IMG/VR virus record: IMGVR_UViG_3300045972_000146
Span: 29,864 to 93,863 of that record
Reading direction: 5' to 3' (one strand)
DNA: 64,000 bases
From: a virus
The notes beneath the pieces were generated by a model. It did not search any database, was not told where the DNA came from, and saw nothing but the letters and a program-made list of their open reading frames with translations. Below, one piece after another: positions 1 through 64,000 of this stretch. Position 1 is the first letter of the stretch, and every line of letters begins with the position of its first letter. Both the position numbers and the translations under genes were made by a program.

Positions 1-119
1 AATGAGAAATCTTTCTGATTTTTCCATAAGTGAGGAAGTTGCAGTCGGGGATACAGCAACTGAAAGCAAACGATAGTATCCAAAACCATTTCAGAGTTTA
101 TCAACATGTAAAACAATTA

Positions 120-1950
120 ACGTCTAAGTTAGGACCTATTAATATGCACACACAGGCAGTGTGGTGTTAGGGATAAACTTGCCTATTAGACAATAGTATG
201 CGCTATTAAAAAAGCAAGTCCCATGTGATGGAATTTAAAGTCACTACAAAAAAGAGTGCGGGGTTGAACTCCTAGCAACAGCCTATGCATTGTAGGAGGG
301 TCTTTAACTGCGTTTGTAACGTACATAGTTAGAGTAGGTATAACGGCGACCAAACAAGACACGTTATTAAAAATGGTACAGCTTTGGAACTGTATCGACT
401 GTTGAACAAGGGTAACTGCACGAACAAAACCACTTACAGGTAACTCTGTATAATAGTACTGCGTAGGTTATCGATCAATTAATTATTAATAATATAAACC
501 GGCTAGAAATGCGCGGGGTGGAAATCCAATAATTAATTCAAGCTATAGATTACACTTTGAGGGTTAAAGACCCTATGGCCCATGGACCAGTGAAATAGCG
601 ACCTGTCAAGTTATTAAGTTTGAGACAGATAAAAAATACACAAACTAGCCTTACTAATTCACTGGCTACAATAAAGTGGAGAATTAGCCCTAGTATGCTT
701 TCAAGGTTAATCGAAAGTGGGAGGTGCATGTGCTGGTACGCATGACAAGAGCTTCAAGGCGAAAGCCGAAAACCGGGCACGCACGGTATAATGCAAACCG
801 AAACCTAATTTACGCTGTTTCATAATTTTCAGCCGTATTGAAAAAGATTAATCCCCTGGGGTAGGGGCGAAGTTTATCCTGCCAGACAAAAAGAACGCCA
901 CGTCTTTAGTCAAATTTCACGAACGTATGGGAAAGCCGTTCACCCAAATTGCATATTAGTAGGCTCTTCCCTGTCTCGGAAATAGCCGAAGGAAGTCGAA
1001 GACTATTCAATCCGTGCGACAGAAGCTCCTGTATACAACTAGTGGAAGGGTCAAACACTTAAAAACCATATTTAAGGTGGTCGAAAGCTATCACATTTCT
1101 AAGCGACTAAAAAGCATAGAAAGATCGATAATTAGTACACTCCCTATCTGAAGTCTAGAACCCTGGGAGCATTCTACCCAGATAAAGGTCAAAAGCAAGC
1201 CGGGAACTTCATGCTGTAACAGGACGGAGCCACCGTCAGATGTAGCGGAGACGGTACATTCTTGCCTGGACGATAGACGTAGTCACTAGATAGGATAAAA
1301 TGCGTTATTTTTCTCAGACAATTTCAAGACTGCGCGGACTTCAAGGGCCGCTACAATATAGATCTTCAGAACACCGTTTATAAACCGTTGGCCTCATTTG
1401 CCAATATGAATCGACAAGGAATTGATACAAGGGTCGCAGCAAAACAACCATAGTTCTTTATTGCTTTCTTCAACAAGTAAAGTATGCCTTAAATACATTG
1501 ATATTATTATATAATTATCTATCGCGTGTCAATACGTAGATAAACCTTTCAAGCCTAGCACTTGGGGATGGAGTATGAGCCTAATTAATATAATGTAATT
1601 GTTCGAGAGACCGAAAATTGCTACAAATATCATAATTTATAAAACCCATTTTAAGCCGTTCTAAGGCATTATAAGTCAGCGTTGATACGAAAGTACTATT
1701 GTGAAAAGATAGTGGCATAGCGGAGCTGTAAATGCGTATAAAGGGCACAATTCCTAACTAATAGTTGCAGTGGGCGCAAAACCCATAGGTTAATCGTAAA
1801 TTAGCTACTTTCAAACCACAATCCCAACCCCTCTTCTAGTACCTAGCGGAAAAAAGAGCAGCGAGTGCGATCGCGGGATTATTTTCAAATTTTATCCGAA
1901 GAATTCTCATAAATGTTAAATTGGACAGTTAAACGGGCTACGGCAGAACA
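120..1950 (+). ncRNA. Putative very large structured non-coding RNA (or cluster of structured RNAs); boundaries approximate
   Basis: No ORF >=60 aa in any frame over about 2 kb. Long-range helices 135-148/950-963 (14 bp), 170-180/870-880, 705-712/846-853, 1143-1150/1287-1294 and 1494-1506/1586-1597. Many local hairpins and GNRA loops (758-767, 1686-1695). G-U wobbles favour the + strand. Confidence 0.65.
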
Positions 1951-2022
1951 TTCCAATCAAGTAGGAACTTTCAGTGATTATCAAAAACAACATTATTTAT
2001 CAAAAATAGGAGGAAACAAACA

Positions 2023-2505
2023 GTGAAAAATTCAAAAGAAGAAGCCCTACGGCTTTTCGGAGCGACCCTAGGAGGTCATATCCACTCAATCAAAGTTATA
2101 CCAATGGATAAAGACGCAAAATCGAAAGATGATGCATTCCAGGTAAAAGTACCATTCCAATCATACGTAGTTGATCACGTAAAAGTGAACACAGTAGCAC
2201 ACAAACAGGTGTCAGGTGGTATCGATATCGTCCTTATCAACGGTGGCGAAAAAGAAATTAAAATCGGTTTAAACGAGCCATTGATTAACAATGCTTCGGA
2301 AATCGTTAACGGGTCCGACGTTATTGAAAAACGGACATTTTTTGGTGACGCAACAACACCGGCCGAAATCGTAAAAGCAATGAATTTATCAGAAGTGGCA
2401 CGCATTGATACGATTATGGAAGAACTTGCCGCAACACGGGAAGCTCTTATCGGTATCGTTGAAGCAACCGACCGTGCTGCAAAATCTTACGACGGCTTAG
2501 ATTAA
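2023..2505 (+). CDS. Hypothetical early protein (160 aa, GTG start)
   Basis: ORF with AGGAGG at 2008-2013; helical C-terminus; no recognised family. Confidence 0.75.
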   Translation: MKNSKEEALRLFGATLGGHIHSIKVIPMDKDAKSKDDAFQVKVPFQSYVVDHVKVNTVAHKQVSGGIDIVLINGGEKEIKIGLNEPLINNASEIVNGSDVIEKRTFFGDATTPAEIVKAMNLSEVARIDTIMEELAATREALIGIVEATDRAAKSYDGLD

Positions 2506-2533
2506 TTCTATGCCCTAGGAAAGGAGGCGCAAC

Positions 2534-3067
2534 ATGAACGAAGAAGAACTTATTATCGTATTAGACGATTACGACAAAAATCATTTCGCGGAATTAATTG
2601 ATATTTACTTAGAACCTAAAAGTCGCTTTCGCATTAAAAATGATGGAACCGTAATCTTCGAAAAACATGGACCATTCATTGATTGGTTCGTTCGTTCAGA
2701 AAATCAAGTCGATTTCTTAAATTGCTTCCAAGCAATAGTTAAAGTAATGCTCGACGACAAAGTTAAAGGAAGTATACCATACATCCAGTCGCTTTGTGGC
2801 GAAGCTATGGGTGAATTGATGGCTACTAATAATAGAAAACAAGCTGTAACTAGCTTGCTATTAGCTCACCTTAATGACTCGCAACCGAATTTCAACCCAG
2901 GACGATCTCGTAACAGAGAACTAATGGATGACATTCAAATTGTCGAACAAAGCAGACGGCGCAAAGGACCAGTTAAAGTGTATTTTGGAGGCGGTGGAGA
3001 CATGGCCAACTTAGCAGACTTTATTAATGAACGTAAAGCTTTGGTTATCTTCGGAAACGGAGAATAA
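2534..3067 (+). CDS. Hypothetical early protein (177 aa)
   Basis: ORF with AAGGAGG at 2521-2527; no recognised family. Confidence 0.75.
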   Translation: MNEEELIIVLDDYDKNHFAELIDIYLEPKSRFRIKNDGTVIFEKHGPFIDWFVRSENQVDFLNCFQAIVKVMLDDKVKGSIPYIQSLCGEAMGELMATNNRKQAVTSLLLAHLNDSQPNFNPGRSRNRELMDDIQIVEQSRRRKGPVKVYFGGGGDMANLADFINERKALVIFGNGE

Positions 3068-3084
3068 CAAAACAAAATTTAAAA

Positions 3085-3160
3085 AGATATAAGTTGGGTA
3101 ACTCCGTAATACAAATATCTGCATATGTAGGGTAACTCCGTTATTGCATAAGTAGTGCTG
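3085..3160 (+). repeat. Tandem 12-nt direct repeat GGGTAACTCCGT, each copy in a hairpin
   Basis: Exact copies at 3096-3107 and 3130-3141; outer stems agatat/atatct and tgca/tgca. Confidence 0.6.
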
Positions 3161-3196
3161 ATTTGTGACTTAAATTAATTTATATAACCCCATACT

Positions 3197-3230
3197 AGAA
3201 AGCCTCTGTATTTACTATAGAGGCTTTCTT
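3197..3230 (+). terminator. Intrinsic terminator-like hairpin
   Basis: agaaagcctctgta / tatagaggctttct 14-bp inverted repeat downstream of 2534..3067. Confidence 0.6.
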
Positions 3231-3340
3231 AGAGGGATTATAATGCATAAAGAGAGGAATCTCAATATGATACGACGGGGAAAAGTATCAGGCTGAATAG
3301 TTATCATAAAGTCAAACCATTAAAAATCAATTTTATATAT

Positions 3341-3769
3341 ATGAAAACAGCAAAAGAACTTATCCAAACCCGCGAATCTCTGATCAACAATATTAAAAAG
3401 AATTGGGATCGTATTCGCATTGAAAATGTGGTAGAAGCCGGACAAACACGTAATTATAATGTACAGGCTTTGTACAAATCAATTATTAATGACTCATTGG
3501 CTCTTGTCGAAGCAAAGTTAGATATTCAATTAGTGAATATTGGATTTAAAAAACGAGAAGAAATGCCAGCAAGTTGCATTTATCCGCAAATCTACTCATT
3601 ACAACAATTAAAAGAACAGAAAACGAAACTTAATCTTATTCCAACAAAAGGAGCAGCGGTTCTAACAGCCTCATTTGTAGAAGAAGAAACTAAGGTTCTG
3701 GATTCACAGATTCTTGCACTTGAAAGCCACCTTGAAAACCACAATAATTCGTGGGAAATCGCGGCATAA
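3341..3769 (+). CDS. Coiled-coil protein, DIP1984-like
   Basis: 142 aa all-helical pattern (MKTAKELIQTR...ENVVEAG...LESHLENHNNSWEI) recalling the DIP1984 family; recognition only. Confidence 0.55.
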   Translation: MKTAKELIQTRESLINNIKKNWDRIRIENVVEAGQTRNYNVQALYKSIINDSLALVEAKLDIQLVNIGFKKREEMPASCIYPQIYSLQQLKEQKTKLNLIPTKGAAVLTASFVEEETKVLDSQILALESHLENHNNSWEIAA

Positions 3770-3779
3770 AAACAAAACA

Positions 3780-3845
3780 GAAGTAACGGTGATATGTTAA
3801 TCAGTGACAGAAATGATTAATAATTGGGTTCAATCCCCATACTTT
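3780..3845 (+). ncRNA. tRNA-like element (acceptor-like stem plus T-arm, no D-arm)
   Basis: gaagta 3780-85 / tacttt 3840-45; TGGG-TTCAATC-CCCA 3825-3839; middle stem ttaatca/tgattaa with a 10-nt loop. Confidence 0.55.
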
Positions 3846-3976
3846 AACAAATGGCAATAGCGTACCAGTTAACTAAGTACGTTTTGCAAAACAGCAGAAT
3901 AAAGTTTTTTGTCGGGTTTTTAAACTGCTACCATGTACATGGTCTAAAACCCTATCATTATTTTAAAACAATTCAA

Positions 3977-4462
3977 ATGAGACCAATCGAAAGAATTGAC
4001 AATTTCTTGAAATTAGTAGATTGGAATTGGCTTCTATATGAAAAATGGAAAATAGATAAGGAAGACTTAGTAGCAAAGAAAATTTGCTATATGACAAATC
4101 CTACTCTACCTGAAGTTTGGAAACAAAACCCAGACCAGCGAATAGGACAGTTGCTTATTAATTTAGGTTTAATTGACGATTCATTGGAAAGATGGGTGAT
4201 AGAAGACTCAACAATTTTAATTGACCAAGGAATAGAACCAGAAGAAGTATTATATTGGACGTCTATGTATAATGAAAACTCAGAAATATTAGAAACGCCG
4301 ATTACACGAAAAGTAAGTACTTTAACTGAAGAGCATATTATTAGAATACTGGCCTTTATGGTCGAACATGGTGGCAGAATATCGCCAGATATGCAAAAAG
4401 CATTCGATAATATGTTATTAAAATACAAAGATGTGCCAGAGGAATTGCCAATGGCTGCATAA
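3977..4462 (+). CDS. Phage protein with a YihD/DUF1040-like N-terminus
   Basis: MRPIERIDNFL...W.QNPDQRIGQLLIN motif. True start is probably ATG 3977 (in frame with the 3851 track ORF) after an A-rich leader. Confidence 0.6.
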   Translation: MRPIERIDNFLKLVDWNWLLYEKWKIDKEDLVAKKICYMTNPTLPEVWKQNPDQRIGQLLINLGLIDDSLERWVIEDSTILIDQGIEPEEVLYWTSMYNENSEILETPITRKVSTLTEEHIIRILAFMVEHGGRISPDMQKAFDNMLLKYKDVPEELPMAA

Positions 4463-4464
4463 TA

Positions 4465-4494
4465 CAAATCATTTCAGATGCTATCAGAGCAATA
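4465..4494 (+). repeat. 5-nt periodic CANAT-type repeat upstream of the initiator-like gene
   Basis: caaat cattt cagat gctat cagag caata. Confidence 0.45.
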
Positions 4495-4516
4495 ATTTAA
4501 CTTTAAAGTAAAAGAA

Positions 4517-5083
4517 ATGCTGATAGAACTAGATTTGGACGAGGCTAAACGTCTCAAAATAACGACAAATCAGTTTCTGCTAGTAAAATTCATTGTAGAT
4601 GGAATAAATTTTGATGCATACCAAAGCACACTATCTATAACCAATTCAGATATAGAGAATTTAATTAGTAAAAATATATTAACAATTGAATCTAAGTATG
4701 ATGAATCAGACCTAACAAGTCTATTTGTTACTCAGGAATTTATTGACAAGTTCAAAGCAAGGAACTTTTTTGATGAATTTTTCGATACTTATCCAATTTC
4801 CGCAACCCGTCCAGACGGAACTAAGGATTACCTACGAGGTGACATTAGTAGATGTAGGAAGACCTATGATAAAATTGTGGGAAAAAGTAAAAGTAAACAT
4901 GAACATATTTTAGAGTGCTTAAAATTCGAAGTCTCAACTAGAAGGAAAAGTGGCTCAATGTCATATATGAAAAGAATGTCAAAATGGCTATTTGCAGAAG
5001 AATGGTTATTATACGACGAATTTTTGAAAGACAAGAAAGTTCAAAATACGGCAGAAAAGATATATGGAACAGAAATCGACTAA
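4517..5083 (+). CDS. Putative replication initiator / replisome organiser
   Basis: Possible N-terminal wHTH; C-terminal FDEFFDTYP...YMKRMSKWL..EEW pattern typical of phage initiators; overlaps the DnaB gene. Confidence 0.55.
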   Translation: MLIELDLDEAKRLKITTNQFLLVKFIVDGINFDAYQSTLSITNSDIENLISKNILTIESKYDESDLTSLFVTQEFIDKFKARNFFDEFFDTYPISATRPDGTKDYLRGDISRCRKTYDKIVGKSKSKHEHILECLKFEVSTRRKSGSMSYMKRMSKWLFAEEWLLYDEFLKDKKVQNTAEKIYGTEID

Positions 5084-6050
5084 AGTCCTTAACTATAAAC
5101 ATATTTCTTCTGCCACTAACGAAATTGTTAGATATATCAAAGACAGACGAGAAAACAAAGTACGCTCATTGAAAACGAGATGGTCTAAGTTTAATCGACT
5201 AGCAATGGGGGGAGTAGAGCCAAACAGTATTTATGCAATAGCAGGAATATCTGGCTCGGGAAAGTCCTCTTTTGTTAATACTCTTGAAACTGATTTAATT
5301 GATTTAAATCCAGACGAAAAGATTGTAATGCTATCTTTCAGTTTTGAAATGCTTTCCTCTAGACAAGTGGGTAGGAAACTCTCCTACAAATTAAGAAAGA
5401 CCACGTCTGAATTATATTCGGCCTCCGACAAGGGCCTAATCACTGAGGCGGACTTTGAAGGAGTTGAAAAAACAGCAAAACAAATTACAGACTATCCGAT
5501 TTACTATGTAGATTCAGCTGGTACTGTACAGGAAATAGAGAATACAATCAAATTCTTTCAGAATACTATTGCCAAAGATAAATGGCTTGTAGTAACAATC
5601 GACCATACGCTATTAATACGCGGAAACTCAGGCGAGTCTGAAAGAGGAATTATTGTGGATTTAGAAAAAATGCTTATCGAAGCAAAGAAAATTGGCAAGA
5701 CTTCGATAATACAAATCTCTCAAATGAATAGGAATTTGGAATCACCCGAGAGGCTGAACAATTCCGCCTTACATTACCCGCAACGAAGCGATTTATCGTC
5801 AAGTGATGCAGTATTCCAAGGAAGCGATTACGTAATAGTTATACACAGGCCTGAATTACTCGGCATATTGTCCTACGGGACATATAACCTCCCCGTCAAG
5901 GATTACGTATATATGCATTTTCTAAAGAACCGTGAGGGTGAATTAAGAATATTGAAATTTATCAATGATCTTAAATTCAATAATTTGAAAGAACCTGATG
6001 AAGATCAGGAAAAAGCCAAAGAACAACAACAATTCTTAGAATTAAAATAA
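5064..6050 (+). CDS. dnaB: DnaB-like replicative helicase (C-terminal ATPase domain only)
   Basis: Walker A AGISGSGKS, SFEM, IDH, ISQMNR, P.RSDL, KNREG motifs. Confidence 0.92.
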   Translation: MEQKSTKVLNYKHISSATNEIVRYIKDRRENKVRSLKTRWSKFNRLAMGGVEPNSIYAIAGISGSGKSSFVNTLETDLIDLNPDEKIVMLSFSFEMLSSRQVGRKLSYKLRKTTSELYSASDKGLITEADFEGVEKTAKQITDYPIYYVDSAGTVQEIENTIKFFQNTIAKDKWLVVTIDHTLLIRGNSGESERGIIVDLEKMLIEAKKIGKTSIIQISQMNRNLESPERLNNSALHYPQRSDLSSSDAVFQGSDYVIVIHRPELLGILSYGTYNLPVKDYVYMHFLKNREGELRILKFINDLKFNNLKEPDEDQEKAKEQQQFLELK

Positions 6051-6051
6051 A

Positions 6052-6642
6052 ATGACTTATAATAAAAATTATAATAATAAGTTTGCGGTAAAATTACCAA
6101 GTGCAAATGTAGATCCATACGGTTACTATAAAAAAGCTATTATCGACAAATTGATCGACAAATATCCTTATTTAACAATGGCCGGTTTAGATGCACCATT
6201 CTATACTCCGTCTGGGAAACCAATTCGTAGCGTTGAATATGCCTCTGCAGGAGATGCAATTACATTCGGAACTGCCAAATCACATGATGTTAATTGGGTG
6301 AAAAATACCAATTTCATGAACGGCGTTGTTCCTACTTATGATATCCAAAAAGATTGGACAGAAGTAATGAGCAATATCGATGCTTTCGCAAAAGCACGCA
6401 AACCAAAACAATCATATAATCCATATACAGTACATTCTTCTTATTGTAATTGCAGTTCTTGTAATTCTAGTGAGAACTACTTCTATGTGGGCGGAAAATT
6501 AGTTGAAGTCTATGATGATTTTATCAAAGTAGGTTTAACTATTATTCCTCGTTATACAAAACCAGCAACGTTCAAGTATTACTCAGTTTATGAGTTGGAA
6601 ACAATTCATACAATTATAATTACAGTTCGTTCTTTGTTCTAA
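6052..6642 (+). CDS. Hypothetical protein (CNCSSC motif)
   Basis: 196-aa ORF tightly coupled within the replication operon. Confidence 0.7.
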   Translation: MTYNKNYNNKFAVKLPSANVDPYGYYKKAIIDKLIDKYPYLTMAGLDAPFYTPSGKPIRSVEYASAGDAITFGTAKSHDVNWVKNTNFMNGVVPTYDIQKDWTEVMSNIDAFAKARKPKQSYNPYTVHSSYCNCSSCNSSENYFYVGGKLVEVYDDFIKVGLTIIPRYTKPATFKYYSVYELETIHTIIITVRSLF

Positions 6643-6664
6643 TAACAATAGAACATGAAAGTTT

Positions 6665-6699
6665 CAGATCATACCATATCATATCAAATTCTACCAGAG
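6665..6699 (+). repeat. 5-nt periodic CANAT-type repeat upstream of the AAA_24 gene
   Basis: cagat catac catat catat caaat tctac cagag. Confidence 0.55.
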
Positions 6700-6734
6700 A
6701 CATAAATGCTTTCGTGTTATAAAAAACACTTTAT

Positions 6735-7484
6735 ATGAGCATACAATTGCCTACCATTAAAAGTGTACCAAAAGCCCTCAATCCAAGATTTTTAATCTTG
6801 TTTGGGAAGCCTAAGGTCGGTAAAACAACGCTGTTATCCACATTGGATAATTGCCTAATTGTCGACCTTGAAGGAGGCTCTGAATTCCTCGAAGCAATGG
6901 CTGTTCAAGCCAGAAGTGTATCGGATTTAGGAGAGATTGCAAATGCGATTAAACTCAAAACAAATGAAAGCGGCCAAAAGCCTTATAAATATATTGCAAT
7001 AGATAATGCTACCAGACTAGAAGACATGTGTCTTCCTTATGCGGCTAGTCTATATAGAAAGAATCCTATAGCAAAGAACTGGACTGGAACTGACGTGAGA
7101 ACGTTGGATAAAGGTGCAGGTTATCTTTACTTAAGGGAAGCTGTCAAAACAGTCATTGATCAATTTCGTGGACTAACAGATAATTTTATTCTGATAGGGC
7201 ATACAAAAGACACAATGATTACTAAAGACGGCGAAGAACTTTCCGAAATGGCAATAGATTTAGTAGGAAAATTGGGCGACATAGTTTGCGGAGAGGCAGA
7301 TGCAGTTGGCTACGTATACAGAAAAACAAACGAAACAATAGTATCTTTTGAGGGCGGATTAAATTCCGTAAGAGAGGCGAGAGCTCCTCACTTAAGAGGT
7401 AAAAAAGTAGTTATTGCTGACTCCGACAAGGATAATGCTATTACTACCTATTGGGATAGAATTTACTTACCAGAAAATTATTAA
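6735..7484 (+). CDS. AAA_24 / Sak4-like ATPase (recombination)
   Basis: GKPKVGKTT Walker A, DLEGG, YIAIDN, LIGH, ADAVGY motifs. Confidence 0.85.
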   Translation: MSIQLPTIKSVPKALNPRFLILFGKPKVGKTTLLSTLDNCLIVDLEGGSEFLEAMAVQARSVSDLGEIANAIKLKTNESGQKPYKYIAIDNATRLEDMCLPYAASLYRKNPIAKNWTGTDVRTLDKGAGYLYLREAVKTVIDQFRGLTDNFILIGHTKDTMITKDGEELSEMAIDLVGKLGDIVCGEADAVGYVYRKTNETIVSFEGGLNSVREARAPHLRGKKVVIADSDKDNAITTYWDRIYLPENY

Positions 7485-7487
7485 GAT

Positions 7488-8087
7488 ATGATATTTAATA
7501 CAAATAGTGCTTTCAACGTAGAGAAGAAAGATGTTTCATTTTTAGGCGCCGGTATACATGAGAATGTAGAATTCGCTGGAATCAGAAACGAAAAGTCAAC
7601 AAATGGAAATATGTTTATTGAGTTTAAGTTTATTAAAGACGGAGCCACATTGACTCAGACTGAATATGAACCAACAAAATTCAATGATCAGACAGATGCT
7701 GAATTTGAAGATAAGGCTAACAAACAAGTAGCCAGAATATTACAAATAATGAGCCCTTGGTATACAAAAGAACAGTTAAGCAATTTTACTGCTGACTCTT
7801 TTGCTGTATTTGCTAAATGGGTTACTGATTTAATGAGTGCGGCCGACAAATCCATACTAGTTAGATTAAAAGTTGTTTATGGTCAAAACGGTTATACGTC
7901 TTTACCTAAATATTCTGTATATACTTTCATTGAACCAATGTCTGTGGAAAAAAGTAAAATAGCCGAACTTAAAATCGACCAATTTACTCGCCCAGTTATA
8001 GGTGATAAAGAAGAGCATGCTAAATCGTCAGCTGATGTATTTGCCCCTAAGGCAGAGCCAGTTGTTAACAACGATCTTCCGTTCTAA
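7488..8087 (+). CDS. Putative single-stranded DNA-binding protein
   Basis: Follows the Sak4-like gene; beta-rich; C-terminal DLPF SSB-type tail. Confidence 0.65.
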   Translation: MIFNTNSAFNVEKKDVSFLGAGIHENVEFAGIRNEKSTNGNMFIEFKFIKDGATLTQTEYEPTKFNDQTDAEFEDKANKQVARILQIMSPWYTKEQLSNFTADSFAVFAKWVTDLMSAADKSILVRLKVVYGQNGYTSLPKYSVYTFIEPMSVEKSKIAELKIDQFTRPVIGDKEEHAKSSADVFAPKAEPVVNNDLPF

Positions 8088-8100
8088 TAGTTGACAAAGT

Positions 8101-9078
8101 ATGAACTATAATACTGGTAACATACTAAATTCTAAAAGCAAGCATATTGGAAAAGAAGATATATTGAGCAAAACAACGGAGTATTCCATTTTTGCAAAAT
8201 ACATTGGAAATTTCAAGATTGGTCATATTTACAATAGTCCATTGAGAGAGGATAAATCCCCTTCCTTTGGAGTGTTTGTAAGCCATAAAACTGGTTCTTT
8301 GTTATACAAGGATATGGCCAGTGGAGATTGTGGAGATGTTTTTAATTTTGTAAAGAAATACAAAAATCTATCAACATACAACGAGACATTTAAGCAGATA
8401 AGAGAAGACATGTCAATTGACTCAATTGTTGGGTCAGATATAAAAGCGAATAGACGCTACGAGGTTAGAGAAAGCCATATCTCTGTGGTCAGAAAGCCAT
8501 TTACACAAGTAGATAAGGATTTTTGGGGACAGTTCAAGATTACACAAGACACATTGAAATTATACAAGGTAGACCCTATACAAAAATACCTTATCAATGG
8601 ACTAGTGAAGTCTAAATATGAAAACGATAACCCCATGTATTGTTACAAAGTATTCAACAGATTTAAGATTTACAAACCCTATGAAACCAAGCTACACAAA
8701 TGGCGTGGTAACCTTAGTGCATTAGACATATTTGGATTTGAGCAATTGCCCGAATCTGGAGACTTATTAATTATTACTAAGTCTTTAAAAGATGTCATGG
8801 TATTAAAGGAATTGGGATATGACGCCGTAGCTCCTTCGAGTGAAAGTACAATCATACCTGATGTCGTCATAGAGAATTTAAAAGCTAAATTCAAAAAAAT
8901 CGTTATATTCTATGATAGAGATAAAACAGGAATGACGTTTGCAAGGCAATTGTCAAGCAAGCATAAATTCAATGCTATTTTTATCAACAAAAAATATAAA
9001 ACCAAAGACATTAGTGATCTCGTGAAGAAAGCAGGATATGTGAAAACATTAACTATTTTTGAGCAGATGATTAATTAA
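8101..9078 (+). CDS. dnaG: DNA primase (degenerate zinc-binding domain plus TOPRIM)
   Basis: SPLREDKSPSF...GDVF N-domain lacking CHC2 ligands; ITKSLKDVM, FYDRDKTG, KDISD TOPRIM motifs. Confidence 0.88.
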   Translation: MNYNTGNILNSKSKHIGKEDILSKTTEYSIFAKYIGNFKIGHIYNSPLREDKSPSFGVFVSHKTGSLLYKDMASGDCGDVFNFVKKYKNLSTYNETFKQIREDMSIDSIVGSDIKANRRYEVRESHISVVRKPFTQVDKDFWGQFKITQDTLKLYKVDPIQKYLINGLVKSKYENDNPMYCYKVFNRFKIYKPYETKLHKWRGNLSALDIFGFEQLPESGDLLIITKSLKDVMVLKELGYDAVAPSSESTIIPDVVIENLKAKFKKIVIFYDRDKTGMTFARQLSSKHKFNAIFINKKYKTKDISDLVKKAGYVKTLTIFEQMIN

Positions 9079-9086
9079 AAACCAAA

Positions 9087-9150
9087 GGGCATAACCCTGA
9101 GGTTCGTACCGGGGTGTCCCCGATGCGATGGGAGCGATACCCATATGCCC
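9087..9150 (+). ncRNA. tRNA-like element
   Basis: gggcata 9087-93 / tatgccc 9144-50 (7 bp); TGGG-AGCGATA-CCCA 9129-9143; internal hairpin accct...ggggt capped by GG-TTCGTA-CC. Confidence 0.55.
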
Positions 9151-9209
9151 GACTAGATAGGGGCAAGAGAAAATAAGTATTATTATTAACTAACTACAAA
9201 TTATATCAA

Positions 9210-10433
9210 ATGATTATCAAATCAGATAACAAAAATACGTATTTAATTACCCCAGAAGAAACAAAACAATTCTTAGGAATTAATACAAATAAGACAATTC
9301 TTATTGACAAACAAAGTTTAGAATTTATTATCGAAGAAGCGGGACCCGGCATTTTGGCAACAAAATGGGTTGATGAAGAAATCGATGGACGTAAATTCCG
9401 AAAGGTCAAAAAAGAAATTGTATCAACGTTTGGAGACCTACTCCTTGAAGAGTATAAATCAACAAGCAAAATTTACGAAACTTTGAGTAAAAAATTCATT
9501 AATACCTCCGGTGTTTCTGATGTATTCAAAAACGCATTGGCCAACGACATGAATCTTGTGTTATTTGGTAAAGGCGGATTTGGTAAATCTGAAATGTGCG
9601 GTGAATTATTCGGATGTTCAGAATTGAAAGATCGTGTTTTTATTAAATCACTATCAGAAGCTACAACGGAAGAGGACCTGTTCGGAGGTATAAATGTTAA
9701 AAAGATGACAGATACTGGAGTAATCGAGTATAACTGCGAGAATTCCTTTGCAAATAAGGAAATTGTCATTTTTGAAGAAATTTTTGATGCTAATCCCCGT
9801 GTATTAGCTGCACTCAAAGATACTTTGACCTCGAAAGAGATACGAAACGGAAACCAACGATTCCCAATCAAAACCAAAATTATTATTGGTCTAACTAATA
9901 AGACTTATGATGAGGTTATTGAAGACGATTCGACAGAAGCGTTAACACAACGTTTCCCTGTTTCATACAAATTGCAATACGATATGACCAAGCTGGATAC
10001 AGCAGGGTTGATATTAAACCGTTATCCAGATTTCGATGGACGCAAGTTAGCCTCTATCCTTGATACTCTCAAGGAAATGTCAGACCTAACTCCGCGTAAA
10101 GTCCTTGAAATGTCTAAATACATTAAGGATCTGGAAATCATTAAAACAAAGAACTATTCTGAAAAGATTACCAATAATATGATGACTCCGGTTATCAATT
10201 ATTTGAAAAACAAATCAGTAATTGACTTTAATAAAATTCTATTTGATTCGATTGTGAATGCAGGCTCAGCAATTAAGGCGGAAGACGTAAGAGATTACGA
10301 CTCGTTTGTTGATACTAATCGCTGTCTTGAGATCATTAAGAATTCTAAAGTTGGCGGACTTGGCGTTTCAAATAACGTAAAAATGGAAATCGAGGAATTC
10401 TTCGGAGTTTTGAACAAAAAACTTGCTGCATAA
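9210..10433 (+). CDS. MoxR-family AAA+ ATPase (RavA-like)
   Basis: GKGGFGKS Walker A, TTEEDLFG, IFEEIFD Walker B, ALTQRF arginine finger, PR sensor 2. Confidence 0.85.
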   Translation: MIIKSDNKNTYLITPEETKQFLGINTNKTILIDKQSLEFIIEEAGPGILATKWVDEEIDGRKFRKVKKEIVSTFGDLLLEEYKSTSKIYETLSKKFINTSGVSDVFKNALANDMNLVLFGKGGFGKSEMCGELFGCSELKDRVFIKSLSEATTEEDLFGGINVKKMTDTGVIEYNCENSFANKEIVIFEEIFDANPRVLAALKDTLTSKEIRNGNQRFPIKTKIIIGLTNKTYDEVIEDDSTEALTQRFPVSYKLQYDMTKLDTAGLILNRYPDFDGRKLASILDTLKEMSDLTPRKVLEMSKYIKDLEIIKTKNYSEKITNNMMTPVINYLKNKSVIDFNKILFDSIVNAGSAIKAEDVRDYDSFVDTNRCLEIIKNSKVGGLGVSNNVKMEIEEFFGVLNKKLAA

Positions 10434-11629
10434 TGATAGCTGGTAATAATGCATACAAATGCTTTACGGACATTAAGTATAACCTTAGTGATGAGGCGAT
10501 TAACAAAATTATTAAAACAAAAAAAGCACTGAAATCGGAAATAACAAAGGTGGAAAAGGAATTCAATCCATTTTCTGGAAAGCCGATGACGGAAGCAATG
10601 ATGCAAGAGAAGGCCTCTCTTGATTTTATGTATAAGAATTTTGAAAGTCAAATTATCCCAAGTATATATAACAGTGTTGACGGTTATGATACGCAAACTT
10701 CTTTCTATCAACAAAATGATGGAACGCCAATCGAGACTCTAAAAGGAGTGTCTCGCACCTTAGATACAATATCAAGAGGAGCGAAATATGAAAATGGAAC
10801 TACGCTCGAAAAATCAATCAATGCCTTGTACGATCAGTATAAACACATTGCGGTTAGCGAACCAACTGAAAAAGAAATTGAACAGGAAGGAAAGGCGATA
10901 TCTAAAAATACCAAAAGCATAGAGAATGAGGATGCCGACCCTAGTGGTAACGACAACCCCATGAAAAATATGGCTGGTTATAAGCAACTCGAAGAGTGGC
11001 TAAAGAAAATGAAAGGAGATGATAGTAAAAAGAAGAGATTCATGCAAATGCAAAAAATGTCTGATTTACAAAAAGTTTCTGTAGTTGAATTTGTGAAACC
11101 AAAAGCGTTGTTAATGAAAAAAATTGTTAACAAAGAATTGTACTGTAAACAAACCTCACCAAGTGAGCGTTTCATGCATATTATGACCGACCTTTCTGGA
11201 AGTATGGGTGATTATCATACGTGGAGAAATCTACTATTGACGAGAACATATGAAGAATGTGTAAGCATAGGTATAAATGTTGCGACTGAGTTTTGGCATA
11301 CAAGTTTGTACACTTCGGGCAAAAATAGTCCACAAAAGATACGATCAAAAATGGATTTGGAAAATAAAGCATTAAGTATACGTCCTGGCGGAAGCGACAG
11401 AATGGGTTACTGTGCATTGCAAAAACTACAATCCCTTCAAAGAAAGAATGCAAAGCAATACATTTTATGTATATCTGACGGAACTGGATCTATCGATGAT
11501 CGAGAACAGGCAGAAGAAATAGAACGTATGGCAATTGAAAAAAACATTGAGATAAAGTTTGCTTTGTTCTCAAAAAATAACGACATGAATGGAACAAAAA
11601 AAGAAAATATATTCTACATTTATGACTAA
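10433..11629 (+). CDS. von Willebrand factor A domain protein (ViaA-like MoxR partner)
   Basis: MIDAS DLSGSM, PGGSD, ISDG motifs; TAATG coupling to the AAA+ gene. Confidence 0.82.
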   Translation: MIAGNNAYKCFTDIKYNLSDEAINKIIKTKKALKSEITKVEKEFNPFSGKPMTEAMMQEKASLDFMYKNFESQIIPSIYNSVDGYDTQTSFYQQNDGTPIETLKGVSRTLDTISRGAKYENGTTLEKSINALYDQYKHIAVSEPTEKEIEQEGKAISKNTKSIENEDADPSGNDNPMKNMAGYKQLEEWLKKMKGDDSKKKRFMQMQKMSDLQKVSVVEFVKPKALLMKKIVNKELYCKQTSPSERFMHIMTDLSGSMGDYHTWRNLLLTRTYEECVSIGINVATEFWHTSLYTSGKNSPQKIRSKMDLENKALSIRPGGSDRMGYCALQKLQSLQRKNAKQYILCISDGTGSIDDREQAEEIERMAIEKNIEIKFALFSKNNDMNGTKKENIFYIYD

Positions 11630-11713
11630 TATTAGCCATTTAAATGAGAATGCAGACGATGATGATGGACTACATTAATTAATATTACTAGTCCTCATTT
11701 ATAATTAAAAAAC

Positions 11714-11880
11714 AGCCTATTAGCATAACATTGACAATGCGTATTTTGCCTGTGTAGTTGGCTTTCGGACCTCCTGTTGCTGTATATGAGAATAATTCGT
11801 TATTCAATAAGATACCCAGCGTCCATATGAATATATTACTACCTTCGTACGATAAACCGGGAGTGTGTCCCGGATAGGTT
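11714..11880 (+). ncRNA. Putative rod-like structured RNA in a 380-nt intergenic gap
   Basis: Nested pairs 11714-20/11874-80, 11754-58/11838-42, 11767-70/11821-24, 11779-82/11817-20; apical gaataa-TTCG-ttattc; side hairpin 11857-73. Confidence 0.4.
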
Positions 11881-11950
11881 TCTAATGCATATTTATATGC
11901 AAACAATATTTAGTACTGGCATGCTAGATTGAAAAAGGGTTAGCCAAACA

Positions 11951-11984
11951 ATGATAGAGGTGTCTGCGAAGATATCTCTATCAT
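11951..11984 (+). terminator. 15-bp hairpin with GCGA tetraloop (terminator or processing site)
   Basis: atgatagaggtgtct-gcga-agatatctctatcat; lacks a clean U-tract. Confidence 0.5.
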
Positions 11985-12007
11985 AATATTACAACTAAAA
12001 CAAAAGA

Positions 12008-13009
12008 ATGGAAATTAAAATACCATATTACGAAGATAATTCTCGTATCTCCAATTCGTCTTTAGGATGGTTTAAGATTAGTCCTAAATACTTTAAAGGT
12101 AGATTAGATGGTACTGAGAGTTTCGAAACAACAAAAGCAATGGAAAATGGGACAATGACCCACATGTACTTGCTACAACCAGATGAATATAAGAAAACTT
12201 ATAAGATTTTAAACTTCACAACACCAACTTCCCCTCAACAGAAAAAGTTCTGTCAGGACTATGTAAATAGCAAGGCCGTAGGGGCCAATTTAAAGGCCGC
12301 TGAGGCATTCAAAGCTAATTATAGCACAACTGGCAAGACAGAGGAAGATAATGCCGTGAAGGGGCTAGAAATGGCCTTAAAGCTCGATTCTTATATCAAA
12401 TGGCTGGAGACTGGAGGAGATGCAGGTAATACTATTACTTGGAGCACCTCAAATCAACTGAAAATAACAAAAGAGAACGTCCAGCTTCATAAAAAAGCTA
12501 GCGATCTCTTATTTAATAACGGAAATTCACCAGAGTATATTGCTCAGAATGAATTCCATATTAACTGGAATGTCAAATTACAAAATGGACATTTACTAGA
12601 GTGTAAATCTTTAATAGATAGACTTATAATTGACCACGAAAACAAAGTAATAAAATTGGTAGATGTGAAAACAACTGCTGATGTTAATGCTTTTGCTTCT
12701 TCGTTCAAAAAGTATGACTATGGAAGACAAATGGCATTCTACTGGATGGCTATAATTTGGTATTTCGACAATGAACTTAAAATAGATATTTCTGAATACA
12801 AAAGCGAAACATATATAGTTGCCATTCAAAATAATGGTAATTGCGCATGTAGAGTATTTAGCATACCAGAAGAATCTATTGTTGCTAAAACAACAGAACT
12901 AGCACAAATATTATCAGACATAGATTGGCATATGAGTCAAGATATGTGGGATTATACCAAAGAGTATTACGAAGGTGATGGTGTAGAATCATTACCTAAT
13001 GAATATTAA
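12008..13009 (+). CDS. PD-(D/E)XK exonuclease (RecE/ExoVIII-like)
   Basis: ISNSSL, GTMTHMYLL, CKSLIDRL, LVDVKTT, YGRQMAFY motifs. Confidence 0.87.
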   Translation: MEIKIPYYEDNSRISNSSLGWFKISPKYFKGRLDGTESFETTKAMENGTMTHMYLLQPDEYKKTYKILNFTTPTSPQQKKFCQDYVNSKAVGANLKAAEAFKANYSTTGKTEEDNAVKGLEMALKLDSYIKWLETGGDAGNTITWSTSNQLKITKENVQLHKKASDLLFNNGNSPEYIAQNEFHINWNVKLQNGHLLECKSLIDRLIIDHENKVIKLVDVKTTADVNAFASSFKKYDYGRQMAFYWMAIIWYFDNELKIDISEYKSETYIVAIQNNGNCACRVFSIPEESIVAKTTELAQILSDIDWHMSQDMWDYTKEYYEGDGVESLPNEY

Positions 13010-13538
13010 CGAAGATTGCAATTTATCAATGTTTCTATTACTTCCACTTATATCTGTAGATGATATAACAGCAGAAGATATAATAGGAGGATATGAAGAT
13101 GCATTAATGAATTCTTTCAGTTATGACATTAATAAGCCTTATTTAGACGATCATATACATTTAGTATTTGATAATTCTATGTTTAAGGAAAAAGATGTCG
13201 AACCAATAACCAAAAGGGACGAATTATGCTACATATCTCACTATCGATTATCTGGAGTTTACGTTAAAGTATATGCATTAAAGATATCAGACGAATTCGA
13301 ATTAAGCAAAAGGCTTATTATGAATAACGATATATCAAGTTTAATGCCAGAAGTTAAGGCTAAGATATTCAAATTTTGGAATACCTCAGGAAGAACTAAT
13401 TTATTTGATATTCTCTATAATGAGAAACCGTCAGACAAAGAAGTTTCAAAAGAGATACTTCCAGAAGAGGATTATATCGAAACTGAAACTATAGAATACG
13501 TAACGAACTTTTCACTAAGAAGTGATTGGGACTATTAA
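12999..13538 (+). CDS. Hypothetical protein
   Basis: 179-aa ORF overlapping the nuclease stop. Confidence 0.7.
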   Translation: MNINEDCNLSMFLLLPLISVDDITAEDIIGGYEDALMNSFSYDINKPYLDDHIHLVFDNSMFKEKDVEPITKRDELCYISHYRLSGVYVKVYALKISDEFELSKRLIMNNDISSLMPEVKAKIFKFWNTSGRTNLFDILYNEKPSDKEVSKEILPEEDYIETETIEYVTNFSLRSDWDY

Positions 13539-13545
13539 TTATATA

Positions 13546-13587
13546 AAAAATGCCAATAAAAGGAATTAGTCCTCTATTGGCATTTTT
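13546..13587. terminator. Bidirectional intrinsic terminator between the convergent modules
   Basis: aaaaatgccaata...tattggcattttt inverted repeat with A/T tracts on both sides. Confidence 0.8.
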
Positions 13588-13636
13588 AATTACATTTTTT
13601 TTGAGCTACTTTCTACTCCTTCCACCTAAACCGGCA

Positions 13637-16600
13637 TTACATGGTTTTCTTAACCTTTTTCAATTGTCGATTTATTTTACGCGTACTCCTTGATTTCCTT
13701 CTAGCTCTAATCTTTTGATCCTTCAAATCTTGTGGAGTTTCTTCATATCCAAGTGGCAAGTACTTATTCTCACCTCTATCTATCTCCATTTGTTTATTAA
13801 ATCGTTCTTGTTCTAGCTTCTGTATAGCGTCCTTCTTGGCCCTCTGAGCCGGAGTCATTGCTATTTTTTCTACATTTGTAAAGATGACATTAATGTTTTT
13901 CTTTGAGAATGCTTCCCTTGCCTTTAAATCTGGCTTAATGAATGTTTCGAAGTAATTCTTATAGGCTGGTGTTAATTTAATCAATGCCCTCTCAAGCTTA
14001 GTGTAATACTGATATCTTCCTTCCTGTATTCTATCGAATAGAGTACCGTCTAACATACCACCAAAGATCTCACCTAATTGTTGAATTGCGGGTTGAGCTG
14101 CAGTAGGAGATTGGATCAATCCGTAAGCATCCATAGGAGATCTAACTGAACCAAGTTCTAATACATTTCTAAGTAAAATAGTGTATATAAACTGCTGCCA
14201 TGATCTTTTTTTATCGTCATCGCTATCTCCAACCATAGATCCAGCTAATACAGCTGCAACCGAAACTAACATTAACCATTTTAAGTCACCAGATATCTTT
14301 CTGAAGTTATATAGCTGATCAGTAGAATATTTGTTTTTCATATCGCCCATCTTAAATCCAAGCGTATTGCCAAATTTAAAATGCATAGACTCTCCTACTT
14401 TCTCTGCCAAATAATCAAGTAATATCTTGCCTGACGATCCAATATTGGTATAATCACCACTAGACCACGCTTGCTTTCTATAATTAAACTTTCTACTAGA
14501 AAATCTTTCTTCTGCAGCCACCTGCATAAACCCTCTATGTAAGAAGAATGCTGAGGCAAATGCATCTGCGTGTAATTTACCTTTATCTGCAGCAGTTAGC
14601 GTGCCATCTAGTTTTCTAGCCAAGTCAGCAGCTACAGTTGTAGCATAATTTATAGAACTTTCAGACAAGCTACTAGCATATTTTGGATTAACCCTAAGCA
14701 TATTATCTCTAACCTCAAATGCATCATACATATTCTCATCGATAGCATCAAATACTATTTCTCCGTTAGATCTATTCCCTGGAAAGAATTCGCTTATAAA
14801 CTGCTCTCTAGAATAGAACTGGCCATTATAAGGTTTAAAATTACTTAATACACCTACAAGCATAGCTCCTTTTGTTGCAAAGTCACCAGCAGTAAATGGA
14901 CCATACCCAATAACCTTCGATACGTTCTTTAGTAATGTAGCTCCATGTAAATCCTTCATGTCTTCTAGATTTGACTTAGTTACACCAAACATCCTCATCA
15001 TTGACAATAGTTTATTATGACTATATCCAGACAAATTCTTTGTTAATGCACTAGGAAGAGAAGCAATTACTTCTTTTTGACCTTTTAAATATCCATTATT
15101 ATTCATCCATATACCGCAACTAGCTTCTACCTTTAGATTTATCTGAGAAGCTACAGCATTGGACTGTATTGCAAATAAGTTTAAGAATAAGTTTATCTTT
15201 CTAACAAAATCGTTGATAATAGTATGCATTGGTTTTGCTAGTGAGAACTTATTCCCTCTCTCCCTAGTAGCACCGGTAGTAGTTATGCCCTTTTTACCTA
15301 ATTTTATTGAATAGTCATTAGCTAATTGATCACTATAAACAGCAGAGGATACGAAATGAGATGCTCTACTGTACGTATTACTTTGCCCAGCTCCTTTTAC
15401 TTCTCTATTCTCTTTATCAACTACTCTGGTTTGTTTTATACCATCAAGCATTAATTCTATTTTCTCTGCATTTTCAGACATTTCTCTAAAATGAACAGCG
15501 GCTCTATAATATTCAGCAAATGATCCAAGCAAATCTCTAGAAATACTATCTCTATCTTCTAGCATTGTCCTATATTTAGTAGGAACAAATCTTACTTTGC
15601 TACCATCAGCTCTATGCAATCCAGCGGTATCGTAATCTCCATCTATATTATCGTACGGCATCCATCTAACTTGGTCAGCCATTGCCTCTCTGAATCCAGA
15701 TAGAAATGTATCGCCTTTAGTGATTCTCTCTAAGAACGTTCCAGGTATCTGGGCCAATCTATATTTAGATGGATTCTGTATATAGGAGTAATTAGAGTTG
15801 GCTACTTCATATGCATCCTTCAATTTATCATAGAATGCTTTAGATCTGGAGTCTTTCATTAGTTTATTATACTCCCTAGAATTATCATATTTACTTCTCT
15901 TTGGAACCATTCCGCCCTCAGACTCCTCTATATTGAAATTCTTATTAATGAACTCAGAGCTCTGATCTACTTCAGACCACAATGTATTTGGCTCATTATA
16001 AATCATATTCTCATCCTTTGGAATCAACTTAGTCCAATAAGAATATAACTGTCTATATCCATTTGCGTCTATATATGTAGTCCTATTGTCAAAATCAGAT
16101 ATAGAAGACGGATTAGTCAATGACTCTTGAGCTACAGCCCTTAAAGTCTTTTTGTATTCATCTGTTGGCTCTATTTTTGCAATATCTTTAAAGCCTAATC
16201 CATTCTTTGGTGGATGCTGTAATCTAGCAGTACTTAATGCAATATCAATCTTTTTGATTTTATCTGCAAGAGTAGATCCTCCCTTAATGGTAGTATTTTC
16301 TAATATATATGCAGGTATCTCCATTGTGTCTGGATTTCTATATATATTTAGCAGGGATTTCCTTAGCTCGTATAATTCGTCATATATTGGAAGTTGAGGA
16401 TTTTTTTCAATAGAGGTCAGTTTATCCCACCATTTTTGTTTATACGCTACTTTAGTATTATTTTTGAACCACGTATCAGCCTCTTCTTGGCTCATAGAAC
16501 TTAATACATTCTTATATGTTTCTTCAAATAACTGATTTTTTAGGGAGTAGGTTAAGCCTTTATTTATCTTTTTATAGAATTCCGATATTTCATCTGCTAT

Positions 16601-19600
16601 TATCCTATCTATAGACCCAGCCATCTTCTCTGTGCCATCCATATATACTTTTGATGATAAGTTAGCTTTAGCCTGTTTAAGTGCCCTAAACTTACTTATA
16701 TCAGCTTGAGTCATTAATCTAGTATCTATAAACCCTTGTTCATTCCTAAATCCAAGAACGAAACTAGATAATGTTTCTTTTGCATTATTTAATACTTCTG
16801 AAGCATCTGATGATAGTGATTTTTTAGCATCATAATACTCTCTTGTAAACATTCTTTCAGCATTCTCTGATAAATAGTCATCTAACTCGTCATTATACGT
16901 TTTCAACTCAGATGGATCAGAAGGGACATCATATTTACTCTTTAAATCATATTTTTTCTGCAAATACTTTCTAAAATCTTCTACATCCTTATTAAACTGA
17001 CCTCTGAGCAGATCAGATAACATGTATCCAGTAGCCTTTCCATCTTTATTATGCTCCATGAACCTTTTGTAGGTTACGGTTGGATTAAATTTGCTTAATT
17101 CAGCAAAAGAATCTGCAAGCCCGCCAAGAACTCCGTCTATTTCTATCTCTCTAGTTATCTTAGATTGAATATCTACTACTGTTTTGTCTAATACTCTAAG
17201 CCTTTCGTCTTTCTTGTTCTGCAGACTACCGAAAAATACCCCAAGTGCGTGTAAGTCACTAGGGGCAACACTAAAATTCTTTAACAATTCCTTCATTGTC
17301 GGAGAACCAACTTCGTCTGCAACTTTTGCAGCCATCTTGCTCCATTCGTAATTAACCAATAAATTGGTAGTCTTATCTATATCTGTAAGAATTCTCTGTA
17401 TTTCAGTATATTGATGTTGAATCTCCTTTATTTTTGACATTGGAAGAGATACAAGTGGACCATAGTTCTTTAGATTTAGTATGGTATTGATAGCATGCAT
17501 AGTACTATCATATAAAGGATGAAAGTCTCTTCGTATGTAGTTTATATCATCTGGTGATATCTCATCTCCTCTAGTCATTATATTCTTCATTTCATTAACA
17601 GATTTTGCAGACTTCAATACATCTCTATATGCAAACTCTACAAAACTCAATGCCGAACTAGCAATTTCATTAGATTTCAAGCTTCTAAGTAGGTTTTTCA
17701 TTTCCTCAATAGTAGCTTGATCTGGACTCTTTCTTCTTTCTAATATCTTTATGTTTGCAGTTAAACCATTAATTGCGGTATGCAAGAAGTTATTGGCAGA
17801 ACTAGACGACATTTCTATATCAGTAGGCAGTGAAGATTCTTTCTGGCCTTGTTGAGGAGTAGATATTAATGCCGCAGCCTTTTTTAATCTAGATTTTCTA
17901 CCAAATGAAGCTTTATTTGAAATTTCATCTTGGATAGGACTTAGTACAAAGTATCTTTCTCCATCAATTTCTCTTTCATATATAGCATCATCCTTAAACG
18001 CGGTAAGTAGTTGATTATATAATGTGTCATTCTTGCCTATAGCGATAAGCACTTCATTAAAACTAGACCTATCTAAGTTGGCAACGAGCGATTTAAGTAT
18101 AAATGCAGTGTCTACTCTTTTGGTTTTGTCTTTAATTTCAATATCCTTGATCATTAAAGAATTTCCATTATCATATACGTCATAAATTGCAGCAGTATTG
18201 CCACTTGCATACTCAACAGATCTCTCTGCAAAATCTACATACGATAATTTGGATAGTATATTCTTTCTTATGAACTCAGTATCATAGACGCCATTATCAA
18301 TTATATTTTGTCTAGACAATTCGCCTGCTACATCATTGCTAAATTTTATAGCCTCTGATAATGTAATAGTTCTTTGTTCGAAATCTCTAAGCTTTTTTGG
18401 ATCGAGTAAATCTAATACTTTGTTAACGTCATCTGCGATCAAAGTTCTTTGGTACCCATCTATAAGACTAAGTTTATCTTCTCCATATAAAATCCAATTA
18501 GACAATCTATCTAGAGTAGTATTTGGTCTTAATTGTTCTATATCATTTCTTTTGCCAAATACGTCTTTAATAAAGTCAGTAAACGCCTTCCAGTATTCTC
18601 TTATAGTTCCTTTTAATCCAGGAGTCATAATCTTTTCTGCAGACTTATCCTCTAATGCTTTTATTATAAGCTCATCGAGTTTATCCGAATCAGAATAGTC
18701 TTTATATGATACTAACGAGCCAAATACATCTTTCTGATGTCTTGCGGCCTCTAGCGCAAGCTGATTATATATATACTTAAGCTCTGGGTTGTTTTTAAGC
18801 ATATTAAGGAATGGGTGACCAAACATCTCATGAATAGTAGTCTCTGCAGATAGTTCACTATCGATTAAATATGCAGTGTTTTCTTTTGCATTAAAAAATC
18901 CCAGTAGTCCATTTTTTCCAGTTATTTTATGGTTCTCAGTAACCCCTTCATTGAAAGCAGCAACTACTTGATCGTATGGAAGTATTTTAAACCCCATTCC
19001 AAATCTGGCATTAAACTTGTTAGCAATACCTGTAACTACATTTATAGTAGAATTAGCCATTGGATTTTTAATTCCAATCTGAGACATCTTTAAAGTAGAT
19101 CCAAATCCTATTTCGGTCTGATCATTCTTATCAACAATTGGAGTTACTTTGGAAATCATATTCTGTCTTTCCTCCGCAGTAAATGGAGCGCTTTTAATCT
19201 CATTTAATGTCTTAACTGCACGATCATATGCAACTTGAGAAACGTTATCTTTTAATTTAAAAGTATATATGATCTTCTTACCTGAATCTGTATTTTCGGT
19301 ACCAACTCTATCTATGGTTATATTTGAGTTAACATTTTTATCATACTTTCTCTTTATGGACTTAAATTGATCTTCGCTTATTGCAGTCATAGCCCTATCA
19401 TTTCTACCAATGGCATCAGCAAGTTCTTTGTTTATCTCAGCAACCTTCTCGTTATACATAGACTCTAGTTCATTATCCAAACTAGGTTGTGGAGATGGAA
19501 CTATTTGCTCTTCTATAATTTCGGCAGGACCCTGAATATCTTCTATCGTCGGCCATGACTCTAAGCCATTTTTACTCTGAAACGCAGCAGTTCTTATCTC

Positions 19601-19675
19601 CACTAATAATGGAGACAATCCTGACTCTTCTACAAGACGTTGGAACGCCTTACTTTTAATATCTATACAATTCAT
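13637..19675 (-). CDS. Large virion cargo protein with a zincin-like motif
   Basis: 2012 aa; ETTIHEMFGH motif (about 18815-18832); hydrophobic C-terminal segment; adjacent to the vRNAP as in crAss-like phages. Confidence 0.7.
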   Translation of the reverse strand: MNCIDIKSKAFQRLVEESGLSPLLVEIRTAAFQSKNGLESWPTIEDIQGPAEIIEEQIVPSPQPSLDNELESMYNEKVAEINKELADAIGRNDRAMTAISEDQFKSIKRKYDKNVNSNITIDRVGTENTDSGKKIIYTFKLKDNVSQVAYDRAVKTLNEIKSAPFTAEERQNMISKVTPIVDKNDQTEIGFGSTLKMSQIGIKNPMANSTINVVTGIANKFNARFGMGFKILPYDQVVAAFNEGVTENHKITGKNGLLGFFNAKENTAYLIDSELSAETTIHEMFGHPFLNMLKNNPELKYIYNQLALEAARHQKDVFGSLVSYKDYSDSDKLDELIIKALEDKSAEKIMTPGLKGTIREYWKAFTDFIKDVFGKRNDIEQLRPNTTLDRLSNWILYGEDKLSLIDGYQRTLIADDVNKVLDLLDPKKLRDFEQRTITLSEAIKFSNDVAGELSRQNIIDNGVYDTEFIRKNILSKLSYVDFAERSVEYASGNTAAIYDVYDNGNSLMIKDIEIKDKTKRVDTAFILKSLVANLDRSSFNEVLIAIGKNDTLYNQLLTAFKDDAIYEREIDGERYFVLSPIQDEISNKASFGRKSRLKKAAALISTPQQGQKESSLPTDIEMSSSSANNFLHTAINGLTANIKILERRKSPDQATIEEMKNLLRSLKSNEIASSALSFVEFAYRDVLKSAKSVNEMKNIMTRGDEISPDDINYIRRDFHPLYDSTMHAINTILNLKNYGPLVSLPMSKIKEIQHQYTEIQRILTDIDKTTNLLVNYEWSKMAAKVADEVGSPTMKELLKNFSVAPSDLHALGVFFGSLQNKKDERLRVLDKTVVDIQSKITREIEIDGVLGGLADSFAELSKFNPTVTYKRFMEHNKDGKATGYMLSDLLRGQFNKDVEDFRKYLQKKYDLKSKYDVPSDPSELKTYNDELDDYLSENAERMFTREYYDAKKSLSSDASEVLNNAKETLSSFVLGFRNEQGFIDTRLMTQADISKFRALKQAKANLSSKVYMDGTEKMAGSIDRIIADEISEFYKKINKGLTYSLKNQLFEETYKNVLSSMSQEEADTWFKNNTKVAYKQKWWDKLTSIEKNPQLPIYDELYELRKSLLNIYRNPDTMEIPAYILENTTIKGGSTLADKIKKIDIALSTARLQHPPKNGLGFKDIAKIEPTDEYKKTLRAVAQESLTNPSSISDFDNRTTYIDANGYRQLYSYWTKLIPKDENMIYNEPNTLWSEVDQSSEFINKNFNIEESEGGMVPKRSKYDNSREYNKLMKDSRSKAFYDKLKDAYEVANSNYSYIQNPSKYRLAQIPGTFLERITKGDTFLSGFREAMADQVRWMPYDNIDGDYDTAGLHRADGSKVRFVPTKYRTMLEDRDSISRDLLGSFAEYYRAAVHFREMSENAEKIELMLDGIKQTRVVDKENREVKGAGQSNTYSRASHFVSSAVYSDQLANDYSIKLGKKGITTTGATRERGNKFSLAKPMHTIINDFVRKINLFLNLFAIQSNAVASQINLKVEASCGIWMNNNGYLKGQKEVIASLPSALTKNLSGYSHNKLLSMMRMFGVTKSNLEDMKDLHGATLLKNVSKVIGYGPFTAGDFATKGAMLVGVLSNFKPYNGQFYSREQFISEFFPGNRSNGEIVFDAIDENMYDAFEVRDNMLRVNPKYASSLSESSINYATTVAADLARKLDGTLTAADKGKLHADAFASAFFLHRGFMQVAAEERFSSRKFNYRKQAWSSGDYTNIGSSGKILLDYLAEKVGESMHFKFGNTLGFKMGDMKNKYSTDQLYNFRKISGDLKWLMLVSVAAVLAGSMVGDSDDDKKRSWQQFIYTILLRNVLELGSVRSPMDAYGLIQSPTAAQPAIQQLGEIFGGMLDGTLFDRIQEGRYQYYTKLERALIKLTPAYKNYFETFIKPDLKAREAFSKKNINVIFTNVEKIAMTPAQRAKKDAIQKLEQERFNKQMEIDRGENKYLPLGYEETPQDLKDQKIRARRKSRSTRKINRQLKKVKKTM

Positions 19676-19725
19676 TTTATATGTTTACGCGCGAACGCAT
19701 CGTTTTATAACATTTAATTTGCTTC

Positions 19726-20082
19726 TTAATATTTTAGGAATTTCAATTTATATAAAGTTCCATTGATCAATTCTAATATATCATCACATATTTGTTGACA
19801 ATAACTACAATCTAATGTTTCTCTAAATGCAGTGTATTCCTCTGATTTGGTTGTTAAATATTTAACTGGAACTAATCCTTCTGATATTGAGAACGACTTA
19901 TATCCTTTTATAATACCATATTTACCTTGATATGATTCGATAAATCTATCTCTAAGATCTACTATATCTTGGTATAATGAGTTTAATGCCATATGCACAG
20001 CAAAACTATCAGTCTGCAGGTGAGCAATATGAATGTCTGTTTCTAGTGCGAATAGACTAGATGCGAATTCTTCTACTTTCAT
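19726..20082 (-). CDS. Ferritin/Dps-like four-helix protein (DUF5856-like)
   Basis: HIAHLQT.SFAVHMAL..LY...DRFIESYQGKYG and TLYKLKFL motifs. Confidence 0.75.
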   Translation of the reverse strand: MKVEEFASSLFALETDIHIAHLQTDSFAVHMALNSLYQDIVDLRDRFIESYQGKYGIIKGYKSFSISEGLVPVKYLTTKSEEYTAFRETLDCSYCQQICDDILELINGTLYKLKFLKY

Positions 20083-20100
20083 TTTATTTTACTTTTATTA

Positions 20101-23100
20101 TTAATAACATTTTTTCAGATAGTCCTCTAAGTTGGATAATCCAATTTCGTCAGAAACCTTCATTATGTCAGACATTGTTGTTCCTGGAGTCTTTCTCTCT
20201 ATTTTAAATCTATATGTAGCCCAAAGCTCTTCAACGGTCTTCTTATTTAATCCCTGTTCTGCCCTGAACTTATTTACATCTTCAACATTCTTTGCGATTG
20301 CTTCTTGATTATCCTGATTAGTTGGTAATAAATTACTCATGTGAGTATTAGTTATTTGACTTTTCAGTGAATTTATTTCAGACTTAATTGCTTTGATTTC
20401 ATCATTGGTAATCTTAATTTGATCAGCATCATCTTCTGATATGTCTTCCATTTCGTCTAATTTTTCATCAAGTTCATCCTCTAATGTTGCAATTTTATCT
20501 TGAAGTTCTGATATATTTGCTCTTTGAATATGTTCTTGAATTGGAGATGTCTGTTCTGTAGATAATTCTTCTTGAGTTTCTGACGCGGAGCTCATTGATT
20601 CTTCGCTCCAAGTAGCTTCTGTTTGAACATTAGAATCTGGCATTTGTTCTTCTTTTTTATCGAAATACCCACTATATTCACTACTATCATCCATAATAGG
20701 CTGTAAATAAGCCTCTAGACGCGTTTTAAGCTCTTCTAAGGCATTATCTGTATCAATAGATACATTTTCATCGAATATAGGTTTGACCTCGTCAGATCGC
20801 TCTAAAATGACCTTAGTATACATGTGTTCTGCTGCCTTAAATTGAGCTTCATTTGGATGTCCAAACTCAGTAACTGCATTTTCTAGAGTTTCCATACTAT
20901 AGTCCCCAGTAGAGATTGCTTTTTCAATTGCATTCGCCACAGATTCCTTTAAAGTATTATCGCTAACAGACATATCGTAATCTTGTCCATAGTCAAATTT
21001 TTCTCTATTATAACCAAATATATCCGCAATTGGAACTCTAGTATTCATCATATGAGCGAATGTGCCTTCTTGATTTGTAAACTTCTTACCATCCCATCCC
21101 ATACCAGAATCAAACATAGCCTTAGTGTAGTCCTGATCTGTAATTTTATTTACCCCAGCCAATGATTGTGGAAGTATATTATCTTTTATCATCGACCTAG
21201 TAGCATTGTGCTCAACAACAGACAATGCGTCTTTTCTAGAACCTAACTTATCTATTGCAATATATAGTGGATTGTATGGAGATTTCTCTTTACCGGTTGG
21301 AACATCTCCTATCAACTTATATAATACATAGAATGGAGTTTCTTCCTGAGGGAACATCTGTATTTTCACAAACGGAGCAAAATGACTATCTCTAACGCCA
21401 TCCATATCTTTTCCAAATAATGGAGTTGCAGTATCATGTACGAATGCTAGTGGATATTCTAATCCATTTATCCTCTTAGTAGAATCTATTGATGGCATAT
21501 ATCTCTTATATGGCTTCCCATCATTTATTTCTATATCAGATTCAGTAGTATAATGTTCTATAGAAGGAACTAATTCATTGTCGTACCATCTATTAATAAA
21601 TATGTCAGATAAATCTTTACTACTTAAAGCATCATTATCAGTGCTTGCTAATTCAGATAATTTCTCTCTAACAAAATCATAGTAACCTAAATCGCGTCTA
21701 TCATACTCAGATATCTTAACGGTATTTGAGGCATGATTGTCACCAGTACTATAAAATTGATACAATATAAAGTCCTCTGCAAACTTCTTAATTTCTGTAT
21801 TATCACTGACCAATAATGAACTAAAATGCTGTTTTAACTTCTCAGTTAACCCAGGTTCGTTAGTATTATTATTTCTAGGTCTAATATGGTCTGGTCTTTC
21901 TGCTTCAAATGGAGAATACATTTCTGTAGACATCCCACGTAAGAAGTAATTATCCTTAACCTCATTAGGAAATCTCTGTTGAATAGAAAATAGCCTCTTA
22001 GCTAATGTCTCTTTACCAAAGAATAATCCTGGAACATCAACTCCTCTATCTTCTGCTAATTTATCAAAGAATGTAGATTTTAATTTAGAATCAATATACT
22101 TATTAACCTTCATTATCATATCTCTATTATCTTGAGTATCTCTACCCATTGCCTGAAGAATGGTATTTGCTGATTTCTCAACAGATCTAGTAGTTCTAAA
22201 CAATATACCCTGACTAAGGTTTTCTGCAAGTCCTGCACTATTCTTTAATTTAGCATATATAAAAGTATTATTAAAATATTCAGGGAGGTTTGCAAATAAT
22301 CCTTTAGCTTTAATCATCTCTTTTACTTTGTTAAAGAACAGTCTCTGAGAGTTAAACGAATTACCAGCTTTTTTGGTATCCACCTGAGAGTATTTTACCA
22401 GTTCTGATAAAGCTCCTGCATATGGACTTAATTCCTTAAATGTTTCAAGTGCAACTAATTGACTATAATAGTAGTCAAAATTCTTATTCTTTCTAGACAG
22501 GCCATTAACAAGCGTATGTTCCATGAATGCATCCTCGTTATTAACTATTTGTTTGCCATTCTTATCTTTAGTATATAGTGCGTTTAATTGCCCTACATCG
22601 TGGCTATTCTTAGCTAAAGACTCTGCTTCTTTTTTGTATATAGGAATGAGTTTTTCTATCTCTTGTTCTATAGTAGTTTTCTTTGCATTTCTAATTCCAG
22701 ATAAATATTCACTACCTTTAGAGTCCATGGTTTTATATACGTCTCTAAATACTGGCTGACTTAGGAATAGGAATGTTTTTGCACCATATCCAGATCTAAG
22801 TAATAATGCAACCATTTTGTATGTATTAGCATTAACACCCATTCTAATAATATAAGGATCTTTTGCAACATCGACATGTGCATTTACCATTGCTGATAAC
22901 CAGTCCAATATCCTAGATCCATCTTGAGCATATATTTTTCCTACATTATCTATCATAAATTTCTTAGCTACTCCCTTAGGCTTAAACCTCAATTTAGATA
23001 TCTGAGACAATACATGATTTACTCCAGCCAATGCGAATGTAGGGATACCTTGCTTACCACCAGAATACTCAAGTTTCTTTTTACTTTCATAAGACAATCT

Positions 23101-26100
23101 AGATTTACTAAATGCTTCAAATTCCTTTCCTTCCGAATTATATTTATCGATGGTGGCTAAAGTTTCTTTTACCTGATCGGTAACAGCATCCAATGGAATT
23201 CTAGTTTCATTAGTACTATTAGGATTAGTTATTACAGCCATCATGACATCTATAAACCTATTCTGAATTGCTTTAGTAGAATTTTGTTTCCATTTATTCT
23301 CCTTAGAGTCATTCATTGTAGATTTAAATACTTCTCCAGTCTCTTTATTCTTACTATAGTTATATCTAGTAATGTATAATTTATCAATATCGAAGTCACT
23401 ACCAGTTAAAGCAGTAAATTCATATGGTAATATAACTGTATCTCCCATAAATTCAGGAAGTACATCAGTAATTTTAAGTCCAGATATAGACGATAATCCC
23501 TGAGTTGGAATACGATATCCCATTGCAGATGGAGCAGAATTCTCTCCAATTATATTATTGGTCTTAAGCCAATTTACTTTTTCCTCGTGAGTCTTTAATG
23601 TAGATGGAAGTATATCTTTGAATATATTTACAGAAACTACACAGTCCATAGATCCATCTGGATTCAGGAATCTTAATTTCTTTCCACCATTCAATTTATA
23701 TGCAGCACTAGAATCGTCAGAGTGTTTAAGTCCAAAAGGAGTCATCTGAATAAACATACCACCTGGAGCCTTAATGTCTACAGTCTTTTTTAATATGCTA
23801 GATAAAATCTTAGACTCAACAAAGGCATTGTCAACCAAAGCCTGTAATGGATTTGCAGTTGGATTTTTTTCGTCAAACTCTGATAATATTTCTGACACAT
23901 CACTTGGCATATTAGAATTCTCAGCCTCTTTAGCCAAGAAGTCATACATGTTCTTAGTATTGAAGTTATAGGTACCACTTTCTGGATCTAATTTTAATCC
24001 AAATTGCTTTTCTACTTCTAATTTTCCTCTATCTGATAACTCAGACATAGCTCCGTTCCATTCCTCTATCAACTGTTGTCCAGTAGCACCTTTTTGTCCA
24101 TTGATAGTGATATTTTCATATACGTCAGTAGGAACTATATTTCCCATAGAAGCTTTCTGTACTTGAGTAGCAATTGACATTTCAGCACCTTCGTGCGGCT
24201 CTGTTGGCAACTGATGTCTCAAATAATCAAACGATTGAGGACTAGATTTTAAGTCCTTAAGATCTGACAGTGCACTTTCTGCTTTATCTATGTGTACTGA
24301 TACTGGATTATCATTACCAACCTTAACTGCAGTTGAGAATGCGGCCATATCTACAGAAGATATATCATGAGATCCATCAGACCTCTTTTTGTTCATTTTA
24401 TCATATAGAACTTTCAAGTCTCCAGTTGCCATGAATTTAGGAAGTAAAAACATTGCCATCTTATCTAGCTTAGGAACATTAAGTCCGTCATAGAAAGATT
24501 CTCCAAAGTAGACCATCTTTAATGGATGTAATGCCAAATCAGCAACCTTTGCATATTTCTCTGGATCATTCATCCATGACATATCATTAGACTCCATCAA
24601 ATTAAATGCTTCGTCCATGTCTTTAGTAAAATAATCTTCACCGAGTCTGGTCAGCATAGATCTATACATATATGGAGATACATATACCGTAGCATCAGTT
24701 ACATTTACATTTTCATAAGCTTTAGATTGTTTGTCTACCAATGCTTCTGCCAACGCAAATTGTTTAGGATAATCAGTTTTTAATGCGTCTAATTCTTCTT
24801 TTCTAGACTTATCAGAATATATATCATACAAATCAGAAACAACTGCCGATCCAGATTGTTGCATCAATCTATTTACCTGAGCCGCATATGATCTATCCTT
24901 TATGTCAGACAACTCAGTACTTATTACTTTGCTATCGTTTAACTCGGCTACATTAAATGAGCTTATACCATGAAGAACGTGTCCTTCTGGGAATGAGTTT
25001 CTTAATGCAGTACCGGTAGATAATACGGATGAAAGTCTTTTTGTCTTATCATCACTATTTGCGTAGTATGCTAAATCCTTAGATATCAATTTGTCTGTCT
25101 CAAATTCCGATATAACTGAATTAATTGCAGTATTAGATAATATATTTGCAATAGTTACCATATCTGCATTTTCATCAGATATCCCAGCTGCTTTGTATAT
25201 GGCTAGGTTAGCATTATATATTGCTTGGTCAATCGATTTATTGTAATAAGAAGTACTAGTAACTATATCTCCAATTTTAACTCCTTTTGCAGGATTATCC
25301 ATTGTAGCGGTATATGAATTTACATTCTTTCCTATAAGCCCAATAGATAATGCGTAATCCATTTCAGATTTAGTTGCCGATGTTATAGTAGAACTAATCA
25401 TCTTAGATCTATTCTCATAGTTCTCGCTAAAGAACTTCTTGTCCAATCTATCTATAGCTTCATCCATAGCGGCATCATAACCTACCTGAGGGCCTCTTGT
25501 TGCCACTACTTTGTCGATATAGGCATTTAGATCTATTAATCCATTATACTCGTCTCCAGGGGTAGTAGAATGAACATACAGAGAGTCCATGTATCTGAAT
25601 CTAAGACCATTACCATGTCCAGCAGCCCATTTGGTACTTTTTGGACCAGCGTAGTGATAGTTCTCTATAAGTAATTTCTTATTTCCTTGAGCGTCTTTAA
25701 CCTGTTGCCATGCCTGTTTGATTGCATTGAATTCGGCCTTGTAATATCCATCAAATATATCAACAGCTTCTTTTGGGTATGATATCTTATTATTAAACCA
25801 TGTCATTCTCTGAGCATTAGCTGTAGTAGAGATCATATTAGGCATTTTAACTCCAAATATAAAGCCATAAGTCTTTTTATCTGCCATTGCCGGCAATGCA
25901 ATGTTACTAGATAATAAGTTTGACATTTTAATAGTATAATCTTCTAACGGAGATATGTCGAAATAGTCACGACCTTGATCAGCAACTCCTTCTTCGTATA
26001 TCTTAACAAACGTACCAAACGATATTCCTTTAAATGATTTACCAGCAGCTTGTTTGAATAATATTGATCCTTGATTAATTGGAACACTTAATAAGCTTTT

Positions 26101-29100
26101 TAGATATTCTTTATCATCAGAAACTCTATCAATTACGTCAGTAACTGTATTTCTAGATGATATCTGGTATAACGTAGCCCCATCTGCTCCATAGGTCATT
26201 ACCTCATTTGCATTTGGATGAACCTTAGCATATGCCAATGCATATTCCTTGATAGAATTTTCTCCACCAAGTAGCACTTTTGGCGTAACATCTTTAAGTT
26301 TGACATTGCCCTTTTCTCCATTAGATTTAATGATCTGAGGAAGAATTGTAGTAAATATTTTTGCAGTAGATTTATAGTCTTTTATAATTGCACTAACTGC
26401 TTGCTGCCTTGATAATCCCTGGTATTTATTGTTTATAATAAAGTCCATAGTCTCAGCATCAACATCTATAGCTACCTTATTCAATAGGGAAGTAAAAGCT
26501 GATAGCGCCTTATTGGAGTCCTCAACAGACATAGACTTATTTACTATTGCTGCCAGTTCATCATAATGCTGTTTTATTTGTATTGCATTTGCTTTATTGA
26601 ATACACGACCTTCTTCTGTCATAGAATAAATCATTCCATCCGATAACATATTCTGTCCCCAGAACATAGGAAGTTCTCTTTCAGCCCTATCTATATTACT
26701 TGAAATGTTTCTAATAGATTTTTCATATTCGGATCCTTCTTTAGCGCTCTTAGCATTATATACGGTATTGATGTAATCATGTCTATGACTATACATTGTA
26801 TTCCAGAACTTAGTAAGAAAGTTGTCATTCATCTTAGACAATCTTCTTTCTAGCATTATAAAGAATGGATTATTCTTGGTAGTAGCAAGATCAGCGATCT
26901 TAGCCTTCATTCCATCAACAGTATTTTCCTTATGTAGCTCATATACCATTGTATTCCATGCTAATTCAAACTCAACGAACGAAGGAAGCCCAGATAGTGG
27001 ATCAGTCTTTGCCATCGGAGTATTGTTTACCATTTCAGACTCAGGTATATTCCTGATAAAAAATTTAACCTCAGCCCTAATATTATCTCTCTTAGAAATT
27101 TCATATGAAGCCTTATCATGAGACGCAGCCTCCTTGCTTACTATCTCTTCGTCAATATCAGATACTTTTTCAGTTCTCTCGGTTATGCCAGTATTCTTTA
27201 CGCTTTTCTTTATCTCTGGTAAGAAGTAACTATCAAATTTGTCATAAACTTCCTGAAATAATTTGTATTTATTTTCTTCTTCTGGATTTCCCTTATATCC
27301 TTCTGCGGTGGCTAAAATACTTGACTTTAATTTGTTATAGTCTAGATTCTCTATGTTATCAATAGTTTCAATATCGTTTAGTCTAAACAAGTAATAAGTT
27401 AAGCTGTTTATAAGTCTATCTTTAGCTTCTACAGTCTTTAGACTAGTTAGTCCAGAGTCTCTAAATCTTTTTGCAGCACCTTCTTCGTATTTCTCACTAA
27501 ATTCATATGCGCTTTTTCTATTAATGCCTTTAGTTCTTAAAACTCCAAGTTCTATGTCCCTATATAGTCTTTCTATGTCTTTATCTGTAAAATTCTTATA
27601 TGCATCAAACGCATTGTAGATTCTTCTAAAAACATTATTTATTAGACTCCCATTTTTTGTATCTACATTATTTGTCAGAAGTCTATCTCTAAATCTCTCA
27701 GCTAAAAATTCTTCTATTTCAGAGTCAGTAGCATTCTCAAATGCAATCTCATTCTTTCTGATATTATCATAAATAGACATTCTTCTTTTCCTAGAAATAA
27801 GAAGTAATGAGGCTCTGTGATATGCTTCGTGGAATTCAGTTCCTTCTTGGGCTAGGTCAAATATATCTATTGATCTTCTTTTAGTAAGACCTTGAGCAAA
27901 GTCTCCATTAGACAGAGATATTACATCAGATACTATATTTATATCAAATTTTCCTCCAAGTTTCTTTCTAAGAAATTCTACAGCCTTATCTTCGTCTATA
28001 GTGTTTGACGGCATGTTATTAACGTCTATTAGCCTAGGAGCTCCAAAATCATCAAAGAATGATAATGGCTTAGCAGGAGCTTCTGTTTTCTCAACTATTT
28101 CATTTGCAATTTCAGCGGAAGTTTCAGTCTGATCTGATGCTATGTCTTGAATACTGGACTCAGTTGCTATTTCGTTTAAAATATTTTCATGATTAAGCTT
28201 TGCTCCGCTTCCAACTATTCCAGCTTTTAGTGCAGTTTCATATCTTTCATTCTCTGCGTCTATTTTCTGTTGGGTAGAAGATGTATTGTATGCTCCTCCT
28301 GGTACTGAAACTATATTCTCAGATCCTTTTGCAACAGATTTAACATCTGTCATAAACAAGAATGGAGGTTCAAAGACTCCATCTGCTAAGTCAGAAGTTA
28401 TTTTATTATTCTTTACTAACCACGCAGTCCAAGTAATATCCATATCTTCCTTAGTAAATTCAACTCCAGGAGCAAATTTAACTGAGTTTTTGTCTGAATG
28501 ATCTAAATGTGATTTCAATCCAGGAAATAAGTCAGAAACTAAGTTATCTGAATTTGTTTCACTATTCCATAAATCGTTCTTATCTATACCCCAAGTAAGA
28601 TTTTCATTTATATACCTTAATATATCAGCCTTCTGTGTATCATTTATAGTAACCAGTGGGACTTTATTTTCTCCATAGTATAGGATTCCAGAGGCAATAT
28701 AGAATTGCTTTTGTTTTAAGAAGTCTTTACCGTCTTCTCCAACATGAGTTCCTTCTCCAAAGTTAACTATTCTGTGTAGCAATGCAGCAGGAGTTAAACC
28801 AAATGGAGATGTACTATTAATCGCAATTACTTCTCCTTTTTCATTTAACGATATCTGTCTAGCAGTACTACCACCTAATTCGACGGCTAGTTTGTATATT
28901 AATTCTGCAGTTCCGGAATCAAGGCCGACCTTTTTCTTATTTACTTTGATTTTTACCTCTCCAGTTGGATTGATTGGATCTGGCTTAGTAATAAATATCG
29001 ATCCAGCATTTTCACTATTAGATACACCAACAGATTCATATAAGGATACTACAAGATTACCACCTTTTTCCCCTCTACCATATGCCATAACAAGATTGTG

Positions 29101-32100
29101 AACGCCTAATTTATTAGGATCACTCTCGTCAATAAGGCCTACAACTTCATGCAATCCCCTTTGAACAGCTCTATCGTTTTTATCTCTATTTAATGCTAGT
29201 TTAGATATCCCTCTTTCGAATCCATTTACCATTCTTAATTCAAGAGAATTATCTGCAGATACTTTAGCTTGCTCGGCTATAATTGAGTTCCTAAAATCTC
29301 TAAGCGCTTGAACTTCATCGGTAGAATATTTCTTTATACCATTATCTTCAGTAACAAATTCTCTTTCTCCTGGGTTTTTTATATTAAATGGAATAGTCTT
29401 CTCTATCTTGCCATCCATATACTTAACCTCAACCTTGATATATGCATTATCCCATGTACTAGGATTGGTTATATCGAAGTTATTTGGAGCAGAATAGTCC
29501 TCTCCTGTAATAGTGTTCTTTCCACCATCTCTATTTGTGCCAGCAGGGATCGTATAGACGGCCACTGTGCCATTATGATGCCTATTGACTACTATTCTTA
29601 CCTTTGCAGATTTAAATGCCTCAGGATTCATTAAAAAGGCCTTCACGTGAGGCAGTTTTATATCAGCAAATAGAGTTCTGCTTATCCTATCATGCTTAAT
29701 TGACTCAGTCGCTATAATAGCTGGAGTAATATCGGCTAGTTCGTTTATTGCGGCGCTATCGTCGTCATCAAGTATATCATTAATCTCATCAGTATCTTTT
29801 ATAGAGTCTATGGCCTTTTGATTAGATTCTGTATTTGATTCGGCTGCAGTTTTCTCTGGAGATTCTTCTTCTGCCGCCTCTTCTACTAGAGTTGCTTTTT
29901 CAAGTTCTGATATCAATTTATCAGCGTCATCTGCTATTGATTCTTCTGGCTGAATATCTGGTCTATCAAATACAAACCCATCATCCTCCATATCCTCTCC
30001 AACTAGGTCCGCATTACCAGTATATCCCCCAACAGTCTCTACTGGAGTTATTTTATGTTCTGGAATAGTCTCATGCCATGGTTTTTCTGCTTCTACAGTT
30101 TCTGCGGTCTCTCCAATTGGATCAGACGAACTTTCATACGTAGGAGCAACTGGCTGTATGTCAATCTTTTCTGCCTTAACCTGATCTACTGCCTCTTTCG
30201 TTCTCTCAATTTCATTTTCAGTCTTTCTTGACTCACGATACATGTCAAGAATTTTATCAACATATATGTCGTGATCTCGCTTAGAAAGTTTATTTACTTT
30301 ATCGACTGGAGAGTTCGTTAGGTTATCTTTCATCCATGATTCATAGTTACTACTAATTGCAGCAATATGAGACAATCCTAATGGTTCAACTATTCTATTT
30401 TCTATATCCGGAATCTCTAAATCAGCTAATTCTTGTTTTACCGAAGAGAATGTAACATTGGCATCTCTCGTAGCCTCGGTTAATCCACTGGCAAATAAAG
30501 CGTCATGTAATGTTCTCGCGGCCTTCTCTCTTCTTGTATCTAAAGATTCATTTAAGTTTTCTAATTTCCTTCTAGTAAACTCATTAGTTGCTTTTGCAGT
30601 AAAGTTTATCGCATCTAATGCTTTTACAGATGCAATTGCATCAAATATGTCTTTCTTAGATTGGTCAGATATTTGATTGTCTGGATGAGATAGGTTGTGT
30701 TTATCTAAAAAATCGTTTATTGGATGATTGGCAAATTCTTCATTCTTTATGTTTACGTAGTCACTAGCACTAATAACCCCATTAATAACTTCCTGTTTTG
30801 CAGAATTCTCATGATCCATTATCAGAGAAGTCAATAACTTATGGTTTTCGGATCCAACTCCACCCGCTCTATTTGCATATCCAAGGACGGTCTTACTATT
30901 TGCAACTAGCATTGTTTTCTTTGCTATTGCAAGTTCTTCTTTAATGTCTTCGTGACTAATTCCTTCTGGTGGATTTTGCGCAAGTTTTTCTAAGTAATTA
31001 ATAACATTAGCTTCTTTACCCTGAATTTGCTTATCTACATATACATTAGTCTTGTTTAGTCTATCATTAGCCTGCATTTGAGTTAAGACGTTAGCCTTAA
31101 CGAATGCTTTTGCTTTTTGATCTTTCTGGCTATCTTGCATTTCCTTAACTACACCAATAGAACCCATCATAGAAGTATGAATTCCGGTAGTGACTATAAC
31201 GTTTTTAAAGTTATCCCATATCTTCTGTTGATACCTAGCATCATCTCCAACTCCAATTAAAGCCATGGCTGCAGAACTTGCAGACCCAGCTGTGTTTTTT
31301 AATACATCAATAAAGTTTGCACTATTTTTATTTCCAGAGCCATCCTCATATCTTTCTTGGATTAACTGTTGTGGATTTTCTTCCAAGAACGCTTCTGTAA
31401 GTCCAGCAACTACCATTTTTTTAGCAGTACGCCCAACGAACTCAGGAGCGGCTCCAATTCTAACTTTTCCAACCTTAAAATTAGATACAGATGATCCCAT
31501 CCTGCCTAATTTAGACTCGGTTATATAATCAGTAACCATTTCAGAGGTTCTATTTACAGACCCAAATAGTGATTTATCAAATTTATTGGCATTTGCAATC
31601 TTTAATTTATTGAATGGCATAGATATATAAGCATTTTCAAGCATATCTATAGGAAGTAACCCCATATATCTTCTCAAATACTCATCCATTCCTTCATTGG
31701 CATGGTTTCTAGCTGCAGATATTTCCTTATCTACTGATGTTTTTAGAAATCCAGACTTAATATCACTAATTAATTTACCTCTAGTTTCTTTTGAAAGTGC
31801 TCCATTCTTAGTTAATTCTGCAACTGCATTGTCATAATTACCAACAACGCCAGATGCCATCTCGTTAGAAATGTTCTTAGTGTCTGAATTTGCAAATTGA
31901 GCTAAAGATTTATTCCTATCTACTAATCCGAGTAATTTATTATCGTCGAATTTATCCCCATCGAATACATCTAATCCTAATTTGCTATTTAAGTTTTCAG
32001 AAAATCTCTTATCGTAACTCTGTATAGCCTGGGAATATGCTTCTGATTCTCTAGATTTAACAGAAAGATACGCATTAGACATTGCTTTTGCAACGTTGCC

Positions 32101-33702
32101 AGAATTTATAAGAAGGTAATCTGATATAGGTCTAGTTCCAGCTGCAGATAAAAGTCCTCCAGTAGCTTTGTTGATAGCCCATGTAGCGGCCATATTACCA
32201 ATCATCCCAACAGCCATAGAAGATGAAGCTCCAACGCTTTGGAACGTACTTGCCAGTTCTGGATATTCTCTGTTTATTTCTTCATCAGGAGCTATTGTTC
32301 TATCCTTTGCCCATTGAAAATAAGATGCGTACCTTTCATTCGATTTTGCATCATCATACATCGCTTTTGTAGCTTCAGAATGCCATTTATTTCCAGCGGA
32401 AGTGTTATTTATATTCTTTCCGGCTAAAACATCATCTAAATTAGGCAATTTGTCCTTGAATTGGCCAGATGCCTTAGACCAATTTACTATATCATCTCCT
32501 AGAATACCATTAATTTCTTGCAGATCGTCCGGAATTTCATTATCATTCAGCTTTCTCCAACCTAAATTTTGATTTACCGCTTCGGAATTTGAATACATTC
32601 CATACGCAGAGCCTAGAGCTCCAGCAGCCCGAGGAATATAACTAGCAGCGCCTGGCAACATCATTGCTATTGACATTGGAGTTATAGTCTTTTCAGATAA
32701 AAAATTAGCATGATCAAATACGTATGATCCGATTCCTTCTTTATTTACAATTCTAGACGCGGCCTCAGTTCTATCTCTAAGTATAGATTCATCTATATCT
32801 TTTTGAGAGTTCTGAAAGAATCTACTTTTTGGATCTAAATCGCCAAAGACAGATCTAAGCGGGTTTTCTATATCTCCAAGTATTCTAGATGGATTTTTCG
32901 CCCATGAATTTAAAATTGTTGGAGCAGACTGCAATGTATTAGCGGTTGCGTCAACCCAATCTGCCTTTTCTACAGAGTTATTTATTATATTTTTCTTTAG
33001 ATCTTCTTTGTATTTCAACTCACTATCTGGAGCTGCAGGAGCGGAGTAACTAAACCCAGCCTGAGATAACTTTAATGCCTTAATAGGATCATATGTAGCA
33101 TTCTCATCAGAAAGATTTCTCTGTTTCCTTTGTGGTGCTTCGTATCCAAAGTATGTCTCATTTTGCTTTTCTTTATATAGATTTATAAGTCTATATGCGT
33201 CTGGATTAGATGCATTGGCATTAAGATTATCTGCCGCATGAAGATATGGAGTTATCTCATTTCTAGTCTTTTGCTCAAACCAAGTTAGTCCGGTATTATA
33301 CACCCCGGCAAATACATTCAATGCAGAGTTTCCAGACAGATCAAATATAGTTCTATCTTTTTTTGGTTGTTCTGGCTGAATAGGAGAGTTTGAATTGTCA
33401 CTTTTTACTGGCTTTTCATTTCTCCTTAGTTCTGGATTAGCAGTATCCACGTAAGATGGAGATGGCTGGCTTTCATTAAAAACAGAATCGCTACTAACTA
33501 TATCTGGTCTTTCCGGATGGTCAGTAGGTGTTTGTTTTTTTTGTACAGATTCTTGTGCGGGTTGAACCGTCCTATCAAGTCTATTATACATTTCTTGTTC
33601 TTTGTAGGGGCGATTAGAAATAGCAGAGGTCGGAGCTATGTCCGACCATCTCATACTACCGCTATTTAGCGCGGCCCTAATATCATTTTTATTTATTTCC
33701 AT
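20101..33702 (-). CDS. Giant virion DNA-dependent RNA polymerase (crAss-type) fused to a zincin domain
   Basis: 4533 aa; YRIPTQG and GSDFDIDK catalytic motif (about 23383-23397); HEAYH zincin motif (about 27817-27831). Confidence 0.9.
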   Translation of the reverse strand: MEINKNDIRAALNSGSMRWSDIAPTSAISNRPYKEQEMYNRLDRTVQPAQESVQKKQTPTDHPERPDIVSSDSVFNESQPSPSYVDTANPELRRNEKPVKSDNSNSPIQPEQPKKDRTIFDLSGNSALNVFAGVYNTGLTWFEQKTRNEITPYLHAADNLNANASNPDAYRLINLYKEKQNETYFGYEAPQRKQRNLSDENATYDPIKALKLSQAGFSYSAPAAPDSELKYKEDLKKNIINNSVEKADWVDATANTLQSAPTILNSWAKNPSRILGDIENPLRSVFGDLDPKSRFFQNSQKDIDESILRDRTEAASRIVNKEGIGSYVFDHANFLSEKTITPMSIAMMLPGAASYIPRAAGALGSAYGMYSNSEAVNQNLGWRKLNDNEIPDDLQEINGILGDDIVNWSKASGQFKDKLPNLDDVLAGKNINNTSAGNKWHSEATKAMYDDAKSNERYASYFQWAKDRTIAPDEEINREYPELASTFQSVGASSSMAVGMIGNMAATWAINKATGGLLSAAGTRPISDYLLINSGNVAKAMSNAYLSVKSRESEAYSQAIQSYDKRFSENLNSKLGLDVFDGDKFDDNKLLGLVDRNKSLAQFANSDTKNISNEMASGVVGNYDNAVAELTKNGALSKETRGKLISDIKSGFLKTSVDKEISAARNHANEGMDEYLRRYMGLLPIDMLENAYISMPFNKLKIANANKFDKSLFGSVNRTSEMVTDYITESKLGRMGSSVSNFKVGKVRIGAAPEFVGRTAKKMVVAGLTEAFLEENPQQLIQERYEDGSGNKNSANFIDVLKNTAGSASSAAMALIGVGDDARYQQKIWDNFKNVIVTTGIHTSMMGSIGVVKEMQDSQKDQKAKAFVKANVLTQMQANDRLNKTNVYVDKQIQGKEANVINYLEKLAQNPPEGISHEDIKEELAIAKKTMLVANSKTVLGYANRAGGVGSENHKLLTSLIMDHENSAKQEVINGVISASDYVNIKNEEFANHPINDFLDKHNLSHPDNQISDQSKKDIFDAIASVKALDAINFTAKATNEFTRRKLENLNESLDTRREKAARTLHDALFASGLTEATRDANVTFSSVKQELADLEIPDIENRIVEPLGLSHIAAISSNYESWMKDNLTNSPVDKVNKLSKRDHDIYVDKILDMYRESRKTENEIERTKEAVDQVKAEKIDIQPVAPTYESSSDPIGETAETVEAEKPWHETIPEHKITPVETVGGYTGNADLVGEDMEDDGFVFDRPDIQPEESIADDADKLISELEKATLVEEAAEEESPEKTAAESNTESNQKAIDSIKDTDEINDILDDDDSAAINELADITPAIIATESIKHDRISRTLFADIKLPHVKAFLMNPEAFKSAKVRIVVNRHHNGTVAVYTIPAGTNRDGGKNTITGEDYSAPNNFDITNPSTWDNAYIKVEVKYMDGKIEKTIPFNIKNPGEREFVTEDNGIKKYSTDEVQALRDFRNSIIAEQAKVSADNSLELRMVNGFERGISKLALNRDKNDRAVQRGLHEVVGLIDESDPNKLGVHNLVMAYGRGEKGGNLVVSLYESVGVSNSENAGSIFITKPDPINPTGEVKIKVNKKKVGLDSGTAELIYKLAVELGGSTARQISLNEKGEVIAINSTSPFGLTPAALLHRIVNFGEGTHVGEDGKDFLKQKQFYIASGILYYGENKVPLVTINDTQKADILRYINENLTWGIDKNDLWNSETNSDNLVSDLFPGLKSHLDHSDKNSVKFAPGVEFTKEDMDITWTAWLVKNNKITSDLADGVFEPPFLFMTDVKSVAKGSENIVSVPGGAYNTSSTQQKIDAENERYETALKAGIVGSGAKLNHENILNEIATESSIQDIASDQTETSAEIANEIVEKTEAPAKPLSFFDDFGAPRLIDVNNMPSNTIDEDKAVEFLRKKLGGKFDINIVSDVISLSNGDFAQGLTKRRSIDIFDLAQEGTEFHEAYHRASLLLISRKRRMSIYDNIRKNEIAFENATDSEIEEFLAERFRDRLLTNNVDTKNGSLINNVFRRIYNAFDAYKNFTDKDIERLYRDIELGVLRTKGINRKSAYEFSEKYEEGAAKRFRDSGLTSLKTVEAKDRLINSLTYYLFRLNDIETIDNIENLDYNKLKSSILATAEGYKGNPEEENKYKLFQEVYDKFDSYFLPEIKKSVKNTGITERTEKVSDIDEEIVSKEAASHDKASYEISKRDNIRAEVKFFIRNIPESEMVNNTPMAKTDPLSGLPSFVEFELAWNTMVYELHKENTVDGMKAKIADLATTKNNPFFIMLERRLSKMNDNFLTKFWNTMYSHRHDYINTVYNAKSAKEGSEYEKSIRNISSNIDRAERELPMFWGQNMLSDGMIYSMTEEGRVFNKANAIQIKQHYDELAAIVNKSMSVEDSNKALSAFTSLLNKVAIDVDAETMDFIINNKYQGLSRQQAVSAIIKDYKSTAKIFTTILPQIIKSNGEKGNVKLKDVTPKVLLGGENSIKEYALAYAKVHPNANEVMTYGADGATLYQISSRNTVTDVIDRVSDDKEYLKSLLSVPINQGSILFKQAAGKSFKGISFGTFVKIYEEGVADQGRDYFDISPLEDYTIKMSNLLSSNIALPAMADKKTYGFIFGVKMPNMISTTANAQRMTWFNNKISYPKEAVDIFDGYYKAEFNAIKQAWQQVKDAQGNKKLLIENYHYAGPKSTKWAAGHGNGLRFRYMDSLYVHSTTPGDEYNGLIDLNAYIDKVVATRGPQVGYDAAMDEAIDRLDKKFFSENYENRSKMISSTITSATKSEMDYALSIGLIGKNVNSYTATMDNPAKGVKIGDIVTSTSYYNKSIDQAIYNANLAIYKAAGISDENADMVTIANILSNTAINSVISEFETDKLISKDLAYYANSDDKTKRLSSVLSTGTALRNSFPEGHVLHGISSFNVAELNDSKVISTELSDIKDRSYAAQVNRLMQQSGSAVVSDLYDIYSDKSRKEELDALKTDYPKQFALAEALVDKQSKAYENVNVTDATVYVSPYMYRSMLTRLGEDYFTKDMDEAFNLMESNDMSWMNDPEKYAKVADLALHPLKMVYFGESFYDGLNVPKLDKMAMFLLPKFMATGDLKVLYDKMNKKRSDGSHDISSVDMAAFSTAVKVGNDNPVSVHIDKAESALSDLKDLKSSPQSFDYLRHQLPTEPHEGAEMSIATQVQKASMGNIVPTDVYENITINGQKGATGQQLIEEWNGAMSELSDRGKLEVEKQFGLKLDPESGTYNFNTKNMYDFLAKEAENSNMPSDVSEILSEFDEKNPTANPLQALVDNAFVESKILSSILKKTVDIKAPGGMFIQMTPFGLKHSDDSSAAYKLNGGKKLRFLNPDGSMDCVVSVNIFKDILPSTLKTHEEKVNWLKTNNIIGENSAPSAMGYRIPTQGLSSISGLKITDVLPEFMGDTVILPYEFTALTGSDFDIDKLYITRYNYSKNKETGEVFKSTMNDSKENKWKQNSTKAIQNRFIDVMMAVITNPNSTNETRIPLDAVTDQVKETLATIDKYNSEGKEFEAFSKSRLSYESKKKLEYSGGKQGIPTFALAGVNHVLSQISKLRFKPKGVAKKFMIDNVGKIYAQDGSRILDWLSAMVNAHVDVAKDPYIIRMGVNANTYKMVALLLRSGYGAKTFLFLSQPVFRDVYKTMDSKGSEYLSGIRNAKKTTIEQEIEKLIPIYKKEAESLAKNSHDVGQLNALYTKDKNGKQIVNNEDAFMEHTLVNGLSRKNKNFDYYYSQLVALETFKELSPYAGALSELVKYSQVDTKKAGNSFNSQRLFFNKVKEMIKAKGLFANLPEYFNNTFIYAKLKNSAGLAENLSQGILFRTTRSVEKSANTILQAMGRDTQDNRDMIMKVNKYIDSKLKSTFFDKLAEDRGVDVPGLFFGKETLAKRLFSIQQRFPNEVKDNYFLRGMSTEMYSPFEAERPDHIRPRNNNTNEPGLTEKLKQHFSSLLVSDNTEIKKFAEDFILYQFYSTGDNHASNTVKISEYDRRDLGYYDFVREKLSELASTDNDALSSKDLSDIFINRWYDNELVPSIEHYTTESDIEINDGKPYKRYMPSIDSTKRINGLEYPLAFVHDTATPLFGKDMDGVRDSHFAPFVKIQMFPQEETPFYVLYKLIGDVPTGKEKSPYNPLYIAIDKLGSRKDALSVVEHNATRSMIKDNILPQSLAGVNKITDQDYTKAMFDSGMGWDGKKFTNQEGTFAHMMNTRVPIADIFGYNREKFDYGQDYDMSVSDNTLKESVANAIEKAISTGDYSMETLENAVTEFGHPNEAQFKAAEHMYTKVILERSDEVKPIFDENVSIDTDNALEELKTRLEAYLQPIMDDSSEYSGYFDKKEEQMPDSNVQTEATWSEESMSSASETQEELSTEQTSPIQEHIQRANISELQDKIATLEDELDEKLDEMEDISEDDADQIKITNDEIKAIKSEINSLKSQITNTHMSNLLPTNQDNQEAIAKNVEDVNKFRAEQGLNKKTVEELWATYRFKIERKTPGTTMSDIMKVSDEIGLSNLEDYLKKCY

Positions 33703-33726
33703 TAGAACTGTATTTGTTTTTTTTAT

Positions 33727-35697
33727 TTATTCTTCTCCAGACTCTGAAATAGTGGTAGATTGTTCTGATCCGCTTCTAGAATTTCCTTGATAATATTCTT
33801 TTCCTTGTCTATGTACTATGGATGCATTTATTGATCTATCTTGCATTTCTGTATTATCTCCAGATCCTCCCATGTAAGTTGGAATTGGTATATATTCTTT
33901 CTTAACACTTGCACTAGCCGCTCCGCCAGTAGAAGTTTCTATCGCCTCTTTATCTTTAGTTACTATATTTTCTGATCCATAAAGAGATTTAAGTACTCTG
34001 TATTGATCAATAGTTAATTCATCAGCAGGAACATAATACGCAGAAGAGTGAATACTTCCACCGCCTGTTATAAGAGAGCTAGTTCCAGGTACTGCAAATC
34101 CTTTTTTGTCATAATATCCATTCTTCAAGTTATTTGTGAATGACGTCAATGCAGGACCAGCTTCTTTTGCTAATTTAGTTCTTTTAAATCTCTCAACGCC
34201 TTCTGCTACGAATTTTCCATTACTTGGATCTCCATTGGCTGTTCTAAGAAGAAGTTTGTGATTATCTCCTACAAATCCATTCAATTGAACACCGCCAGTA
34301 GTAACAACCTTAGTTGGAGTTCCAAATGATATCTCGGCAGATGTATTAGTCAGTATTCCAGGAGCATCAACAGTATTAAGTCCAATTATATCAGATTTAG
34401 TAAAAATAGCACTCTTGCCTGTTAACGCCTTGTTTTCTTCATTATGAACCGTATTAGCATAGGCGGAGCTATTTGCATTCATTATTGCTTCTGCTTGAGC
34501 TTTCTGTTTGTTCCATGATTTAAGTTGATTATCAAAATCAACAGTTGGAGCCCCGCTAGCCTGAGCTATGGCTCTTTTAGAATTTATTTCTGATATGCGA
34601 GCATTTATCTCATTTCTATCTCCTAACTGAGTAAGATAAGTTGCGGTAGCAGGTCCAAACATTTTTGAAACTACTCCAAATTTATCTGCATTTGGAAATC
34701 TAGCTAATTGCTCATTAACATAATTAACAACATATTGCGACTTGTTATCAAACGTTTCTAATTGTTTATCCTTAGTCCACTGTCCTACTATATCCTGACT
34801 ATTCTTTTTCCACTCAAATTCTTTTTCTCTCTGAGCTAACATTTGTCTATGATATAATTTAGTTTCAGCAGCGGCATTAGAAGCAGCTCCTTGAGAGTCA
34901 AATTCATACGTCACTCCAGTAGTAGCATCCATTTTAGATTGAGATATCCTATCTTTAGCATACATGTTTTTCCAATTAGATTTAAGTGATTTCTCACCAG
35001 TCTCTGGGTTTACATCATAGTACTTTGGGTCAGTTACTTTTCCTTCTTGTAAGTCTTTCTTTGCAAGTAAGTCTACGTGAGGATCAGTCATTATATTTGC
35101 TTCTTTAGCATTAACAGTACTTACCACATCCTCTGGATGTATTCTAGACTGCCAATATCCATTTGTCGGTTTTAAGTCTCTCTTTGCTTTTACGTCCTTA
35201 AGGTACTCGTCTCCTTTTGCTTCCCACGATTTATAGTCCAAGGTTTGTCCAGAATATATTTGTCCAGAACCTTTAGTATCATAATTTTTAAACACATCGC
35301 CATAAACAGACCCCCATTGAGGATCGGCTTTTGCTGCAGCCTGTTTAAGATTAGCCTTGGACTCAATCATATTAGTAGCATTAGGGTCATTTTGTATTCT
35401 TCTTTTCAAAGAAGCCAGACCGCTTAATACCTCTGGATTAGTTAAATCATAGTTACTCTGTACTTTATTGTCTACAAAGTCTGATATTTGGCTACCATAG
35501 TCCTTATTCCAGTTCTCATTATCTACTTGAGATAGAGAACCCAATGATCTCATTGTCTGAAGATTGTCTAGAATCTCAGTTCCTTTATCCATGTTTGATT
35601 GAGCTTTATCAGCAACCTTATACATAGAGTCAAATTGTATCGGCACATACGTATTAATAAATTGAGCCTGTGCCGGGCTATCGTATAAATTTACCAT
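33727..35697 (-). CDS. Putative virion cargo/ejection protein
   Basis: N-terminal YDSPAQAQFINTYVPI pattern; position between muzzle and vRNAP genes. Confidence 0.6.
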   Translation of the reverse strand: MVNLYDSPAQAQFINTYVPIQFDSMYKVADKAQSNMDKGTEILDNLQTMRSLGSLSQVDNENWNKDYGSQISDFVDNKVQSNYDLTNPEVLSGLASLKRRIQNDPNATNMIESKANLKQAAAKADPQWGSVYGDVFKNYDTKGSGQIYSGQTLDYKSWEAKGDEYLKDVKAKRDLKPTNGYWQSRIHPEDVVSTVNAKEANIMTDPHVDLLAKKDLQEGKVTDPKYYDVNPETGEKSLKSNWKNMYAKDRISQSKMDATTGVTYEFDSQGAASNAAAETKLYHRQMLAQREKEFEWKKNSQDIVGQWTKDKQLETFDNKSQYVVNYVNEQLARFPNADKFGVVSKMFGPATATYLTQLGDRNEINARISEINSKRAIAQASGAPTVDFDNQLKSWNKQKAQAEAIMNANSSAYANTVHNEENKALTGKSAIFTKSDIIGLNTVDAPGILTNTSAEISFGTPTKVVTTGGVQLNGFVGDNHKLLLRTANGDPSNGKFVAEGVERFKRTKLAKEAGPALTSFTNNLKNGYYDKKGFAVPGTSSLITGGGSIHSSAYYVPADELTIDQYRVLKSLYGSENIVTKDKEAIETSTGGAASASVKKEYIPIPTYMGGSGDNTEMQDRSINASIVHRQGKEYYQGNSRSGSEQSTTISESGEE

Positions 35698-37418
35698 TAT
35701 GCTGCAATTCCTAACATTCCGTTTAATTTCTTTCTATCCTCTGGTCTCATCGCAGAGTTATACAAACTATATACATATGCATTTAGTTTATCATTCTTTT
35801 TCTGATTGCCCATCAATTCTTGAGATTGAGCAAATTGACTTAACATCTCTATATTCTTAGAGCCCATATTTCTAGAGGCTGCTCTATTCCTTGCATTTAA
35901 ATCGTATACTCGCCTATTCTCATTAGATGCTAATTCTGATTGTTGATTATATCTATTTGCATAATCATTAATATATCCATTGTTAGCCATCTGAGCTTTG
36001 CCCATTAAGTTATCAGTTTGCTCAACGCCTCTACCATATAAATCAGCTCCAAACGCTTGACTGGCTCCAGTACCAACGCCCATTACTGAGTTATTGTATC
36101 TAGAGATCTGTCTTTGTTTTGCGGCATCAGCAAGCTCAGAAGATACATTGTATCTCTGATTTGGATTTATATAATTGTTATATATAGGACTAACTACTTC
36201 TGGTTGAGAATTAAGTGCATTATATGCCATTGGAGACAAAGATGCTATCTTATTGCCCAATGAAGAAAGCTTATCTCCAATACTAGTGTCTAAGACGCTC
36301 GTAGACGCATTCTTAGGCGCATTTAAGGCATTATCTTTCGTTAGTTGAACATTTTCACCGCCAATTAGCTTAGATGCCGTAGAACCGCTTATATTAAGCA
36401 TATCAGGCACACCCATAGTCTTTGGTTTATCATCAATAGTGTATGCAGCGTCATTGGGAGTAAATTTCATAAGGCTATTTAACTCTTCGAAGCTAGGAGT
36501 TCCATTTTTAAATCCTGGAACCTGACCATAAAGATTTGAAGTGCTAGTATTATTTGCAATAACATTAAACTTATTTAAGTTATTTGCCTGATTCTGTATG
36601 TTAGATAAATTCAATTTAATTGTCTTTTCTCTAAGTGAGTCTAATTTCATTTCTCCTTCTTTTGGATTTAATGCTTTTTGATTTGCCTTCTGCACTCTTT
36701 CTGCTCTTGCCATAATATCTGCAGGCGTTGATTTGCCTCCAGGAAGTATTTGTTTTGCTTGATTACTAAATACTGATGATCCTTGAGTTAGATTGGCAGG
36801 AACTGTATCTGGGTTAGATGAGTTATATTGACCTGGAACTTGATTTAACTGACCGGTTTGACCGTCTCTAACTACTTCCTCTGGAGCTATAATTGCATTT
36901 GGCTTATTAGAATTTGCTATTCCAGACCTAAACATTGGAGTTCCTTTTTCTAATCCAGGTACTCTATTGTTAGTAGTGTTTCTAATATTATATTTAGCAT
37001 TAACTCCTTGTGATATAGAGGTATTATTTGCTACATTAGAATTAGCCAATGTTTGTCTTTTCTCTGCTTGCTGAGCTTGATCTCCAGTAATAGCAGTCAT
37101 TGTCCCTATTCCAGCTCCAACTACAGCTCCACCAATAGCACCCCAAGGGCCTAAAGCAGCTCCTATTGAAGCATATTTACCTGTATCTCCAAGTATATTT
37201 CCAGCATAAGAACCAATAGAACTAGCATCATCATTCTTTAATAGACCGCCAACTCCACTTGCAATATTGCCAATACCACCCATAAGATTAGCATCAGACT
37301 GACCTTGTTGGGTAATTCCCTTGGCATCATACCATGGATCTCCGGCTGCTATTCTTGGCAAATTTATTTTTTTAACTTTCTTCTGTGGAAAGCTTTTTAT
37401 TGTAATACTTTTATTCAT
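35697..37418 (-). CDS. Putative virion cargo/ejection protein with a Gly-rich membrane-like segment
   Basis: GAALGPWGAIGGAVVGAGIG segment; N/Q-rich tail; synteny. Confidence 0.6.
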   Translation of the reverse strand: MNKSITIKSFPQKKVKKINLPRIAAGDPWYDAKGITQQGQSDANLMGGIGNIASGVGGLLKNDDASSIGSYAGNILGDTGKYASIGAALGPWGAIGGAVVGAGIGTMTAITGDQAQQAEKRQTLANSNVANNTSISQGVNAKYNIRNTTNNRVPGLEKGTPMFRSGIANSNKPNAIIAPEEVVRDGQTGQLNQVPGQYNSSNPDTVPANLTQGSSVFSNQAKQILPGGKSTPADIMARAERVQKANQKALNPKEGEMKLDSLREKTIKLNLSNIQNQANNLNKFNVIANNTSTSNLYGQVPGFKNGTPSFEELNSLMKFTPNDAAYTIDDKPKTMGVPDMLNISGSTASKLIGGENVQLTKDNALNAPKNASTSVLDTSIGDKLSSLGNKIASLSPMAYNALNSQPEVVSPIYNNYINPNQRYNVSSELADAAKQRQISRYNNSVMGVGTGASQAFGADLYGRGVEQTDNLMGKAQMANNGYINDYANRYNQQSELASNENRRVYDLNARNRAASRNMGSKNIEMLSQFAQSQELMGNQKKNDKLNAYVYSLYNSAMRPEDRKKLNGMLGIAA

Positions 37419-37419
37419 A

Positions 37420-37956
37420 TTATATCATTGAATGTCTATAAGTTGTTTCTATATATGGAATTGTAAATTGAGTTCCATTTGTAGTAAATAAGAAATTTGA
37501 TTTAAGGAATTTGCCTCTCATCCTAGAAGAGAACATTATCTCAGCCTCATCTCTAGGTATTGCAAATTTATATGTATCCTCTCTTTTAGTTATATTTTCC
37601 CATTTAACTTTATTGCTACTTTGGGTCTTAGTATCGAAGTTTATATCAAGTATGGTACTTTCTACATTGTCTCCAGAGAATGATACATTGTCAAATGTTT
37701 TTGTTTGTACGTACTCCCCATTAACTATATAGGATATAAACGAGTTATCATAAAAATGTGTTGTAATGTCACCAGTAGTACTGGGAGTTATTGACAACTC
37801 ATTGTATGCAGCGTCATTCGAATTATGTTTCCAAAGTACATTGTTTTCATCAAAGGAGTAATACTTGTTGCTGAAATCTAGATACCATTTTGGCTTAGAT
37901 GATATAAAGGACATATATGCCTTTAAGGGCTCTGAGTAATTAATTGTATTTAACAT
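37420..37956 (-). CDS. Probable C-terminal part of the tail muzzle/stabilization protein, encoded separately
   Basis: YIVNG..TKTFDN, KREDTYKFAIPR, RMRGK motifs resemble the ends of crAss stabilization proteins; TAATG overlap with the upstream gene. Confidence 0.6.
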   Translation of the reverse strand: MLNTINYSEPLKAYMSFISSKPKWYLDFSNKYYSFDENNVLWKHNSNDAAYNELSITPSTTGDITTHFYDNSFISYIVNGEYVQTKTFDNVSFSGDNVESTILDINFDTKTQSSNKVKWENITKREDTYKFAIPRDEAEIMFSSRMRGKFLKSNFLFTTNGTQFTIPYIETTYRHSMI

Positions 37957-40900
37957 TATTCAATTGTACTAGCATCCCTTATGCCATATAAAGTTAATAT
38001 TAGTTCATTATATTTCTTATCGTATATCATAGGTATGTTGTTCGATAACTCATCAACGCTTTTATTTAGAATGCTCTGAATTCCCTTGCCTTTAGATACA
38101 GATGATACATCTCCATTAAATACACACATTTCGTTATTATCTATGTCAAACCAATATATATTAGACTCCGAATTAGATATCCCGCCTATTGTTTTGAACT
38201 TGAATCCATTATTAATAGATACATAGTCGAATCTTGATAATATTCCAGAGGTGCCTAGAGTTAACGAACTTATATTGTTGTCTTTTATTAATGACCTTTC
38301 ATTTACTGCCAATACACCAAATGATTTATCTTGCCAAAAGAATAGTCTACTCTTGAATGTTTTAAGCTTAGTTATCTTTCCATACTTAGAATCTACATCC
38401 ATATAATTAGCTGGCTTAAATTTCATCCAACTATCGTATATCTCATCGTTTGTTTTTACATTAGAATATGCTACCCTAGAGTCAAAATTCTTATTATCTA
38501 TATCGGTAAGTAGTTTAGATGTATGCCCAAGTGCTATTTGTTCTGCTGAGTATGCAGCATTATAATCATACTGTTTATGGTCTTGAGTCGTGGTCCAAGC
38601 GCCTCCAGCAGATAGTGCTGGTCCATATACGCCAGGCTCATTTTGTATGTTGAAATTATAATCATCTGCTACGTACGCCTTAGAATTAACTAAATGCATA
38701 TTTATAGATGACTCTAATGGTATAAGTGCTCCAACGTGATTTGTCTGTGATAGTAATGAAATTGGCTCGGACGAATATGTATCAGAACTATATTTAGAAA
38801 AGTCTACCATTGGGTCTGTTGCATGGACTACTGTGTAGTCTAACAGTCCTATAAATGTATCTCCTCCAAATACATAACTAGATGCATCGGTAGAAGAAAC
38901 CTCAATCACAGCTCCAGTTGATATATATTCTGTAAATTGCCTATCTAATAATGACTTTCCACCATATATACCAGCATTCATATTTTTTATGTTTACTATG
39001 TACGTAGATAACTGACTAGTAGTTGCTCTTTCTATTGCAACTAATCCTTCATCAAATACACCATCAGTAAATACTTTTTTACTTGTCTGAACCTCTAATA
39101 TAGACGGTATAATATTATCGCCATCAAACGACATTATAATCTGAGGACCATGGATTCCCTGTATCTTACTTCTAGACGCAGCATTAGAGAATCTTCTATC
39201 TCCTTGGTCTGGGTCAGAGTCAGCATAACTAGTACCAGAGCCATATGTTAATGGCTTGGCCCAATTTAAATACGATTTATCTCCAATAGATATGTAACTA
39301 GCAGATTGTTCTCCTATTTTCTTTCCAGGAATTATATCGCCTGAATACTCAAAATTATCAATAGAAAACGTTGGTATACTTTTAATACTATAATATGCAC
39401 TTACAGTTCTGTCCTCTGCTGAATTAGAATTAAGTTTTACTAGTTTAAATTGATTTCCAGCTGCATCATTTTGAGCATACCTAGAAAAGTATTTAAACGT
39501 AGTACTACTGCTATCATTATCATTTGCAGTGTTAGATAGAGTTCTTGGTTTTGATACTGAATTTGTATCTATATTTGAATTATCTATTCCGGACTTGTAG
39601 TCAAATCTATTTATATCTTGATATCTAATAACGCCTCCTCCAGATAAGAACACTCTTGCTCCTGGTTCTATTTGCGATGGACCAGGTCCACTTACTAATA
39701 TATCAGATACGTCGGCGCTATTTCCTGCACTCTTTTTAGAGTTATCGGTTCCACTAGATAATGGATCAGAATAATCAATAACCTCATCTGTTCTGTCTCC
39801 AGGATATCCACTTGCAAAGTTAGATATACACCCAGCAAATCCAATTGGAAGAAGCATATAATCGTTATTTGGATTATATCCAGTAGCGTAATTCTTGGTA
39901 TTTATATCTGCACCTAGAAACATTCCAGAGGAGTATTTAGCAATAACAGAACCATCTACTCCATTAACAGTTCCAACCTTAAGTGCTGAAGTTAATTTAT
40001 CTTTTAAATTCCCATAATAACTTGTAGCGGAAGATCCACCACCATTAGTTTCCCATATAAATGTAGGAGTTGCTAGTGGGGATATTATATCTACCACCTC
40101 TAATTTCATTGAATTAGATTTATCTCTTAGTTTTTCTATGTAATCAACCCCATAATAACATGTTTCAGGAGTGACTAATCCTAAAAAGCTTTTGTTTGCA
40201 AAATATGGAGATATTGCGTGATCGGTATAATACAGTGTTTCTCTGTCACTATTACCAGAATAATTTATAGTAGGAATGCAATACCCTTCTCCATTAAACG
40301 TTACATATGTATCAAATGATATTTGATTACTTGCATATATTGGCGCTGCTATAGAATATAAATATCCCATAGACAATATTGGATGAGGTCTTAATGTTCC
40401 AGATATACCATTGTTTAGTATCTTAGTCTTATCAATTCCAACATTTCCTCCAAAAACTCCATAGTATTCATTCTTTTGAGTTCCTACTTTTTGTAGGGCT
40501 CCCTGCCCATATACAGTTTTATTATTGTTATCTCTCTTAGCCCTAACTATCTCTATCTTTTTTACAGTGGTAGGTATGTTTCTAAAAGTAAATTTCAATC
40601 CCAGTGGCTTAACTAGCAATTCCTGACTAGGTAGATACCCAGTATAATCTAATGTAGATTGTTCTTCTGGCATTTCAAAAGAATTAGACGACCAGTCCGA
40701 ACTGGTTTCATATCCAGCAGGGAATCGTATGTCTGCTATCCATCTAGCAGGGCTCCTTCTACCTTTTTTATCATAAAATACTGCAGCGAATCTATATATC
40801 TCGTCTCTCATATAAGAGGCGAAGGCGTTTGATAGGAGAGGATTAGAGTAATTTAAAAACCCATTATGCCTTTCTATTCCAAAATTAGATAGACTTACTG

Positions 40901-43271
40901 TTGATTTAATTCCATCACTATCCTTGAATTGAACAGAATCAATCAATCTATTCTTATCTCCAATTCTAGCAGTCCTTCTGTCTATATATCTATCTTTTTT
41001 ACCAGTGTAGTTTCCCGATACCTTCTTAGTCCAGAAGTCATCATATGATTCTATAAAGTAAGTATTTGAAAATAAGTAGTCTACATTTAATCCAGATCCA
41101 CCATAATGCCCATCCTTGTTATATTTATATAAAAGGTCTGAGTATTTATTAGTTTCATATATCTCGCTGTTAATTGCGTCGTCAGATTCCGATACAGTAT
41201 TTAGTTGTGAGTATAGATATGGATGACTTGTACCATCGGCATTAAACAATAATGTTTTATATACTCCGCTATCTAGTTTAAATTGATATGATCTAGTATC
41301 ATATGAACCTACATCCCATGTATCTTCTGTATAATTTGCAGCAAACAGTATATTATCCTTAGACTCTATAGAATTTGGCTTTAATATGTTTTTGCCTATT
41401 AGATTAAACTCCTCTATTGTAATTTCGCCAATTGCAGTAGCTCCAGAGTCTTCTAGCCCTATTGATGTTTGTCCTACTGATATTTTAGAGTCTTTTATTA
41501 ATGATATCACTGGAGACGAATTAACATCAAAGTAATATACAGATATCAGTTTAATTCCTACGAATATGTTTGTATCTGGCAGTAAAACCTTTAACTTTAC
41601 TGATTTGCCTGTATTTTTTCCGTATATAGCACCAAGTCCAAGCCCTGTGTATTTTGAGTTTTTAGATCCAACTACGGAATCAGTCAAACTAACTAGATTA
41701 CTTAATGGACTTAATAGAGTCTCTCCGCCAACAGAAGTATATAATTGATAACAATACTGTATTAGACCTGACTGTAATTTCCCACTGCCTAATCCAAGTA
41801 TTTGTGGCGATGTTAAATCTGAATCAGAAACCATATCAAACGCAGATACGTCATATATAGATTGATTGTAGGAATCCTTTGTGCTACTTATATTTATGCA
41901 TCTTAAGAAGTTATTTCCATCAGCCCAGTATACTTTTATATTTCTATCGCTCTCATATCTGGTTACTATATCTATTGTGGACCCAACGTTTATGTTTAAC
42001 TCTAATCCATCTGGATTTACTATACATGTATGAGTAACTGTGTTTTCGGTAGGAAAATCCAGCCTATATATCTTATTTACTCCATTGGGAAGATTAATAT
42101 ATCTCTCACTTATCCATGTTGGAATAGAAAATGTATGTTCATTTATAACTGTTACAGTCTGTTCATCTAGAGCATAATCGCTATCAGAAGACGATATAGA
42201 GACTAAATCTCCAGTTATAAGTTCATGCGGCCATGGAGTATTGAATACAGTAATATTAGATGTTCCTTGCCTATTAAATATAGAAATATCACCACTTCTA
42301 TGTACATATTTATTTTCTGGAACAAATGTTATTCCAGGGATATATACCGAACTAGAGTCTATTAAAACTCCATTCATATATCTATCATGATATGGAGAAT
42401 CAAAGAATGACATAGTAGCGCTTTGCTGGAATAGCTCTATTCCAAGATTGGCGTTTATATTCTCTAAATCTATAGTCCCAGTGCAATTCACCCTAATAGA
42501 ATTAGGCACAACACTGCTATAGTCCTCTATAGATACTATTGGTATGAATATTGGATAACCATATGAAACCCCATTAAGTGTAAGATTCATTCTAGTTGCT
42601 CCAGAAATTATATCAGGAACTCCAGCATATTCTATTGGAAATTGAATGCCTATTATGTCTCTATTAGAGTCAAATACGTAATGAAAAATCTTTGTATTTG
42701 ATATATTATATGTAGATATACTAGAATTTGATGCAGTATATGAAGATAACGTCCAGTCTAAATTAGATAGAGTGGCGCTTGATACTGAGGATGCAAAATC
42801 TAATTGGAGCATATTTTCTACTACGATATTTGTATCTGTATCGAAATCACGAAACGTACTTGCCCCGGCACCGCTAGCATTCACTATATCTATATCTATA
42901 GTTACAACTCCACTAGATCCTCCGGTTATTCCATTATAGAATTCTCTACTTGTAAACGCCCCCGCTCCTTTATATAGATCAAAAGATCCGTGCCTTTTAA
43001 TATATTCTCTAGCAGCTTTTCTAGTAAAGACAACCCCCTTGTCCCTAACAGTCGTAGACGCTATTATTGTCTCATCTGTTGGAATTACTTCTCCAATACA
43101 ATAAGAGCCCTCTATATTTGATAGAGAGCCTGTACTAGCTGTATCGTTCATTATAGAACGAATATTCTCAGCGTATCTGTATTGATTGTCTTTTAGGAGC
43201 GATTTATCTAAATCTAAATCCATCCCTGCCCCGAAGGAATTTATTTGCGATTTACCAGACTTGTTTGACAT
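37956..43271 (-). CDS. Tail stabilization (muzzle) protein, P22 gp10-like
   Basis: QINSFGAGMDLD..YRYAENIR, YWADG, YMRDEIYRF, FGGDTFI, DVDSKYGKI motifs. Confidence 0.85.
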   Translation of the reverse strand: MSNKSGKSQINSFGAGMDLDLDKSLLKDNQYRYAENIRSIMNDTASTGSLSNIEGSYCIGEVIPTDETIIASTTVRDKGVVFTRKAAREYIKRHGSFDLYKGAGAFTSREFYNGITGGSSGVVTIDIDIVNASGAGASTFRDFDTDTNIVVENMLQLDFASSVSSATLSNLDWTLSSYTASNSSISTYNISNTKIFHYVFDSNRDIIGIQFPIEYAGVPDIISGATRMNLTLNGVSYGYPIFIPIVSIEDYSSVVPNSIRVNCTGTIDLENINANLGIELFQQSATMSFFDSPYHDRYMNGVLIDSSSVYIPGITFVPENKYVHRSGDISIFNRQGTSNITVFNTPWPHELITGDLVSISSSDSDYALDEQTVTVINEHTFSIPTWISERYINLPNGVNKIYRLDFPTENTVTHTCIVNPDGLELNINVGSTIDIVTRYESDRNIKVYWADGNNFLRCINISSTKDSYNQSIYDVSAFDMVSDSDLTSPQILGLGSGKLQSGLIQYCYQLYTSVGGETLLSPLSNLVSLTDSVVGSKNSKYTGLGLGAIYGKNTGKSVKLKVLLPDTNIFVGIKLISVYYFDVNSSPVISLIKDSKISVGQTSIGLEDSGATAIGEITIEEFNLIGKNILKPNSIESKDNILFAANYTEDTWDVGSYDTRSYQFKLDSGVYKTLLFNADGTSHPYLYSQLNTVSESDDAINSEIYETNKYSDLLYKYNKDGHYGGSGLNVDYLFSNTYFIESYDDFWTKKVSGNYTGKKDRYIDRRTARIGDKNRLIDSVQFKDSDGIKSTVSLSNFGIERHNGFLNYSNPLLSNAFASYMRDEIYRFAAVFYDKKGRRSPARWIADIRFPAGYETSSDWSSNSFEMPEEQSTLDYTGYLPSQELLVKPLGLKFTFRNIPTTVKKIEIVRAKRDNNNKTVYGQGALQKVGTQKNEYYGVFGGNVGIDKTKILNNGISGTLRPHPILSMGYLYSIAAPIYASNQISFDTYVTFNGEGYCIPTINYSGNSDRETLYYTDHAISPYFANKSFLGLVTPETCYYGVDYIEKLRDKSNSMKLEVVDIISPLATPTFIWETNGGGSSATSYYGNLKDKLTSALKVGTVNGVDGSVIAKYSSGMFLGADINTKNYATGYNPNNDYMLLPIGFAGCISNFASGYPGDRTDEVIDYSDPLSSGTDNSKKSAGNSADVSDILVSGPGPSQIEPGARVFLSGGGVIRYQDINRFDYKSGIDNSNIDTNSVSKPRTLSNTANDNDSSSTTFKYFSRYAQNDAAGNQFKLVKLNSNSAEDRTVSAYYSIKSIPTFSIDNFEYSGDIIPGKKIGEQSASYISIGDKSYLNWAKPLTYGSGTSYADSDPDQGDRRFSNAASRSKIQGIHGPQIIMSFDGDNIIPSILEVQTSKKVFTDGVFDEGLVAIERATTSQLSTYIVNIKNMNAGIYGGKSLLDRQFTEYISTGAVIEVSSTDASSYVFGGDTFIGLLDYTVVHATDPMVDFSKYSSDTYSSEPISLLSQTNHVGALIPLESSINMHLVNSKAYVADDYNFNIQNEPGVYGPALSAGGAWTTTQDHKQYDYNAAYSAEQIALGHTSKLLTDIDNKNFDSRVAYSNVKTNDEIYDSWMKFKPANYMDVDSKYGKITKLKTFKSRLFFWQDKSFGVLAVNERSLIKDNNISSLTLGTSGILSRFDYVSINNGFKFKTIGGISNSESNIYWFDIDNNEMCVFNGDVSSVSKGKGIQSILNKSVDELSNNIPMIYDKKYNELILTLYGIRDASTIE

Positions 43272-44229
43272 TTCTTCTGTTTAAATTTTTAATTCTCTGT
43301 GGTTCGCCTATGTTAACATATCCACTTTCATTTGCATAAACGTCTGGAATTAATTTAGTCCATACATTCTTTATAGTTTCCATTTCATCCTCGTTTGGCA
43401 TCATTGCTTCTCCGTATGCTTGTTTGCAGTAGAAATTCCAAGATCTTCTTATATCATAATAGATCTCTCTATTCATTCTACCAGATAAATACTCAGGATA
43501 CTTTAACTTCATTGTTATATACCAGTAGATTGCTTCTAAATATGAAATTAAATCAGGTATCATTGGATATCCTTCTTCGTCTGTATACATAGCATCATAT
43601 GAAACCTTCACAAATCCAGTCTTCATATTGCTAATTATCTTTGACTGAGATGGGTCTATTCTATATTTAAAACCAATTTCCTTGGTTACATTAGATGTAG
43701 TTCCATTATACTTTAACATAGATAACAACAATGCTCTTAGGTTTCTACTGGCCTCTGAGTCTCCTTTCATTATAACAACAGCTTCTTCATATGTCATTTG
43801 GTTATACCAAGCATATATAAAGTTCTCAGACATAGTCTCGTATATAGACAATAGGAGTGCTTCTAGTACTACATTTGGAGTAGATCCACTAGTTGTTAAT
43901 TGAGTATCCGGAACTGCATCCCAATGATCAAACGATCCGGTAGATACAGTCATAGGAAACCATGGTCCAGTTGGATTCACAGAATACATTACCTGATTTA
44001 GTTTAAACAAATCACTTGGCAATTGGGTTTGATATCCAGACATGACTAATGCCGGAGAACTTCCCTCTCCGCATATAGTTCTTTTGAGTTGTTTTACCGA
44101 ACCTATTTTCTCTAATGCTTCAGAGCACCATTCTTTGAAGTCGGCGATTCTAACAGCTTCTTCTGTTATGTCTAGGTCTGCTAAAACTTTAGCTATCACT
44201 TGATAGCATGAGACGTATTTATAAATCAT
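43252..44229 (-). CDS. Tail tubular / ring protein
   Basis: VIAKVLADL..EW..EALEKIG, DEEGYPMIPD, WNFYCKQAY motifs; upstream of the muzzle gene. Confidence 0.75.
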   Translation of the reverse strand: MIYKYVSCYQVIAKVLADLDITEEAVRIADFKEWCSEALEKIGSVKQLKRTICGEGSSPALVMSGYQTQLPSDLFKLNQVMYSVNPTGPWFPMTVSTGSFDHWDAVPDTQLTTSGSTPNVVLEALLLSIYETMSENFIYAWYNQMTYEEAVVIMKGDSEASRNLRALLLSMLKYNGTTSNVTKEIGFKYRIDPSQSKIISNMKTGFVKVSYDAMYTDEEGYPMIPDLISYLEAIYWYITMKLKYPEYLSGRMNREIYYDIRRSWNFYCKQAYGEAMMPNEDEMETIKNVWTKLIPDVYANESGYVNIGEPQRIKNLNRRNVKQVW

Positions 44230-44231
44230 GT

Positions 44232-44693
44232 TTACCTTTCTATGTAATCGTTTTTATTTGTCTTTATCAATTCCGCTAGTCTTCTTTTGTTAGCCCTAGT
44301 CATTATCAATTGATAATATTGCTTATTTGTTATCATGATATCCTTCTTACACCAGAAGAATGAAAAATTATATCCATCAGAATGTTCGTTTAAATGAAGT
44401 ATTAACTTCTTATTATCCCTAGATGATTGAAAGTCAACCCTTAGACTGTTAGAATCATATCTTTTTGGCTTTTTCTTAACCACAGACAACGTACCCATTC
44501 TGGCTGGCAGCCTTATTTCTTTAGAATTATCTAATAGTTCCGATGATAAAAACTTAAAGTAATCTTTAATTATGGAGTAAAATTTATGTTTCGGTACATC
44601 GTATAGTCTATTTCCAACTACCGCCTCCTTATACGATAGGAAGTAGTCTTCTATGGTATATGATAAGTGCCTATTCTTTTTACTTGATGCCAC
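44232..44693 (-). CDS. IHF/HU-like DNA-binding protein
   Basis: IRLPARMGTLSVVKKK beta-arm; HLNEHSDGY; crAss synteny. Confidence 0.7.
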   Translation of the reverse strand: MASSKKNRHLSYTIEDYFLSYKEAVVGNRLYDVPKHKFYSIIKDYFKFLSSELLDNSKEIRLPARMGTLSVVKKKPKRYDSNSLRVDFQSSRDNKKLILHLNEHSDGYNFSFFWCKKDIMITNKQYYQLIMTRANKRRLAELIKTNKNDYIER

Positions 44694-45363
44694 GCGATAT
44701 CTTTTTATAATCAGACGAACTTAATTGAGACTTAGTTAGGTCATTAGACGAATCATTGCTTACATCTGCCAATGCTACTATGTTAATCTCCTTGGTCATT
44801 ATTAATTCCTTTAAGGTAGTAACCATATTGGCTGGAATTGGATATCTATCATCCGCAGTAAGTCCTAATTGAGAACTCATAGGGTCTTCAAATATTCCTT
44901 TAACATCAATGTAATCTACTCCGCCATTCCCGGATATATATAAATACTCTCCTTTTTTATATGCAACAGTTTCATTACTTCCGTATCTTCTTTTATTTTG
45001 GAATCTACTTCTCTTCTCTGATAGTAATTGAATTATATTTCCATAACTATCAGACACCTCGGTAATTGGATTCTCAAAATGAAAATCAACACCATTAGGT
45101 ATTTTGATTGAAGTCTTACCAACCCAAACATTTGAATTTATAGATGCGTCTGAAACTACATGAATGTTTCTTATCTCTTGCTCATAGTCAGGGTTTATCT
45201 TTCTTCCCTTGTCTATGTCCTGTTTTATAAGAATTGATCTATATTCAATAATCCATTGCTCAATCTGAATCCTACTTAAAGACTCAGATTCAGCAATATC
45301 TGAGGACCTACTCTCGTTGAGTAGATCATCAATTATAGTATTTAAACTATGAAATTGTACCAT
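44680..45363 (-). CDS. Tail ring protein
   Basis: SLNTIIDD, QIEQWI..YR, VKGIFEDP, YPIP motifs. Confidence 0.7.
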   Translation of the reverse strand: MVQFHSLNTIIDDLLNESRSSDIAESESLSRIQIEQWIIEYRSILIKQDIDKGRKINPDYEQEIRNIHVVSDASINSNVWVGKTSIKIPNGVDFHFENPITEVSDSYGNIIQLLSEKRSRFQNKRRYGSNETVAYKKGEYLYISGNGGVDYIDVKGIFEDPMSSQLGLTADDRYPIPANMVTTLKELIMTKEINIVALADVSNDSSNDLTKSQLSSSDYKKISRGIK

Positions 45364-45365
45364 CT

Positions 45366-45797
45366 TTAGCTAATTGTTATAAATATACTTTCTCTTACTT
45401 CGTGAGCCGCGGCTAGCACAGGAAATAGTTTATCAAATGTTTTCTTAGAATAGGTTACCATTCCTTTTTGAGAATTGATACCAACCAATAAACATCCATG
45501 TGTATCTACCGCAGTATTTCCTGGGTGTATTCTTATTCCATCAAATCCTTTTACGTTCTCTAGTAATGGAAGAAGTCTTTTAAATCTCTCAGAATAAGTA
45601 ATATCAATCTGATATGTACCATATGGTATTGCCGTCTTTCCAAATACTTTTGTTTCGCCAGACTCATCCAAATCTCCATCCTTGTCAAGATCTCTAACTT
45701 TATCTTCTAAAACATTACAGAAGAATACTCCATTGATCAATAAGTCGCCAATGGTATATTCTTCTCCTAGAAATTTTCTATGTAACTCTAATTTCAT
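45366..45797 (-). CDS. DUF5675-family putative endolysin/peptidase
   Basis: YTIGDL...LED, TAIPYGTY, GIRIHPGN...THGCLLVG. Confidence 0.8.
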   Translation of the reverse strand: MKLELHRKFLGEEYTIGDLLINGVFFCNVLEDKVRDLDKDGDLDESGETKVFGKTAIPYGTYQIDITYSERFKRLLPLLENVKGFDGIRIHPGNTAVDTHGCLLVGINSQKGMVTYSKKTFDKLFPVLAAAHEVRESIFITIS

Positions 45798-45814
45798 ATA
45801 CTTTATTTTTGTTC

Positions 45815-45967
45815 TTATTGAGCCACTTCCTCCTGTTGTGGGGCCGTATTTCTAGAGGATATTTCTTGATTCAACAAGCGTAAATTGTTCTGATTAGCCT
45901 CTAATTGGGATAACACATCATACGCTAATGCTTTTAATTCTAATATAGATAGTTCTTTTAAATTCAT
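45815..45967 (-). CDS. Small hypothetical protein (50 aa, not in the ORF track)
   Basis: MNLKELSILELKALAYDVLSQLEANQNNLRLLNQEISSRNTAPQQEEVAQ fills the gap between 45797 and 45969. Confidence 0.65.
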   Translation of the reverse strand: MNLKELSILELKALAYDVLSQLEANQNNLRLLNQEISSRNTAPQQEEVAQ

Positions 45968-45968
45968 A

Positions 45969-46637
45969 TTATTCTCTTACTTTAATTACTCTTACTTCTC
46001 CTACTTTAATCAAATCATTCGTGTTTTTAATGTCATATCTATTGATGTCTTCTTTCTTCCAATCGAAGTGCCAAAATCTATTCCATCCATTCTTGTATTG
46101 ATTAACGTACTCCCTAGTTGAGTAAACGTATAAAAACTCAGTATTGTTTATGTCTATAGTAGAAATAAGTGAATCTTTTTCAATCTTTATGCCAACTTTA
46201 GTCAAATCGTTGAATTTTACTATAGTATCAAGCTTGAAATCAACCTTATTATCTATTCTTATAGTATCTGTATCTCTGATAGATGTAGATATACCCGTAG
46301 ATAGGTCGCCAGGCTTATTTGCAGGCCTTTTGAGCGACTTTCTCATAGATTCCATAGAAATTATCATCTGGTCGTTAGAGTGCTTTAAATCGTCTCTATT
46401 TAACTGTAGTACCCTATTGGCACTATCCTTTTTAGATATAATCTCTTCATACGCAATCATATTGTTTTTATACGAAGCGGCATCTAGTTTCACTCTCTTA
46501 TAGTCGTTATAAAGCATCTTCACAGAAAATGCTCCTCCAGTTATAAGAAGAATACTTGTAATTACTACTATTAGTTTTGTTCTACTAATAAGTATAGATT
46601 TAATAAAGTTAATCATGTTATTTTCTTTTTTGTCCAA
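45969..46637 (-). CDS. Putative spanin-like membrane protein
   Basis: Single N-terminal transmembrane segment plus coiled coil; lysis context. Confidence 0.55.
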   Translation of the reverse strand: MDKKENNMINFIKSILISRTKLIVVITSILLITGGAFSVKMLYNDYKRVKLDAASYKNNMIAYEEIISKKDSANRVLQLNRDDLKHSNDQMIISMESMRKSLKRPANKPGDLSTGISTSIRDTDTIRIDNKVDFKLDTIVKFNDLTKVGIKIEKDSLISTIDINNTEFLYVYSTREYVNQYKNGWNRFWHFDWKKEDINRYDIKNTNDLIKVGEVRVIKVRE

Positions 46638-46956
46638 TTAAGATGTCTAATTTCTCAGATATCTTTTCATGAGCTATTCTATTAAGAACAACTTCATTCT
46701 CAATTAATTTTTGATTTGCAACCCTGCCTTTTTCAAGGAACTCAGTTCTCTCATTATACTTAACATCGATTCTTTCTATCTTAACATTAAGGTCAATCCA
46801 AGATGCCATTAGTAATATCACTACAGTAATCAACTGAAGCAACTGACTAAATGTTAACTTAGGCTGGTTCCTGTTACTTTCATTCTCCATAGAACGTCTC
46901 ATTATGTCTAATTCTTGTTCTATAAGCTCCCTATCGGTGCTATTTTGTTTTGCCAT
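46618..46956 (-). CDS. Single-TM membrane protein (holin/antiholin-like)
   Basis: LLQLITVVILLMASWI segment followed by coiled coil. Confidence 0.5.
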   Translation of the reverse strand: MAKQNSTDRELIEQELDIMRRSMENESNRNQPKLTFSQLLQLITVVILLMASWIDLNVKIERIDVKYNERTEFLEKGRVANQKLIENEVVLNRIAHEKISEKLDILIGQKRK

Positions 46957-46982
46957 TTTATTTTATTTGATAAAATTTTACA

Positions 46983-47267
46983 TTATGCCTTCTCTAGTAT
47001 TTCCATATTAGTCGTGTCATTTGAATCTTGAGATTTACTATATCCAAGAAGTGTTGCACCAACAGTTAATACTCCAGCCATTATACCAGCCAAAGCTATA
47101 CCATCGTTTCCACCTGCAACTATTTCTATACTGGCCATCAATAAGCAAACACATCCTGTGGTTACTATTTCTAATCCAGCTAATTTACTCCCAGACGTTT
47201 TTCCATTAGGATTGCTAATGGCTTCTGGTAGTGAGAATTTACTTATATCTGTTTGATTGATTACCAT
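46983..47267 (-). CDS. Putative holin (2 TM)
   Basis: NGKTSGSK followed by two hydrophobic helices. Confidence 0.55.
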   Translation of the reverse strand: MVINQTDISKFSLPEAISNPNGKTSGSKLAGLEIVTTGCVCLLMASIEIVAGGNDGIALAGIMAGVLTVGATLLGYSKSQDSNDTTNMEILEKA

Positions 47268-47268
47268 A

Positions 47269-47550
47269 TTAGATTGATTGAAGTATTAATTCATATATAG
47301 TATCTATATCTTCTATTAATGTTGCCTTTTCTTCAACAGTTACTACGTCTTTGAATCCATAGTTATTATTAGATTCGCCCATCATATTATTTTTATTAAA
47401 GGTGCCAATATTAGATTGGCCTTTTAATATGCTTCCATTAAAATTTTCTACTTTATCACTTCTTACTGAATAAGAGTAATTATAAACATAATCTCCATTA
47501 GTAGAAGTTGCATTTACATTTAAGGTTTGATTTGTTTTGTTTATTTCCAT
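47269..47550 (-). CDS. Hypothetical protein (possible fibre chaperone)
   Basis: 93-aa ORF in the operon. Confidence 0.55.
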   Translation of the reverse strand: MEINKTNQTLNVNATSTNGDYVYNYSYSVRSDKVENFNGSILKGQSNIGTFNKNNMMGESNNNYGFKDVVTVEEKATLIEDIDTIYELILQSI

Positions 47551-47572
47551 TGTGTTTATTATTAATTATTTA

Positions 47573-49282
47573 TTATAAAACTGTTGCATTGTAAGCGGCA
47601 GTTAATTCGGATCTAATTGGTATTGTATTGTATATTCTTAATTCATCTATATCTCCTATGTAGTCTCTTCCTACGTCATAATCATACGACCCAATATTAA
47701 AAAAACAAGTATCAGCACTATATAGATTATTATTAAATCCTGCTCCAGATGCAGTTCCTTCATTACCATTTGATTCTGTTAGATCGACATCATTTATATA
47801 TATCCTAATATCATTTAAAATCCTGTTTACCGTTATAGCGACATGAGTATATGGACTCTGTCCGTCATTAATTATCTTTATAGATATAGGGGCTTTAACA
47901 TTTTTCAGCGTCTTAAGGTCTCTAACAACTATATATGGATTAGCATATGTTCCAGCTGAATCTCCGTATACTATCTCTAATTGACCTGGCATCGATAAAA
48001 AACATCTTTCTATATCGTGATTGCTATTAGCTGCCGGTCTAAGCCATGCGGAAATAGTAAATAGACTAGTGGCTCCCATGTTATATCCAAATGTCAATCT
48101 TGGTTGAGTAAAGAACCAAACGCTAGGAAAATTAACAGCGTCCCAATATCCACTCTTACTTTGTCCGTCTACTACATTATATGGAGTTAATGAGTGGCCT
48201 TCATTTCCAATTATATTCTTGCTAAAGTCCGATATCCCATTAAATGACCAATAATCATAGAATGGAAATTGAATTATTGTTTTTAAAGTTCTAATTGAAA
48301 AGACTTGACCATATGCTACTCCAAAACTATTTATTGCATATGCAACTACATAGTATATTGTATCCTCAGACAGTCCAGTTAGATTGTTTACTACAGACGA
48401 AGATGAAGTTGAATCTGTCGTTTTAGTATCGGCTATAGTAGGAAGTGTATTAGTCGAACTATAGCAAATACCCCTAGAAGTTACACTTGATCCACCAGAG
48501 CTAATCAATGAACTCCCGGTGGTAAAACTGGTTTTATTTATATATGTTATTGGGCTTGTGCTTATTTTTGGAATATCAACATCAGGTTCACCATAAATAC
48601 AATAGGCCTCTTGATAATACGCTTCTGTCCAAGATTTATAATTTGTTATATGAGTAATAGGATTACCTCCCATATAATGTGTAGTCCTTAAGTCAGAAGT
48701 CATCCAGTATTGATCTCCAATTTGAACCCAACCGTATTGATGTCCATCTTGATCTGTGTTGTTAAATGGTTCTTCGTCCGATACACATCTTATTGATTTA
48801 CCCATTGTATAATAATCATAAGACTCATTTAAAAATTGAGACCCAATTTTAACTGAATATATATAGCTTTCATTCATTTCATCAGGAGATGTAGACCACC
48901 AATCACCACTAACATTTCGCTCTGAGTACCCAATTCCTGGATCACTTTCTGCGTAAAAATATGTTCTATTTCCAGTAGCAAGAGCCGAGAATCCAAAACT
49001 ATTAAGCCCTTGATGTAGTGTATCAAACCAACTGTAAGTCCCTTGAATTCTTAATTTAGAGGCAGCCTCGTCATTTCCACCACAATAAGCTATAAGCGTT
49101 TGCCAATCGGCCATTGTAGGCACCCTCCATGGAGAAGATATTAAACTACCACCAATACCAGTTACTGCATAATAATTATATAAATAACCATAATCATAGC
49201 TTGCATCTGGAGTCGCCCCAGGATCTACTGGCCCTGGAATTATTCTATCCTTTATTGCTATTATTCCCGATGTTCCTATCAT
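47573..49282 (-). CDS. FISUMP (Fib_succ_major) + FN3 + LamG-like putative adhesin
   Basis: YGYLYN, WRVPT..DW, GFSAL, SIRCV, QIGDQYWM; RGICYS..P.I, GL...T.YYVVAYAIN..GVAYG; FTISAW, GDIDELRIYN. Confidence 0.8.
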   Translation of the reverse strand: MIGTSGIIAIKDRIIPGPVDPGATPDASYDYGYLYNYYAVTGIGGSLISSPWRVPTMADWQTLIAYCGGNDEAASKLRIQGTYSWFDTLHQGLNSFGFSALATGNRTYFYAESDPGIGYSERNVSGDWWSTSPDEMNESYIYSVKIGSQFLNESYDYYTMGKSIRCVSDEEPFNNTDQDGHQYGWVQIGDQYWMTSDLRTTHYMGGNPITHITNYKSWTEAYYQEAYCIYGEPDVDIPKISTSPITYINKTSFTTGSSLISSGGSSVTSRGICYSSTNTLPTIADTKTTDSTSSSSVVNNLTGLSEDTIYYVVAYAINSFGVAYGQVFSIRTLKTIIQFPFYDYWSFNGISDFSKNIIGNEGHSLTPYNVVDGQSKSGYWDAVNFPSVWFFTQPRLTFGYNMGATSLFTISAWLRPAANSNHDIERCFLSMPGQLEIVYGDSAGTYANPYIVVRDLKTLKNVKAPISIKIINDGQSPYTHVAITVNRILNDIRIYINDVDLTESNGNEGTASGAGFNNNLYSADTCFFNIGSYDYDVGRDYIGDIDELRIYNTIPIRSELTAAYNATVL

Positions 49283-49286
49283 ATTA

Positions 49287-53261
<3,975 letters not shown>

Positions 53262-53262
53262 G

Positions 53263-55014
53263 TTATACTGTCCATTTTAATTGACGGGCCCCAATTAGAG
53301 TTCCGTTATGTGTATATTTTTTGTAGCTTCTATTTATTCCCTGTACGCTAACAACTACGTCTGTAGTAGGCGTAAATGTAGTTAAGTTTATGATATCCCA
53401 TGCGTTAGATAACGTATTGAATTGCTCTAACTTAGTTATATTGCTCCACGCAGCAGGAAGTTCTAATGATTGCTTATATCCGCCGCCTTCTACCACCATA
53501 CTAGTTGATATTACTGAGTTAAGACTATATGCAGACTGAGCTGTTAATGTTGATATAGACGATGTAGTAGCGTATACTGGGTAGTATAGCGACCTAGTAA
53601 ATACGTAATTTATATCAGTAGTTGTTACTGAGTCTATCACTCTAAGTCGTATTCTTATAGACGTAGCATCCAATATCCCTGTTATAGCATATGAATTGAT
53701 CTTTCCGTCAGTAGTAATTACTATAGAAACGGGATTTGTAAAGTTAGTAGATACAGATCCAATTGAACTAAATGCCCCATTATCTATAGATACAAATAAT
53801 TGCCAGTTAGTTAATGTAGTATTTACGCTATTTTTTGTAATATTTCTTGTAGAAGAATACCCTATATCGCCTATTTCTTTTGTGTCATTTGATGTAGACG
53901 AACTGGGCGCTACATATCCTAATGGAGTAATAGTATTGCTATTTACAGTTGTAGCCGAGCCTATAGAATCAGTGACAGTTAGTTTGTATTGGAATCCGCT
54001 AGTCTTACTATTAGAAAGCAATGTAGTCATTCTATTTTCTGATGCTATAGAGGTATCATCGTTATGTGTAAATGATGTTATTGGAGCTCCTGAATATAGT
54101 TGAATCCAGTCACCAGAACCTCTATTATATGATAGAACATATGTTTCGATGTATGCCGGACTTGGATTATTGCACGTACTGGACATAGTTACTGTTATAG
54201 ATCCAGTAGTTGCATTATATTGAATTGTACCACTTGCTGAGACTGCGGCGCTTGGATTAATTGATTCCAATGCTATATCTCTTATTATGGCTTCTAGTGT
54301 CATTCCAGTTCCTACATTGATTGTAGATCCAGATGGGTATTTACCAAGATATCTTCCTCCTGATATATTTACAGGTATATTCTCAGTTACTATTAATGCA
54401 TATGGATCTGCAGGATCTCCTTTAGGTCCTGGCTCTCCTTGCGGTCCAATAGGGCCATCATCTCCTTTAGCTCCATCAGATCCATTGGCTCCGTCAAAGT
54501 AATCAAATCCTTTTATAGGGATGTAACCATCAGCTCCATCTTTTCCAGCCATTCCAGATGGTCCCATGTCTCCAGTTAGGCCTATATCGCCTTTCTCTCC
54601 TTTTTCTCCCTGAGATCCGACATCTCCCTTGTCACCTTTTTCTCCTTGCTCTCCACGTTGCCCTTCTGGACCAATATCTCCCTGAGGACCTATAGGCCCT
54701 TGTGGACCAACATTTCCAGTGTCACCTTTATCTCCAACATGAAGTGCTACCTCAAATTCTGTTATCTCTGTATTTAAGTCTATAGATAGATCTACTCCAT
54801 CTATTATAGCATCTATCTGAGAATTTATACTGTCAAATACCAAATCTATCTGTAATTCGGTATTCTCTATTATAGAGTCTATAGGAATCGTAAGATTTTC
54901 GATTGCAATATCTACAGATATATCTGTACTTTGTACAATTAAATCCTGCTGGCTATTATCCACTACAGGAATAACGTCCAAATATAATTCAGTATTTTCA
55001 GTATTAAAATCCAT
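53263..55014 (-). CDS. Collagen-repeat fibre protein with S/T-rich beta domains
   Basis: Acidic N-terminus, Gly-X-Y tract, [13 protein letters not shown] motif. Confidence 0.75.
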
Positions 55015-55382
55015 TATGCTTCAACTTTGATTATGCTTGGAATTATAAATATTCCGGTATTTACTTTTTGTATCAGATTGTCTGTTAAATCTCCATCTAC
55101 TGTGGGCCTTATGCACATTACGTCTAGAATAACTTGTCCAGACATGTCTTTAGTATAAGAACTCTTTATTGATCCTTTTAAAATCATACCAAGACCTCCA
55201 TCTGGATCTACTAATGGACTGTATCCGTCTTTAGATAAAACAGAAAACTTAGCTATAGAAGTATCTTGAGTATATGCATATATTATTACATTCTGAAAAT
55301 CATTAAAACTAGTTATATCTGAATTTGTAGATGTATTAAAATTTAATGAGAAATGTATATCCTCTCCTTGGTATTTTTTCAT
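55014..55382 (-). CDS. Putative fibre-attachment protein (BppU-N-like)
   Basis: YQGED start, beta-rich, TKDM.G pattern; upstream of the fibre genes. Confidence 0.5.
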   Translation of the reverse strand: MKKYQGEDIHFSLNFNTSTNSDITSFNDFQNVIIYAYTQDTSIAKFSVLSKDGYSPLVDPDGGLGMILKGSIKSSYTKDMSGQVILDVMCIRPTVDGDLTDNLIQKVNTGIFIIPSIIKVEA

Positions 55383-55384
55383 AA

Positions 55385-55720
55385 TTATAATTTTATCATT
55401 AATGCTCCAGTATCAGATATCATATACATAACTCCATTTTCAAGTGATGAGTCGGCGCTTGCACTAGCTGCAGATTCATATGTGCTAATATTATATATAC
55501 TTATTGTTCCATCCAATGTTATATTCCCACTCAATCCAGGGTTAAGTAAATTAGTATTTTCCAAGTACAGGGCTTCTAGATATTCAACCCATGTTTGCCC
55601 ATTCCAATATTTTAATGTTTTTCCATATGCATTTGCAGTTAAGTCCATCCATATAATATTCATCTTTGGATCTGGAGCGACTGTACTTGCGTATATTTTT
55701 GTAAAAGCTCTATTAGTCAT
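55385..55720 (-). CDS. Putative head fibre/hub protein
   Basis: ASTVAPDP...WMDL.AN.YG..LKYWNG..W pattern. Confidence 0.55.
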   Translation of the reverse strand: MTNRAFTKIYASTVAPDPKMNIIWMDLTANAYGKTLKYWNGQTWVEYLEALYLENTNLLNPGLSGNITLDGTISIYNISTYESAASASADSSLENGVMYMISDTGALMIKL

Positions 55721-55770
55721 AATTTATTTATTTTATTCAGCTATAAGTTGCAAACTTTTGTTTATGTTAT

Positions 55771-55803
55771 AAAAAAGGCCGGTCTAATTAAAAACCGACC
55801 TTC
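55771..55803 (-). terminator. Intrinsic terminator
   Basis: Minus strand aaggtcggttt-ttaatt-agaccggcc-tttttt downstream of 55827..56789. Confidence 0.75.
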
Positions 55804-55826
55804 TTAAAAGTATTAGTTGAGATCAA

Positions 55827-56789
55827 TTATGCAACGATCCAGGCTCTAATTTTGTCTCCTAAGGTTTCTGCAGACGCGGTTGCACCAGCTTCTACATATA
55901 CTTCAGCAGCTAATTGAGTTTCTTTTACATATTGATTGTCTGGACTTTGGTATTGATTTTTAAATTCAATAGTTAAAGTATCATAAGTCTTACTAAGATC
56001 AACATTCAATTCAGGTTTGATAATTGGCCAAGTAATTCTATTAGTAATTCCTTTATATGCAAGAGCTGCTTGTTCGCGGTCTCTAACGATATATGGATTA
56101 CCTTTTCCTGGCTTGCTTTGAGTAGTAGTGATCGTAACGCCAAAAGCATCCTTAGCACTATTAAATCTAGAATCTACAATAGTAGTGAAAGCAACAACAG
56201 TTAAGATCACTTGAGAATAAGGAGTAATTGCTTCTTTTCCTTGAGTTCCATAACCATTAGGAGTTACTTCTTTTGCAGTAAGTAACAATATGTTTGTTAA
56301 GTCAGCATATGTAGCAGTAACACGAGCACCTACATGAGCATTAACTCTAGCAGCGAATTTAGCGCCAATAGTATTAATAGTCTCACCAGCAGCAGCAATT
56401 ACTTCATAAGAATGAGTAAACTGTCCTGGATGTTCGTAGATATCCTTGTAGATACAACGAATAACATATCTATGTCCAGCAGTAATAGTAGCACTGGTAA
56501 AGTCTATAACAGAAGAAGCTTCTACTTTAGCAACATAAGCACCACCTGCATCAGGAGTAATATTAGTAATATTTTTCTTTCCGATAGGACTAGAAGTAGT
56601 AACACTACCATCAGACTTAACGAATTTTAATTTAATGTTGCTAACTGTAGCAGCAATAGCATTTGTACTAGATAAGTCAATTGCATTTCCGGTAGCGGCA
56701 TCCACAACGAATACGTCACCAGCAACTAGAGTAGCCCCAGCAGCATTGAATTTTTTAGCAACAAATACAGTATTTGGTTTTTGTAACAT
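55827..56789 (-). CDS. Capsid auxiliary/structural protein
   Basis: GHRYVIR..YKDIYEHPGQFTHSYEV, VRDRE..ALAYKG, YQSPDNQYVK motifs typical of crAss-like phages. Confidence 0.7.
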   Translation of the reverse strand: MLQKPNTVFVAKKFNAAGATLVAGDVFVVDAATGNAIDLSSTNAIAATVSNIKLKFVKSDGSVTTSSPIGKKNITNITPDAGGAYVAKVEASSVIDFTSATITAGHRYVIRCIYKDIYEHPGQFTHSYEVIAAAGETINTIGAKFAARVNAHVGARVTATYADLTNILLLTAKEVTPNGYGTQGKEAITPYSQVILTVVAFTTIVDSRFNSAKDAFGVTITTTQSKPGKGNPYIVRDREQAALAYKGITNRITWPIIKPELNVDLSKTYDTLTIEFKNQYQSPDNQYVKETQLAAEVYVEAGATASAETLGDKIRAWIVA

Positions 56790-56824
56790 AATTTTTATTT
56801 GTTTTTAGTTAATTTACTTGTCGA

Positions 56825-56895
56825 CTCAGTTCATAACTATCGTTTAGTTCTTCTACTTTCCCGTAATTGGATTTCCACGTTGATACTAAACTGAG
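56825..56895 (-). promoter_or_regulatory. Structured leader upstream of the auxiliary capsid gene
   Basis: ctcagtt/aactgag closing stem with inner tatc/gata, enclosing AACGTGGAAATCCAAT...AAGTAGAAG. Confidence 0.45.
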
Positions 56896-56904
56896 ATCTT
56901 TTTT

Positions 56905-57738
56905 TTACTCAATTACTTGAGATTCCTGAGAGAAGGTTTGATACCTAGGCTCAGAAATATTTTCTAATGCTAATCTAACTGCTCCTGTGATTATTTCATC
57001 CCAAGTATGGTCAGGCATTATTGTTATTTGTATTTCTTCGAATTTAATAGCATTCCAGATTCCTGGTGTAGTTATCGCAGAAGTACATATATATTGTTTG
57101 TTATTATATGAAACCTTATCTCCTATAGCATACGTTGATGTAATAGAAAATTTAGGATATGCATAAAAATCTAATTTATCTGGCTTTGGAATATATGTTA
57201 TTGTATAGTTTGGTATAAAATAAGTACCATCTGTATATAACATTATCTTTCCATCGCAATAAAGTCTTAATGGTTTGGCTACTCCATTGTGAAGTATGTG
57301 TGGAGATAGTGAGTTCTTAAGCCTAGTATCTATATTCTCTATAGTACACTCTTCAACATCACCTCTTTTTATGATCAAATCATCTTCTGCGGCTCCAATA
57401 GGATATCCTATATACATAGTCTCTCCAAGTCCAATCCAGTAATCTTCTGGATATTCAACATAATATGCACTAGAAACTAATTCATCTAAAGTCTTAATTC
57501 CGTTATGATCAAAAGTAATGGATTTAACCATCGTTCTAAGATCATCAGTTCTTTTTTGGCTTTGTTGGAATCCGTCCTTATGTACGTTTAGTCCAGAATA
57601 TCTAGTTTTTATAAATCTTTCTATATACGTATTCAAAAAGAAATCCTTTTCCTCTGGAAGGAATGATGGATAACTAGACTCTCCTGAGGATTTATCTAAT
57701 AGTATATCAAAATTTCTATGTGCTTCGTATAAAGTCAT
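56905..57738 (-). CDS. Ring/neck structural protein
   Basis: FLPEE.D.FLN, RYSG.N...GFQQSQKRTDDLR, KPLRL, MPDHTWDEI motifs. Confidence 0.72.
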   Translation of the reverse strand: MTLYEAHRNFDILLDKSSGESSYPSFLPEEKDFFLNTYIERFIKTRYSGLNVHKDGFQQSQKRTDDLRTMVKSITFDHNGIKTLDELVSSAYYVEYPEDYWIGLGETMYIGYPIGAAEDDLIIKRGDVEECTIENIDTRLKNSLSPHILHNGVAKPLRLYCDGKIMLYTDGTYFIPNYTITYIPKPDKLDFYAYPKFSITSTYAIGDKVSYNNKQYICTSAITTPGIWNAIKFEEIQITIMPDHTWDEIITGAVRLALENISEPRYQTFSQESQVIE

Positions 57739-57740
57739 TA

Positions 57741-58493
57741 TTATTTACCTTCAGTTTCGTTTAATATTGTCATCTTTAAATCCTGATTCTTCTTGTCATC
57801 CAAGTAAGTTACAGCATCATCCAATGAAGTTCCAATAATATCAGTACCATATAAATATGCGTTTTTATTCTTGCGCATAATATTTTTTGCAATGGCAGCT
57901 TCAATTAAGAACTCTGTATTTTTTGTTTTATTATTTACCCATTTAGAGAAGAACTTCTCTGGATTAGATTCAACTTGTTCGAACAATTTGGCTTCTACTA
58001 ATTCCGCAGACATTGTATCTGCTTTGAATCCAAATAAGCGTAAACATTTTCTCATTTCTTCTAATGACAGTTTGTCAAATTCCTTAATAGCATCACGTTT
58101 GCGTTTGCCAAGTCTATTTGATTCCTGTGCTTCTGCGTCTTTGTTAACCATTACATAGTCAGTTCCAGGTTTTAGATCATTCAATCCATTTGCAACTCTA
58201 TGATGATTTCTAAGAAATAGGTATTGTAATTCGTCCCATGGTCTACTAGTATCAAGTATTAATTCCTTGTTGGTAATTTTTACTATAAATGTTACCCAGT
58301 ATTTACTATATGGGGCCAATGTGTTTGGTCCTAAATTTAATGCTTTTTCAAGTCTCTCTGCATCTTCGGTAGTTAAACCAGTATGCATATTACCTGATCT
58401 TGTTAATGAAGGGCATATGTAGTCAAAACATGATTTATATTTTATTACTCCAGCCCAAGCGTCTTTACGCTTATGTTTAATTATGATTTCCAC
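57741..58493 (-). CDS. Conserved crAss-like capsid-module protein
   Basis: TRSG...TGLT..DA.RLE, DELQYLFL, MRKCLRLFG, YGTDIIG motifs; downstream of the MCP. Confidence 0.7.
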   Translation of the reverse strand: MEIIIKHKRKDAWAGVIKYKSCFDYICPSLTRSGNMHTGLTTEDAERLEKALNLGPNTLAPYSKYWVTFIVKITNKELILDTSRPWDELQYLFLRNHHRVANGLNDLKPGTDYVMVNKDAEAQESNRLGKRKRDAIKEFDKLSLEEMRKCLRLFGFKADTMSAELVEAKLFEQVESNPEKFFSKWVNNKTKNTEFLIEAAIAKNIMRKNKNAYLYGTDIIGTSLDDAVTYLDDKKNQDLKMTILNETEGK

Positions 58494-58588
58494 AATATTT
58501 TCTTTTTATGAATCTTCATTCTTTCGAGTATGATTCGGTTCAATAATTATATTTAATTGTTACATAAATGGAAATCAATCCACATATG

Positions 58589-59224
58589 CTATTCTTTTAA
58601 TTTCCAGATGAATTTAATATTAGCAGTCGATCTATTTGATCCATCTAATTTTGATTCGCCCTTTAATTGTCTTTGTATCGTTCTTCTGTCTGCTCCAGTG
58701 CTTCTAGACGCCTCTATTATACTGGGAAACTCATTTAGTAGTTCTCCATTTATAGAATATTGCAATATAGATCTAGACTGTCTTAAACCATTGCTTCTAG
58801 CTATTTCGGCATGAGATTCTGATAATTTTCTTCCTATTTGCTTTAGCCTTATTATTTCTCTAGCCTCTGCGGTAAATCCCTTATTTAGTATCCTTAACTT
58901 TTCTCTAGTCTCTTTAGATACTTCTAATCCTGGGTTTCCTCTTCCGCCTTTTGCAACATTATAACCCTTATCATGATTCGTTGTGTCATAAAAAGATACC
59001 CAATACTGCTCTCTTTGATTTTCAAGTCCATCTTCACATGTCTCCAATACTCTTATTGAAAATTGATTTATACCAAATTCGAATATTGCTGCATGTACTT
59101 TAGACTGTTGTCTTTTATTCGCAGAAAATTTATGTTCTGCCATTCTGGAATTTATATTCCTCTTTGTTTGTCCAATGTAAGATTTTCCATCTAATTCATT
59201 GGTTAATTTATATATATTATACAT
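58589..59224 (-). CDS. GIY-YIG homing endonuclease with NUMOD-type C-terminus (free-standing)
   Basis: NIYKLTN...YIGQT, R..EH, GYN; ILQYSING..LNEFPSI.EA. Confidence 0.88.
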   Translation of the reverse strand: MYNIYKLTNELDGKSYIGQTKRNINSRMAEHKFSANKRQQSKVHAAIFEFGINQFSIRVLETCEDGLENQREQYWVSFYDTTNHDKGYNVAKGGRGNPGLEVSKETREKLRILNKGFTAEAREIIRLKQIGRKLSESHAEIARSNGLRQSRSILQYSINGELLNEFPSIIEASRSTGADRRTIQRQLKGESKLDGSNRSTANIKFIWKLKE

Positions 59225-59253
59225 AGTACTTACTAATTAAAGCTTATACTATG

Positions 59254-59282
59254 TATAACGTATATATTAGTTATTTTGTTGC
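59254..59282 (-). promoter_or_regulatory. Putative AAC-N17-CGTT (ECF-like) promoter for the GIY-YIG gene
   Basis: gcAAC aaaataactaatatata CGTTata, about 30 nt upstream of the ATG. Confidence 0.35.
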
Positions 59283-59306
59283 CCCATACGCTGGGAAAAA
59301 TACAAC

Positions 59307-60785
59307 TTAATCAATCACGTCCATGATCAATTCCCCACACGCTCTTGGGTCACGCACCATGATACCGACTTCACCTAAGAAGTGTACTGAGTAACCATCC
59401 TTTGCATTTGAACGCAAAGTATTGATAGATTTACCATATCCAGCTCCAGGGGTTACAGAACCACCAGTATGCCACATAACCATTTCTCTATCTTTTCTAG
59501 CTACCTTAACGATATTAGCTTCACCATCTCTTGTACCGAAGTCTAAGAAAGTAAATCTGTAAGATTCAACTGGCTTACCAGTGATTGGATGTAATTTACG
59601 GTTATGAACGATATCATCGTACATAGGTAAATGTTTAACAGTTAATTCAATACCGTTAGTCATCTTGTAAGTCGTGAACTGACCACCTAAGGTTAATTCT
59701 TGACCATTACCAGTGATAAATTTAGTATCAATTAAGTTAAAGGCTCCCATTTTTTCTTTCAATACACGGTCAAATTCACGCATACCCATCTCGCCAGTAA
59801 AGGCTACGAATTTACGTTCGTTAGTTCCCAACATATTGTAAGACATATCAAATAAGAAGTCTTCCATTAAATCAGCATTCAATTCAGTATAATATCTACG
59901 GTTAGAAGGAGCAATCTGTTGTAACAGACCAGCACCGATATAAACCGGACGACCATTAGTACCCATCAAATCAGTAGTTCCATCAGGATTAGCATTGTAT
60001 TTAGAATAAACTAATTGTCTTTCTAAACGTTTGTTCCATTCACGAGCAGCTTTCCATTCCTGGAAGTCAGACCATAGATAAGAAGTTTTGCCAGTCTTAG
60101 GGTCTTTAAGTGCGATTGCTAATACAGTACTATAAGCGGTACCAGTAATATCATAAGACAAACGAACTGTAGTCAAATGATTATGCAATTTGATATGAGT
60201 ATTGTAGTTGATGATATCTGCTTCTTCAGAATATTCTTCGTAGGCAGAACCTAAACGAGATACTTGACATCCAGCAACTAAATATTTACCAGGTACGTAA
60301 GAGGTAGCTTGACTATCAGCGATGAAACAAGTATAAACCCATTCGTTACCATCTTGGTAAGGTGCACCAGATACACGTAATTGATATTCTTTATCATCTA
60401 ATTCAATGATAGCACCAGGTCCAAACCATTTGTCTTCTAAAGACAACATGATAGGAGTGTTTCCTAATCCAGCTTGAGTGGTTGGGCCTGTTACAACACT
60501 ACCATTCCATTTTGCAGAACGAATAGTAACTGCACGATCTGAATCAATCATTACTGACCATCTAAATTCGCGTTGATCGATTACCATAGTTTTTCCAAGA
60601 CCACCTGTTAAGAAGTCAAGAGCAGAACTATAGCCATCATCTTTAGTACCGAACACGTAAGAAATTACGCTAGATACTTCATGAGGTTTAACCAACAATG
60701 CGTTTGAAAGCATGTTTTCGTCTACTAGATCTGAAAACCATTTTCCACGGTATAGTTGTAGGTTATTTAAAATTCCATTATCCAT
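59307..60785 (-). CDS. Major capsid protein (crAss-like)
   Basis: LNNLQLYRGKWFSDLVDENMLSNAL, SAYEEYSEEADI, GAGLLQQI, SNAKDGYSVHFLGE, CGELI motifs. Confidence 0.93.
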   Translation of the reverse strand: MDNGILNNLQLYRGKWFSDLVDENMLSNALLVKPHEVSSVISYVFGTKDDGYSSALDFLTGGLGKTMVIDQREFRWSVMIDSDRAVTIRSAKWNGSVVTGPTTQAGLGNTPIMLSLEDKWFGPGAIIELDDKEYQLRVSGAPYQDGNEWVYTCFIADSQATSYVPGKYLVAGCQVSRLGSAYEEYSEEADIINYNTHIKLHNHLTTVRLSYDITGTAYSTVLAIALKDPKTGKTSYLWSDFQEWKAAREWNKRLERQLVYSKYNANPDGTTDLMGTNGRPVYIGAGLLQQIAPSNRRYYTELNADLMEDFLFDMSYNMLGTNERKFVAFTGEMGMREFDRVLKEKMGAFNLIDTKFITGNGQELTLGGQFTTYKMTNGIELTVKHLPMYDDIVHNRKLHPITGKPVESYRFTFLDFGTRDGEANIVKVARKDREMVMWHTGGSVTPGAGYGKSINTLRSNAKDGYSVHFLGEVGIMVRDPRACGELIMDVID

Positions 60786-60815
60786 ATTATATAAAACTTA
60801 GTTTTATTGTTTTAA

Positions 60816-61940
60816 TTATTTAGCTCTTAACTGATTTGCAGCCATTGTCCATAAAGGCATTGCAGAGCCATTGTTTATTGTTTGTTTTGATCCACTTACT
60901 TTATTGGTCCTTAATGTATTCTTAAGTCTTTCTGTTGCAGACGTTTCGCCAGATCTTTTAGCCTGTTCTAACAATACGTCACCTTTCATAGTGAAGTATG
61001 CAGATTCTATTAAGTTCTTAACTATTTTAGAAGGATTTGAGTAGTCTTTTTGATACTTCGTGCTTCCATCAGATTCAACTTTAAGTAAATAGTTCTTTAA
61101 AATAGACTTATCTTCTTTAGGAATCTTAATACCTCGAACGTCCGTAAGGGCCTCTATCTGTTCTACAACGTTGTTGTAAAATTTTTGTTGCTCCTGCATA
61201 CTAGTCTCATAGGCCATTCTCTGATTCTCTAATAGCTCTTTTTTCTTTTGTTCTTTTGATTCCTTTAAAAATTCTACAGCATCAGTGGCTTCGTCCTCTA
61301 AAAGATCAGCATCTTCATACTTCTCTAATTTTCTTTTTATCTGGATATCACTAAAACCCTTATCCGTTAAGAATTGTCTAACTACTTCTTTCTGCGTATA
61401 TTCATCAGTAAGATCTAATTTATCATAATCTACATCGACATTAGACTTAGCAACGTAATCAGATAGAGTTCCTCCATTTCTAACGTATTCATCAATAGCA
61501 GCTACTTCGTCATTTGCATATACTGGTTTGCTACTTTCTTCTACGGCGGTCTTCATGTAGTTAACAAAGTCTTCTACTGATTTTGGCTTATCATCATCAG
61601 TAACTCCTTCCCAGCCTACCTGTTCGGCAATAGCATCAAAGAATGCGGTGACTTGTTCTATTTCAGCATCGTCTTCATGACTTTCTACTTCTACTGGAAT
61701 TCCATCTACCCCAGGAGTTCCAGGCTCTCCACTAGGATCACCTTTAGAATCATCAGTAGCGACTGGAGTAATTTCAACTACATCGTCGTCTTCTGTTAAG
61801 TCAGACTCAACTTCTACGGTATCATTAGTTCTATCATTTGGGTCTTCTACTATTTCTACCCCTTTAAATTTTGCGTTCTCATTAGGAGATAGAGTATCAA
61901 AGATAGCATCAAATCCGCCTAGTACATCGTTTGTTTTCAT
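60816..61940 (-). CDS. Acidic scaffold-like conserved protein upstream of the MCP
   Basis: Highly acidic N-terminus; YV.NGG, KYEDADLLEDEA, TKYQKDY, LIESAYFTMKGD motifs. Confidence 0.75.
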   Translation of the reverse strand: MKTNDVLGGFDAIFDTLSPNENAKFKGVEIVEDPNDRTNDTVEVESDLTEDDDVVEITPVATDDSKGDPSGEPGTPGVDGIPVEVESHEDDAEIEQVTAFFDAIAEQVGWEGVTDDDKPKSVEDFVNYMKTAVEESSKPVYANDEVAAIDEYVRNGGTLSDYVAKSNVDVDYDKLDLTDEYTQKEVVRQFLTDKGFSDIQIKRKLEKYEDADLLEDEATDAVEFLKESKEQKKKELLENQRMAYETSMQEQQKFYNNVVEQIEALTDVRGIKIPKEDKSILKNYLLKVESDGSTKYQKDYSNPSKIVKNLIESAYFTMKGDVLLEQAKRSGETSATERLKNTLRTNKVSGSKQTINNGSAMPLWTMAANQLRAK

Positions 61941-61962
61941 AATTATTATTTATAATTGTATT

Positions 61963-62709
61963 TTATTTTTTATATTTAAGCAAATTCATGCTATTATCTA
62001 TTCTTGCTGGACTATTTGGTAGTATAGATGGAATCACTTTTGTAGTGTCTACTATATTCTGGACATTTAAGTCTTTCTTTAAGACATTGTCTCTAAGGTC
62101 AACTATTCTTTTTCCATATATAGGGTTCTCCATTACATTTAGTCCGGACTTAGGGATTTTAACTCCATACATATTATCGGTTATTTCTCCATGTCCCGGA
62201 ATTATCAAATGAGTTCCTTTCTCCCCGGTGCCGTTATAATACTGCAATTGATGTAAATCATCTAAATGGCCAGCTTTCCTTGCGGCCGATAATTTATTAT
62301 GCATTATTAGAACAGAGTCATCTATAGGAGAAGTTGCTTTATCAAAATTTCTAGAACTGTTCAATATTCTTCCTGGATTATCTGGATCCAACTTTCCAAA
62401 TTTACTTTCCTGAAATAGTATAGCTAGTGCATTCCATGGATCTTCTCCTCTCATTTTTGCACTTCTAACCGCCTCTACCATTGGATCTGTAGGATAATCA
62501 TCAGTCTTAAGATCTTTATTTGGATTAATAGGTTCTCCGCTAGTAGCATTTACAGTCCTTCTATCCTTTATTCGTATACTAGGAGGAGTTGGAATTTTTA
62601 TTTGAGCAGGAGCCTGTACTTTTGGAAATACAGATTGATCTAATCCAAATGGAGTTCCGTCCGGAAAGGACGGATCTACCATGTTGTTATTTTGTATTAG
62701 TATTGGCAT
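61963..62709 (-). CDS. Lytic transglycosylase/lysozyme-like protein
   Basis: DP..ALAILFQESKFG (catalytic ES), LQYYNG, YGKRI SLT-type motifs. Confidence 0.6.
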   Translation of the reverse strand: MPILIQNNNMVDPSFPDGTPFGLDQSVFPKVQAPAQIKIPTPPSIRIKDRRTVNATSGEPINPNKDLKTDDYPTDPMVEAVRSAKMRGEDPWNALAILFQESKFGKLDPDNPGRILNSSRNFDKATSPIDDSVLIMHNKLSAARKAGHLDDLHQLQYYNGTGEKGTHLIIPGHGEITDNMYGVKIPKSGLNVMENPIYGKRIVDLRDNVLKKDLNVQNIVDTTKVIPSILPNSPARIDNSMNLLKYKK

Positions 62710-62710
62710 A

Positions 62711-63379
62711 TTATTTCTGTCCTACTACTTTATGATATTCTTCTTTACTTATAATAAATATAGTTGCATTGTATTTTTCAAGTCTACCCTGTTTGTTATT
62801 TATAACGTATCCAGTAGTACTATGCCCTATATTTAGAGATCTTTCTAAATCCTTATATCCATAATAATGAAATACGTCTCCATTATCAAAAACTATTTTT
62901 AGAAATTTATTTCCTTTTTTATTATTAAAATCAGAATATCTTTTTATTGTTTTTTCTTTTATTTTATTTATAGACGACTCTTTCATATCATCAGACCAAT
63001 CTGACCATATCCTATATTTTATATCGCCATCTTTATATTTTTTCTTTAAAGTATCTGATTGAGACTTTCTGAACGCTCCAGGAATATATCCGTTTGCGGT
63101 TCTTCTACATAAATTATAACCCACATTGCCAAATGGTTTGAAATAATCTAAATAATATTGTTCAAATTCAATACACTCTAATGGACTACATTCCTCTAAT
63201 ATTGAAAAGTTAAAATAATTTCTATTCTTATTCCACGCGCATTGAAGATGTTTGTTATAATGAGATCCTTTGTTTAATAGAAATTTATGGACATAAAATC
63301 TTTTTTCTATATTTATAGAACTCCCAATATATATTTTCCCATTAAACTTATTTTCTATTTTGTATACTCCTGAAATCAT
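62711..63379 (-). CDS. GIY-YIG homing endonuclease (free-standing)
   Basis: GVYKIEN...YIGSS, R...H, HYNKHLQ, EQYYLD, GYN. Confidence 0.88.
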   Translation of the reverse strand: MISGVYKIENKFNGKIYIGSSINIEKRFYVHKFLLNKGSHYNKHLQCAWNKNRNYFNFSILEECSPLECIEFEQYYLDYFKPFGNVGYNLCRRTANGYIPGAFRKSQSDTLKKKYKDGDIKYRIWSDWSDDMKESSINKIKEKTIKRYSDFNNKKGNKFLKIVFDNGDVFHYYGYKDLERSLNIGHSTTGYVINNKQGRLEKYNATIFIISKEEYHKVVGQK

Positions 63380-63999
63380 CTCTCTCCACTAGTCTTATTC
63401 TTAAGTGCGGTACTTGCTTTTAATTTCTCTCTTGCCATTGCAGCTTTATCCTTAATCACTTGCATTGACTTTTCGTGTTGCATTCTTTTATCCTCTAGAT
63501 TAAGCTTTTCTCTCTCTAAGTCTATCTTCTTATTCTCTATCTGCTTTTGAACCTCTATCTTCTTATGCTCAGCATTTATTTTCAACGAAGTTTCTCTTTC
63601 TTTCTCAGATAATTCAATCTGCCTATTCATAGCATCTGCATTTGCCTGTTGAGTTCTAAGCCCTAAGTCCGCGATCTCCATAGGATCAGGTATACCATTG
63701 TTATTCTGATCTAAGTCTTGTTGAAGTTTATATACGTCAATCTCAGCAACTGTAATTCTAGTCTGACTTTCGGTATCGATCTTATACTTAGCAAGTTCAA
63801 GTTCTTGTTGCTTCATCTCAACTTCCTGTTGTTTAACAGTATTTTGTTCTTGAATCAACTGCATTTGTCTTTGATTTTCTTGATCAGCAATTTCCTTCTG
63901 TTGTTGCATTCTCCTTTGCTCTATATCACTAAGCTTATTCTTTATTTGAGATATACTATCTAATGTCATGATCTCAGCTATATCAAGTATACTGGCTCC
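63376..63999 (-). CDS. Portal protein, C-terminal part (open to the window edge)
   Basis: Frame stays open to 63999 (GASILDIAEIMT...); Q/E/K coiled coil, TRITVAEI, D.NNNGIPDPMEIA; portal-scaffold-MCP synteny. Confidence 0.8.
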   Translation of the reverse strand, partial: GASILDIAEIMTLDSISQIKNKLSDIEQRRMQQQKEIADQENQRQMQLIQEQNTVKQQEVEMKQQELELAKYKIDTESQTRITVAEIDVYKLQQDLDQNNNGIPDPMEIADLGLRTQQANADAMNRQIELSEKERETSLKINAEHKKIEVQKQIENKKIDLEREKLNLEDKRMQHEKSMQVIKDKAAMAREKLKASTALKNKTSGER

Positions 64000-64000
64000 A

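Follow-up and report, generated by a model that had tools for sequence, protein, structure and literature searches.

Genomic setting and content of the gap

The DNA analysed here, referred to below as the window, is a stretch of 64,000 nt covering bases 29864-93863 of the 93,863-base virus record IMGVR_UViG_3300045972_000146, and all coordinates are given relative to it. The record carries direct terminal repeats, and its major head protein is 80% identical to the counterpart in phage cr118_1 (Crassvirales, family Suoliviridae). The sequence was contained in two pond metagenome DNA runs, one of them probably its source, and in no RNA run, and the contigs of these two runs aligned to it without variants. 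Close to the start of the window lies a gap in the gene map, which is described by the following features:

77-2022, + strand: the whole ORF-less gap, delimited from ORF lists under four genetic codes, the lack of frame-specific conservation and the syntenic gaps of relatives
1881-2022, + strand: conserved leader of the downstream gene, 70-82% identical between the window and the related lineage A (see below), with AGGAGG at 2008-2013
2023-2505, + strand: the 160-aa gene, always 3' of the putative RNA region, from homologue searches and lineage maps

On its 5' side the gap is bounded by a + strand gene of 144 aa, the stop codon of which ends at 76, and on its 3' side by the 160-aa gene, which is on the same strand and begins with a GTG at 2023. 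An ECF-type sigma factor gene lies about 2.3 kb upstream of the gap and a DnaB-like helicase gene about 3 kb downstream, with the 160-aa gene heading the replication block. A previous interpretation made from the letters of the DNA (the sequence-only reading) had placed the region at the head of the early region. This placement has to be abandoned, because the gap sits inside a long + strand gene block, with + strand genes on both sides, and the window itself only begins at base 29864 of the record. The same reading had described the region as visibly richer in G+C than other intergenic DNA. The G+C content of the gap (0.396) is indeed above the genome mean of 0.346, but the enrichment is only mild given that the other gaps span values from 0.27 to 0.42.

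The gene immediately downstream belongs to a protein family with 29 representative homologue clusters in a large protein library, while a word-index protein search returned the query itself as the sole match and a tblastn search against GenBank phages returned no match. Its predicted structure has a pLDDT of 89.7, and Foldseek matched this model to no PDB entry at E<=0.001. Thus, even with a confident model, the 160-aa protein matches no solved fold and, as far as structure prediction can tell, offers no functional clue. With regard to transcription signals, a scan for terminator-like sites on the + strand of window positions 1-2600 found none, the ECF-type promoter motif AAC-N16-CGTT is absent in the gap and not enriched across the window, and sigma-70-like promoter sites occur at chance level only.

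The claim that about 2 kb of this gene-dense phage are devoid of ORFs was confirmed, as the longest ORF between 76 and 2023 measures 59 aa under the standard code. Stop-codon recoding is known in Crassvirales, and a protein-coding gene with a recoded stop was considered. Reading TAG as Q, TGA as W or TAA as Q revealed no long + strand frame in the gap; the longest recoded frames (131 aa with TAG=Q and 115 aa with TGA=W) are both on the - strand and neither is conserved. Furthermore, six-frame peptides of the gap match the gaps of relatives in several frames and on both strands simultaneously, which points to conservation at the nucleotide level and not at the protein level. A recoded gene was rejected for lack of a long + strand frame and of frame-specific conservation, and the possibility that conserved small ORFs explain the region likewise found no support among the relatives' gaps, in which no ORF or frame is conserved.

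Nor does the gap resemble a catalogued RNA. Rfam cmscan over the whole window returned no match at the gathering score, and a scan of positions 1-2600 at E<=10 returned three chance-level matches to unrelated families. We rejected membership in GOLLD, ROOL, OLE, HEARO and raiA, the covariance models of which remained unmatched even at E<=10, and also a group I or II intron, for which there was no Rfam match and for which the flanking genes would have to be halves of one gene, when they are complete and unrelated to each other. The earlier impression that the sequence belongs to none of the known large phage RNAs is in line with these results. A blastn search of the gap against GenBank phages gave no match.

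Relatives and selection on the gap

Relatives of the locus were collected by protein searches with the flanking genes, by pattern scans with conserved motifs and by a covariance model. Ten further lineages of viral contigs keep an ORF-poor gap directly 5' of a homologue (about 155 aa) of the 160-aa gene, and in each lineage the gap is on the same strand as this homologue. We refer to the window as W and to the relatives as A (L004), B (L023), C (L020), D (L025), E (L033), F (L087, with L094 as a near-identical copy type), G (L104), H (L117), I (L115) and J (L084). The gap is shortest in lineage I (999 nt) and longest in lineage E (2,302 nt). In phage cr118_1 the DNA upstream of the helicase is densely filled with genes, with no gap and no match to the core model described below; a helicase relative, L014, is likewise without gap and core. 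From the state of cr118_1, the element seems to be confined to an environmental sublineage of crAss-like phages, as judged by sequence comparison.

The comparison of W and A, the helicases of which share 88% protein identity, allowed us to assess whether the gap is more conserved than expected for neutral DNA. At four-fold degenerate sites of nine flanking genes the two are 0.25-0.69 identical, i.e. near saturation, whereas islands of the gap (471-536, 1034-1083, 1260-1471, 1729-1817 and 1857-2022) are 70-93% identical. W has further islands in common with B (117-193 and 1497-1674) and with D (480-588, 689-771 and 951-1068). The gap of the closer pair D-E shows an identity of 0.77, compared with 0.66 for four-fold sites, and contains one stretch of about 250 nt with 88-98% identity. 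Between W and E, eight collinear anchors with similar spacing are found from 481 to 1436.

These data bear on the null reading of the locus, according to which it would have no RNA function and would represent decayed genes, unannotated small genes or neutral spacer. Short ORFs of 30-77 aa do occur in the gaps, and about 45% of the W gap (194-476, 589-688, 773-907, part of 1082-1278, and 1675-1742) has no detectable homologue, as might be expected of spacer. Against this stand the absence of any conserved ORF or frame, the islands that exceed synonymous-site identity and the compensatory changes, far above controls, that are presented in the next section. We therefore consider this reading extremely improbable; on the sequence evidence it is strongly disfavoured.

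Local domains and the conserved core

Consensus folds were computed with RNAalifold and tested against column-shuffled alignments in eight blocks. Both RNAalifold and model-fitted alignments lean towards pairing, and for this reason shuffled and slid controls were used. The consensus folds beat the column shuffles in seven of the eight blocks, with z values from -2.9 to -10, several blocks being covered by two to four lineages only (S, -2.9; H, -3.2; M1, -3.7; Q, -3.05; Y, -6.3; T, -4.05; core, -10). In block M2 (895-1020) the consensus fold was not significant against the column shuffles. The + strand gave the better consensus fold in five of the seven significant blocks, H and Q folding better on the - strand. 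The elements recognised are, from 5' to 3':

117-192, + strand: 5' domain S, kept in W, A and B, 88% identical between W and B
477-538, + strand: hairpin H, in W, A, D and E, with three compensatory pairs and none broken
697-718, + strand: hairpin with the conserved 10-nt loop AAGGUUAAUC, from the consensus fold
758-767, + strand: GAAA-tetraloop hairpin GGCGAAAGCC, in nine of 11 lineages
962-987, + strand: hairpin of eight pairs in W, A, D and E, six of the eight compensatory, 31/32 cells paired
1041-1067, + strand: near-invariant motif P, in eight of 11 lineages, 170-290 nt 5' of the core
1145-1297, + strand: domain Q, consensus fold of W, A, D and E with nine compensatory pairs
1329-1440, + strand: core domain of about 110 nt, supported by covariation; the covariance model R1 matches 1322-1452
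1596-1620, + strand: hairpin Y1 of 9-10 pairs, from the 11-lineage alignment
1770-1806, + strand: twin hairpins T, in W, A, G, H, I and J, with compensatory stem changes
1820-1880, + strand: small branched domain, from the W-A consensus of two sequences only

The strongest evidence for a selected RNA structure comes from the core. It consists of a closing helix, a 5' hairpin whose stem has its own sequence in nearly all lineages, a long arm interrupted by conserved internal loops, and a terminal hairpin with the loop YUCAUU. In five sequences 90.7% of the cells are paired and 15 of the 28 pairs are compensatory, compared with 28-45% and three to four pairs in slid controls. A covariance model, R1, was built from the core sequences of these five lineages, and R1 alone led to a sixth copy, which lies in lineage B where collinearity would place it. 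After a pattern scan, R1 identified six more sequence types (L094, L087, L104, L117, L115 and L084/L110), and the core is thus found in all 11 lineages. With the alignment extended to 12 distinct sequences, 91.6% of the cells are paired and 21/28 pairs are compensatory (4-13 pairs in slid controls), with a covariation score of 0.647 against at most 0.125 when slid; no shuffle attains the observed values. Two U-G pairs are kept in 10 of the 12 sequences and would become mismatches if read on the other strand, so that the sequence data favour the + strand as the RNA strand. Taken together with the conserved islands, these changes make it very probable that RNA structure at the locus is under selection.

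Some of the pattern matches were due to chance. The pattern match in L026 was a chance match inside a gene and was discarded. The loop pattern of hairpin H matched 47 viral contigs, among which the true ones were of the A, D and E types only. The core pattern gave at least 120 matches in prokaryote genomes, and none of the 80 examined passed model R1.

Outside the core, helices recur in the 11-lineage consensus at two further places, the hairpin at 1596-1620 and the second T hairpin, which makes three in all. In Y1, 92/97 cells are paired over all 11 lineages, with six compensatory pairs, and this hairpin also has a single-sequence folding z of -2.6. The T hairpins (GUGGG-CGCAAAA-CCCAU and GUUAAU-CGUAA-AUUAGC) have invariant loops and lie in a region in which 47/48 bases are identical between W and A; by sequence they are found in six of the 11 lineages, and the consensus fold of all 11 retrieves the second one. 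In the T1 hairpin a stem of 5 bp carries a loop of 7 nt, and CCUA/UAGG flanks the hairpin, a layout for which a tRNA, tmRNA or tRNA-like element was considered. ARAGORN found no tRNA in the gap, even with relaxed thresholds, and the 'acceptor' pairing CCUA/UAGG is lost in lineages A and H, and the candidate was rejected.

Several elements are shared by fewer lineages. In domain S, a helix (122-133/182-191) closes two small hairpins, with four compensatory pairs, and hairpin H has an AU-rich outer stem, an inner stem and conserved loops. The hairpin at 697-718 falls in a stretch of 25 nt over which W is 100% identical to E and to G. Two fixed sites exist for the GAAA hairpin, of which one or both are occupied (both in lineages F and G), and since the sites are fixed, an apparent swap of module order between lineages was dismissed. 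Motif P, which does not vary, could form AGUG/CACU plus GGU/ACC, a candidate small pseudoknot. Domain Q is closed by the helix 1145-1158/1286-1297, and the small branched domain by 1820-1825/1875-1880, which encloses two inner hairpins (three compensatory pairs, W and A only). A candidate long-range helix in the 11-lineage alignment (1147-1151/1921-1925) has five pairs, two of them G-U in W, and conflicts with the closing helix of domain Q.

These results allowed us to revisit the helices put forward in the sequence-only reading. Every one of them is complementary in the sequence as described, and at the local level several proved to be conserved: the stem 477-487/528-538 is kept in relatives, the closing helices of the domains placed at 1143-1294 and 1820-1880 are recovered in consensus folds of relatives, and the GAAA hairpin at 758-767 recurs across lineages. 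More generally, compensatory changes in up to 12 sequences support the local helices. The stems that had been proposed within 194-476 and 589-688 fall in sequence without detectable homologue.

The same reading had seen one globally folded giant RNA of about 1.8 kb, with a domain of about 830 nt closed by long-range helices. The helices in question do exist in the window sequence, and the collinear anchors shared by W and E keep a similar spacing over about 950 nt, two points in favour of a single fold. However, the 14-bp helix 135-148/950-963 that was to close the domain is of a length expected by chance (an ungapped helix of at least 14 bp is present in 34/60 dinucleotide shuffles) and is not kept: in lineage B its 5' arm is almost unchanged and the matching 3' arm is absent. 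Similarly, lineages A and B conserve the 5' arm of the helix 170-180/870-880 but have no partner for it at the corresponding position. The folding energy of the single sequence is no better than that of shuffles, either for 120-1000 (z = -0.84 on the + strand and -0.96 on the - strand) or for 1018-1815 (z = +0.96), and single domains range from z = +0.34 to the value of Y1. In contrast, the four-lineage consensus fold of 466-1470 has an energy of -64.6 versus -20.0 +/- 4.2 in shuffles and 46 compensatory pairs versus 13.7 in shuffled alignments, with just two pairs that reach across more than 250 columns, where the shuffled alignments have about 19. A single giant fold is thus highly improbable, and the architecture of the locus, as read from the alignments, is that of a string of local domains and not of one closed fold.

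The distribution of the modules also shifts the emphasis from one end of the locus to the other. Only some sublineages have domain S, hairpin H and the 697-718 hairpin, and lineage I, which has the shortest gap, still holds P, the core and T, a further point against the giant fold. Comparative evidence therefore identifies the 3' half, roughly 1018-1815 and made up of P, Q, the core, Y1 and T, as the conserved heart of the locus, and the 5' part of about 900 nt as accessory and sublineage-restricted, the reverse of the weight that had been given to the 5' domain.

Possible functions and comparison with known phage RNAs

In our opinion, the locus is probably best explained as encoding a long non-coding RNA region that is structured, represents a new family, is read on the + strand and is built of local domains. 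The region would be co-transcribed with the flanking + strand genes, between the sigma-factor block and the replication genes, and would act as RNA, most likely in the form of one or a few stable RNAs, whether released from the transcript or not. The sequence-only reading supposed that the RNA would be transcribed early, and its alternative of several tandem RNAs may also apply. Such RNAs might bind a phage or host factor or keep it sequestered, which is the role suspected for GOLLD and ROOL. A stable, trans-acting role of this kind is a serious possibility to which we would give slightly less than even chances.

The main rival is a cis-acting leader, i.e. a long 5' UTR that would control the 160-aa gene together with the replication genes that follow it through processing, antitermination, stability or translation. 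Its appeal lies in the arrangement of the locus: the gene starts 420-600 nt 3' of the core, on the same strand, in 11/11 lineages, there is no + strand terminator-like site between the two, and the last 165 nt or so before the start codon, which include a strong AGGAGG site, are conserved between W and A. Nevertheless, the fixed linkage is weak evidence, because gene order is conserved throughout the relatives, and no cis-regulatory family of Rfam was matched. The size is a further difficulty, as to our knowledge no bacterial or phage leader approaches 1-2.3 kb with more than 10 conserved folds. We therefore regard a leader as rather unlikely, though the best of the alternatives.

A role in replication, with the folds belonging to a primer or R-loop transcript like ColE1 RNA II or to single-stranded DNA initiation signals of an origin, is a weaker rival. 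The gap is located where the replication block begins, with the DnaB-like helicase gene about 3 kb downstream, and it is structure and not coding capacity that is conserved. When the gap was searched for origin features, it contained no iterons, no direct repeats beyond chance and no A+T-rich region, being on the contrary richer in G+C than the genome, and it lies inside a block of genes on one strand. Furthermore, cr118_1 has the helicase without having the gap or the core. The lack of repeats and the high G+C make an origin a poor candidate, of about the same low probability as the giant fold or marginally above it.

With the structured RNA region as the preferred explanation, the closest parallels are the large RNAs of phages. 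GOLLD is a large phage-borne RNA of unknown function in which the 3' region is conserved and the 5' region variable, and its members are often longer than 800 nt and located near tRNA genes (PMC12286853). The present locus resembles GOLLD (Rfam RF01998), a large structured RNA of phages and prophages, in that the 11-lineage module map shows a conserved 3' half of about 800 nt and a variable 5' half, and in that this phage carries tRNA genes and T-arm-like hairpins nearby. It differs from GOLLD in that the GOLLD model fails to match it even at E<=10, in its size (a locus of 1.0-2.3 kb) and its occurrence in Crassvirales, and in its fixed place before a gene of the replication block, where GOLLD is found in tRNA islands. 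ROOL is an ornate RNA of phages and prophages, of unknown function, with many local helices and no known protein partner (PMC12286853). Many local helices are also present here, but there is no match to the ROOL model, and ROOL consists of one RNA that is much shorter and contains pseudoknots, the sole pseudoknot candidate in our locus being motif P.

Two other systems offer partial analogies. In T4, a large lytic phage, the early tRNA region is free of genes and encodes a tandem series of several small structured RNAs, all of which are processed from one transcript. The tandem arrangement of structured elements in a gene-free stretch is similar here, with processing a matter of conjecture, but unlike the T4 region the gap contains no detectable tRNA. 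ColE1 RNA II and phage origin transcripts do not exceed about 550 nt, and each is linked to a defined origin. They share with the putative transcript of our locus a conserved fold beside replication functions, and differ from it in that no origin features were found in the gap.

Crassvirales rank with the most abundant of all known phages, and in the literature that we searched we found no description of a structured RNA from this group. By the comparative evidence gathered here, this structured RNA locus is new and falls outside every known family, and it provides targets backed by covariation, namely the core, the 11-lineage hairpin and the twin hairpins, together with an invariant possible pseudoknot, all of them at a fixed position 5' of the replication genes. 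The idea of a new class of ornate phage RNA was thus borne out as far as a structured region outside all Rfam families is concerned, and not with regard to the giant fold. More tentatively, and in our view with the odds against it, the locus could define an undescribed class of very large ornate RNAs (about 0.8-2 kb) of environmental crAss-like phages, made at the switch to expression of the replication genes and acting on their own, for example by self-assembly or by sequestration of a host factor, which has been proposed for the nanocages of GOLLD and ROOL.

The covariance model and the alignments permit direct searches of metagenomes and metatranscriptomes for further members. If the region is expressed as a stable RNA, it would be a new and unusually long addition to the large phage RNAs represented by GOLLD and ROOL, and if the class of 0.8-2 kb ornate RNAs proves to be real, no larger structured RNA, ribosomal RNA aside, would be known from a phage.

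Genes flanking the gap

The ORF-less stretch (window 77-2022) belongs to a plus-strand block that also carries, about 2.3 kb upstream, a gene for an ECF-type sigma factor, and two phage tRNA genes are found 4-8 kb upstream of the gap.

Genome 27031-27585 (L242:132-686, the locus covering this gene), plus strand: ECF-type sigma-70 family protein of 184 aa, with regions 2 and 4
Genome 21346-21420, beyond the window bounds: phage tRNA gene His-GTG
Genome 25950-26025, beyond the window bounds: phage tRNA gene Arg-TCT

On the 3' side, strong Shine-Dalgarno sites precede the first two genes after the RNA region (AGGAGG at 2008-2013 and AAGGAGG at 2522-2528). The first of these genes encodes a 160-aa protein (window 2023-2505) from a family with 29 representative clusters, for which no match was found in Pfam or PHROG. 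Its structure was confidently predicted as a beta domain followed by a C-terminal helix of about 48 residues, a model for which no matching fold was found in the PDB.

Other ORF-poor stretches and repeated short motifs

The early region contains three further ORF-poor stretches of 0.5-1.4 kb, which have no sequence in common with the gap; G+C is elevated in two of the three (0.38 and 0.42).

Genome 17886-19310, plus strand, beyond the window bounds: ORF-poor stretch
Genome 23037-23506, plus strand, beyond the window bounds: ORF-poor stretch
Genome 11854-13233, plus strand, beyond the window bounds: ORF-poor stretch

The 10-mer ACTAGATAGG occurs in exactly two copies, both non-coding and on the plus strand (window 1285-1294 and 9152-9161), its count being at chance level once one mismatch is permitted. 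The first copy closes domain Q (window 1145-1297) and the second comes after the tRNA-like element at 9087-9150. The motif AGGUUAAUCG(A/U)AA is also present twice, each time inside a conserved block. In hairpin 697-718 it lies in the loop (window 704-716), and this copy is also complementary to 846-853; in the second T hairpin it lies in the stem (window 1787-1799).

T-arm-like hairpin elements

A simple scan of the genome plus strand returned four T-arm-like hairpins, one of them inside the gap, at window 1770. In lineage C, a distant relative, the matching gap of viral contig L020 holds a canonical T-arm (UUGGG-UUCGAUU-CCCAA, L020:3910-3926), at which ARAGORN calls no tRNA. Intergenic elements combining a T-arm-like hairpin, for example UGGG-UUCAAUC-CCCA, with a short flanking closing stem are found at three places.

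Window 3780-3845: T-arm-like element
Window 9087-9150: T-arm-like element
Genome 19246, beyond the window bounds: T-arm-like element

These intergenic elements resemble acceptor-plus-T-arm minihelices.

Follow-up and report, generated by a model that had tools for sequence, protein, structure and literature searches.

Several tRNA-like elements act as processing signals within longer RNAs, including the t-elements of plant mitochondria, the 3' modules of MALAT1 (mascRNA) and MEN-beta, and RNase P sites in bacterial polycistronic mRNAs, and cleavage of these elements has been established experimentally. In tymoviruses, the tRNA-like structure TLS-Val is located at the extreme 3' end of the RNA genome; its acceptor is pseudoknotted and its CC(A) is encoded. 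No description of anticodon-less tRNA mimics of the type reported here was found in the literature that we searched. We analysed a stretch of 64,000 nt (the window) from the 93,863-bp genome of a pond crAss-like phage, and the only public run that contains it is a pond metagenome sequenced from DNA. The original prediction described three copies of one tRNA-elbow-like module in the window (sites 1, 2 and 3). As judged by comparing related sequences, the three sites do not belong to one module: each is an RNA element of its own, present in single copy and kept at its position in related environmental crAss-like phages. Sites 2 and 3 are distinct + strand RNA elements under selection that keep a tRNA acceptor/T-arm body and cannot decode.

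The shared word TGGG-N7-CCCATA occurs at 1771-1787, 3825-3841 and 9129-9145 (sites 1, 2 and 3), in each case on the + strand, in intergenic DNA and upstream of + strand genes. The same three matches are the only ones in the whole 93,863-bp genome, and the count of three in the window compares with a mean of 0.05 in 100 shuffles, none of which reached three. The sequences read as originally described at all three sites, and the flanking stems do pair in the window, ccta with tagg at site 1, gaagta with tacttt (one G-U) at site 2, and gggcata with tatgccc at site 3. None is a canonical tRNA, as had been stated: ARAGORN called no tRNA over the window, Rfam gave no match at sites 1, 2 or 3, and neither window copy of sites 2 and 3 reached E<=10 on the Rfam tRNA model. 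Self-cleavage is without support because no ribozyme family was matched in the Rfam searches. When the sites were folded as single sequences, the z values were -2.3 for site 3, -0.7 for site 2 and +0.9 for site 1, significant for site 3 only.

Covariance models were constructed separately for the three sites (R1 for site 3, R2 for site 2 and R3 for site 1) from their orthologues in related environmental crAss-like phages. In this genome, each model matches its own family's site and none of another family's, which contradicts the claim that internal covariation unites the three sites in one module. The T stems of the orthologues read CAGG/CCUG, UUGGG/CCCAA, GAGGG/CCCUC, GCGAG/CUCGC and others, and neither the TA|AC junction nor the exact TGGG/CCCA stem with its TA is kept in the orthologues of any site. 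A C-R-A at loop positions 3-5 is present in all three window loops, but site 1 orthologues carry C, A, G or U at position 3.

tRNA-shaped elements at sites 2 and 3

Sites 2 and 3 lie within a co-oriented block of replication genes, 8-10 nt past a stop codon; site 2 starts 10 nt past the stop codon of the ORF at 3341-3769, and site 3 starts 8 nt past the primase stop codon (9076-9078). Their features, assigned from folding, from models R2 and R1, respectively, and from covariation, are as follows.

3779..3848, + strand: site 2, D-armless mini tRNA-like element
3779: A1
3780-3785 with 3840-3845, + strand: acceptor stem, first pair G-U
3785-3789, + strand: conserved linker A-A-C-G-G
3797-3803 with 3814-3820, + strand: central hairpin, 10-nt loop with UGACA
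3825-3839, + strand: T arm, canonical loop UUCAAUC
3846-3848, + strand: trailer A-A-C, then AAA

9086..9153, + strand: site 3, anticodon-less tRNA-like element
9086: A1, facing G72 at 9151
9087-9092 with 9145-9150, + strand: acceptor stem
9094-9103, + strand: mini hairpin of 3 bp in the D-arm place
9104-9128, + strand: 11-bp hairpin with UGU triloop in the anticodon-arm place
9128-9144, + strand: T arm, loop AGCGAUA
9152 and 9153: A73 and C74

In about 12 diverged relatives, whose primases are 53-79% identical, orthologues of both elements are found at the corresponding gene boundaries; one relative has the site 3 element about 190 nt away from the stop codon of the primase rather than adjacent to it. 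In the alignment of the site 2 family (A4, 12 sequences), pairing is kept in 95% of cells and both partners have changed in 6 of 10 pairs, while stems slid out of register as controls give 36-72% pairing. The acceptor and T stems of the site 3 family (A7, 8 sequences) are 100% paired, with both sides changed in 10 of 11 pairs and 22-44% pairing in the slid controls. RNAalifold predicted the same stems for each family, together with the central hairpin for site 2. The first acceptor pair is G-U in 10 of the 12 site 2 sequences, and since G-U pairs are frequent, selection fits an RNA of the + strand and not DNA.

The minimum free energy fold of site 2 is a three-way junction, and the element scores 74.4 bits on R2. 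The members of its family lack a D arm and consist of an acceptor of 5-6 bp, the linker AAYGG, a hairpin that varies and a T loop of the canonical type; two orthologues are called as D-armless 'Val(gac)' by ARAGORN in mitochondrial mode. By this comparison, site 2 is a reduced tRNA form without a D stem, in which the elbow probably arises where the conserved GG-containing linker docks on the canonical T loop. The stack of its acceptor and T stems contains only 10-11 layers instead of 12.

Site 3 folds into a four-way junction and scores 61.2 bits on R1. Its orthologues score 38.1 bits (gathering score 29) and 27 bits on the Rfam tRNA model RF00005 with anticodon loops cut to 2-4 nt. In addition, R1 matches the tRNA-His of the phage itself with 34.8 bits, and one orthologue is 74% identical to this tRNA. 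Sequence relationships identify site 3 as an ordinary tRNA gene by origin, with the anticodon loop sealed.

Both mimic families share an A-C-A-A 3' trailer (A73-C74-A-A) with the true tRNA genes of the clade, and position 1 is usually an unpaired A in the mimics. The anticodon arm repeatedly has either a sealed loop (GAAA, GUAA, UAAA, UUG, UGU) or an insert of 50-110 nt, with the tRNA body preserved. Within their families, the window copies have degenerated the furthest; the T loop of site 3 lacks U54-U55 and its D-place hairpin lacks GG. A further copy of the anticodon-less design is present in the same genome at about 19190-19275, and several mimic-type elements and true tRNAs of this phage all lie on one strand. 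The same design is also found inside tRNA arrays of unrelated large phages, where co-processing with the tRNAs would be expected. The original idea of tRNA mimicry is thus retained for site 3, with the tRNA-model scores of its orthologues, and for site 2, with the D-armless calls among its orthologues, both sharing the A-C-A-A trailer, but not for site 1.

The double hairpin at site 1

Site 1 is located at the 3' end of a 1.9-kb non-coding region, and R3 finds exactly one match per genome.

1771-1804, + strand: site 1, two-hairpin module
1771..1785, + strand: hairpin 1, UGGG / CGCAAAA / CCCA, 4-bp stem, 7-nt loop
1790..1804, + strand: hairpin 2, UUAAU / CGUAA / AUUAG
1753..1756, + strand: ccta of the first-proposed closing stem, with tagg at 1786-1789

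Across 7 orthologues, pairing in hairpin 1 is 100%, and both partners differ in 3 of the 4 pairs (UGGG/CCCA, CAGG/CCUG, UUGG/CCAA, UAAG/CUUA); the loop reads N-GNRNA-N (CGCAAAA, CGAAAAA, CGUAAAC, UGAAGAU, UGGAGAU). Hairpin 2 is 97% paired with two pairs changed on both sides and an invariant AUCGUAA core, and a U-rich stretch follows it on the 3' side in several relatives. CUAAU at 1758-1762 copies the 5' strand of hairpin 2, and the alternative helix that it can form with 1800-1804 is 83% paired. The closing stem that had been thought to stay paired is only 48% paired across the 7 orthologues. We rejected site 1 as a tRNA mimic: this stem is not conserved, the trailer is absent, and the loop is GNRNA-like and not a T loop. 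This conserved double hairpin more probably serves the non-coding RNA as a module of the terminator/antiterminator type or as one that binds protein.

Proposed processing and alternative explanations

We suggest that sites 2 and 3 would be transcribed within long + strand transcripts and recognised by shape by the host's tRNA-maturation enzymes. RNase P would cut on the 5' side, and RNase Z, or exonucleases together with the CCA-adding enzyme, would then act on the 3' side, thereby severing the polycistronic RNA at both sites. This would release stable RNAs of tRNA shape, about 65-70 nt long, and the variable hairpin at their centre may be functional cargo. Taken as a whole, including the excision of sites 2 and 3 by RNase P/Z and a separate module at site 1, we consider this explanation to have a somewhat better than even chance of being right. 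The degeneracy of the window copies (the loops of site 3 and the short stack of site 2) may weaken or shift cleavage by RNase P or RNase Z.

Punctuation alone does not explain why the sealed design also stands as free genes in the tRNA arrays of unrelated phages, where real tRNAs already provide cut sites. The released RNAs could instead be trans decoys or sponges for some host protein with specificity for the tRNA body, mRNA cutting being a by-product. Acceptor-end tRNA-directed defence nucleases or toxins, or tRNA quality-control or modification enzymes, were considered as targets, and the sealed loop would make the RNAs uncleavable and non-decoding. The conservation of the acceptor, T arm and elbow contacts in many lineages that have lost the decoding loop agrees with such a role, as does the gathering of several elements and true tRNAs on one strand. 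However, the decoys would have no known partner protein, most anticodon nucleases read the very anticodon loop that the mimics lack, the freely varying acceptor sequences hold no conserved identity set, and neither a PTH2-like nor a CCA-adding gene that would hint at a pathway was found in the phage genome. We regard a decoy role as unlikely.

We also considered natural tRNA scaffolds, in which the central hairpin or insert is functional and the body serves only excision and stability. The anticodon-arm place indeed varies, from capped stems of 4-6 bp to the 50-110-nt inserts in orthologues and the 11-bp GC hairpin in the window, and a UGACA / AGAA-rich loop motif recurs across the site 2 family. 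The inserts share no family recognisable by Rfam, however, and the cargo of several members would be a minimal capped stem, with one member (L014) lacking the central arm altogether, so that this reading appears improbable.

The start of the elements 8-10 nt past stop codons would also suit 3'-terminal tRNA-like structures of the upstream mRNAs, comparable to the TLS of plant RNA viruses, which would be cut on the 3' side only and receive CCA; the tail would protect the mRNA or be aminoacylated, at site 2 by ValRS in view of the GAC anticodon-like loops and A73. The two orthologues called Val(gac) by ARAGORN -mt (L059 and L061) have a canonical 7-nt loop U33-GAC-A37, UGACA is retained in the 10-nt loop of the window copy, and a short acceptor/T stack could disfavour RNase P. 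Nevertheless, GAC is missing from 5 of 12 site 2 family members, site 3 has no anticodon-like loop, and tRNAs without a D arm are not known to serve as substrates in bacteria, which leaves the proposal very improbable.

We give hardly any credence to the three sites being one palindromic signal, TGGG-N7-CCCA-TA, read by one factor on DNA (an operator or an N4-like virion RNA polymerase hairpin promoter) or on an RNA hairpin. The excess of exact matches, each of them on the + strand and preceding a gene of that strand, speaks for it, and sites 1 and 3 of one relative (G003) again share a stem plus UA, CAGG-N7-CCUG-UA; yet the shared 10 letters are not kept in the orthologues of any site, the stems in the closest relative differ at all three, the compensatory changes including G-U reveal selection on RNA pairing rather than on a DNA word, and the loop types differ (T loop, AGCGAUA, GNRNA). 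Decay of ordinary phage tRNAs into functionless pseudogenes, which could account for the clear tRNA derivation of site 3 and the rejection of the window copies by tRNA finders, is the reading that we disfavour most strongly, as position and shape are kept across the diverged relatives, the stems are 95-100% paired with many compensatory double changes, and the anticodon loop was lost early and in common, not at random.

Comparison with known systems

When compared with canonical tRNAs (RF00005 and the phage's own tRNA-His(GUG) and tRNA-Arg(UCU) genes), the site 3 family has the 7-layer acceptor, the 5-bp T stem with 7-nt loop, A73 and the A-C-A-A trailer, and most orthologues also have a D arm and a 5-nt variable loop, one of them passing the Rfam cut-off. 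In contrast, a tetraloop or triloop seal or a long insert replaces the 7-nt anticodon loop, and the window copy differs further in its AGCGAUA T loop and 3-bp D-place hairpin. Site 2 lacks a D stem and has an acceptor of 5-6 bp, and neither element can decode.

The elements resemble the experimentally established tRNA-like processing signals as acceptor/T-arm mimics without a working anticodon, and in the proposed model they would likewise lie inside longer transcripts beside the ends of genes or non-coding RNAs, as sites of cleavage by RNase P and RNase Z. They differ in that they are known from sequence alone, in a DNA phage with Bacteroidota-type hosts, and form two distinct families with their own signatures (the AAYGG linker and sealed GNRA arms). 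Site 2 also shares with the tRNA-like domain of tmRNA an acceptor, a T arm, a counterpart of the D loop that lacks the D stem, and a helix leaving from the anticodon-arm place, but it has a G-U at the first stem pair instead of G3-U70 and no tag reading frame or pseudoknots, and the tmRNA models of Rfam and ARAGORN gave no match. With TLS-Val it has in common a tRNA-shaped element directly 3' of an ORF and, in some orthologues, a GAC loop with A73, whereas its acceptor is an ordinary helix within an operon of a DNA phage, only part of the family carries GAC, and charging is hypothetical.

For site 1, the nearest likeness is lambda-type boxB of the nut sites, with a short stem, a purine-rich GNRNA-type loop (GCAAA, GAAAA, GUAAA, GAAGA, GGAGA) and an adjoining terminator-like hairpin with a competing upstream strand. 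Its stem has 4 bp and one extra unpaired nucleotide stands on each side of the pentaloop, and the resemblance, judged without a boxA or an N-like protein, is a lead only.

Finally, the mimics resemble the engineered tRNA scaffolds of the Ponchon and Dardel approach to recombinant RNA expression in E. coli, in which the anticodon arm of a tRNA body is swapped for an arbitrary hairpin or insert and the product is processed and stabilised as a tRNA. While that scaffold (see also PMC3753655) is a laboratory design, the phage elements would be its putative natural counterpart.

The word shared by three sites

The word TGGG-N7-CCCATA is present at 1771, 3825 and 9129, all on the + strand, and nowhere else in the genome, and the triple match goes beyond chance, as shuffled sequences average 0.05 matches. 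It falls in the following elements.

1771-1804, + strand: site 1, a two-hairpin element
3779-3848, + strand: site 2, a tRNA-like element without a D arm
9086-9153, + strand: site 3, a tRNA-like element without an anticodon

In the window, the flanking stems pair at all three sites as originally described, and the expected absence of a canonical tRNA was borne out: ARAGORN found 0 genes in the window, Rfam returned nothing at sites 1-3, and the window copies had no match to RF00005 (gathering threshold of 29 bits) even at E<=10. When single sequences were folded and compared with shuffled ones, the z values were -2.3 for site 3, -0.7 for site 2 and +0.9 for site 1.

Related loci were collected via the primase protein (about 20) and then via a primase alignment (80), and synteny was established by tblastx on genome pieces of the relatives. 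About 12 distinct environmental lineages, with primase identities of 53-79%, share synteny with the window over the stretch running from the non-coding region to the ATPase gene. No loci were obtained when the protein of the ORF downstream of site 2 served as the anchor, and 10 kb of the window had no near-identical match among GenBank phages. A pond DNA metagenome is the sole public run containing DNA of window positions 1-10000 and may be its source. The primase is 49-54% identical to those of gut Crassvirales such as cr10_1 and cr56_1 (Suoliviridae), and the layout of the 93,863-bp record, which has 127-bp terminal repeats at its ends, is typical of Crassvirales, with small genes, RNA genes and replication genes in a + strand block and giant virion proteins in a - strand block. 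Two true tRNA genes, His(GUG) and Arg(UCU), are located upstream of the window, both on the + strand.

The original prediction regarded the three sites as copies of one tRNA-elbow-like module, marked by the TGGG/CCCA+TA word and a TA|AC junction. Comparison with the orthologues contradicted this. First, the covariance models R1, R2 and R3, built from the orthologues of sites 3, 2 and 1, respectively, each match only their own site in the genome. Second, neither the word nor the junction is kept in the orthologues, and the stems at the three sites are all different in the closest relative. Third, the closing stem of site 1 is 48% paired. Based on the separate models, the unconserved word and junction and this poor pairing, we conclude that sites 1-3 are not one repeat family. 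A preference of T arms for GGG/CCC beside the loop covers the matches at sites 2 and 3, not that at site 1. The three-fold word match in one genome is made up of two unrelated kinds of RNA element: the reading as tRNA mimics stands for sites 2 and 3, which are two kinds of covarying tRNA body, and falls for site 1, which is a different conserved hairpin module.

Two RNA families with a tRNA body and no decoding capacity

Sites 2 and 3 represent two RNA families under selection, in which the tRNA body is kept without decoding capacity. In nearly all syntenic relatives, the primase gene is followed by a tRNA-shaped element, in most of them immediately. In most of these site-3 orthologues, the acceptor is 6-7 bp, the D arm is normal and the variable loop is 5 nt long, and the 5-bp T stem closes loops of the UUCGAAU type. 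The place of the anticodon loop is occupied by a stem capped by GAAA, GUAA, UAAA or a triloop (UUG), or by a 50-110-nt insert, and one member is without any central arm. Across eight aligned sequences, the acceptor stem and the T stem were 100% paired and 10 of their 11 pairs had both sides changed, compared with 22-44% pairing in slid controls, and RNAalifold returned the same two stems unaided. With RF00005, two orthologues scored 38.1 bits (L021) and 27 bits (L018), the anticodon loop being down to 2-4 nt. R1, built from seven members, gave 61.2 bits for site 3 of the window and 34.8 bits for the phage's own tRNA-His, which is 74% identical to one family member. When a site-3 orthologue was compared with GenBank phages by blastn, the matches were at chance level or none.

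The window copy of site 3 is a derived member of its family. Its anticodon place holds an 11-bp hairpin with a UGU triloop, with no 7-nt anticodon loop carrying U33 and purine 37, and its D place holds a 3-bp hairpin with the loop CUGA and no GG. The stack consists of 6 bp, an A1/G72 mismatch and the 5-bp T stem, amounting to 12 layers. Of U54-U55-C56-R57-A58, only C-R-A is kept in the T loop AGCGAUA, which is common to two other lineages.

We also observed that UGCCC at 9146-9150, the 3' strand of the site-3 acceptor, has an alternative partner, GGGCA, at 9161-9165. The downstream GGGCA complement is also found in the three closest lineages (L004, L008 and L023), which are those without the usual ACAA trailer. 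Through this alternative pairing within 9146-9165, the RNA may switch between the tRNA-like fold and a hairpin formed locally before the ATPase gene; the UGCCC/GGGCA bases are invariant, and hence there is no covariation on this pairing.

The second conserved element is found in 12 lineages at the boundary behind the ORF at 3341-3769. Its 5' part comprises an A, a 5-6 bp acceptor opening with G-U, a linker A-A-Y-G-G and a variable hairpin, and its 3' part a 5-bp T stem with the loop U-Y-C-A-A-U-Y, the acceptor 3' strand and then A-A-C-A-A. In the alignment, 95% of cells were paired and 6 of 10 pairs were changed on both sides, the slid controls reaching 36-72%, and RNAalifold found the same stems and the central hairpin in addition. 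The D stem is absent and only the conserved AAYGG linker stands in its place; judging from the conserved plan, its invariant GG probably takes the G18-G19 role on the T loop. The window copy has a canonical T loop (UUCAAUC) and only 10-11 stacked layers compared with 12. A canonical 7-nt loop U-GAC-A is seen in just two site-2 orthologues, L059 and L061, both called as D-armless Val(gac) by the mitochondrial mode of ARAGORN. UGACA is still contained in the 10-nt central loop of the window copy, and GAC is missing in five family members. R2 matched one copy per genome, in this clade only, and blastn of site 2 against GenBank phages returned chance matches or none.

The 142-aa protein encoded directly upstream of site 2 (3341-3769) has only 5 homologues. 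It is predicted to fold into a four-helix bundle (pLDDT 90), and a comparison of this structure with the PDB gave no informative match (best E 0.065). In the window (3755-3769) and in 6 of the 11 relatives that were compared, the protein ends in Ala-Ala-stop, which resembles the end of the ssrA degradation tag. Immediately 3' of site 2, ATG 3851 opens a 203-aa ORF. This ATG is probably not the real start; ATG 3968 fits and is favoured because similarity to relatives begins near 3965.

tRNA-like elements without an anticodon loop also occur elsewhere. Another one is present in the same genome, outside the window. A pattern search with a UAGAAAUA cap placed before the T loop retrieved the phage's own clade as well as, from unrelated large phages, cloverleaves whose anticodon stem is sealed by GAAA, and the remaining matches were mostly chance ones in coding DNA. 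The elements are listed below.

About 19190-19275 of the phage's own genome (G000:C1): acceptor GCCAGU/ACUGGC, T arm AGGAG-UUCGAAU-CUCCU, insert of about 50 nt, A-C trailer
L128, 1710-1783: cloverleaf sealed by GAAA within UAGAAAUA, unrelated large phage contig
L170, 693-761: the same, unrelated large phage contig
L177, 7616-7684: the same, unrelated large phage contig
L203, 11492-11566: the same, unrelated large phage contig

Two of the four cloverleaves lie inside tRNA arrays; in one of these arrays, that of L170, a tmRNA gene follows the cloverleaf at a distance of about 230 nt. The labels given to the cloverleaves by ARAGORN are Ser(aga), ???(gaaa) and Ile(aat). A hand-written scanner for a T arm, an acceptor and an AC trailer was discarded because its 45 matches equalled those in shuffled genomes (about 42).

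Site 1 and the non-coding region

Orthologues of site 1 were found in seven lineages. Of the stems originally proposed, the 4-bp hairpin is 100% paired and covaries (UGGG/CCCA, CAGG/CCUG, UUGG/CCAA and UAAG/CUUA), and the closing stem, paired as poorly as described, did not hold. The loop had been taken for a T loop; it fits N-GNRNA-N in all seven orthologues instead. A second hairpin follows 2-4 nt after the first and is 97% paired with an invariant AUCGUAA core, and a U run is found 3' of it in several relatives. In most lineages, an upstream copy of the 5' strand of hairpin 2 can pair with the same 3' strand (83% paired), and this competing strand suggests a switch. No A-C-A-A trailer was seen at site 1, and R3 matched one copy per genome and never sites 2 or 3. 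Since the loop is not a T loop, the closing stem is poorly paired, the trailer is absent and R3 is separate from sites 2 and 3, we place site 1 outside the tRNA-mimic class and assign it to the 3' end of a 1.9-kb non-coding region.

This stretch (77-2022) is without an ORF and has site 1 as its 3'-most conserved module. In relatives, its nucleotide sequence is conserved in parts, with tblastx matches that cover all three frames at 1648-1812 and in other places, and Rfam detected no known large RNA in 77-2022. Scans of 1-12000 for sigma-70 promoters and intrinsic terminators stayed at chance level, with nothing at the three sites.

Two further features of the region were noted. Rfam detected group I introns in two relatives, L008 (537-807, 80 bits) and L013 (542-791, 77 bits), about 2.2 kb upstream of the primase gene, and none was found in the window. 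The other is a GC-rich hairpin, CCGGGAGUGUGUCCCGG, at 11857-11873, in the gap between a gene ending at 11629 and one starting at 12008. It is identical in L004, L006 and L007 (at 6810), three related contigs that probably represent a single lineage, and reads as a terminator-like site on the - strand.

Possible processing of the mimics and relation to known RNA classes

The true tRNA genes of the clade end with a discriminator A, then C and then an A/U-rich sequence, most commonly A-C-A-A. This A-C-A-A trailer is common to both mimic families and the true tRNA genes; in the site-3 subclade of the window, A-C is followed by other letters in some lineages. Sites 2 and 3 are located between co-oriented genes, 8-10 nt after stop codons, with the exception of one lineage whose site-3 element lies about 190 nt farther downstream. 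From the gene orientation, we assume that both are part of a longer transcript. Since G-U pairs are frequent, selection acts on the + strand RNA. An N4-type DNA hairpin promoter was rejected because the covariation includes G-U pairs, and a stimulator of stop-codon read-through because the spacing to the stop is not universal and the in-frame extension is short.

We suggest that RNase P would recognise sites 2 and 3 at the 5' side, and that RNase Z, exonucleases and the CCA-adding enzyme would act at the 3' side. Such cleavage would cut the operon RNA and free small stable RNAs, which may themselves serve as a decoy, as a scaffold for the variable hairpin or as a chargeable tail. The trailer in common with the true tRNA genes lends it indirect support. 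The weak points for this processing are the short stack of site 2 and the altered T loop and D place of site 3. Neither a PTH2-like gene nor a gene for a CCA-adding enzyme is present in the phage genome, and Pfam and PHROGs assigned no RNA-related function to the neighbouring proteins. A further reading, which we consider rather unlikely, is that environmental crAss-like phages maintain a set of non-decoding mimics, among them a mini-tRNA that lacks the D arm and retains traces of a valine anticodon loop, and a tRNA whose anticodon arm is sealed, and that these are excised from the mRNA by host tRNA-maturation enzymes and then work in trans. They would be decoys, resistant to cleavage, for host tRNA-directed defence enzymes, or else natural scaffolds of the tRNA type on which a variable hairpin is presented.

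If the processing scheme holds, crAss-like phages would encode in their genomes a signal that has the shape of a tRNA but not its function, which would account for the division of long phage operons into units and for the production of small stable RNAs without dedicated promoters or terminators. If the elements did work in trans, they would be a widespread undescribed class of phage small RNAs and not mere cut sites. Since the covariation is strong and the borders are precise, both families are directly testable. For annotation, tRNA finders overlook these mimics or mistake those of other phages for odd tRNAs, and such miscalls can mislead inferences on codon usage or recoding.

tRNA-like candidates in phages have been mentioned in general terms (PMC10690425), and theta ribozymes have been reported beside phage tRNAs (PMC10879173); the literature searched contained no description of the site-2 or site-3 families. 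Rfam ribozyme models had no match at or beside the three sites (E<=10) or beside the orthologues. Theta ribozymes may be missing from Rfam; on inspection by eye, no nested GC-rich helices were seen in the trailers, which are A/U-rich. Neither ARAGORN nor Rfam called a tmRNA at sites 1-3, and site 2 differs from the tRNA-like domain of tmRNA, whose G3-U70 pair it does not have, its G-U being at the first stem pair and not at 3:70. The first hairpin of site 1 may be a candidate for the lambda-type boxB/nut kind, judging from its GNRNA loop and short stem. Like t-elements and mascRNA, sites 2 and 3 are mimics of the acceptor and T arm at a gene boundary, with a structure that covariation supports, and they fall under the already known theme of tRNA-like structures used outside decoding.
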